Shown: piece by piece, positions 1-64,000 of the stretch
How the letters are laid out: each line of letters opens with the position of its first letter
Position numbering within the stretch: position 1 is the stretch's first letter
Source: Hyaloraphidium curvatum SAG 235-1
Taxonomy: Eukaryota; Fungi; Monoblepharomycota
Direction of reading: 5' to 3'
Length of the DNA: 64,000 nt
Assembly (NCBI GenBank): GCA_025558095.1
Contig: JAIVFI010000022.1
Location: forward strand, 124,001-188,000
Position numbers and translations under genes: made by a program
The notes under the pieces: model-generated
What the model was told of the DNA's origin: nothing
Databases searched by the model: none
The model's input: the letters and a program-made list of their open reading frames with translations, nothing else

Positions 1-435
1 GGCGTCGACGCCCTGTGCCGCGGCCGCGGCGGCAACACGGTCGCCGAGCGCGTACCAGGCAGCGCCCCAGTTTCCGTAGACGGTGTCGACGGTGCCGACG
101 CTCGCGTTGGCCATCGTCAGAGACGCGTTGGTGAGCGCGGTCTGCGCCTCTGCAAAGAGCGAGCCGGGAGTCGACAGCAGGCCCTGGGCATTGTACGCCG
201 CCCACGAGTACGGCGCTGCGGGATATAACTCGGGGGGAGACGGCGGCGGCGGCGCCTGCGCGGCGGCGGCGATGATGGCGGCGAGCGGCGGGCTCGGGTT
301 CTCGTAGGCCGACAGCACGAACTCGAGGGCGCTCGTGGCAAACTGGCAGCGCTCCGCCGCGGACTGCGCGACGGTGCTCCGGGGCAGCCCCAGCACGGCG
401 AGCGCGGCGGCGAGCGCGAGGGCGCTGCGGTGCAT
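1..435 (-). CDS. Secreted protein of unknown function, 5' part only (runs off the window start)
   Basis: ATG at 435 gives MHRSALALAAALAVLGLPRSTVAQSAAERCQFATSALEFVLSAYENP..., a signal-peptide-like start. The frame stays open to position 1, so it is absent from the ORF track. Confidence 0.6.
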   Translation of the reverse strand, partial: MHRSALALAAALAVLGLPRSTVAQSAAERCQFATSALEFVLSAYENPSPPLAAIIAAAAQAPPPPSPPELYPAAPYSWAAYNAQGLLSTPGSLFAEAQTALTNASLTMANASVGTVDTVYGNWGAAWYALGDRVAAAAAAQGVDA

Positions 436-817
436 TTCGACGAGGAACCGGCGCAGGTCGGATCTCGGTGCCGAAACTCGAGGCCTTTGGGCAGCTCGGA
501 CGGCGGTGCAAGTCGCACAGCACCGCGAAAACGTCGCTGCACCCGAAGGGAAAGTCGAGGGAGGGGCTTGGGCAGATGTAAAACGCGGGCTGTGTCGCGG
601 AAAGTGCGCGGGTCCACCATCCGTCCCCCATCGGTTGGTCGACGAGGGAAGAGCTGTCAGAAGCAAAGTATTAGTGCCCCGTGATTGATTACCAGCGTTG
701 AGATCCAACTAAACATGATGGGTGAATTGGACGCTTTGGCGGACCGCGGGGCAGAGCTGCCGACATGCAACTCTTCCAAACAGTCCGCTTCCAACCGCGC
801 CTGCGACCGAACAAACA

Positions 818-2944
818 CTACTTCTCAACACCTTCCCCGTCCCGCAACGCCAGCCCCCGCATCTCCATCACCCAATCCAGCATCTTCTCTCTGTCTTCCC
901 GCGGACTGCCGTCCGCATCCCCTCCCGACGGGAGCGACCCCTCCCCGCCGCTCGTCAAGCTCCCGCTCCCCTCACCCCCATCCCCGAACGCCACCGTCCT
1001 TCCCTTCCCCTTGCTCCGTCCCCGCACCGCCAGCTCCGGCATCGCCGCCACCGGATCCTCGCCCTTCCCCTCGGCTATGCACTCGTAGCACGCCCCCGGC
1101 GACCCCAGCGAGTGGCGGCAGTGCGTCCCCGCCGCTTGCGGGAACGACAGCACCGCCGCGTCCTCAGGGTCGGCGGCACCCGCCAGCGCCCTCGCCAGGC
1201 GCATCCGCGCCTCGGCGTGGTGCGGCTTGGCCGACGCCTCCAGGACGTCCAGGCACGCCTGCACGTCCGCGAGGATCGGCCCCCGGACCTGCGCCGCGAG
1301 CGGGGCGCGCGACGAGAGCCTGCGTAGCACGAGGAGGTGCAGCCATCCGGCGTGGGTGGCGGCGCCGGCGGCCGAGACGAAGAAGGTGTGGTGGTCCGCC
1401 AGCCCGCCGTCCGAGGCGGCGACGGCGCGGAAGAGCGCGGAGATGTGGATGGCCGGGGCGCAGGCGCCGGAAAAGAAGGGGGAGGTGAGCCAGACGCGGA
1501 GGAGGCCGGCGTGGTGCTCGGGGGGGTCGACGAAGGGGTCGGGGGAGGAGAGGGCCATGGAGGCCTGCATGAAGACGGCGACGTGGCCATGCACCTGGTA
1601 GAAGGCATCTTCGGGGAGGGATGCGAGCACGCGGCGCTGCTCGTCGAGGTCGCTGGCGCGGGATGCGTGCCGGAAATCGGCGGGGAGCGAGTCCATCACG
1701 AGCTCGGCGGCGGCGGAGAGGAACCGCCGGCGCTCGATCGCCCGCAGGAGGAGCGGGCTACCGACGGGCAACCGGTGGTGGGTGCTGCGACTCCGACTGC
1801 GCGGTTTCCTCCGCGAGGTGCCGGGAGCGTGGTCGGCCGGGTCGGAAGCATCCATGCGACCCATCTCATCCTCGGCTACAAGGAGCTCCAGCAGCGACAT
1901 GCGCGCCTCGTCCCTCAGCCAGGTCTGGAGTTCGACCACGCGGTACCTGATGAGGTATGCGAGCGCGCCAAAGTAGTAGACATGGAGGTATTCGGAGTCG
2001 CCGAGGTACGTGCGCAGCATTTCGCCGACCCCGCCGCCATCCCCGTCGTCGAAGAAGCCGGGGGGTGCCACGGGGCCCAGCCATCCGAGCAACCGGGAAG
2101 CGTCGTGGGTGGGCAGCTTCTCCAGGAGCAGCAGGTCCACTGGTGCGTTTGCTTTGCGCCGCGTGGGCGGCATGAGGTCCTCGACGGCGCGGAGGACCAC
2201 CGGCATCGCCGAGCGCGGCCAGCCGGCGGCGAGGTCCATGGCCGGCGGTGCGGCGGCGTTGGACCCCGTGGCAATGACAAGGAGGTACGCCCAGTTGGCC
2301 CAGGCCATGTCGAGGTAGAAGCGCTGGATGAGTAGCTCGTCTCCGCCGGCCTCGGCGGCGGCCCGCACTTCCTGCGGGGTCGGGAGGCCCGTGGCCCGGA
2401 GCATGGCTGCGGCGTGGACCAGCATCGCCGCTGCTGCCGGAACGCGCGCCTGCTGGATCAGGAAGGTGCTGCCAATGATGATCGTGGCGGCTACGAGGTC
2501 CAGGTTCTCGGCGTCGCGGGGCTTTTCGTCCGCCGCCCAGAAGCGGGCCAGCCGGGACCGCAGGCGGGCAACGAACCGCGCCTCCTGCTCGGCCAGGGCC
2601 TCCCGCAGCGGCCGCCCGTCTGCGGTCGCCGAAATGTCGTCCGGGCCGGGGCCCTTCTCGACCATCCAGCGGATGCCCATCCACACGCACCCGACAAACA
2701 CCAGCGCCCCGCGGCCGTACACCGCAGCCCACCGCCCGTCGCTCTCGGCATCTTCGCAGCCCCCGAAAACGTCCAGCAGCGCCCGCCCGTCGAACGTCGA
2801 GCCCTTCGGGAACACGCGCGCCACATGCTCGAGCGCCGCGCGCTCCCCGGCCGGCGTCAGCAGCGGCTCGTCCGCCGCGAACGCGGACAGCGCGGGGGAC
2901 GCCGGGCCCGCCAGGGCCGCGAGGAGCGGGTCGGGCGACGCCAT
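818..2944 (-). CDS. Fungal transcription-factor middle-homology-like protein without an evident Zn2Cys6 cluster
   Basis: 708-aa ORF. Its C-terminal half (WLTSPFFSGACAPAIHISALFRAV...ADVQACLDVL) loosely parallels the Zn2Cys6 protein at 58285 (FFSSAPLAAALEGGIAAARVM...EDAGAAMAY). No CxxC-x6-C cluster is present. Confidence 0.55.
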   Translation of the reverse strand: MASPDPLLAALAGPASPALSAFAADEPLLTPAGERAALEHVARVFPKGSTFDGRALLDVFGGCEDAESDGRWAAVYGRGALVFVGCVWMGIRWMVEKGPGPDDISATADGRPLREALAEQEARFVARLRSRLARFWAADEKPRDAENLDLVAATIIIGSTFLIQQARVPAAAAMLVHAAAMLRATGLPTPQEVRAAAEAGGDELLIQRFYLDMAWANWAYLLVIATGSNAAAPPAMDLAAGWPRSAMPVVLRAVEDLMPPTRRKANAPVDLLLLEKLPTHDASRLLGWLGPVAPPGFFDDGDGGGVGEMLRTYLGDSEYLHVYYFGALAYLIRYRVVELQTWLRDEARMSLLELLVAEDEMGRMDASDPADHAPGTSRRKPRSRSRSTHHRLPVGSPLLLRAIERRRFLSAAAELVMDSLPADFRHASRASDLDEQRRVLASLPEDAFYQVHGHVAVFMQASMALSSPDPFVDPPEHHAGLLRVWLTSPFFSGACAPAIHISALFRAVAASDGGLADHHTFFVSAAGAATHAGWLHLLVLRRLSSRAPLAAQVRGPILADVQACLDVLEASAKPHHAEARMRLARALAGAADPEDAAVLSFPQAAGTHCRHSLGSPGACYECIAEGKGEDPVAAMPELAVRGRSKGKGRTVAFGDGGEGSGSLTSGGEGSLPSGGDADGSPREDREKMLDWVMEMRGLALRDGEGVEK

Positions 2945-3312
2945 GTCGGGGGGCGGAGGAGGGGCGTCCTTCGGAAGCGGAGGCGGCGTTCGCCGCCGGG
3001 CCTGGACCGGCTCCAGACCCGCTTCATCAATACCCCGATCGATCGATTCTCAGGACGTCCGGAATGTCTCCCGGCGCCGAGCATGCGCATGGGGGAGGTA
3101 ATGCGAGCGATAGTGGTCCGAGGAGACAAGCGTCAGGGAGGGAGGGAAGCACGGAGCCAAGGCCGCCAAGACACGGTGCGTTCTACCCTGCGCGGCGTTC
3201 GCGGAAGGCTGCCCGGCGATGCCGCGCTTTCCCTCTTCAGGCCGCAACGCTAAGGACCTGCCTTGCCTTTATCGGAGGTACGGATCTGTGGATCTCGGGG
3301 CAGAGCCGGCTC

Positions 3313-3365
3313 CGCCGATGCGACCGGAGCGACCATCGCCGATGCGACCGGAGCGGCCATCGCCG
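3313..3365. repeat. 24-bp tandem repeat, about 2.2 copies
   Basis: cgccgatgcgaccggagcgaccat / cgccgatgcgaccggagcggccat / cgccg. Confidence 0.8.
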
Positions 3366-3604
3366 GTCCTCGACGGTCGCACGCACCCCGCCGCCCGCCT
3401 TGGAATCCACGGCTTGCGGGACAGGCGGGCAAACTGCAGATTGCAACGGACCACTGCAAGCTTGTTCGTGTGCGGCCGCGGAGTCGCGTTGCCGTCGCGC
3501 GAGTCGCCGCCAATCCAGACCCAGTTTTCAGGCCCGACGCCAAGCCAGGCGAATTTGCGGCGCCCGCCGGGACGAAGGTCCAGGCCGCCGCCGTCCCGAT
3601 GTAG

Positions 3605-6600
3605 CTACGCCGCGGTGCCCAGTACCCGCAGCGGATCGGCACGCACAAACTTCTCGGACCACGGATCACGGAGCGATTGCGACTGCAGATTTCGCCTGAG
3701 GCTAGGCATGTCAACTTTGGGCTCGTGGAAAGCAGCGATTGATTCACGGAGAAGCTCCCTACAAAGGGCTAAACTACAACGCCGCAATGGGTTTCTGCAG
3801 CAAGAGTCGATCAGCAAAGGCCGTCTTCCTTCATCGCGTAGACCAACCTCCTTGATGAGCTCCCGGAACGCCTCCTCGTCGATGCAGAACCCCTCGTCCC
3901 CGTGCCCAAAGTCCCGCTGCTTAGAGATGTGGTTCACCGCCATGTTCATCGCCCTCGTCATGTCCCTCGGCGTCCGGATCCACCCGCTGCCCCGCACCGC
4001 GTCGAGCACCCACGAGTGGTCCCGCGCCGTGGCGCCGCAGAAGAGGTCGAAGAAGGAGCTGCGGCACGCGGGGGCGGCGTCCGCGTCCTTGCGGCCCCTT
4101 GCTTTGCGGGGGGCGGCGTTGCTGCAGGTCTGGTAGGCCTGGAAGCGGCGCCGGGCGATGAGGAGGAGGTCGGCAGGCTTGAATGAGACTGACGGAGGGA
4201 GGGTGAGCTAGCGACGGAAGCCGGCAACGAGCGAAGCCCACTTTCGACGACGGTGTACTTGTCGATCCGCGCCATCTCCTTGACCTCGTCGTTGGCGATG
4301 GAGGCGAAGCTGATGGGGAAGAACATCAGGAAGCTGGAAGGGGGTTGCCTTTTCAGTCATGTTGAAAGACGCAGCCGTGACGAGCAACCCACGAGGTCTC
4401 CCTCCCGCTCTCCTTGTCCATCGAGATCTCGAACAGCGGATGCTGCAGCACCGTCTTGACGAAGTGCGGCACGATGTTCTCGTTCTCCAACGGGTTGGAC
4501 AGCGGCGTCTCCTCGATCCCGTCCAGGAGCACAACCATGGCGCCGTAGCCCAGCTCCGCCACCAGCTTCCGGAAGGCCTTGAGCCGCGAGACGGAGGACT
4601 CCCAGCGGATGTTGCGCCGCCGGCACTCCCGCACGTAGGGTTCCAGCAGCGCCTCCCGCCCTTCGAAGGTCGGGATGACCCGCGGACGGTGGTCGTCCTG
4701 GAGGATGCCGATGTTCCCGTCCGAGCTCAGCCGGGGCGCCCTCGGCCCGGGCTCGGCCCTCGCCGCGCCGCCGGAAACGAGGTGGAACAACCAGGTCACC
4801 GCGCTCCCCACGTTGGACACCGCGCCCAGCAGCCCCCACACCCAGTCCCACCTGCTCCTCCACACCCAGAACGCCGCCCAGACGAGCCACGCGAAGGCGA
4901 GCAGGCCCCACGCCTCGGTGCCCCAGCCGAACCTCCTCCGCAGGCCGAACAGGTCCCCGAAGATGAGGTTGAACCGGTACGCCGCCAGCACGATCCCGAC
5001 AAAGGCCACCGCCGACCCCTCCGTCACCCCGCCCGCGATCCCCGTCCCGGCACCGGGCGCGCCCGATCCGAAGAACACGCGGCGGAGGAACCACCAGAAC
5101 TTCTTGTACCCCCACCAAAACTCCACGTCCCGCTCCACCATCGCCAGCATCTCCTTCAGCGCGTCCGACGAGCCCATGTAGTACGTCCCCGCGAACCTGG
5201 CCAGCTCGTACGCCGACGCCGTGCGCAGCCCCAGCGGCGGGACCAGCAGCCAGCCCCCCAGATCGATCCCCAGCGCGCGCCGCAGGAACGACGTCGAGTT
5301 GCCCCTGCGCGCGTGGCCCTGCTGCGCCAGCTGGTCCACGAGGATGGTGACCCCGCGGCCGAGGACCATGTCGACGAAGTCGCCTAGGCGGAAGTGGTTG
5401 TGGAACTGCACGTTCCAGAAGTCGTCCTCGGTGTACATCTTCTTCTGCACCCAGGTGGCCGCGTGGGCGTACAGGTTGGCCTTGAGCACGGGGAAGAAGG
5501 CGTTCAGGGACTGCTGCTCGGGGGTGATGTCGACCAGCAGCACGCCCGAGCCGGTGGCCGTGCGCGGGGGGGCGCCGGTCTCGTTGGAGGAGCGGAGGTT
5601 GTGCGTGCGCAGGATGTGCTTCTCGGCCAGGATGCGCAGGGTCGACTTGCCCGAGCCGCGCTCGCCAAAGATCAGGGCGACGTTGGGCGAGTCGGAGAGG
5701 ACGGCGTTCCATTCGGGGGGGATGTAGTAATAGTCCGACAGCGAAGCGCCCGGGGCGGCGGGGGAGGGGTCCTTGGATGCCAGGCGGGCGACCTCGCGCT
5801 CGAGGAGTTCGGCAGAGAGCTTATCGTACGGGTTGGGGCGCAGGAGGGAGTAGTGCGATTGGAAGGTCGGCGGGCCGTGCGGGGCGTCGGCGTCTCCCTC
5901 ATAGAGGGAGAAGATGAGGTAGGCGACGACGGCCAGGATCGCTACCAGGGAGGAATAGAAGAGGGTCGGGTTGCCCTCCCGGAACGAGAGAACGCGCTCC
6001 ACGATTCCGGGAGAAGACGCTTCGGTGCGTGCCTTTTCGGGGCTCACGGAGCGGGGTCCCGGGGTCACAGAGCCCGCAGGTGGGTCAACGTCTTCGGCGG
6101 GAGGCGAAACCGGCCGCGGCCGGCCTGGGCTCACGGCCCGCCGAACCGCGGTTGGAGGTGGCGGAGGCAGCGGTTCGGGGATGGCAGCCGGCTGCGGTTC
6201 TGGCGGCGGCTCCGCTGTCATCTCCGACGGGGGCAGATCCGGCAATCGGGCATCTGGCGGGGGTTGCGTGGCAGAAGCCGAAGGGGAAGCAACGTCCGGA
6301 GGCCGGCCAGCTGGCGCCGGCGGAGCCGCGCCCACCCCACTCGACAATAGTCGAGCGGACAGGGTAGCTGCCGGCAACGGATCCGGAGGGCGTTCCGCGG
6401 TTGCCGACGGCGCCGTCGCTCCCAGGTCCACCGGCTCGGGAGCCAGTCCGACGGCCACCACGGGGATCCCGTCGACCGAGTCTTCGAGACTCATGGCCCC
6501 GAGCCTTTCTGCCACGTCGCCTGCCTGCGTGCCGCCCGACCGCACGTCGTCTGCCCGCGAGTCGCCTTGCGGGACGGGCGTTGAGACGTCGGTCACGGCG

Positions 6601-6857
6601 ACGGCGCCCGCGTCCTCGGGCCGGCCGGGGGCCTCCGCGGTCGCCTCCCGCGGCTCTTCCGGCTTTGAAGCTTCTGATGTGCCAATATCCACATCCATCG
6701 GCGCCGTATCCCGCGCGTTGTCCGACCGGTCCCGACCGCCCGCCTCCCCCGCGTCGCGGACCGCCGGCACCGCGTCCGCCGGCCCGGCCGCCGCGCCGCC
6801 CGCGGTCTCATCGCGCCCGGCAACGTCCGGCACCGCGTCGCCGGGCCCGACTGACAT
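3605..6857 (-). CDS. Membrane-anchored P-loop NTPase with TM segments between Walker A and Walker B (spliced; 3' end uncertain)
   Basis: Pro-rich N-terminus, TM helix LFYSSLVAILAVVAYLIFSLY, Walker A GERGSGKS, internal hydrophobic segments, Walker B VVLLDGIEE. Two GT-AG introns near 4394-4333 and 4241-4190 join it to FLMFFPISF...ARIDKYTVVE and SFKPADLLLIARRRF...WIRTPRDM. A further GTTGGT donor near 3847 could end the protein earlier. Confidence 0.75.
3896..3986 (-). repeat. Source copy of a 91-bp exon fragment duplicated in inverted orientation at 9366-9456
   Basis: Reverse complement matches 9366-9456 with 3 mismatches. It encodes GWIRTPRDMTRAMNMAVNHISKQRDFGHGD. Confidence 0.9.
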
Positions 6858-7022
6858 GGCCGGCGAAGGCAGAGGGCCGCAAGTCTCCAGTCAAATCGAC
6901 GCGCCAGAATCCCTTGCCACCCCGCACGTTTCGCTTCGAGCTTGCGGAAACCAATCCGCGTTCAGGGCTGATTTTGGACGGCAGAGGACTCGGTCCATTT
7001 TTCCATACCTCTCTTCATTGCG

Positions 7023-8404
7023 ATGGCGCCGTTCGACGCGTCGAAGCTGCGGGCGCACTTCCCCGCGCTCACCGAAACGGCGTGGTCCGATGTCCCCCGC
7101 GAGCGCCACTCGGACCCGACCGTGCCCGTGTTCTTCGACGCGCCCGGCGGCGTGCAGGTGCCGAGCTCCGTCATCTCGGCGATCGGCAACTACCTCGTCG
7201 AGGCAAACGCAAACTACGGCGGCCACTTCACGACGAGCAAGCGCACCGTCGACGTCGTGCGCGGCGCGAGGGAGGCGCTGGCCGACTACCTCGGCGCCGA
7301 GGGCCCCGACTGCATCGTCATCGGCGCCAACATGACCACCCTCACCTTCGCCTTCTCGCGCGCCCTCGCCAAATCCATGGGCTGGGCCGCGGGCGACAAC
7401 ATCGTGCTGACCCGCATGGACCACGACGCCAACGTGTCCCCCTGGCTGCTCGTCGCCCGCGACCTGGACATGGAGGTGCGCTTCGTGGACATCCTGGTGC
7501 CCGAGTGCGTGCTGGATCTGGCCTCGCTGCCCGGGCTGCTCGACGCGCGGACCAGGCTTGTGGCGGTCACCTACGCGTCCAACGCGGTCGGCACGATCAA
7601 CCCCATCAAGGAGATCGTCGCCACCGTGCGCGCCGCCGGCGACGCCCTGGTCTACGTGGACGCGGTGCACTACGCCCCGCACGGGCTGATCGACGTGCAG
7701 GATCTCGGCACCGACTTTCTCGCCTGTTCCGTCTACAAGGTGCGGTGCGCCCCGGCGCGCTGGCCGCCCCCTTGCGCGCCGATCTCACCCCTCCCCCCTT
7801 GCAGTTCTTCGGCCCGCACCTGGGCTGCCTTTACATCCGCCCCGCCCTGCAACCCCGGATCCAACCCTACCGCGTCCGCCCCGCCCCCGCGCTGCCCCCG
7901 GGCAGTTTCGAAACCGGCACCGGCGCCTTTGAGCTCATGGCCGGCGCCGCCGCCGCGGTCGACTACGTCGCCTCGATCCCCTCGCTCCTCGGCGAGAACG
8001 TCGACGGTCTGACGAGGCGGGAAAGGATAGCGAGGGCGTGGGGGCTCGTGGTGCCGTACGAGGCGGAGCTCTCGTATTTGCTCATAAACGGGCTGCTCGC
8101 CGTACCCGGGCTCACTTTCTACGGGATCGTCGCCGGCTCCCCTTCAGGCTACGCGGGCAAGCGCACCCCCACCGTCTCCTTCACCCTCGCCTCGCACCCC
8201 GCGGACGAGGTCGCGCGGTACCTGGCGTCGCGCAATGTGTGCGCGTGGTCGGGCAACTTCTACGCGTACGAGGTGGCGGGCAAGCTGGGGGCCCAGGGGA
8301 CGGGGCTGGTCAGGCTGGGATGCGCGAGCTACACGACGAGGGAGGAGGTGGAGCACGTGGTGGCGTGCGTGGGGGAGCTGGTTGCGGGCAAAGGGGGGCG
8401 GTGA
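7023..8404 (+). CDS. Cysteine desulfurase-like protein (aminotransferase class V, VC1184-type); intron 7740-7804
   Basis: FFDAPGG, DHDANVSPW, ASNAVG, VDAVHYAPH, PLP-lysine motif SVYK|FFGPH across a GT..AG intron, FETGT, RTPTVSF. Confidence 0.9.
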
Positions 8405-8667
8405 GCGGGTGCGGAGCGAGGACGTGGGTGGGGTGTGCAGGGGCGAAGGTGGAGCGTGCGAGGCAGGGATAGAATGCGTCTGCTTCCCATCCGCCGGTTG
8501 TTTTCCCATCGTTTTCTCCCTTTCTGTGCACGCGATTGAATGATTGAATCGATTCACATGCGATCGACGCCTCGGTCGTTGCGGACGCACCTCCCGCCAC
8601 CAACCCCTGCCTCCGTGCCTCCCCGTGGTGACCCCGGCTGCCCTTTCCTCGCCCGCGTTCCGGAGGC

Positions 8668-9290
8668 ATGGCCGGAGAAGAGCGCTTCGAGCTGGCGCAG
8701 CCCCCGCTGCTCGTGGACGGCGACGTGCTCGAGCGCACGGGCTTCGCCGTCGTCCTGAAGCCGCTCCTCGACGCGTCCGGCACGGCGCAGCGCGTCATCA
8801 TCGTCGGCGTGGAATGGCACGAGAGCGGCTGGGACCTCTCCACCCCGGAGGGCCGCGCCGAGGCGTGCGTGGGATGTTCGACGCCAACCACGGCCGCGCG
8901 GTGGAGGTCCTGAAGGGCGCCGGGATGGACGCGTGCGCGGTCTGCGGGGAGGCCAGGTCCGAGTTCACGCTGCAGACCGTGTCGGATTGGGGCGAGCTCA
9001 GCCTGGTGGGGAAGGGCGACGGGGTGCCGCAGCAGTCGCTGCGGGGCTCGCACGTGGGCGTCGTCCCCACCTGCACGAGGGCCGGCTGCGTGCGGACGGG
9101 GAACAAACTTGCGATGCCGGAGACGTTCGTGGAGGGCATGTCGGAGCGCCTTTTTGTCTGTTCGGGTTGCGAACGCACCTCGGCGCGGAGGGAGGACTTT
9201 AAGCGGTGCTCGAAATGCGGGCCAGACTTCTACTGCAGCAAGGAGTGCCAGAGAAACCACTGGCCGAAGCACAAGCTGCTGTGCACATGA
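8668..9290 (+). pseudogene. MYND-type zinc finger protein with an apparent 1-bp frameshift at about 8871-8873
   Basis: The N-terminal frame MAGEERFEL...RAEACV continues into GMFDANH...CSGC...CSKC...YCSKECQRNHWPKHKLLC only if ggg were gggg. No intron fits. Confidence 0.65.
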
Positions 9291-9365
9291 ACGCCGATGA
9301 CCTGGGGAACAAGTGGGGAGATCCAGGCCTGCCAACTCGCGCCCGCCCCGCCCAGCGCAACGGCC

Positions 9366-9456
9366 CGGGTGGATCCGGACGCCGAGGGACATGACGAGGG
9401 CGATGAACCTGGTGGTGAACCACATCTCCAAGCAGCGGGACTTTGGGCACGGGGAC
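9366..9456 (+). repeat. Isolated inverted copy of a P-loop NTPase exon fragment
   Basis: 91 bp with 3 mismatches to the reverse complement of 3896-3986; flanks are unrelated. Confidence 0.9.
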
Positions 9457-9520
9457 CACCGCAGAAACCAAAGGCGGCGCTGCAGCCCTGCCATGCGATG
9501 TATGTGCCAACGGCACGCGG

Positions 9521-10249
9521 TCACAAGTTACCACGAGTCGCGCTTCCATCCGACATGCCCCTTCCACCGACCGGCTTCCCCTTCTTCGGCTGCACCATCG
9601 TCGCTGGCACGCCAACCCAGGTGCTTCCGGGCACCTTGATGTCCCCCGTCACCGCCGCGTTCATCCCCACCGTCACCCAGTCGGCGATCCTGGCGCCGTT
9701 CCGGACGGTCGCGCCCGTGGCGACCACGGACCCCCGTCCGAGCCTGACGGAGCCTGCGAGGCCGCCGGCGCCGTTGAGCTGCGAGTAGGGCTCCATCACG
9801 CAGTCGTGGTCGCAGCCTGCCAGCGTGTTGACCATGCAGAAGCTGCCGACCTTGGCGTGCGGGCCGACCACCGAATAGGCCGAGAGGAAGATGCCCTCGC
9901 CCAGCTCTGCAGACTGGGAAATCGAGGCCGTGCGGTGGACGGCGTTGGGGAATGCGAGCGGCACGCCGAGGGGGCTTGCCAGGCCGCGCAGCTCATCGAC
10001 GAGCGCCGCGCGCACGGCCGGGTCGCCGTTGCAGACAAAGACGTCGGCGCCGTCGTGCTTCGCGAGGAAGGCCGCGGCGTCGCGCGGGGTGCGCAGGTGC
10101 GCCAAGTGGGCCACGCCGCGGTGGACGGCGCCCTCGTCGTCCCAGACCGCCGCCCGCTCGGCGGAAACCGCCTCGGCGTAGTTGCCGCCGACGACGTCCC
10201 AGATGACGCCCGCCTGCGCGCCCCCGCAGCGGAGTAGAACGGCGCGCAT
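9521..10249 (-). CDS. NeuD/PglD/VioB-family sugar O/N-acyltransferase (left-handed beta-helix)
   Basis: VCNGDPAVR, FPNAVHRTASIS, hexapeptide repeats, His motif GCDHDC, VGMNAAVTGDI, WVGVPA; intronless. Confidence 0.85.
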   Translation of the reverse strand: MRAVLLRCGGAQAGVIWDVVGGNYAEAVSAERAAVWDDEGAVHRGVAHLAHLRTPRDAAAFLAKHDGADVFVCNGDPAVRAALVDELRGLASPLGVPLAFPNAVHRTASISQSAELGEGIFLSAYSVVGPHAKVGSFCMVNTLAGCDHDCVMEPYSQLNGAGGLAGSVRLGRGSVVATGATVRNGARIADWVTVGMNAAVTGDIKVPGSTWVGVPATMVQPKKGKPVGGRGMSDGSATRGNL

Positions 10250-10867
10250 ATTCGGGGGACGTGGAAGCGGGACGTCCTCGCGGAGCGCCGTGCTTGACGT
10301 GCTTGGCGCAAGGAAAAGATGTGGGCCGCGGGTGGCAAAGGCGAGGTGGGGACCGAGCCCTGCACCGCGCCGCAGACGCGGTCCCCCACAAGCGATCCGA
10401 GCATCGCGGCGAAGCATCGGCTTACACCTCCGCGTCCCCAAAGATCGGGACGGTCCCGCACGATGCCATTGTCCCTTCAGCTGTTGGGCCGCAGCTGCGG
10501 TTTCACACACTCCGTTTCCGAGGCTATCTGAACCTTCCCTTTGAAGAGCAAATACCCTGTGCGATAGGTTTCCACGGTGCTTCCTCCGCAATCCGATGCA
10601 AGAGAATCGCTCGATTCGTGGAATTCGATATCCCGGCAGGCGCTGTCCCTGGAATCCTCGTGAGTCTCGTGCCGTCGTTCATCCTTGCCCGAACACACTC
10701 GGCTTCCAATACGGATCGATGAGCTCTCGAATACTTCTAGCTGATTGATGTCGAGCCCGACGTGGAAGTCAGAGAAGGAGGAAGATCCACGTCGGGCTAG
10801 CTGGCTTCGTGAGTCGCGACCCCACGCCTGAACTTGCGCGCACCAACAACCGCCGACTCCCGGACCC

Positions 10868-12415
10868 ATGGCGCCGAGACTGCGCCTCCCGGCCGTTGTT
10901 TTCCTGCTTTTCTTCCTGCTGCCCGGGACGTACCACGCCAGCGGGGCGTCCGTGCCGCTGCCGGCCGACCGCGACGCGTCGCAACGCGTGCTCCCGCTCC
11001 CCGCCGGCACCCGCCCCGGCGCGGACTCGTACCGCGTCACCTCGCTCCCGGGGGTGCCGAAGGACGTTTTGGCGCAGTACACGCAGCATGCGGGGTTAGT
11101 GGACGTCGACGCGGCGTCCAGGGGCAGCATGTTCTTCTGGCTTGTCGCAGGGCGCGGCGACAGGGGGACAGCTGCCGGGCGGGACAAGAGGCCGCTGATC
11201 CTGTGGCTGCAGGGCGGGCCCGGGTGCTCCGGCATGACGGGACTTTTCCTCGAACACGGGCCGTTCCGCGTCGTTTCGGCTGGGGAGGACGGCGTGGAGC
11301 CCGAGGTCCGGCACAACGTGCCCAACTGGATCTCGGCCGGGGCGGACGTGCTCTATGTGGACCAGCCCGTCGGGACCGGCTTCTCCACGGCTCGATCGCC
11401 GCAGGATTGGAACAGGGACGAGCTCGCGGTGTCGGCGAACCTCGTCGCCGTCCTCGAAGCGTGGTTCCGGATCTTCCCCGCGTACCGGGGCTCGGATTTC
11501 TTCGTCGCGGGCGAGAGCTACGGCGGGCAGTACGTGCCGTACTTGGCGTCCGCGATCCTGAAGAGGAACGCTGCCGCCTCGGGCCCCAGGCCGATCAATC
11601 TCAAGGGGATCGCGATCGGCAACGGCAAGACGGACCCCATGGCGCTCTACTCCAGCCTCATCCCCATCGGCGATGCGCGCGGCCTGTTCCCTCCCAACAC
11701 CTCCTTCCGGGACCGCGCCCTGCGCCACATGGCCGAATGCGCCGAGGAGCAGAACGAGTCCCTCCTCATACTCCGCGAGTCCTGCGAGAAGGTGCTGCAG
11801 ACGGTGCTCCTTGCCTCGCGGACGAGCCCGCGGTACGCACCCTGCGGTGCCAACGTGTACGACCTGAGGATCGTGGACAAGTCGTCCGACTGCTCCGCGG
11901 AGTGGCCGCCCGGATCGAACGCCTTCCGCGCCTACGTCGCGCGGTCCGACGTGGCCAAGGCCGTGCACGCGGACCGCTCTCCGCCATGGGCACCCTGCAA
12001 CGCGGACGTCGGGGCCTTGCTGAACAACGAGACCGTCGCGCCGAGCTCCACCCTGCTGCCCTCGATAGTAAGGTCGGGCGTGCGCCTGCTCCTCTACGCG
12101 GGGGCGGAGGACATGCTCTGCTCGCCGCTTTCGCAGGCGTTCGCGGCCGGGAACCTCACCTGGGACGGCCACCGAGGGTTCACCAACGCGTCGGCGGAGG
12201 AACCGTTCGTCCTTCGGGGCGCGGAGAGAGCGGGGACGGCCAGGGAGGAGGGCAGGGTGGCGCTCGTGACGATCGACGGGGCGAGCCATCTGGCGCCGTT
12301 CGACCAACCGGAAGCCGCCGCCGAACTGATCATGAGGTTCGCGCAGGGGCGGAGGCTGGCGTCGGGGCGGCGGAGGGGAAAGCCGCGGTTCGTGAAGCAG
12401 GGCAGATCCACCTAG
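10868..12415 (+). CDS. Secreted serine carboxypeptidase, family S10 (Kex1/CPY-like)
   Basis: Signal peptide, LWLQGGPGCS, VDQPVGTGFS, catalytic GESYGG, GIAIGNG, ASHLAPFDQP. Confidence 0.92.
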   Translation: MAPRLRLPAVVFLLFFLLPGTYHASGASVPLPADRDASQRVLPLPAGTRPGADSYRVTSLPGVPKDVLAQYTQHAGLVDVDAASRGSMFFWLVAGRGDRGTAAGRDKRPLILWLQGGPGCSGMTGLFLEHGPFRVVSAGEDGVEPEVRHNVPNWISAGADVLYVDQPVGTGFSTARSPQDWNRDELAVSANLVAVLEAWFRIFPAYRGSDFFVAGESYGGQYVPYLASAILKRNAAASGPRPINLKGIAIGNGKTDPMALYSSLIPIGDARGLFPPNTSFRDRALRHMAECAEEQNESLLILRESCEKVLQTVLLASRTSPRYAPCGANVYDLRIVDKSSDCSAEWPPGSNAFRAYVARSDVAKAVHADRSPPWAPCNADVGALLNNETVAPSSTLLPSIVRSGVRLLLYAGAEDMLCSPLSQAFAAGNLTWDGHRGFTNASAEEPFVLRGAERAGTAREEGRVALVTIDGASHLAPFDQPEAAAELIMRFAQGRRLASGRRRGKPRFVKQGRST

Positions 12416-12591
12416 TGCACATCCCGCGGAGGGAAATAGAAAGAGGAGGGCTCCTGGATTTGGGGTACAGTTTTCGGAGGATCGGGTCGGGCCTGGGCTC
12501 GGCGGCACTAGCCCCGACGAGGGAAGCATAGCATCATTCCACCTTGCCGCAACCCCCGACTCGCCCCCTCCCCGTGCAAAAAACGCCTGCA

Positions 12592-14457
12592 ATGCTGGCC
12601 CAAATCCTCCTATCGCCCTGGGTCTTTATTCCCCTCGCGGCTGTGGCCGCCGTGCTGTGGTTCTGGCCGAACACCATCGTCGGTTCGCGGCGCCGCACCG
12701 ATGTCCCCGTGGCGCCGGGCGCGGTCCCGCTGCTCGGGCACCTCCTCGCGATGAAGAAGATTGCCCCGCGGCGCAACGATTTCCTCGCCACGGCGGCGCG
12801 CGACCTCGGCGAGGCACGTGGCATGCAGCGCGCGCCGGCACCGCAACTGAGCAGGCACCCCACGTCCAGGTCGTGCGTCAAACCTTCTGGTCGCCCGTAA
12901 CCGGGTTCGCGGACGTGTTCCTGCTCACGAATGTGGCCGACGTCGAGGCCGTGTACCGGAACCCGTGGGATTTCCCCAAGGGCAAGTTCGGGCCCGTCGT
13001 CGGCAGGGAGCTGTTGGGGCACGGGATCTTCGCCTCGGACGGAGACCACTGGAAGTTCCAGCGGAAGCTGGCCAGCAACATATTCAACGTCAAGAACTTC
13101 AAGGTGGGCCGAGGCGCGAGGAACGTGGGGCGCCAACTGATCGTCTCCCGTAGGACCTGTTCGGCCCCGTCTTCGAGCGCGACGGCAAGGACATCGTGCG
13201 GCACCTCTCGCAGGCGGCCGAGACGGGCGCCGCCATCGACCTGCAGGACCTGTTCCTTCGCGCCACCGTGGACACCTTCGCGACGTGCGCAATGGGCATG
13301 CAGCTCGGGGCCCTGGACGTGGACTACGCCCTCGTGGATTCGGTCGATGCCGCCGGCAACGTCTACAAGTCGTACAAGCTCCCCGATGTCGAATTCGCCC
13401 AGGCCTTCGACGACGCGACCCAGATCGTGGCGTCCCGCATGGGGGATCCGTTCTGGAAGACCAACGAGCTCAAGGACGGGCGCAGGACCAGGCTCGATCA
13501 CGCGCTCGGAGTCATCAACACCTTTGCGAAGACGGTGATCGCCAACAAGCGGCAAAACGGGGTCAAGCAGGGGCGCGAGGGGGACATCCTCGATATGTTT
13601 CTCAGTCAACGCGACGACGAGGGGAAGGAGCTCGACGATGAGTTCCTGAGGGACACGGTTCTGAACTTCCTCGTCGCCGGGTGTGTTGGGATCGCGTCGC
13701 GGCCTCAGCGTCGAGCTGATCCTTTTCTCACTCGCCAGCCGCGACACTACCGCGCAGACGCTTTCGTGGGTCTTCTGGAAGCTTGCACAGCACCCCGACG
13801 TCCTGCATCAGGTCCGCGAAGAGGTCCTGCAAGTCGTTGGACGCGAGGGCGAGATCCCGTACGACGCGCTCAAGGACCTGCGGTACTGCAACGCCGTCTG
13901 GAACGAGACGCTTCGCCTCCACCGTTGGTACACGCCCACCTTTGCAATGCGCATCTGATCGTTGTTCTGCAGCCAACGTCCCCGTGCAGTTCCGCCAGTC
14001 CGTCAAGGACTGCGTCCTCCCCGGCACGGGCACCCGGCTGTACAAGGACGACATCACCATGCTCTCGTCCTACGCCATGGGCCGGCAGACGCGCATCTGG
14101 GGGCCCGACGCCGAGGAGTTCAGGCCCGCGAGGTGGCTCGACGAGAAGGGGGGGCTGGTCAAAACGAACCAGTTCCAGTGGCCGGCGTTCAGCGCGGGGC
14201 CGCGGATCTGCTTGGGGATGCAGAGTGAGTTTCGAGGGTCATTTGCAACGCCATGCATGGTCCTGACCCGGATCGCAGTGGCGACGCAGGAGGCGTTGGT
14301 GTTCCTCTGCTCCATCGTGCGGCGTTTCGACCTGCAGGTCGTGAACGAGGACCACCCGTCCAAGTACGGCGTGCCCGAGACGAAGGAGGGGCGCTACATC
14401 TTCGGCATCAGCCTCGGGATGCGCGGAGGCCTCGAGGTGGTGCCAAAGAAGATCTGA
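12592..14457 (+). CDS. Cytochrome P450 (fatty-acid/alkane hydroxylase-like, CYP52/CYP86-type), multi-exon
   Basis: N-terminal anchor, GIFASDG..WKFQRK, I-helix FLVAG|RDTT, ETLR, PARW, heme motif FSAGPRICLG. The first intron (12814-12869) has a GC donor. Confidence 0.92.
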
Positions 14458-15364
14458 GCTTGCAAGTGAAAAAGGATGTGTCATTGACGTATTTGGAATT
14501 CAATGCAAAAGGTATCGCATCAAGGGTGCCGGTACTTTCGTGTTTAAGGTGTCCGGAAACACCGCCTGTTTCAGTGGTATCAGGCTTCCACGCCCTTTTT
14601 TCGTAGTCCAACCGGGATGGGCGCCCGGTCCGGCCCCTTGACGGGTAGATGGCGGCCGTCCCATCCGGCTCGTGCCCCGTATTGGCCGTCGGCGCTCCCA
14701 TTCAAGGGAGGTTCGGCCCCGGGGCACGGCCGCCACCAGTGCGCGCTCGGCAGGGAGCCTCGGCGGGCCACTCGGGGCCGCTCCGCCCGCGATCGCGCAC
14801 CGCATTGCCAATTTGGTAACCGAGCTGGTTCGGATGCGATGGTGGTGGAGGATGATGGGGGAATATATTGATGCTGCTGTGGGCGAGGACGAATTTCGTG
14901 TGGCCGCGACCCGTGGCGAGCTGAGGGTGCGGGCTGGTGATCCTCACTATCCACCGTCCCGTCGCATCTAACCAACCGGCCACTCCTGCGCGCGTAAATC
15001 GATCAAGCCCTTCATAAAGAAGATTCCAGCGAGCGCAAAATTCTTGCTTGCTTGCTCCGATCGACGAGAAGTTTCGACGCAGCGGAACTTGACGGGGTGC
15101 AGCGTGCGCTGACGGAGAGCTGCGGATTTCGACCTCGTCGGTAACTGAGCCGGATGCGCGGAGGACGAAATGATACTGTGAAAGCTTGCGAGTGACGGAA
15201 AGGGAATCGCGTGGCATGCGATGATTTCGCATGGCTATTTGGCGCTCCAGGGCCCAGGCGGCGCATGACGCAACAAGGACGCAAACTCTTTAAGGCCTCT
15301 GCCGCTCCCCTTTCGGCGATTGGACGTCGGCAGAAGACCGCCTCTTGCTCACAACGGACACACG

Positions 15365-16057
15365 ATGTCGCTGCTCTACAACATCGTGGGTGCCGGCCAG
15401 TCCCAATGAACTCAGAAGACCTGACCTCGAACTCGCTCGTTGCCAGGTTTACACAATCCTCCTCGGGGAATGTTCAGTCCTCACCTTCTTCGTGCTCCCC
15501 ATCCCACTCGAGATGCGCAAGGACGCCCTGGAGTTCCTGAGCTCGAACCCGGCCGTCCAGCAGTTACTTCACGCGGTCCGCATCTCGTTCATCGGAGTGG
15601 GCGTGCTGTTCTTGGACGCTTGGAGGATCGTCTACGCCGATGTGCCGCCCGGGGGCCATGACGATGACGTGGTGAAGAAGAGAAACATGTCAATGGGTTT
15701 TGACCAGCAGGCTCGATTCTGGCGGGCGCAACGCAACCTCTGTGAGGCTCCCGTTCCTGCCCGGCAAGATAATAGGAGGCTCTGACCTCACCTCGTGCGC
15801 AGACTTGACCGGATTCACTTTGTTCCTTGGCTTTGTGCTTTACTGCTTCTTTGAGACGCTGCTCGAGCTCCAGGGCGAGGTCCAGGCTGCCAAGAAACGA
15901 GCTGAAGAGGATGCGCGGCAGAAGTATGAGTAAGTGAACCTCAGGCCAATGATTGAAGGGGTTTGCGATATACACACGTAGAGAACTGAACGAGGCCCGC
16001 GAGGCAGAGGAGCGCAAAGCTTTGCAGCGAAAATGTGAAGAGCTACTGGCGATGTGA
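15365..16057 (+). CDS. BAP29/BAP31 (Yet-like) ER membrane protein, multi-exon
   Basis: MSLLYNI|VYTILLGEC..FFVLPIP..R, LFLDAWR, ARFWRAQRNL|YLTGFTLFL, coiled-coil tail. Confidence 0.85.
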
Positions 16058-16167
16058 GCCAAATGGATCCTCGACGTGCACGCTTCCAACCCCAAAGATG
16101 CTTGATCCGGTCTAGTGTAGAGAATCTAGCGTCTAGCGCAAATAAGCCGTCGCCAACCGCGAGGGCG

Positions 16168-17174
16168 CTACCACGGCAGCTCGCCGCCATCGAAGCTCCT
16201 GAACCTCCCGTTGTCTCCCTCCCCCAGGCTCTCCACCACGTCCAGCATCCCCTTGACCGACTGCTCCGGCGACACCGGCGCCGTCGGCCCGCCCTGTAGT
16301 CGCGAGTGAGCCCCGGGCCGGGATCGACGGGACGGGCGCGCCCACCATGTCCGTGCTGACCCATCCGGGGTGGATGGGAACGACGATGAAGCCCTCGGGT
16401 CCCAGAGTCTTGGCGAAGCAGTGGGTCGCTGTCGATGAGCCGGGGCGGGCAATCAGTCCCGTTCGCCGGGATCGAGCGACCTCGCGAACGCACCCATGTT
16501 GAGCGCGGCCTTCGAGACGCGGTAGGACACGTCCCCTCCGGATGCGCTCCTCGCCATGCTCCCCATGATGGAGGAGATGTTTAAGATTACTTTCGTTTCC
16601 TTCTTGTGGAGGCTGGGCACGAGGGATTCCGAAATGAGCACGGGGCCGACGACGTTGGTGAGGAAGGTCGAGTTCAACTGCTCCCCGGTCCTGGACCCGG
16701 AATCAGAGGATGACCAGCACAAACAAGAGCGAGGGCCGGATGGACTTACGTTTCGAGCGGGGGGACGCCGCTGATTAGCCGACCGGCATTGTTGACGAGC
16801 ACGTCGATCCCGTCCGGGAAGAGCCGCTCGATCTCGGCCGCCGCTTTGGAAATGCTCGACTCCGAGTCCGCATCGAGTTGCACGACCTAGAACCGGCCGT
16901 AACGCGGCCCCGACGTCAGCAGTCCACCCGTCCTTGTCAAGATCCCAGTTTCCCACCTCCACCTTTCCTCCACCGGCCTTCCGCACCTCATCCCCTTTGC
17001 TCAAATCCCGCACGCACGCGGCGATCCTCCCCCCGGGCCACCTCGCCGCGATCTGCCGCACGAACTCGAGCCCGCTTCGGAGCCTCAACGACGCGTCCTC
17101 GGCGGGGGACTGGCAACCCACAGCCCGCGCGACGCGCCGGTGACGATGATGGTCGGATTCGACAGCGGAGGCAT
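16168..17174 (-). CDS. C-factor/CsgA-like short-chain dehydrogenase, multi-exon
   Basis: IIVTGASRGL|GLEFVRQ, IDVLVNNAG, NISSIMGS, YRVSKAALNM, HPGWVSTDM, FRSFDGGELPW*. Confidence 0.88.
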
Positions 17175-17359
17175 TTTCGAACGCGTGCCCTGGCGGCGAG
17201 TCGAGGCGAGGTGGTGGCAAGGAGCGGTGTTCAAGGAGCGGTGTTTACGAGAGCGCAATCAGCCGCAGCATCGCCAATCGCGCCACCTGCTCAATCTCCG
17301 GTGCCGCCTGCCAACGCGTCCATATACTTGCTTCGGGAGATCCTTCTACGTCTCGCGAA

Positions 17360-18001
17360 ATGGCCGACGCCGCCCCGCCCGCGCCGCCGCCCGTCACCGG
17401 CCCCGCCGGCGCCACCGACACCGGCGTCCCGCTGTCGACGGCCGGGTTCCCGTACCCGATCGACCACTGGGACTGCCACATTTGTACGACGGCTGGTGCA
17501 CGAGGCGATCCGTTCCTGACGGAAGGACGGCAGACTTCCTGCAGACCAACCCGAAGCAGACCGAGTTTGCGCGACAGCTCCGCGAGACCATCTCGGGGCT
17601 GTTTCCGCAGCTCAAGATGTGGCCGTTCCACGACTACCCGCACGGTTGGTTGCTCGACACTTGGTGACTCTGAGCAAGGTTCACGAAGGTCGCAGGGCCC
17701 CACACGGTCGGCATGTTCGAAGTGGACGTCCGCACCCCCGCAGGTCCGCACCTCTCGCTCGTTCTCCGTCCCCTCCTCACCCGCTCCCCTTCCAGATTTC
17801 TCCGTCTTCATCCCCTGGCTCACCCTCAACCGCGGCCCCCTCTCGATCCTCGTGCACCCCCACCGGCGAGGCCCCGAGGCCGAGGCCGAGCCCCGCGCGG
17901 CGAGGGAGGTCAAGGACCACTACCAGCACTCGTTCTGGATGGGGGACAAGCACCACCTGGACTTTGAGAAGCTGTTCGGGGACCAGGTGCCGAAAATTTG
18001 A
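17360..18001 (+). CDS. DOPA 4,5-dioxygenase (fungal DODA family), multi-exon
   Basis: WDCHI|[40 protein letters not shown]. Confidence 0.88.
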
Positions 18002-18085
18002 GGCGACGTTCGGGAGGAGGTATTGTCGATTGTGGAGAGGTGTACATGGCGGAGGAGTTCCAAGAGAGAGGTTGGGGGAAGTGTC

Positions 18086-18715
18086 CTAGAAGGGCCGTCC
18101 GCGAGGTGCGCCGGGTCCGGCGCCGCGGGGGAATCGTCCCCGTGTACGTTGTGCCTGTGGATGCGGCAACAGCCAAGGTCAACCACAGCAATGGTCGGCA
18201 CGACATGCCGCAACCCACCCTGAGCACTGTCGCCCTCCCCCTTCCCATCCCGATCCCCTTCCCCGTCGACTTCCTCGGGTCCATTCTCTTGAACATCGGC
18301 GCGTTCTTGAGCATGTCCGGCACCACCACGAACCGGACCTGGCTCCCGCGGACGTACACCTGGTCCAGCTGCGTCACGCGGCCGTCACGGTGCGTGGCCG
18401 TGACGTCCTTGAGCTGCATGTTCATGTTGTCCTCCACGTCCAGGAGCTTGCCGCGGTACACGAGCGAGGTCTTCAGCTCGAGCGTGACGACGTGGCCGGA
18501 GGCCTCGTGGAGGAGCTTGACGGGGACGCCGATACTGGGAATCCGGAGTATAAGACCCTGCCGTCCAAAACGCAGCGCGATTCCGGGCAGGCGACCGGGC
18601 AGGACGTCGATGGGCTCCCCCAAGAGGCGACGCGTCCGCCCCTCCCTGCCCGCCTTTCCGCCCGCCCACTGCCCGCCTCCGCCGCCTCGCCGCGCGCACC
18701 GCCTTCTCACCTCAT
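18086..18715 (-). CDS. SMD3: Small nuclear ribonucleoprotein Sm D3 (3 exons)
   Basis: MS|[53 protein letters not shown] and an RG-rich tail. Confidence 0.95.
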
Positions 18716-19556
18716 TTTGCTGCGTCCCGCGGCGGCCCCGCGCGGGCGTCAGCAGAGATGGGCGGGGAGGAAGAGAGGTGAGTTTTGCTGCGCGGTAGCG
18801 GGTGACCGTGCGGAAGGCCTGGGGCGCCAAGCTGGAGGCGGTGGACAGGGACCCTGGGCCGGCTGTTTGGTACGCACTGCGCTGAGCGAGATGCAAGGTA
18901 GCTACATGACGAGTCGGCCGGCGGGACTCTGCACAAGCGCCCGAGGTGCACGGCTCACGTCTGTGCCAAGCCGCAAAGCGCAGCCAGAGTCGCTCTGGCC
19001 GAGAGACTTTCACATCGGACACCTGAAATCGGATGAAGGATGGGAAATGAATGGAATGAGCTCGGAGAACGGGGACATATGGGTCTGGTCTGGCAGCAAC
19101 TGACTGCCCGGACGGCCTTGCTCTTGACTCTACTCCAATAATCTTGCGATCGACTCGCATAAACCATCGGGCTAGCTTCCCCATCGTACTAGATGATGCC
19201 CTGGAAAGTGGTATTCGGTTCGGTATCAAAGGCGGTGGCCCGAGGCAGGCCGACTGGTAAGCCGAGCCCAGGCACCCCGGAAAACCGCACCTCCACCAAG
19301 CGAGAGGTTTCGGAATCACGCCCGGCCGCAGGGCAGATGCTCCATCCGTTGCTTGACTCAACGTCCTTGGTCCCCTCGATGCGTCAGATCCCCGTTTGAT
19401 GCTTTGCGGCGACGGATGAGCCAGCCCAAACACCGCCGGCGGGGGTCCACCCAGCCTCACTTCCAGCATTAGGCCCCAAACGGGCAAACCGATCCCCGAC
19501 CTCTCCTGAGCCCCCATTCGCCCTCCGCGGTGCCCGCACCCAGCGGCTCCCGCGCG

Positions 19557-22500
19557 ATGGGCTCCCCGACGGGCGCGGGCCGGGCGCGCGGCCCGGTAGC
19601 GCTGTGCCTGGCGCTGCTCGCCGCTCTCCTTCTCGCGGCGTGGCCGAGGACCGCAGAGGCCATTCCGTACAACCTGCCGGCGGGGTTCACGTGGGACGAT
19701 GTGGCGAAGAACCTCGGGTGCGTGGAGCTGCTGGAAATGGGAGGGCGAAGGGCACCGGAGGGGTGGCGGAGCCCGGGGAGAGGGGGGCCCGATCCTCTGC
19801 TATCGGGGGCCCTCAAACGGCACCATGGGGCCAGTTACTGGCTCTGTGGAGGCACCGGAGCCGCGATGCGGGTCGACCGGGCCCGATGCCCCCATTGGGT
19901 GCTGTTTGGCCGTCTCGAGCCCGTCGCTGACTCCGATCTCCTCCTTCTCCCCACGGCAGCCTGGTCACCGACTTCCTCTTCCTCCCGGACGAACGCATGC
20001 TCGTCTCCACCAAAAATGGCCGCATCCTCGTGGTCAAGGCCAACCTCGTCTCCAACATTGCCGCGGACCTCTCTAAGCTGGTCGGCACGGCCTTCGGCGA
20101 CCGCGGCCTAGTGCGCATGGTGCACCACCCCGACTTTGGCAAGGGCAACGGGAAGGACTTCATCTACATCGCCTACGTGTACGACCCGTCGGCCGCGGAG
20201 GCCGACTTGTGGTTCGGCGGGCTGAAGGCCGACCTTGGGGAGAACCTGGCGGCGCCGGCGGGGCCGAAGATGGACCGGCTGTCGCGGTTCAGGATGGAGG
20301 GCGACACCATCGTCGCCGACAGCGAGGAGATTCTCATCGGCAACTGCCAGTTCAGGCAGGGCCGGTGGTGGGGCGACGACGTGAGTTGCCTCTGGTCCAT
20401 TCGGCCTTCGATGCTGACCTCCCGCTCTGTGCAGTGCTCGCCGATGATCGGCACCACGCACTCCATCAACTGGATGGACTTCGGTCCCGACGGCCAGCTC
20501 TGGGTCTCGGTCGGAGACGGCAACACCTTCGAGGGCGGCTACTGGCTGACCAAGTCGGGAGGCCCCGAGCAGCGGTGGCTTGGCCCCATGGACCCCGACT
20601 TCCTGCCCGGGAAGATTTGGAGGATCGACGAGAACGGCAACGGGCTGCCTGACAACGTGAGCCTTCGATGCGGAGGATTGCATAGCGAGCAGCGTTCTGA
20701 CCATTATTTGCTAGCCGTGGTACAACGGCAACCCGACCGCCGCCCGCTCCCGCGTCTGGGCTCTGGGCATCCGGCAACCGTGGCGCTGCACCTTCGTGCC
20801 CCGGACCAACCCGCCCGAGCTGCTCTGCGGCGTCGTCGGCTGGTACACCTTCGAGTCGCTGCAGCGCATCAAGCGCGCCTCCAACCTCGGCTGGCCGTGC
20901 TACGAGGGCCCCGAGCGCACCCCCGTCCACATCCCCAGCCGCATCAAGCGCGGCATGCCCGCGGACCACGAGCAGCGCATCCCGGACCACCTTGCCGACG
21001 ACGCCGGGTTCGAACGGCACCACCACCACTCAAAGCGCGCCGAGAACCAGGCGACGCCCGACTGGGACCCCAGCGTGTGCGACGGGTACTATGCCGGCGC
21101 CAAGACGGGCTACGTGGGCATCACGGACGAGGTGGCGCAGGCGGACCCGCTCAACGACAACGTGTACGCGTGGCTTCACGAGGGGCAGTCGTCGGCTATC
21201 ATCGGAGGTCCTTTCACACCGTCGTCGTGGGGCCAGCACGCGGACTGCGTGGTCGTTGGCGACTTCGTGCAGAACTCGGTCCGGTGTGTCAAATGGGACT
21301 TTGGTGGGTGCTTCGCGCGCAAGCTTTGGGCGTCGAGTTGACCTACTTTGTCTTCAGCCAACAACCGCCCGGCTGGATGGAACCCGGCCACCGGGTGGAA
21401 GTCGGTCAACGCTCTGGGCCTGCTGGAGGGCAGTGGCGACGTCGTCGGCTTCCGCATCGGCCCCGACGGCAACCTCTGGATCATCGGCCACTGCATCGAC
21501 TGCAACGGTTACGGCGTCCTCCGCCGTCTCATCCCTCCCGGGGGCAACACCTCCTTCCCCTACGGCGTCGACCGCGCGCGCGAGGAGATCGCCGCCGCGC
21601 AGAACGGCGGCGGTTCCACCGGCCTGCCGACCTTCCTCTCGGGCGACCAGTGCTACCCGCAGGACGGTAGCCGCGTCGTGCTCCCCGCGCTGCCCCAGGG
21701 CTGGGACGCCATCATGTACGCGCAGTCCTTCGCCGGCCAGCGCATCTTTGCCCGCAACGGCTACGAGGCCGGCAGGGGCAACTCGTTTGGCCCTGTGGAG
21801 ATCGACTCGTCGGTCGGCGGGCCGGACAAGCTCGACGGCTCGACGCTCTCGGTCTCGGGCATCTGGTTCCCGCGCGGCTTCGGCACCAAGTCCAACAGCG
21901 AGATCCATCTGCGCATCGACGGGTTCTGCTACCGGTTCACCTCGTCGGTCGGCATCGACGACGCCGCCGGCGTTCGCTACATCACGGCCGTGTCGAAGCG
22001 CAAGGCCCTGGGCGAGTTCGTGGTCAAGGCCGACGGGCGTACCGTGCGCAACTACACCGAGATCCCCGCCGGACAGCCGGCGACCGTGGTTGACGTGTCG
22101 GAGCTGCAGGACGTGACGGACCTGGGTCTCTACGGGTGGAGGCCGCAGGGCAACACCATGGCCATGAACACCAGCATCAGCTTCCTGGACTGGGCCGATC
22201 CCAAGCTCTACTGCGGGCCGGACGCTCCGTACATGCCGGTCGTCAGGATCACCTTCCCGACCCGCAAGAACGCCTTCGGCGTGGACGAGAACGTCGTGTT
22301 CGAGGGGTCCGTGTCGGACTACAAGGGCGACCCGCTCCCCGCGAGCTCCTACTCGTGGTACATCAACCTCATCCACTGCCAGGGCGCACGTTGCCACGTA
22401 CGTTGGCTCGAGCCTGCTCGTTCGTGGCCCCGCTGACTCGGTTCCTTCTCCAGACCCACTTCTTCGCCGACTTCAACGGCATCGTCCGCGGCAGCTTCCA

Positions 22501-22776
22501 GACCCTCGCCCACCCCCTCGACAGCCAGGACCAGTACTACTACTACCAGATCCGGCTCGTCGGCACGGACCAATGCGGCCGCCAGGACTGGGACACCGTC
22601 TCGGTCGTGCTGCCGAGCACCTACGGCCCGGCAGGCCTGAACGGACTGTCGATCTGCGGCAGGTCAGTTGGATGGCTGGCTGTCTGGGAGCATTCGCTAA
22701 TCAGCCCCTCTGCAGGATCAACTGCACGTCGACTGACCCGCCGACTGACGAGGACAGGAGAAAGAAGCTCTTTTAG
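19557..22776 (+). CDS. Secreted glucose/sorbosone-dehydrogenase-like beta-propeller + NPCBM/NEW2 domain + PKD-like module, multi-exon
   Basis: Signal peptide; [48 protein letters not shown] motifs: FGPVEIDSS...[11 protein letters not shown]...FTSSVGIDD...DWADPKL. C-terminal module: PASSYSW..IHC..CH.H. Confidence 0.8.
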
Positions 22777-23109
22777 GTCTCACGATCGAGCTGCTGCACG
22801 CACCCCACGATATCGCTATATCACTCGATTTATGTAGTCTCTCGGACTTGAATTAGGTAGTATATCGCGTTCAGATGAACGACACGGATGGATGGATGTC
22901 TTCTTGCGGGACGGGTCCAATTTGCCACAGTTGGCTTCACTCAGGCGTCTCCCAAGCTCTCCTGGAGTCAGCTCGGGCGTCTCTCGTCGACGCCTCCGAG
23001 TTTGTCTTTGTGCCCACGTTTCCGTCCTACGCGGAGGAGCGGCACTTCCCGCGACACCGGGAGTTGCGAACGCGCAGACGGCGCCACTTCCTCCTTCGAC
23101 GTCGTCAAC

Positions 23110-45981: not shown

Positions 45982-47751
45982 TCAAACGACGGCCGGCGTG
46001 CAGTACGTCCCGAGCTGGAGTCTCAGCCCGAATGCCCGGAACAGCGTCGCGCAGACCGTCACTACAGCCACGGTCAGGTTGGCCAGCGACGCCCCCGTCA
46101 CGACGAACCCGAGGAACCTCGCGCGCGGCATGCCCGAGGCGATCCGGTCCATCACGTCGCGGTGGGCGGCCAGGAACGCCGCGAGCTCGGGCGCGTGCGG
46201 GGAGGGGCGGGGGACCAGACGGCGGGACTGCAGGTCCGCGAGGAGGGAGGAGAGGGCGTCGGCCGCTTCGCGGTAGGTCTGCGAGACGGCGGCCGCTCCC
46301 GCGTTGACGAGCGCAACGATGGCCAGCATTAAAACGGAGACGTGCAGCCCGAACAAGGGAAGCGCGAGGCCCCAGGCAGGGTAGCAGGAGCCCCCGGCGG
46401 GCAGCGAGCACAGGAGTGCACCGAACACGCAGACGGCGGTGCCGGCCAGCGGGAAGTGTACGTATGTCGCCGAGGCCACGCTCTGCTGGACGTGCTCCCG
46501 CACGTCCGAGGCAACCCGCGCGTAGAGCTCGGGTAGCGGGTACGAGCCGGATGCTTCGGTCCAGGTGAACGAGTCCGCTGCCACCGGGGAGGCGGCGACG
46601 ACGGAGCGAACGAGGTCCGCACACGCCCCCACAAACTCGCCGCATGCTACGCGAGCTGCTCGGGCCTGAACAACGGTGACCACGCGGCTCCCAATCCAGT
46701 GCATGACGCCGGCTCGCCTCGCTGGAGCGGCCACGACGCACGCAAACCCGGAGATTGCGTACAACGCGACGCATGTCGCGACCCATGGTTGGGTATACAG
46801 TGGACTCGCTCCTCCCGGAGACCGCCACAGATCCCAGAAGCAGAGTGCCATGATAGCAGCCTCGATCCCGCCCGTAACCAACAAGTGGTTCGCGAGAAAT
46901 CGCAACACCACGGTCCATCCTCCCCCGGAAAAGAAACCCAGGCATCTCGAACAGGGGCATGAGTCGGAGCGCTGGAAAACCGGGCTCGCGGGAGCAGAGC
47001 CGGGCTCGGGATCTCCGGCGCCGGCGGAGGGCTTGTACAGCTGCTCCAACGGGCCAAAGTCGCTGCTCGAGGGCTGATGCTGGAGAAGGGAGTACTGCTC
47101 AGGATCCGCACCACCGCGGGCCCAGTACACCGCCAGCGTCGAGGCGTCGTCGCCGACGAGCTCGGGATCCGCCGGCGACGTGAAGTTGGGCGCTATGATG
47201 ATGCGGTGCTGCACCCCGGTGAAGATGCCATAGGCGGCGACGTGGCCAAGCAAGATGCCGACGCAGGCGAGGGCGAACGGGCCCGAAGGCTCCTCGGGGT
47301 CCCGCGCGAGGCCGATTGCGGCCAGTAGCGGGATGCAAGTGAGCTGGACGACGATGTTCCCCCAGAGGAACGGGCCGACGCGCTTCTCCGCGACGGCGAC
47401 CGCGAGCCTCGCCCTCGTCAGCCACGCGAGCGCGCGCAGGCCGCCGCGGGCAAAGACGTCTGCGGCCTCAGCCGCCGACAACGGCGCGACAAGGCGGCTC
47501 AGCAGCGGGCGGTCTTCGGCGGCGGGCAGCGGGAGCGGCGTGCCGCGCGGCCGCTCGGGGTCCGCGACGGACCGGTGCCGCGGGTCCGCGAGGGGCGCGG
47601 CCGCCGCCCGGCGCACCTTCCGCCGGCAGAGGTGCGCGTCGGACCCGGACGCCGCGGTGGCCGGCAGGGCAGAGAACGTGTCCGCGGCGCGCCGGGAGTT
47701 TGTCGGCAGGGCATCTCCGTTCACCGATTTCGGACCAGATGCACCCTCCAT
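45982..47751 (-). CDS. 7-TM membrane protein, paralogue 1 (candidate gustatory-receptor-like ion channel)
   Basis: About 7 hydrophobic segments, CPCSRC loop, CYPAW, C-terminal ARFLGFVVT...TV...YCTP. Motifs are shared with 55363 and 63664. Confidence 0.75.
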   Translation of the reverse strand: MEGASGPKSVNGDALPTNSRRAADTFSALPATAASGSDAHLCRRKVRRAAAAPLADPRHRSVADPERPRGTPLPLPAAEDRPLLSRLVAPLSAAEAADVFARGGLRALAWLTRARLAVAVAEKRVGPFLWGNIVVQLTCIPLLAAIGLARDPEEPSGPFALACVGILLGHVAAYGIFTGVQHRIIIAPNFTSPADPELVGDDASTLAVYWARGGADPEQYSLLQHQPSSSDFGPLEQLYKPSAGAGDPEPGSAPASPVFQRSDSCPCSRCLGFFSGGGWTVVLRFLANHLLVTGGIEAAIMALCFWDLWRSPGGASPLYTQPWVATCVALYAISGFACVVAAPARRAGVMHWIGSRVVTVVQARAARVACGEFVGACADLVRSVVAASPVAADSFTWTEASGSYPLPELYARVASDVREHVQQSVASATYVHFPLAGTAVCVFGALLCSLPAGGSCYPAWGLALPLFGLHVSVLMLAIVALVNAGAAAVSQTYREAADALSSLLADLQSRRLVPRPSPHAPELAAFLAAHRDVMDRIASGMPRARFLGFVVTGASLANLTVAVVTVCATLFRAFGLRLQLGTYCTPAVV

Positions 47752-47974
47752 ATGTACGCAGTTCGAAGCAGGTCAAGTGAGAAAGGTGTTTGCGCGCTTG
47801 TGACAGCAATAATGTGTTGACGGACCTAGCCAAGCGGAAGCGGACCTAGAACTTTCGTATTTCGTAGCTTCGTAGACGTTTACGCGAATTTGACCCGTCA
47901 GACCTGGGAACGGACTGTCCACACGTTCTTGACAGTTCAGTTCATCATTCTCTCACCTGGGGAGCACACAGCGT

Positions 47975-49584
47975 CTACGCGTGCTCCTGGATGATCCTGA
48001 CCACCTTCTCCACCGCCGCCCGCTCGGCCTCCATCCCATCCCCCTCCCAGTCCACCCTTACTATCCAGCCCTCCTGGCCAAGCGCTTCCTGGAACACGTA
48101 CGGCATCTCCTTGTACGCGAGCAGAGCGTCGCCCAGAAGCTCTTCCAGCTCGGCCTTGGTGCGGCGGTACTGGATGTTGGCGGTGCGGCGGATGACGTGG
48201 GCAACGGTGTGCTTGGCAAGCGCGAGGGGTGGAGGCGTGAAGGGCGGGACAAGGAGGGAGGTGTAGTTGGCGTACACGTCGACCTCGGCCGCGTAGCGCA
48301 TCATGTCTATAACGAGGTACCGGATCAGCTGCTTGATCAGTCGAGGGCCAGCCGGTGCCTCTCACCCGGAATGAACACGCCGGGTGGCCGGAGGTTGGCC
48401 TCGAGCACCGTAAACTTGCCCGGGGCGTGCATGAAGAACTCGCAGTGGAACCAGCGTTCGCGCAGCCCGAGCACGTCCTTGACGATCATCTCGCCGAGCT
48501 TGAACAGCACGGGGTCGATGCAGCGGGTGGTGTAGAAGAAGTGATCCCTGTGCTCGTTCACGGCCTCCATGATGCCGCTGCTGTAGACGATGCTCGACGC
48601 CAGCACGAGGTCCCCGCTGCGCGACGCCAGACCGTCGAACGTGACGATGGGCGCGCTGATGAAGTGCTGCGCGATGTAGTCGCCGTGGTTCGACACCGAG
48701 TCCCACCACGCCTTCAGCTCCTCGTCCGAGCCGATCTTATGTGTCGAGACTGCGCCGACGCCCGTGTCGGGCTTGATCACGAGAGGGTAGCCCACGCCAC
48801 CCGGGCCGTGGACGAACGCCATGAGCTCCGAGAGGAATTCCGGGACGATGCCGCCCGGGTTCGCGATGTTGTGCGAGGTAAAAAGATCCCTCATTCCCGA
48901 CTTGGTTCGCATCAGGATCAGGTCCGGCGGCAGCAGGCCGGGGACGTTCAGGTCCTGCCTCAACCGCGATTCGAGCGGGAGCCAAGTCTCGTTGAAGCTC
49001 TCGATCCTGTGGATCCGGCCGTACTTCCACGTAAAGTACCCGCAGGCCTTGAGGCACTCGTCGTAGTCATTGAGGCCGCCTGGCGTCAGGATCTTGTAGT
49101 ACTCGGTCAGGTTCCCCTTCAGATGGTCATCTAAAGTTTCGTAGCCGGCGTCACCGATGCCCAGAACCGTGATCCCGCGTTCCCGAAGAGCACGGGCAAA
49201 GTTCGATACGACTGGCGGGAAGTTTGGGGAGATGAAGACAAAGGTGGAGACGTGCGAGAGCGGGTAGTCCTCGTGGGAAAACTGGTGCGCTTCCGGCGCC
49301 GGCGGCTCGGGCAAGATGGGGCTCTGGTTCGGCGGCGACCGCACGAGGTCGAGCTCCGCGGCGAAGCGCTCGCCGAAAGTCTCGAGGGAGGAGCGGCGCG
49401 GCTTCGTCGGGCTGCCGACTTTGACCTCGACAGGAGACGGCAGCAGATAGGTCCGATGGGAGAAGTACTCCGCCTGGAATGAGCCCTGCCGCGACGCGCC
49501 CGGCTTCGGCGGGATGGGGACGCCCGCGCTGGGCTTGGGCGGCGACCCGACAGGAGTTTTGGCCGGCGGCGGTTTCTCCGACAT
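47975..49584 (-). CDS. ATP-grasp domain protein of bacterial type; intron 48307-48365
   Basis: FVFISPNFP, VLGIGDAGY..L...L...LTEYY, KYGRIHRIESFNETW, GYPLVIKPDTGVGA, FHCEFF, LEANLRPPG..IP|DMMRYA. Confidence 0.85.
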
Positions 49585-49750
49585 GGCAGCCAGCCGCAAG
49601 CTGTGGAGTGCCAGGTGGAGGACCGCGATGCGCGACGGGTGTCGGCCAGAATGGAGTGAAGGTGGAGGACGTGGTCCCTGACGACTCTTCGCGATGGCCT
49701 CATCCGCAGTCCACACTATGCGATCGTATTGCCCTTGATTGCCTCAATAC

Positions 49751-51730
49751 TCACAGCTTTGCCTTGAGCTTCTCCTTGTCCGCCTCCGCCGTCCGGATCA
49801 CGCGCCGCAGAATCTTGCCGCTGGGCGACTTAGGGATCTCGGCCACCAGTTCCACGCCCCCGCGGAGGCGCTTGTGCTGCGCGACGCGTCCCTCAACGAA
49901 GGTAGCGATCTCTTGCGTCGACATTGATCCGGGTTGCTTGAGCACCACCCATGCTTTCGGGAGCTGAACGAAAGTGATGAGGTTGCTGTCACGATCGCCA
50001 GAGATGACGACCTACCTCTCCGGCCATTTCGTCAGGGATGCCGATGACGGCGCAGTCGGCAATCTTGTCGTGGCTCAGTAGCACGGCTTCGAGCTCCGCC
50101 GGCGCGACCTGGAGGCCTGCGATCGAGCATAGATGAGCGATCACCGAAACGAGTACGGCACGACCGAACGGACCCTTGTACTTGATCAGCTCCTTTAGCC
50201 GGTCGGTGATCCAGATAATGCCGTTCGCGTCCACCTTGCCGATGTCGCCAGTCCGGTAGAAGCCGTCTTGGGAAGCAAGTGAGCTAGAGCAATGCCAACG
50301 GCGACCCGAGGCAATCTACCTGGAGTCAGCGACGCCTTGGTCGCCTCCGGGTTCGAGTGGTACCCCTTCATCACTACCAGACCAACAAGTTTAGCGGAGA
50401 ACGTTCGGATCAATCACAGCACGGCCCACCGTTCGGCCCTCTCATCCAGAGCTCCCCCTCCTCATCATAGCCCAGCTCCCTCTCCGTCTCGGGATCCACG
50501 ATCTTGCATTCCATCCCGGGCACCGGCCTCCCCACCGACCCCTGCACGATGGGCTCCCACGCGCGCATGAAGGTCGCGGAGCAGGTCTGCTCGGTCGCGC
50601 CCCAGGTCTGGCGGATCTTGACGCCCAACCGCGCGAGGATCTGCCGCTCGATGTCGGCGGAGAGAGGGGCGGCGCCGGAGGAGATCCAGCGGAGGGAGGA
50701 GAGGTCGTAGTTGTCGACGAGTGGGGATTTGGCAAAGAGGAGGACGATGGGGGGAACGAGAGTGGCGAAGGTGATCTTGTACTTCTGGATGGTCTTGCAG
50801 ACGAGCTCGAGGTCGAACTTGGGGACGATCACGGTGGTGATCCCGCAATAGGGGGCCACGTTGAGGTACCTGTAAGGAATGCGAATGAGGTTCGACATGG
50901 AGGTCGACAAATGAACTAAGAGCTCACATCATGGCTCCGAACATGTGGAAGCATGGGAGGATGCCGATAATCGAGTCGGTCCCTTCCCGGAAGCTGTCCT
51001 TCTCGATGGTCGAGAGCTGGATCGTGTTGGCGATCACGTTGCGGTGTGATAACTCTACGCATTTCGGGAGACCAGTCGTCCTGTTCCGAGGGCATCAGTT
51101 GGCAATCACGCCCGAAAAGATCGAGGAAGCTCACCCCGAGCTGTACGGGAAGATGGCAAAGTTGCGGTCCGACTCATCCCCCCTGAACCCCGGCGTCGGC
51201 ACATTCGGCAGCCCCCTCCCCCTCTTTACCAGGCCCTCGATCGTCTCGTACCCCGGCGGCGGCGGCGCCGGCCCGTCGAACAGCACCACGCACTCCCTCG
51301 GGATGCCGACCTCCTTGCAGGCCACCAGCACGGGTTCCAGGCACGCGACAGCGCAGAGCACGACGGTGATCTCGGACGTGCGGAACTGGTGCACGAGCTC
51401 GAACTGGGTGTACTGCGGGTTGGCACCGCTGACGGTCGCGCCCGTCCAGAGGGTGCCCATGTACGCGGTCGGCCAGTCCAAGTGGTTCGGAGAGACGATG
51501 CCGAGGCAACCTCCCCTGCTCAAACCGCCCCATGGGGAGGATTTGTCCGCCAGCGCGGCGGCGAGGTCCGCGGAGCGCTGGAACCACTCGCCAAAGGTCA
51601 TCGACCTGCCGGTCTCGGCATCAACGTAGGCGACGATGTTTTTGCGGGCGTCGGTGAGCTTGGAGAGGTGCAGGTCGGGGATGGAGAGGTCGGGGATGTC
51701 GATGCGCTCGTCGGTGCGGATGACGACCAT
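49751..51730 (-). CDS. 4-coumarate-CoA ligase-like acyl-CoA synthetase, peroxisomal (PTS1 AKL), multi-exon
   Basis: PYSSG|[63 protein letters not shown]-terminal AKL. Confidence 0.92.
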
Positions 51731-52322
51731 CGTGGCGCGGGAAAGGCGGGGTCGCGGGGTCGCGGGGCGCCAATCGCGCTCGAACGATACGGAAGCAAGC
51801 GCTTGCGGGTGTTCAGGAGCGGAATCGGCTCAATCGGGGTTCAGGCCCTCGGAATCTCGTTGGGCGTGACTCGCGGCGTCCGCGGCTCCACAGCCCAGAA
51901 CGGGTCCCCAAAGGCCGCGATGGCTCGCGGGACCGATAGAAAAGACCAAAAAGGAGGCAACCGACGCCCTGGCTATCCCCCAACACGGCGACCGGCTGCG
52001 CCAGAGCCCGTGGCAAGTTCCGCACTCTCTGAGACGAGCCCCGTCGCACCGCGCCGCGCGATCGTCGTTGCGAACAACGCCGAATCGCGCATGAAACAGT
52101 AAATAAAGCAGCGTCGTTTTAGGCGATGTAAACTAGCAGGTTAATGGATAGCAGAGCCTTATGATGCGGAGAAATGCCAAGCGCTTCGGACTTTGCAAAC
52201 AGAGATCTCTAGCGTAGAGTCCTGCGCTAGAGCAACGAAGCCAGAGTCCTCGGTCGCGTACATAGAGTCCAGCCGCTGCCGAACGGCAGAAAACAGAAGC
52301 GAGCTCCCTCCGCCGAACTCGG

Positions 52323-52916
52323 TCACTTCCGCTTTGTGAGCCCCTTCGCCTTCATCTCCTTCATCACCGCCTTCGCCTCCTCGACCGACAGTCCCCGCGG
52401 ATGCTCCTCGTCGAACTTGCGATTTGCCTCCGCCACCATCTCGGTCTCCTCCCACCCGTTGACCACATCCCAGGCCCGCTTCGGGAAGCTGACGTCCGGG
52501 TCCCTCATGCTGCGGTAGGCCAGCTGCGCCGCGAAGAGCCTCGCCGGCCTCCCCTCCGGCCCCTGGAACGCCGCAAAGCGCGCGTCGCCCGGCTTAACGC
52601 GTCCCTGGAGCAGCTCCATCACCAGCATCATCGCGACGGGGTTGTTGGCCATCGAGTTGGCTGCCTCGCGGGCCTTGTTGGGCAGCGCGGCGTCGATGAA
52701 CCACTGGCGCGCATTGGCGACGTAGCCCTCGGGGTCCTTTTCGCGGTTCGGCGCGGGGATCTCGGCGACGCAGTCGCGCTTGTGCGACGGCCACGCGGCG
52801 CGCTGGCATTCGGAATCGCAGTATGCGGCGCGTTTGCAGTTCGAGCAGCGCGCGAGCTTATCGGGCGGCGGGGGCGCCTCCTTGCCGCAGTGCGCACAGG
52901 ACGCGTAGTACGACAT
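52323..52916 (-). CDS. MYND-type zinc finger protein
   Basis: CAHC...CSNC...YCDSECQRAAWPSHKRDC. Confidence 0.85.
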   Translation of the reverse strand: MSYYASCAHCGKEAPPPPDKLARCSNCKRAAYCDSECQRAAWPSHKRDCVAEIPAPNREKDPEGYVANARQWFIDAALPNKAREAANSMANNPVAMMLVMELLQGRVKPGDARFAAFQGPEGRPARLFAAQLAYRSMRDPDVSFPKRAWDVVNGWEETEMVAEANRKFDEEHPRGLSVEEAKAVMKEMKAKGLTKRK

Positions 52917-53471
52917 CGGCACGGATCGATGGACGTACCAGAGGGTCGGTGGTCTTTGGAAGCAAGGCTCTTGTTTACGCCTGCTCCCCCGGCAGTTCGC
53001 CACAATAAAGCACGTTGGTGTTGGTATATTTATCGGCTGCCCGATCCAAGGCCGAGCGCATCGGACCCAGAAATCGGCCACCTCCAAAGCCGTGATACAT
53101 GTAGTACCTCGCTAGGAGAGATTGTGCAGATCGCGGGACGAGAGCTAGCAGCGCCACAGTGCGCGTGTAGAGTCGTGCGAAGAGATCGCAGATGGCGCAA
53201 CGAAAGAAAAACGTCCGGGGAGGGAGGGTGGGAGCGCGAAAAAGACCGCCCCGCGGGGGCAGCCAAAGACCGTGTGTGCCGCTCACGGCTTGCTCGATGG
53301 CCCCATCCAAGCCGTGAGCTGCTTTGCCAAACAGTCCCACCCATCCTCTGCCCTTTTCCCGGCAAGGGCATTGCCTCGGTATGCAGGCGTGAATGGGTTT
53401 GGCTGCGCTCTGGCATCGTTCTTCAGTCGCCGCTCCGCCCAACCTCCGTTCCGCGATTCAGTTAGGGATGG

Positions 53472-53589
53472 TGCAGTCGCTGCTCGTCCGCGTACGCTGG
53501 AACAGCGCACCCTAAGGCGAACGAGGCCGCGCCATTAAGCAGGCGCAGGCCCCGGGCAACGCGCCCGATAGGAGGTCCGCAAACTCCCA
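53472..53589 (+). repeat. 118-bp direct repeat, copy 2 (orphan intron+exon fragment of 43537-43654)
   Basis: 3 mismatches; flanks are unrelated to copy 1. Confidence 0.92.
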
Positions 53590-54352
53590 GGGATGCGCTC
53601 TCGCTCGCTGAGCGCACCGCGGCCACACGACTTTCTCCCCACAAAGCGCACGACAAACCCGCGTCCCGCCGCGCGTCCCGCCGTTAGTTGCGGAGAACGG
53701 GAATGGCGACGGGATCGGCGCAACGAACGCTTGCCGTCCCCGATGGCCACGCCTCCTCTTCCTCCGCGACAGGCCCGATGGCGTCTTTGACCGCCTCTTA
53801 GCTCTCGCGCGCGACGACCGCGCCCGAAGACCTGCGCGCGAGGCGCAACAGATCAACCCGCTTATCGAGCAGAGCAGGCGAAGCGTTAACCCGTCGGCAG
53901 CGTCAGTAGGACTTAGAGGAGCGCCCGGACGCGACGGCACATCGTCGAAGAAGAGGCTCGTCCTGTCCACCTCGCGTGCTTCTTCCCATCCCCTGCTGCT
54001 CTGGACCCGCCGGCGGAAGCGGGATCTGGCCCATTGGCCGCCCGGGCCGCCTTCGCCGCTTTCCCAAAGAAGGGTCCAGCCATGAGCCCAGGTCATCAAA
54101 CCGCCTTTCCCGCCGCACCGCGCCTCCGACGGCAGAACGATGTTTGCAGCGATCTTACAAGTGCCCTCCAAAACTGCTGGGGTGCAGGCGCCCTTTCGTG
54201 TGCCCGATCCGATTCCGCGTTCAGTATCTCGGGGCTGGCTGATGGACCGCGGCGAGGAACATTCCATTGGCCTTTCCCCGTTTCCGCGAACGATAAAACC
54301 CGCCTCGCCGATCGCCGGACCCGCGGTCAGCACTCCCCGCCCCACGACGCCG

Positions 54353-55222
54353 ATGCGCTGCGCGGTCCTCGGCACGGGCGCCATGGGCGCCGCCGTCGCG
54401 CGCGCGCTGCTGAAGAAGGGCCACTGGGTGGCCGCGTGGAACCGCACGGCGGCAAAGGCCGAAGCGCTGGTCGGGGACGGGGCGACGCCGTGCGCGACGC
54501 AGGCCGAGGCCATTGCAGCGGCCGACGCCGTCTTTTCTGTGCTCGCCGACGTCGACATGTTGCTTGCAACGCTCGACGCGCCCGCGGCTGCCGAAGCCGT
54601 CTGGTCCAAGGTCGTCGTCAATTTCTCCACGTGCACCCCCGCCGAGGCGCGCAAGCTTGAAGCACGCTGCAGCGAGCTCGGCGCGCGGCTGCTGGACGGC
54701 AAGCTACTCTTCTACCCCGCCTCGGCCGGCACCCCCGAAGCCTCGATCGCCGTCTCCGGCCCCGCGGACGCCTACGCCGCCGTGCTCGCGCCCCTCGAGG
54801 CGATCGGCGCCCCTACGCACCACGGCACGGGGATCGGCACCGCCTCGGCCGTCGACCTCGCCATGCTCGGCCTGCTGGGCGCGGCCGTGGTCGCCGCGGC
54901 GCACGCGGCCCGCTTTGCCGAGGCCGAGGGGATCCCGCCCCAGGCCATCGCGGGGGTGCTGCGGGGAATCTCCGCCGCCGTGCTGGCCCCCGAGGTGGAG
55001 CGCATCATGGACCGGATCGGGACGGGGGGCGGGTTCGGCGAGACGGAGGCGGCGGTGGCCACGTGGAAGGGGGTCGCGAGCAAGTTTGCCGCGCACTCCG
55101 GGGCGCTCAAGATCCCCGGTGGATTTGCCGAGTCGCTCGAGGCGCTGTGGCAGAAGGGCGTCGACATGGGGATCGGAGGCGAGGACGCTGCGGCGCTCGT
55201 CAAGGTGCTTAGGGACGGCTAG
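54353..55222 (+). CDS. NAD(P)-dependent oxidoreductase, beta-hydroxyacid-DH/imine-reductase-like, copy A
   Basis: VLGTGAMGAA, WNRTAAKAEAL, VNFSTCTP, LDG, ASAVDLAML; intronless. Confidence 0.85.
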   Translation: MRCAVLGTGAMGAAVARALLKKGHWVAAWNRTAAKAEALVGDGATPCATQAEAIAAADAVFSVLADVDMLLATLDAPAAAEAVWSKVVVNFSTCTPAEARKLEARCSELGARLLDGKLLFYPASAGTPEASIAVSGPADAYAAVLAPLEAIGAPTHHGTGIGTASAVDLAMLGLLGAAVVAAAHAARFAEAEGIPPQAIAGVLRGISAAVLAPEVERIMDRIGTGGGFGETEAAVATWKGVASKFAAHSGALKIPGGFAESLEALWQKGVDMGIGGEDAAALVKVLRDG

Positions 55223-55362
55223 GCCGGGACGGTTCACGGAACAGAGCGTGTGGAGCTACCCGAACTTTAACAGAAGACGTTTATGTTTCGTCGTTCCTCA
55301 ACCTGCAATCCGCGGCACTTCCATCCCGGCGCAGCGTCCCGCACGCCGAGACCGGGGCCACC

Positions 55363-56937
55363 TCACCCTCCCGGGCAGTACGACTCCAGCACCACCCTCA
55401 CCCCCAGCCCGTTCAGCAGCCCCCACAGGGCAAACAGCACCGTCAGCAGCGAGACCAGCAGCGCCCTCGCGGTGCCGAAGGTCACCTCGAACCCCGCGAA
55501 CCGCGCCGGTTCGGCGGAGGAGGCGAAGGCGTCCAGCCGCCGGGAGAGGGCATCCAGACGGCGCTGCAGGGCGGCGAGGCGGGATGCGGCAATGTTGTCG
55601 GGGAGGGGGGCTAGGGAGGCAGAGAGGGAGAGGAGCGAGAGGGCCTCGGCGAACCCGGCGCGGACGACCGCCTTCACGGCACCGATCCGAGCGTTGGCGC
55701 CCGCGAGGTCGGCGAGGAACGAGCCGACCACGAACAACCACCAGGCGACAAAGGCGAGCTCCCAGGCGGGTATGCACCTGCCGGCTGCGAGGTTGGCGGC
55801 GGCGGCGGGGACGAAGAAGAGGGCGACGAAGGAGAAGCGCTGGATGACGGCGGTCTGCTGCTGCAGGGGGATGGTCCAGGAGGCGGCAATGTGGCGGAGG
55901 AGGTCGAAGAGGAAGGGTTCCGCGGAGTCTTTGGGGGCCGCGGGTGCTCCGTCGCCGGCGGCTGAACCGGGTATGCCACTCGGAACCTGTCCACCTTCCA
56001 CCGGCACTCCGGTCGGCGCCCCCACGATCTCATCGAGGGCCGTCCTATACCCCGTGAGCACCTCCGCCAGCTGCACGTCCACGGCCCTGCACTGCATCCT
56101 CTTCGAGAGCTGCATCATCGGCGGCTTCGGCCGGCGGAACAGCACCGCACACAGCGGGAACAGGAAAGCGAGGCCGAACACGAGGATGAAGGCGCCGAGG
56201 AGCGCGCCGTACCATGTCCGCCAGAAGACCGGGGCCAGCGCGACTGCGGGCGTCCAGAGGGGGAAGAGAAAGGTCTGCGCGAACACCGTGATGGAGCGGA
56301 AGAAGGTCTCGGCCACCGTGTAAATGCCCTCCCAGAACGGCAGCCGCCCGGCGCAGCCGGCAAGGGTGCAGGGGCAGTTTGGATCCCCCGGCACGTGCTC
56401 GACAAGGGGCAAGGACCGCGGGCGGGCGAGTTCCAGGCCGTCCGCGCCTTTTCCGGATCCACCGAGGTCCTGCCACCGCAGCAGCGCGTGCAACTTGTGC
56501 TTCCCGGGGTCGAAGAGGAGCTTCCAGTCGTTCAGCAGCAGGGACGAGGTGAGGACCACGAGGGCCACCAGGGGAAGCGCAACCGCGACCGTTCCGGCGG
56601 CCAGATTGACAGTACCGAAGGGTGCCGTGGTGCCGACCAGCGCCGGGTACAGCGCGAGAACCGGGGCGACAAGCAGCTGTGCCGCGAGCCCAAGAGCGTA
56701 GAGCACGGCGCCGGGCCGGCCCGCTGCCGCCCCGAAGAACACCGCGACGGCACCGAGGAGCCGGGAGGACCGCCGGGCCGCGGTCAGGAGCGCGTGCGCC
56801 GTCGGCAAGGTCGATTCGCGGAGTGAGCGCGCTTCGGCGATGGGCGGCGTGGGGCCGGCGGGGGGCAGGCTGCGCAGCGCGGCAGGGGGTTCGGCGAGGT
56901 CCGGAAGCGCCGCAAGGAGCTCCTCCGGGGTCAGCAT
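55363..56937 (-). CDS. 7-TM membrane protein, paralogue 2 (candidate gustatory-receptor-like ion channel)
   Basis: 7 hydrophobic segments, CPCTLAGC loop, CIPAW, LAGAN, ARFAGFEVT...LLTV..ALW...ESYCP. Confidence 0.78.
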   Translation of the reverse strand: MLTPEELLAALPDLAEPPAALRSLPPAGPTPPIAEARSLRESTLPTAHALLTAARRSSRLLGAVAVFFGAAAGRPGAVLYALGLAAQLLVAPVLALYPALVGTTAPFGTVNLAAGTVAVALPLVALVVLTSSLLLNDWKLLFDPGKHKLHALLRWQDLGGSGKGADGLELARPRSLPLVEHVPGDPNCPCTLAGCAGRLPFWEGIYTVAETFFRSITVFAQTFLFPLWTPAVALAPVFWRTWYGALLGAFILVFGLAFLFPLCAVLFRRPKPPMMQLSKRMQCRAVDVQLAEVLTGYRTALDEIVGAPTGVPVEGGQVPSGIPGSAAGDGAPAAPKDSAEPFLFDLLRHIAASWTIPLQQQTAVIQRFSFVALFFVPAAAANLAAGRCIPAWELAFVAWWLFVVGSFLADLAGANARIGAVKAVVRAGFAEALSLLSLSASLAPLPDNIAASRLAALQRRLDALSRRLDAFASSAEPARFAGFEVTFGTARALLVSLLTVLFALWGLLNGLGVRVVLESYCPGG

Positions 56938-57100
56938 GGCGCGATTCCGTCTGTTCTCGTCTCCGTTCTCTGCGGACAATCAATTGTTCTCGAGGGCGAT
57001 GAAACTGCGCGATCGACAGAACCAACGTGGAGCTCCGGCCGTCCTGTTTCAAGTCATCTCGTTTCCTACTCGCCCCTGCAACGAAATCAACTGGTTCATG

Positions 57101-57997
57101 CTAAGGCACCAAGCTCCACTCCCAGCTCGGCGCGGCCTCGAACGCGGCCCTGATGGACCTCGGCCTAGCCCCGTCCACGTCCGCGAACCCGTACTCCTCC
57201 CCCAGCTCCGCCGTCACCTGCACCGTCCCCGTCCTTTCCATCACCTTGGGATCGGCGGCGAGCGCGGCGACCGCGCGCCCGACAAACACCGGCGACTCGG
57301 AGTTGGAAAAGTCGAACACGCACGCGCGTAGTGTGCCCTCGGTGCGCACCAGGCCCGGGTACAGCGAGACGGCGGCCACGTGGTGCTGGCGGAGGTGGTT
57401 CGCGAACGCCGCGGCCATGCGGTCGTCGGCGTTCTTGGCGAGGTGGTACGGCACGTTCTCCCCGCCCCTGTGCGCGGAGCCGGAGAAGTAGCTCACGTTG
57501 ACCACCAGCCCCGGCTTCTCAGCCGATGCCGACCGGATCATCAGGGGGGCAGCCAGCTGGGTAGTCGTGTAGTGCGCCCGCACGGAACCGAGCATGTCGT
57601 CCAGCATCCGCGCGGGCTGCTCCCAGAAGGGCGCGGCCCAGAGGAGGCCGCGGTCGTCCATGAGTTGCATGCCTTCGTACCCCGACCAGACGTTGTTGAC
57701 GAGGAGGTCCAGCCTCCCGGCGCGTTTCTCGAGCTCTGCGATCGCCGCGCGGACGTGCGCGTCGTCCGAGTGGTCGCACCTGAGGGGGATTATTTGCCCC
57801 CTTGCGCCGGACGCCTCGCACTCTGCCGCCGCGTCCTCCAGGCTCCCCGCCAGCATCGGCAGCTCCGGGTTGCGCCCCTTTAGCGTGCGTGCGGAGGCGA
57901 ACACGGTCGCGCCGGCCTGCGCGAGGGCGAGCGCGACGCCGCGGCCCACGCCCCGAGACGCGCCCGTGACGAGCGCGACGCGGCCTTCGAGGGACAT
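57101..57997 (-). CDS. Short-chain dehydrogenase/reductase (DHRS1-like)
   Basis: VALVTGASRGVGRG, CDHSDD, LLVNNVW, PFWEQP, YHLAK, SLYPGLVRTE, ESPVFVGRAV. Confidence 0.9.
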   Translation of the reverse strand: MSLEGRVALVTGASRGVGRGVALALAQAGATVFASARTLKGRNPELPMLAGSLEDAAAECEASGARGQIIPLRCDHSDDAHVRAAIAELEKRAGRLDLLVNNVWSGYEGMQLMDDRGLLWAAPFWEQPARMLDDMLGSVRAHYTTTQLAAPLMIRSASAEKPGLVVNVSYFSGSAHRGGENVPYHLAKNADDRMAAAFANHLRQHHVAAVSLYPGLVRTEGTLRACVFDFSNSESPVFVGRAVAALAADPKVMERTGTVQVTAELGEEYGFADVDGARPRSIRAAFEAAPSWEWSLVP

Positions 57998-58284
57998 TGG
58001 AAGGGTGCTGCGCCGCGATTCCGGGCGGGCCGTTGCGGCGAGGCGGCGGGGAGACGTTGAGACGGACGCATCGGCAACAAGCAAACAGAGCCACGTGCGG
58101 CCGCTCTCCCTCGATCGCGAGTCCGGCGCCCGATCATCTTCTTATCCTCCGTCCGGCCTTCTGCTTCCCCGACTTTGGTCGTTACCCCCGTGGATTCTGT
58201 TTGGTTCCGGCCGGCCGGTCGCCTCCGGAAGGGCCGACGCCCGACAGCCTGCAGACGCCGAGGGATTTCGCCGTCGGCATTGAG

Positions 58285-60331
58285 ATGCCAACGAGCGGGC
58301 CGGCGGCGGCGGATCCCGGCGGGCAGGCGGACGCCGCGGAGGGAGCTTCCCGCGGACGGCCGCGCCTGGCGTGCGAGCGGTGCTTCCGCGGCCGCAAAAG
58401 ATGCGTCTGGCCGGACGACCCCGCGCGCCCGTGCGACCGCTGCGACCGGCTGGGCCACAAGTGCGAGCCGCGGGACGCGGGGAACCCCGCGCGGGGGAGG
58501 GAGAGCGGGTCGGGGACGCTCAGCGCGGGCTCGGCGGCGGACGCGCGGACTGAAGCGTCGGCCCGCGAAAGCGGCAGCGCCTCTCCCGGTCCGGCCTTGC
58601 CCTCGGGCGACCTGCTGGCGCGGGAGGATATTCTTTTCGCCTGCATCTCGATTTATTGGGAGACGACGCACGTGCCGGTGCCGGTTGTTCACAGGGCCAC
58701 CTTCGAGGCCGCCTTCCTCCGCGGCGCCTCAGACGTGTACGGCCCCCACAAACCAGCGGCGCTGCTCTGCATGCTCGCCGCGCACGGCGCAACGTTTGCA
58801 TCCTTGCCCGGCCTCTCCCGCGACGCGCACCAGACGCTCGCCTGCCTGTACGCCGACCGGGCCAGGGACCTGCTCGCGGCCGGGCGCCACGGCCCTGGTC
58901 CGCCGACCGTGTCCGACGTCGAGTACGCGCAGGTGCTCGTGCTCCTCGTGAGGCACTACGTTTCGCAGGGCGGCCCCACCGAGGCCGCGGCGCTGCGCGA
59001 CCAATCGTCGGACCTGCTGGACGGCGTGCTGCGACGGGCGACGGGACCCGACGGCACGCCGTTCGGCGGCTCTTTCGCGCCCACGGACCCCGCGGAGTGG
59101 GTCCGCTCCGAAATCTTCATGCGCTGCGCCGTCACCGCGGGCCACAGCGACGCCAACACCGCGGCGGTGCTCCAGCGGCGCGCAGGGACGGCCCGCTTCG
59201 ACTACTACTCCGGCCGCGTGCCGATGCCGTGCCACGACATCTACTTCGAACTCCCCTCGGCCGAGGACGCGTTCCGAATCCTCTCCTCCCGCGACCACCC
59301 CCGCTCCGTCGCCAACCCCGCCCCCTTCCTCGCCCCTGAACCCAACTTTGCCCTCTGCGCCGCCCTCGCGCGGCACCTCGTCTCCTCCCTCTTCTCCCTC
59401 CGCGCCGGCCGCCTCGTCCTCCCGTACCTCTTCGACCTCCTCACGGGCCTGCAGACCCGCGCCCGCGCCGCCGCCGCCCGCGAGGGCATCGACCCCCTCG
59501 CCCTGGCCTCGCAGCCCCCCGAACTCGACACCCCGACCGAGGCCGCGCAGCGCAGGAGGACGGAGCTCGCCGCCCGCCTCGCGGGCGAGATCCTCCGCGC
59601 CTTCCCATCCCCCGCCGGCGACGCGCTGGCCGAGGGCGACCCCGCGCCGCTGTTCTCGATCGCCGAAACCCACCTGGGCGGCGAGCCCGCGGTGCACGCG
59701 GTGTGTTCCATGGCCGCCGGCTTCCACACGCTCGCCATATCGGCGTGGGTGCAGGGCGACCCGTCGTCCGCGTCGCCCGCCTTCTTCTCGTCCGCCCCCT
59801 TGGCGGCCGCGTTGGAGGGGGGGATCGCCGCCGCGAGGGTGATGGCCTTCCAGCTGGCCCGCTCGCCCGGTTCCGTGCCGGGGAGGTGCCACCAGACGGC
59901 GTTCCTGGCCGCGGTGCGGACGCTCACCCTGCAGGCCGCCGTGGCGCGGGCGGGGGGTGCGGAGCGGGTGGCGGAGGACGCGGGGGCCGCGATGGCGTAC
60001 GCGACGGCGTTTGCGGAGGCGTATCCGGCAGGTGGGTCTCTTGGTTGCCGCGGGGATCGGAAGCGGGGCTGACGCCGACTTCCGGGTGGCAGGGAGGAAA
60101 CCGGTGCGGGATCTGCTTGCCCTTTTTGCGACTGCGGGGCTGGACCTCGCGCGGGGCGGATCGTCGCCGGCCGCCCGCGCCGTCCCCGATGTCCTGCCCC
60201 CGGGGGCGCATGGCGACGCGGCGGTGGAGGAGCTGACGCGGAGGTTCGCGGCGACGGTGATGGTGTCGGAGGAGCTGCTGGGGCGGGTCGTGGGCCGCGC
60301 CGGGGAAGGGGACGAGGCGGGCGGGCCGTGA
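58285..60331 (+). CDS. Zn(II)2Cys6 transcription factor with fungal middle-homology region; intron 60032-60092
   Basis: ACERCFRGRKRCVW...PCDRCDRLGHKC; YWE....PVVHRATF. Confidence 0.88.
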
Positions 60332-60624
60332 TGGGGCGGGATACCGGACTCCCGTCGGCGGGCTGTGCAAAGGACGTGAGGGCGCGGCGGATTGGCTCGT
60401 GGAGGGCAGCGCTCTATTCCCCCAATCTACGTCCCAAGTATCCAACGCCAAATTGTCAATTCTCCTCTCGTGTGCCCGCCTCCGATGTCCACGGGCAGAC
60501 GGCCCGGCGACGCCGCACTCAAACACTTGCGAGGCCCGTTCTCCGGGCAGCATCCCTGGTAGAGTCCGTCGACGAGGGTCAGAGCTCCCGGGTAGGAGCT
60601 GGACGTCCTGCAGTAGAGCGTCGC

Positions 60625-61506
60625 CTAACCGTTCCTCAGCACCTTGACCAGCGCCGCGGCATCCTCCCCGCCGATCCCCATGTCGACGCCCTTCTGCCAC
60701 AGCCCCACGAGGGACTCGGCGAACCCACCCGGGATCTTGAGCGTCTCGGCGTGGGCCACGACCTTGCTCGCGGCCCCGTGCCACGTCGCCACCGACACCT
60801 CCGTCCCGGCAAAATCGCCGGTCCCGATCTTTTCCACGATCCTGTCTACCTCGGCCCCCAGCAGCCCCGACACGCCCCGCAGCACGCCCGCGATGGCGGG
60901 CAGCGGCACCCCCTCGGCCTCGGCGAACCGCGCCGCGTGCGCCGCGGCGACGGTGACCGAGCACGACAGGTTGAGCATGGCGAGGTCGACGGCGGCGGCG
61001 GTGCCGATGGCCGTGCCGTAATGGGTGGGAACGCCCATGGTCTCAAGCGGGGCGAGCACGGCTTCGTACGCGTCCGTCGGGCCGGACAGGGCGATGGCCG
61101 CGTCCTGCGTGCCGGCCGAGAGCGGGTAGAAGAAAAGCTTCCCGTCGACTAGACGGGCGCCGATTTCGGCGCAGCGTGCGTCCAGCTCGCGGGCCTCGGC
61201 TGGCGTGCATGTGGCAAAGTTGACCAGCACCTTGGATTTCGCGGCGTCGGCGGCCTCGGGCGCCTTCAGAATGGCCAGAAACGCGTCGACGTCCCCCAGA
61301 ACCGAGAAGACGGCGCCCGACGCGGCGATGGCTCCGGCGGGCGTCGCGAACGCGGTCGCCCCATCGGCGACGAGTGCTTCGGCCTTTGCGGGGGTGCGGT
61401 TCCACGCGGCCACCGCGTGGCCCTTCTTCAGCAGGGCGCGGGCGAGGGCGGCGCCCATGGCGCCGGTCCCGATGACGGCGCAGGGGATCGGAGCCGCGGG
61501 CGGCAT
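60625..61506 (-). CDS. NAD(P)-dependent oxidoreductase, imine-reductase-like, copy B
   Basis: IGTGAMGAA, WNRTPAKAEAL, AAAVDLAML. The C-terminus LWQKGVDMGIGGEDAAALVKVLR is identical to copy A. Confidence 0.85.
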   Translation of the reverse strand: MPPAAPIPCAVIGTGAMGAALARALLKKGHAVAAWNRTPAKAEALVADGATAFATPAGAIAASGAVFSVLGDVDAFLAILKAPEAADAAKSKVLVNFATCTPAEARELDARCAEIGARLVDGKLFFYPLSAGTQDAAIALSGPTDAYEAVLAPLETMGVPTHYGTAIGTAAAVDLAMLNLSCSVTVAAAHAARFAEAEGVPLPAIAGVLRGVSGLLGAEVDRIVEKIGTGDFAGTEVSVATWHGAASKVVAHAETLKIPGGFAESLVGLWQKGVDMGIGGEDAAALVKVLRNG

Positions 61507-61630
61507 CGTGTCGAGTGTTGACCGCGGTGGCGGTGCGATGGGGCGGCGATCGGGCGGAGCTGGGCATGCACCCTCCTTCGATCCGCGACGAAAGATAAGG
61601 ATCGAAACTTGAATTGAAGCGGCTCTGTCT

Positions 61631-62818
61631 TTACGGCTCCGACTGCGCGTCCCCGGACGCGCTCCCGCCGTCGGATGTCTCCGAATCATCCCCACCTTGC
61701 GATCCCGGGCCGTCCTCGGCGGCGCCTCCATCTTCCGAGCCTTCCTCAGCTGCGAGGGCATCCCGGTTCCGCACTGCCCACTCCATCTGCCGCCAAAATG
61801 CCTGGGTCTCCTCGTCCGCACCGCCGTCCTCCACCACGAGCGTCCGCAGCGCCGGCAGCGAGCGCAGCAGCGGCACGATCGCCCCCCTTTCCCACTGCGA
61901 CAGGGGCCCGATTCGCAGGTCCTCCAGCCGGAGCGACTCCAGCGAGCGCGGCATGCGGAGGAGCACGGATGTCAGGGAGGTGAAATCCGGCAGGGAGAGC
62001 ACGGCGGCGTCGCGGACGGTGCGCATGCGCCGGAGGGCTTCCAGTTCGGACGTGTAGATCAGGGCCCGGTGCGCAGGGTCGTAGACCGGCGTGTCGGTCG
62101 GGTAAACGACGATGCTGCGGAGAGCGATGCCGGGGATGGAGTCGATGATCTGGCGGAAAGCTTCGGGAACGCCCCAGAGGGCCGTCATGCTGCGAACCAC
62201 GTGGTCCGGCAGGGGCAGGTGAGGCCCCTGGTACTCGTGCCAGCAGGCTTCCCAATCGACGCTCAACCTCAGGTTGCGGATGCCTTGGTGCAGGCCGGCG
62301 GCGAGCGTCCACAGGCCCCTCCACGAGTCGCGGGCGCAGACGATGTCGACGTCGAGGACGTTGGGCGGCACGGCGAGCTCCCCGAGGCGGTCTCCCGTGC
62401 CGTCCTCGCACTGCAGGCACAGGCGGACCAGGCTGCGGGCCCGCGCGATCGCATCCGTCAGGTGGAGCGCGCTGGCCGCCGTGAAGCCCGCCGAGAGCTC
62501 CACAAGATGCGGCGCCGCGAGCTGCACCAGGCGCGCGCGCCGCCGGTCGAGCCCGGTGACGCCGAGCCGCGTGAGCTGCAGCCGCCGCACCCACGCAGCG
62601 GGCTGGCCGCGGATGAGGAAGTCGAGCTGGGACGGGGCGGGGTCGCGCACGTCGCGGTGGAGCACGGGGAGCACAAGCGGGAGAAGTCGGCCGCACGTGC
62701 GGCCGAGCCGCGACAGGGCCTTCGGGTCCCCGCGGGGCTTGGCTACGAACTCGGCCATCAAAGTGATGAGCTCGGGAGGCAGGTCAGAGAGTGCAGGGGC
62801 GGGCTCCGGGGCGGACAT
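61631..62818 (-). CDS. F-box-like/LRR protein
   Basis: LSDLPPELITLMAEF...LSRLGRTCGRL, then LRR-like LxxLxL repeats (LRSLPALRTLVV, SLESLRLEDL) and an acidic tail. Confidence 0.7.
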   Translation of the reverse strand: MSAPEPAPALSDLPPELITLMAEFVAKPRGDPKALSRLGRTCGRLLPLVLPVLHRDVRDPAPSQLDFLIRGQPAAWVRRLQLTRLGVTGLDRRRARLVQLAAPHLVELSAGFTAASALHLTDAIARARSLVRLCLQCEDGTGDRLGELAVPPNVLDVDIVCARDSWRGLWTLAAGLHQGIRNLRLSVDWEACWHEYQGPHLPLPDHVVRSMTALWGVPEAFRQIIDSIPGIALRSIVVYPTDTPVYDPAHRALIYTSELEALRRMRTVRDAAVLSLPDFTSLTSVLLRMPRSLESLRLEDLRIGPLSQWERGAIVPLLRSLPALRTLVVEDGGADEETQAFWRQMEWAVRNRDALAAEEGSEDGGAAEDGPGSQGGDDSETSDGGSASGDAQSEP

Positions 62819-62989
62819 TGTGCGCGGGTTTGTGGTGACGTGGCAGAGAATCACCAGTGGTTGCAAACAAGTCAAGAGATTGGCCGCCCCAATCACACGC
62901 ATGCAATGGCACGAGACGTCGCCTCCTGTACAGGATCTCGTCATCGGCCCTGCGTGATCCGTCCCGCGAAGAGGCGGGTTTCGCCTCAG

Positions 62990-63574
62990 TCAGCACCTCA
63001 GCTCCTCCCTGATCTGGGCGATCTGCCTCCCCCCGAACCGCGCCTCCGCCTCCCGCGCCACGACGCTCCTCGTTTTCATCCTGTCGACGTACAGCACCCC
63101 GTCGAGGTGGTCCACCTCGTGCTGCAGGATCCGCGCCGGCCACCCCGACGCGCGCCACGCGACCGGGTTGCCGTCCGCGTCCGCGCCCGCGACTTCAACC
63201 TCGAGCGCGCGCTCCACCAGCGCCGCGTAGCCGGGCACTGAAAGACAGCCCTCGAAGAACACTGCAGTCGCGTCCCCGATCTTCGTCAGCACGGGGTTCA
63301 CCACCACCCGCGTGCCGGTCTCCACCCGGCCCCTCTCCTCCCTCTCCGCCGGCGTCAACCGCGCCATCCTTTTCTCCGTGTCCTCGACAACAATGACCCG
63401 CCACGGCTCGCCGATCTGCGGCGCGGCGATGCCGACACCCGGCGCGGCGCGCAGCGATTCGAGCATCCGCGAGACGAGCGCGCGGAGACCGGGGGTGCCG
63501 AGCATCGAGGCGGGGACGGGGCGCGCGGGGGCGCGGAGGACGGGGTCGCCGGCGACGACGATGGGGTCGGGCAT
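62990..63574 (-). CDS. def: Peptide deformylase (type 1A-like)
   Basis: GDPVL, GVGIAAPQIG, EGCLS, QHEVDHLDG; intronless. Confidence 0.92.
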   Translation of the reverse strand: MPDPIVVAGDPVLRAPARPVPASMLGTPGLRALVSRMLESLRAAPGVGIAAPQIGEPWRVIVVEDTEKRMARLTPAEREERGRVETGTRVVVNPVLTKIGDATAVFFEGCLSVPGYAALVERALEVEVAGADADGNPVAWRASGWPARILQHEVDHLDGVLYVDRMKTRSVVAREAEARFGGRQIAQIREELRC

Positions 63575-63663
63575 CGCGGGTGGCGGGGAAGCGGGATGGG
63601 AGCACCCTCGGGGTGTGCAAACTCTGGGACGAGCGTGCCAAAGGCAGCATCCAGCCGTCAGGC

Positions 63664-64000
63664 TCACGAGCCCGGGCACACCGACTCGATCGTGAAGCTC
63701 ACCCCCGCCCCCCTGAGCACGCTCCACAGCGCCACCGACAGCGTCACGGTGGTCACCAAGAGCGTCTTTGCGAGCCCCCAGGTCACCACGATCCCCACGA
63801 AGGTCGCCCGCAGGTTGTCCGCGGCGCACAGGGACGTCAGCAGGACGACGTGTTCCCGAAGCTCTGCGGCAGCGGGCTGCCCGTGCACCCTTGCGGCCTC
63901 GGCGAGCATGGCCTGGAGCGCGGTGCGCGCATCGAGGTAGAGTGACCGGACGTCGTCGATCTGGTCGTTGGCGGCGGGAAGCTGCGCGAGGTCGACGCAG
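63664..64000 (-). CDS. 7-TM membrane protein, paralogue 3, C-terminal part only (5' end outside the window)
   Basis: AANDQIDDVRSLY...ATFVGIVVTWG...LVTTVTLSVALW..LRGAGV...ESVCPGS*. Confidence 0.72.
   Translation of the reverse strand, partial: CVDLAQLPAANDQIDDVRSLYLDARTALQAMLAEAARVHGQPAAAELREHVVLLTSLCAADNLRATFVGIVVTWGLAKTLLVTTVTLSVALWSVLRGAGVSFTIESVCPGS

Follow-up and report, generated by a model that had tools for sequence, protein, structure and literature searches.

A very large, rapidly diversifying intronless gene family of predicted 7TMIC fold in the fungus Hyaloraphidium curvatum

Three open reading frames from Hyaloraphidium curvatum (Monoblepharomycota), an early-branching fungus, are most readily understood, with a probability of about 0.7, as members of a very large, rapidly diversifying intronless family encoding 7TMIC-fold membrane proteins, as a receptor-channel-like repertoire. 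They lie in a 64,000-nucleotide stretch of DNA (positions 124,001 to 188,000 of contig JAIVFI010000022.1, here C22), the whole of which is referred to as the window. As a sequence-only reading had proposed, this stretch carries three unspliced minus-strand paralogues, of which A and B are complete and C is partial (Table 1). The fold predicted for A and B is the 7TMIC fold of the insect odorant and gustatory receptors (Or/Gr).

Table 1. Positions of the three paralogues and of their principal features within the window.
Feature	Position	Strand	Description
Copy A	45982-47751	minus	Intact unspliced gene, 589 aa
Copy A, helix 7a, beta-hairpin (ARFLGFVVT) and helix 7b (putative pore helix)	46033-46194	minus	From DSSP of the model
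Copy A, loop 1 motif H225...D247...C265-P-C267-x2-C270	46942-47079	minus	Insertions relative to other members
Copy B	55363-56937	minus	Intact unspliced gene, 524 aa
Copy B, C521 in the outer C-terminal tail (terminal YC-P)	55375-55377	minus	Near-invariant, 97%
Copy B, helix 7a (aa 448-474), beta-hairpin (475-486, ARFAGFEVT) and helix 7b (487-510)	55408-55596	minus	From DSSP of the model
Copy B, outer loop between helices 5 and 6 with C388 of C-x-P-A-W	55768-55779	minus	Four residues
Copy B, loop 1 motif L-x2-H181-x3-D185-x2-C188-P-C190-x4-C195-A-G197	56344-56406	minus	94-100% conserved
Copy C	63664-64000 (frame read from base 63999)	minus	Last 111 aa; gene continues past window end

Copy A belongs to a small divergent subfamily of about nine loci genome-wide, several of them broken; its N-terminus carries a disordered arm of some 75 aa, and its intracellular loop 1 is enlarged. 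The reading frame of copy B stays open upstream to a TTG at 56979; the ATG at 56937 was chosen as its start since it fits the conserved N-terminus of the family (M1 in 96% of members). The nearest paralogues of copy B, at 63% and 58% identity, are both on other contigs. The part of copy C inside the window runs from the end of the helix 6 extension through helix 7a, the hairpin and helix 7b to the tail, and is 74% identical to the C-terminus of one paralogue. Copy C may be frameshifted about 250 nt past the window end, because its upstream half, which is situated beyond the window, matches a relative in a different frame from the in-window part; the two matches, C22:187673-188269 and 188242-189147, overlap at C22:188242-188269, approximately 242-269 nt past base 64000. 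A and B share 22% identity, and 34% over the C-terminal 137 aa (BLASTP, E 8e-7), and a family HMM scores A, B and C at E values of 8.6e-69, 2.4e-111 and 1.8e-41, respectively. Judged by these scores, the similarity among the copies far exceeds chance. Nothing else in the window scores against the HMM.

It had been suggested that the proteins possess about seven transmembrane helices, a cytoplasmic N-terminus and no signal peptide, and on this hydropathy, structural models and the positive-inside rule concur. No signal peptide was found in the family. Computed over 125 members, the K+R content is 8.4, 5.4, 9.1 and 7.9 in the N-terminus and loops 1-3, compared with 0.5, 0.4, 0.06 and 0.6 in the outer loops and tail. 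The totals, some 30.8 inside versus 1.6 outside, point to an N-in/C-out orientation. The hydropathy peaks agree with seven helices, S3 being the weakest, and seven membrane-length helices occur in Or/Gr order in the models of both A and B. Long loops follow TM4 and TM6, as had been noted, and also TM2; the median lengths among the 125 members are 56, 72 and 65 aa for the inside loops and 11, 8 and 4 aa for the outside ones. Intracellular loop 1 is enlarged in the family; in A it is some 89 aa long.

AlphaFold2 models of B (pLDDT 87) and of the highly divergent A (pLDDT 81), each built from a different alignment of paralogues from this one genome, were searched against 48,161 PDB chains. The best structural matches of these two independently modelled copies were insect Or/Gr channels, rather than GPCRs or transporters. 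The top six Foldseek matches of B and the top 14 of A are all Or/Gr, with probabilities of 0.97-1.00, and all eight Or/Gr representatives are the best full-length matches for A and for B among the 48,161 chains. These matches are in sequential order and cover 85-96% of the targets, at weak Foldseek E values (0.007-0.03), TM-scores of 0.25-0.42 and an rmsd of 5-6 A. The remaining high-ranking matches of B, to syntaxin and STAT, span only around 150 residues of long helices. The resemblance to the 7TMIC Or/Gr fold put forward by the sequence-only reading is thus supported by both models.

In the model of copy B, long helices span residues 242-306 (S4 and extension), 339-386 (extension and S5) and 391-441 (S6 and extension). 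On the basis of secondary structure and of the ranges aligned, both models have helices 4-6 and 7a reaching into the cytoplasm, like the Or/Gr anchor domain, and a helix 7 that a two-strand hairpin divides into 7a and 7b, a split predicted at pLDDT above 90. DSSP places the hairpin of B at 479-484; for A it gives H520-539, E545-546/E549-550 and H553-573. By analogy with the insect channels, 7b is the putative pore-lining helix.

The relation to Or/Gr is one of predicted fold, without sequence-profile support for homology. Among 20 members there was no match to Pfam 7tm_6, 7tm_7, Trehalose_recp or DUF3537 even at an E value of 10, and the family profile recovered no Or/Gr chain from all PDB sequences. 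The Gr TM7 motif T-Y-h-h-h-h-h-Q-F is not conserved; helix 7b of copy B reads T499-V-L-F-A-L-W-G-L, in which at best one of four positions (T499) could correspond. The family also lacks the intron that animal Gr-GRL and Or genes conserve before the last exon: A and B are each read in one uninterrupted frame, a public contig is colinear with B without joints, and the frame is open over the full length in most of the paralogues scored.

Conservation within the family is pronounced at particular residues (125-member alignment, copy B numbering). The motifs picked out by the sequence-only reading are kept at key positions in 97-100% of members; these comprise N415 of AAxNARI after TM6 (99%), G482 of ARFxGFxVT (98%), C388 of C-x-P-A-W (99%), C188, C190 and C195 of CPC-x2/4-C (99-100%) and the terminal YC-P. 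H181 (100%) and D185 (94%), which the sequence-only reading did not list, are kept as well, as are T499 (97%) and P12 in a conserved N-terminal helix (95%). Members that are 20-25% identical still have about twenty near-invariant positions in common. In copy A, H225, D247, C265, C267 and C270 occupy invariant or near-invariant columns.

The loop 1 motif of copy B is modelled at pLDDT 93-95 without regular secondary structure, and has a dN/dS of 0.24. This His/Asp/Cys3 knuckle is probably a cytoplasmic metal site, with zinc the candidate; the predicted cytoplasmic location and the invariant His suggest that metal binding, as envisaged earlier for the CPC loop, is a compatible role. A disulfide between the CxPAW and C-terminal cysteines, also envisaged earlier, could form, as both residues are predicted to lie outside. 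In the copy B model the short strand 388-390 runs beside strand 514-516. The cytoplasmic His/Asp/Cys3 loop and the two near-invariant outer cysteines are new features.

The family comprises some 300-450 genes in H. curvatum, scattered over nearly all contigs. A first look at the genome yielded 889 candidates, and each of the 86 that were scored has E<=1e-92; a DNA motif gave 363 matches versus 51 in a control, and the proteins form 429 clusters at 50% identity. All 20 clusters sampled were H. curvatum singletons, in keeping with the large lineage-specific repertoire anticipated from the three copies. As far as these sequences indicate, the family has so far been found only in H. curvatum, and its repertoire would be by far the largest of its kind known in a fungus.

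Genes A and B are intact and under purifying selection. Across 13 paralogue pairs dN/dS is 0.31-0.55; by region, it is 0.16 in helix 7b, the lowest of any helix, 0.92 in S5 and 0.74 in S1. Helix 7b is likewise the most conserved membrane helix, with a mean top-residue frequency of 0.55, while helices 1, 2, 4 and 5 evolve fastest. A contig from a public run follows B colinearly for 1340 nt, at a depth of 16, with neighbours at depths of 1839, 0, 7 and 44; from this pattern, which resembles that of RNA-seq in a run whose RNA origin is only a guess, copy B appears to be transcribed.

These data bear on whether the family serves the organism at all. Retroposition or carriage as mobile-element cargo, leaving most copies useless selfish or decaying DNA, would account for intronless genes in a genome that has introns, as the split AMP-binding neighbour shows, for dispersal over nearly all contigs, and for broken copies such as those with in-frame stops or frameshifts in the subfamily of A and, probably, the frameshifted C. 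It is nevertheless very improbable given the dN/dS values overall (0.3-0.55) and in helix 7b, the near-invariant residues in otherwise divergent proteins, the full-length open frames at most scored loci and the apparent transcription of B. Moreover, A and B are flanked by ordinary, unrelated genes at short intergenic distances, and these flanks are free of repeats. Somewhat less remote, though still unlikely, is that the Or/Gr resemblance reflects convergence or modelling bias, an unrelated seven-helix family drifting in AlphaFold toward a fold on which it was trained. Against this, A and B, at 22% identity and from different alignments, each recover the eight Or/Gr representatives best. The models are also confident about the 7a-hairpin-7b split, an unusual feature, and evidence that depends on no model (hydropathy, loop lengths and the positive-inside rule) agrees.

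A channel or chemosensory function is inferred by analogy. If the proteins behave like Orco, MhOr5 and BmGr9, subunits would assemble as tetramers via the cytoplasmic anchor, four 7b helices would line a central cation pore, and the variable helical bundle of each subunit would bind a small ligand that gates it; the family would therefore serve as a repertoire of receptors that sense the environment or nutrients. The loop 1 H-x3-D-x2-C-P-C-x4-C knuckle would probably be a zinc site bracing or regulating the cytoplasmic face, whilst the loop 5-6 and tail cysteines could pair in a disulfide close to the pore mouth, either within or between subunits. In its fullest form, held only tentatively, this proposal is that a non-motile planktonic fungus independently built an insect-scale, ligand-gated 7TMIC repertoire (approximately 400 genes, about 3% of its genes) as a true chemosensory system, with the zinc knuckle and outer disulfide coupling or stabilising gating. 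H. curvatum is not known to have a swimming stage, which counts against a chemosensory repertoire and favours a less probable but still serious alternative, namely that proteins of this fold are constitutive channels, transporters, scramblases or membrane scaffolds, expanded for, say, self/non-self or surface diversity. The cytoplasmic knuckle and conserved N-terminal helix point, moreover, to intracellular partners absent from insect receptors. All non-animal 7TMICs are without assigned function (PMC7746228; 10.1101/2023.08.30.555482), and PHTF and many unicellular 7TMICs could still have such non-sensory roles. However, a constrained 7b, fast-evolving bundle helices and hundreds of divergent paralogues typify ligand-diversified receptor families, and one housekeeping function would not require some 400 copies.

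When set beside insect Or/Gr (Orco 6C70, MhOr5 7LIC, AaegOR10 8V00, AgamOR28 8V3C, BmGr9 8VC1 and DmGr43a 8JM9), the receptor-channel-like family of H. curvatum shows 6-10% identity and no profile match. Unlike them it has a longer loop 1 with the knuckle, two near-invariant outer cysteines and intronless fungal genes, and the Gr TM7 motif is not conserved; nor was any conserved member resembling a co-receptor identified. PHTF genes are conserved and low in copy number. Intracellular loop 1 is described as long in PHTF-like Class-B 7TMICs (Benton and Himmel 2023, PMC9998090; Himmel et al. 2023, 10.1101/2023.08.30.555482); that of the H. curvatum family has a median of 56 aa, and some 89 aa in copy A. 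GRLs of unicellular eukaryotes, including chytrid SpunGRL1/SpalGRL1, were reported by Benton, Dessimoz and Moi (2020; PMC7746228), who assigned the fungal and protist members to the superfamily from their topology, the lengths of their loops and their predicted structures. Chytrid GRLs keep only one of the four TM7 motif positions (PMC7746228), and the H. curvatum family at best one; many protist GRLs also lack the conserved intron before the last exon (PMC7746228). GRL genes number one per Spizellomyces species and six in both Thecamonas and Vitrella (PMC7746228), in contrast to several hundred in H. curvatum. Plant DUF3537 proteins (PF12056) belong to this fold superfamily as one of its branches outside animals; they share its topology and form families of 4-12 genes (PMC7746228), and their Pfam profile was not matched by the 20 H. 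curvatum members searched.

Non-animal, non-plant 7TMICs have so far been reported as single genes or handfuls. Several hundred intact, selected and fast-diversifying fungal copies would mean that animals are not alone in having massive receptor-like radiations of this fold and, if the reading is true, a large radiation of 7TMIC receptors would for the first time be known outside animals. The His/Cys knuckle and paired outer cysteines would add new elements of structure to a channel scaffold that is already well studied. Hundreds of naturally occurring variants without introns would also be available for relating structure to function in the pore helix and the ligand pocket, a tractable set for studying ligand-pocket diversification in this channel class. 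Through the expression of members and ligand screening, the role of non-animal 7TMICs would become directly testable.

The sequence-only reading had described three minus-strand paralogues of a seven-helix membrane protein in the window, and open frames were located at the positions claimed for all of them (copies A, B and C, listed below with their relatives and neighbours). Each scores against a family HMM of 125 members (E 8.6e-69 for A, 2.4e-111 for B and 1.8e-41 for C), and the same HMM found no other match over the whole 64 kb. The motifs that reading had listed are all present and are conserved family-wide. Over their last 137 residues, A and B are only 34% identical (E 8e-7). The window spans C22:124001-188000 of the 31.9 Mb genome (55 contigs, ~68% GC). 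The nearest relatives of B lie on contigs 43 and 33, those of A on 15, 46 and 27, and those of C on 27 and 42; the window copies are not local duplicates. Copy A has insertions within the loop-1 motif in the 125-member alignment and, in its model, a disordered N-terminal arm of ~75 aa. No GATG arrays exceeding background were found upstream of A and B.

Coordinates of the family copies, close relatives of copy A and neighbouring genes (C15, C22 and C46 are contigs of the same genome, G000; residue numbers in the text are those of copy B)
Feature	Sequence	Position	Strand	Description
Copy A	window	45982-47751	minus	589 aa, open frame, intact
Copy B	window	55363-56937	minus	524 aa from ATG; open frame extends to TTG at 56979; intact
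Copy C	window	63664-63999	minus	last 111 aa of a gene running off the window
L032	G000:C15	69723-71435		close relative of A
L033	C46	47541-48731		close relative of A
L035	C22	652216-653888		close relative of A
AMP-binding enzyme (acyl-CoA ligase-like) gene	window	50410-51730	minus	two open frames, profile positions 8-172 and 226-378; 220-nt gap 50911-51130
Reductive-aminase/6-phosphogluconate-dehydrogenase-like gene, NAD(P)-binding	window	54140-55222	plus	NAD_binding_2 + RedAm-like_C
Reductive-aminase/6-phosphogluconate-dehydrogenase-like gene, NAD(P)-binding	window	60625-61821	minus	NAD_binding_2 + RedAm-like_C
Long open frame	window	48337-49716	minus	459 aa, no Pfam match
Long open frame	window	61631-62944	minus	437 aa, no Pfam match

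Searched against Pfam down to E 10, the three copies and 20 further members gave no 7tm_6, 7tm_7, Trehalose_recp or DUF3537; matches to phage portal, YrhK and Patched were set aside as scattered chance matches. The family profile found no receptor chain among PDB sequences, yielding two coiled-coil or low-complexity chance matches (E>1), and of the Gr TM7 motif the family keeps one of four positions at best. Likeness to the seven-transmembrane ion channel (7TMIC) fold of insect Or/Gr receptors appears in the predicted structures. AlphaFold2 models were obtained for B with 20 paralogues (pLDDT 87, pTM 0.86) and for A with a separate 125-row alignment (pLDDT 80.7, pTM 0.81). Foldseek places Or/Gr structures first for both: they fill the top 6 places for B and the top 14 for A with probabilities of 0.97-1.00, at weak E-values (0.007-0.03) and TM-scores of 0.25-0.42. 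Syntaxin and STAT rows also occur among the matches of B and cover only ~150 residues, all within the long helices on the cytoplasmic side. A GPCR, transporter or respiratory-complex fold was rejected, Complex I antiporter-like subunits, MATE, NRAMP and others appearing only at Foldseek probabilities below about 0.15 with TM-scores of ~0.1. When the ESM atlas was searched by fold, unnamed cnidarian clusters came out best (TM 0.48-0.60), which would be compatible with animal GRLs. Recognition was low in a language-model atlas search, where the nearest match is an unnamed 455-aa cluster that includes Heimdallarchaeota; this is a lead at most, and counts as one because Himmel et al. (2023, 10.1101/2023.08.30.555482) describe Heimdall 7TMICs.

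For charge and loop counts, the helices of model B were transferred onto the 125 aligned members. Mean Lys+Arg is 8.4 in the N-terminus and 5.4, 9.1 and 7.9 in the loops after helices 2, 4 and 6 (median lengths 56, 72 and 65 aa), against 0.5, 0.4 and 0.06 in those that follow helices 1, 3 and 5 (11, 8 and 4 aa) and 0.6 in the 14-aa C-terminal tail. This distribution, together with the loop lengths, gives a predicted N-in/C-out topology, the inverted arrangement that the sequence-only reading had put forward and that insect receptors likewise possess. In model B, S4, S5 and S6 extend far into the cytoplasm; helix 7a (448-474) is followed by a two-stranded hairpin (475-486) over A-R-F-x-G-F-x-V-T and then by helix 7b (487-510). 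The elements of model A follow in the same order.

Across 13 paralogue pairs, dN/dS is 0.31-0.55. When pooled by region, it is lowest among the helices in 7b (0.16), the fastest-evolving regions being S5 (0.92), S1 (0.74), S2 (0.53) and S4 (0.52). By column, the conserved islands are 7b, the hairpin, the four-residue outer loop 3 between helices 5 and 6, and the loop-1 motif, with H181, D185, C188, C190, C195, R284, C388, N415, G482, R491, T499 and C521 near-invariant. A conserved putative pore helix alongside a fast-evolving bundle is the pattern that would be expected, by analogy, for a ligand-diversified channel family.

Certain elements are specific to the family. In cytoplasmic loop 1, after helix 2, the stretch H-x3-D-x2-C-P-C-x4-C is modelled at pLDDT 93-95 without regular secondary structure and has a dN/dS of 0.24; the combination of a single His with three Cys, in a compartment that is reducing, points to a candidate zinc knuckle. 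C388 in outer loop 3 and C521 in the tail are both predicted to lie outside and, as short strands at 388-390 and 514-516 are paired in model B, a disulfide between them, within or between subunits, would be topologically possible. A cytoplasmic N-terminal helix carries the motif M-x3-T/S-P-x-E-L/W-L-A-x-L-P (residues 1-15 of B, window 56893-56937), conserved family-wide, with P12 in 95% of members and a modelled pLDDT of ~95. No comparable conserved N-terminal tag is known in insect receptors; the motif may be a signal for trafficking or partner binding.

The family is large. Searching its own genome with B gave at least 118 matching stretches at about 80 loci, only 82 of 665 first-look candidates being scored. 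With the 125-row profile there were 889 such candidates, and all 86 scored were essentially full-length at E<=1e-92; those 86 are a lower bound, as the family continues past them. At the DNA level, the loop-1 motif D-x2-C-x-C-x(2-4)-C-x-G matched 363 sites and its reversed control 51, leaving about 310 in excess. Among 1.84 billion representative proteins, the profile matched 429 clusters (50% identity) at E<=1e-3, 256 of them at E<=1e-30, and 20 of 20 sampled clusters are single proteins of H. curvatum, a fungus of the Monoblepharomycota. Among the proteins returned by the searches, 21 carry the name ‘hypothetical protein DFJ74DRAFT_... [Hyaloraphidium curvatum]’. From the genome matches, motif excess, cluster count and cluster sample, family size is estimated at about 300-450 genes, which bears out the large repertoire anticipated from three copies. 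Remote relatives in other organisms are possible within the weak tail of the 429 matches. Word-indexed protein searches with the whole protein, the alignment or the C-terminal region returned 1-2 paralogues each; as their candidate lists fill up with Ala-rich words, they are uninformative on relatives elsewhere.

Some members are damaged. The N- and C-terminal halves of copy C align to one relative in different frames, overlapping at C22:188242-188269, about 242-269 nt past the window end. The gene may thus carry a frameshift, and C may be a pseudogene or hold an assembly error. A shortened relative at C22:201297-201842 retains the last 180 aa only (68% identity). The subfamily of A is small, with about 9 loci, some having an in-frame stop or frameshift: among the closest relatives of A (L032, L033 and L035 in the table), one has an in-frame TAG ~70 codons before the end, one is truncated with an in-frame stop ahead of the truncated part, and one is divided over two frames. 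Decay seems to be quicker here than in the family at large.

The neighbours of A, B and C are ordinary genes unrelated to the family, and include a MYND-finger protein, a short-chain dehydrogenase, a fungal-type transcription factor and a peptide deformylase besides those in the table. The two reductive-aminase-like genes are paralogous, 5 kb apart and oppositely oriented, and one adjoins B. The split in the AMP-binding gene probably reflects introns and a small exon, which indicates that splicing occurs in this genome although no gene of the receptor family is spliced. In one public run, guessed to be RNA, 80% of the sampled words of B were found, and contigs are colinear with the genome over 55390-56729 without joints at a depth of 16. 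Genes adjoining B have depths of 1839, 0, 7 and 44, and intergenic stretches are empty; because depth is so uneven among genes, the run looks like a transcriptome. It suggests that B is transcribed at a low level and unspliced. A single contig of the run (window 51300-52980, depth ~1840), which takes in the AMP-binding gene's 5' part together with most of the gene for the MYND-finger protein, is ~100 times deeper than B.

According to Benton et al. (2020, PMC7746228), two Spizellomyces chytrids have a single GRL apiece, and Thecamonas and Vitrella have six apiece. 7TMICs have since been extended over the tree of life, fungal members being mentioned only for Chytridiomycota and Blastocladiomycota (Himmel et al. 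2023). None of the papers searched pairs Hyaloraphidium with 7TMICs. Fold, topology and repertoire size all support the 7TMIC-like repertoire first suspected from sequence. The description that fits the family best is a novel fungal form of 7TMIC, hugely expanded in number, to which a putative His/Cys knuckle on the cytoplasmic side and a pair of outer cysteines have been added; by analogy, members of the family probably form ligand-gated tetrameric channels.
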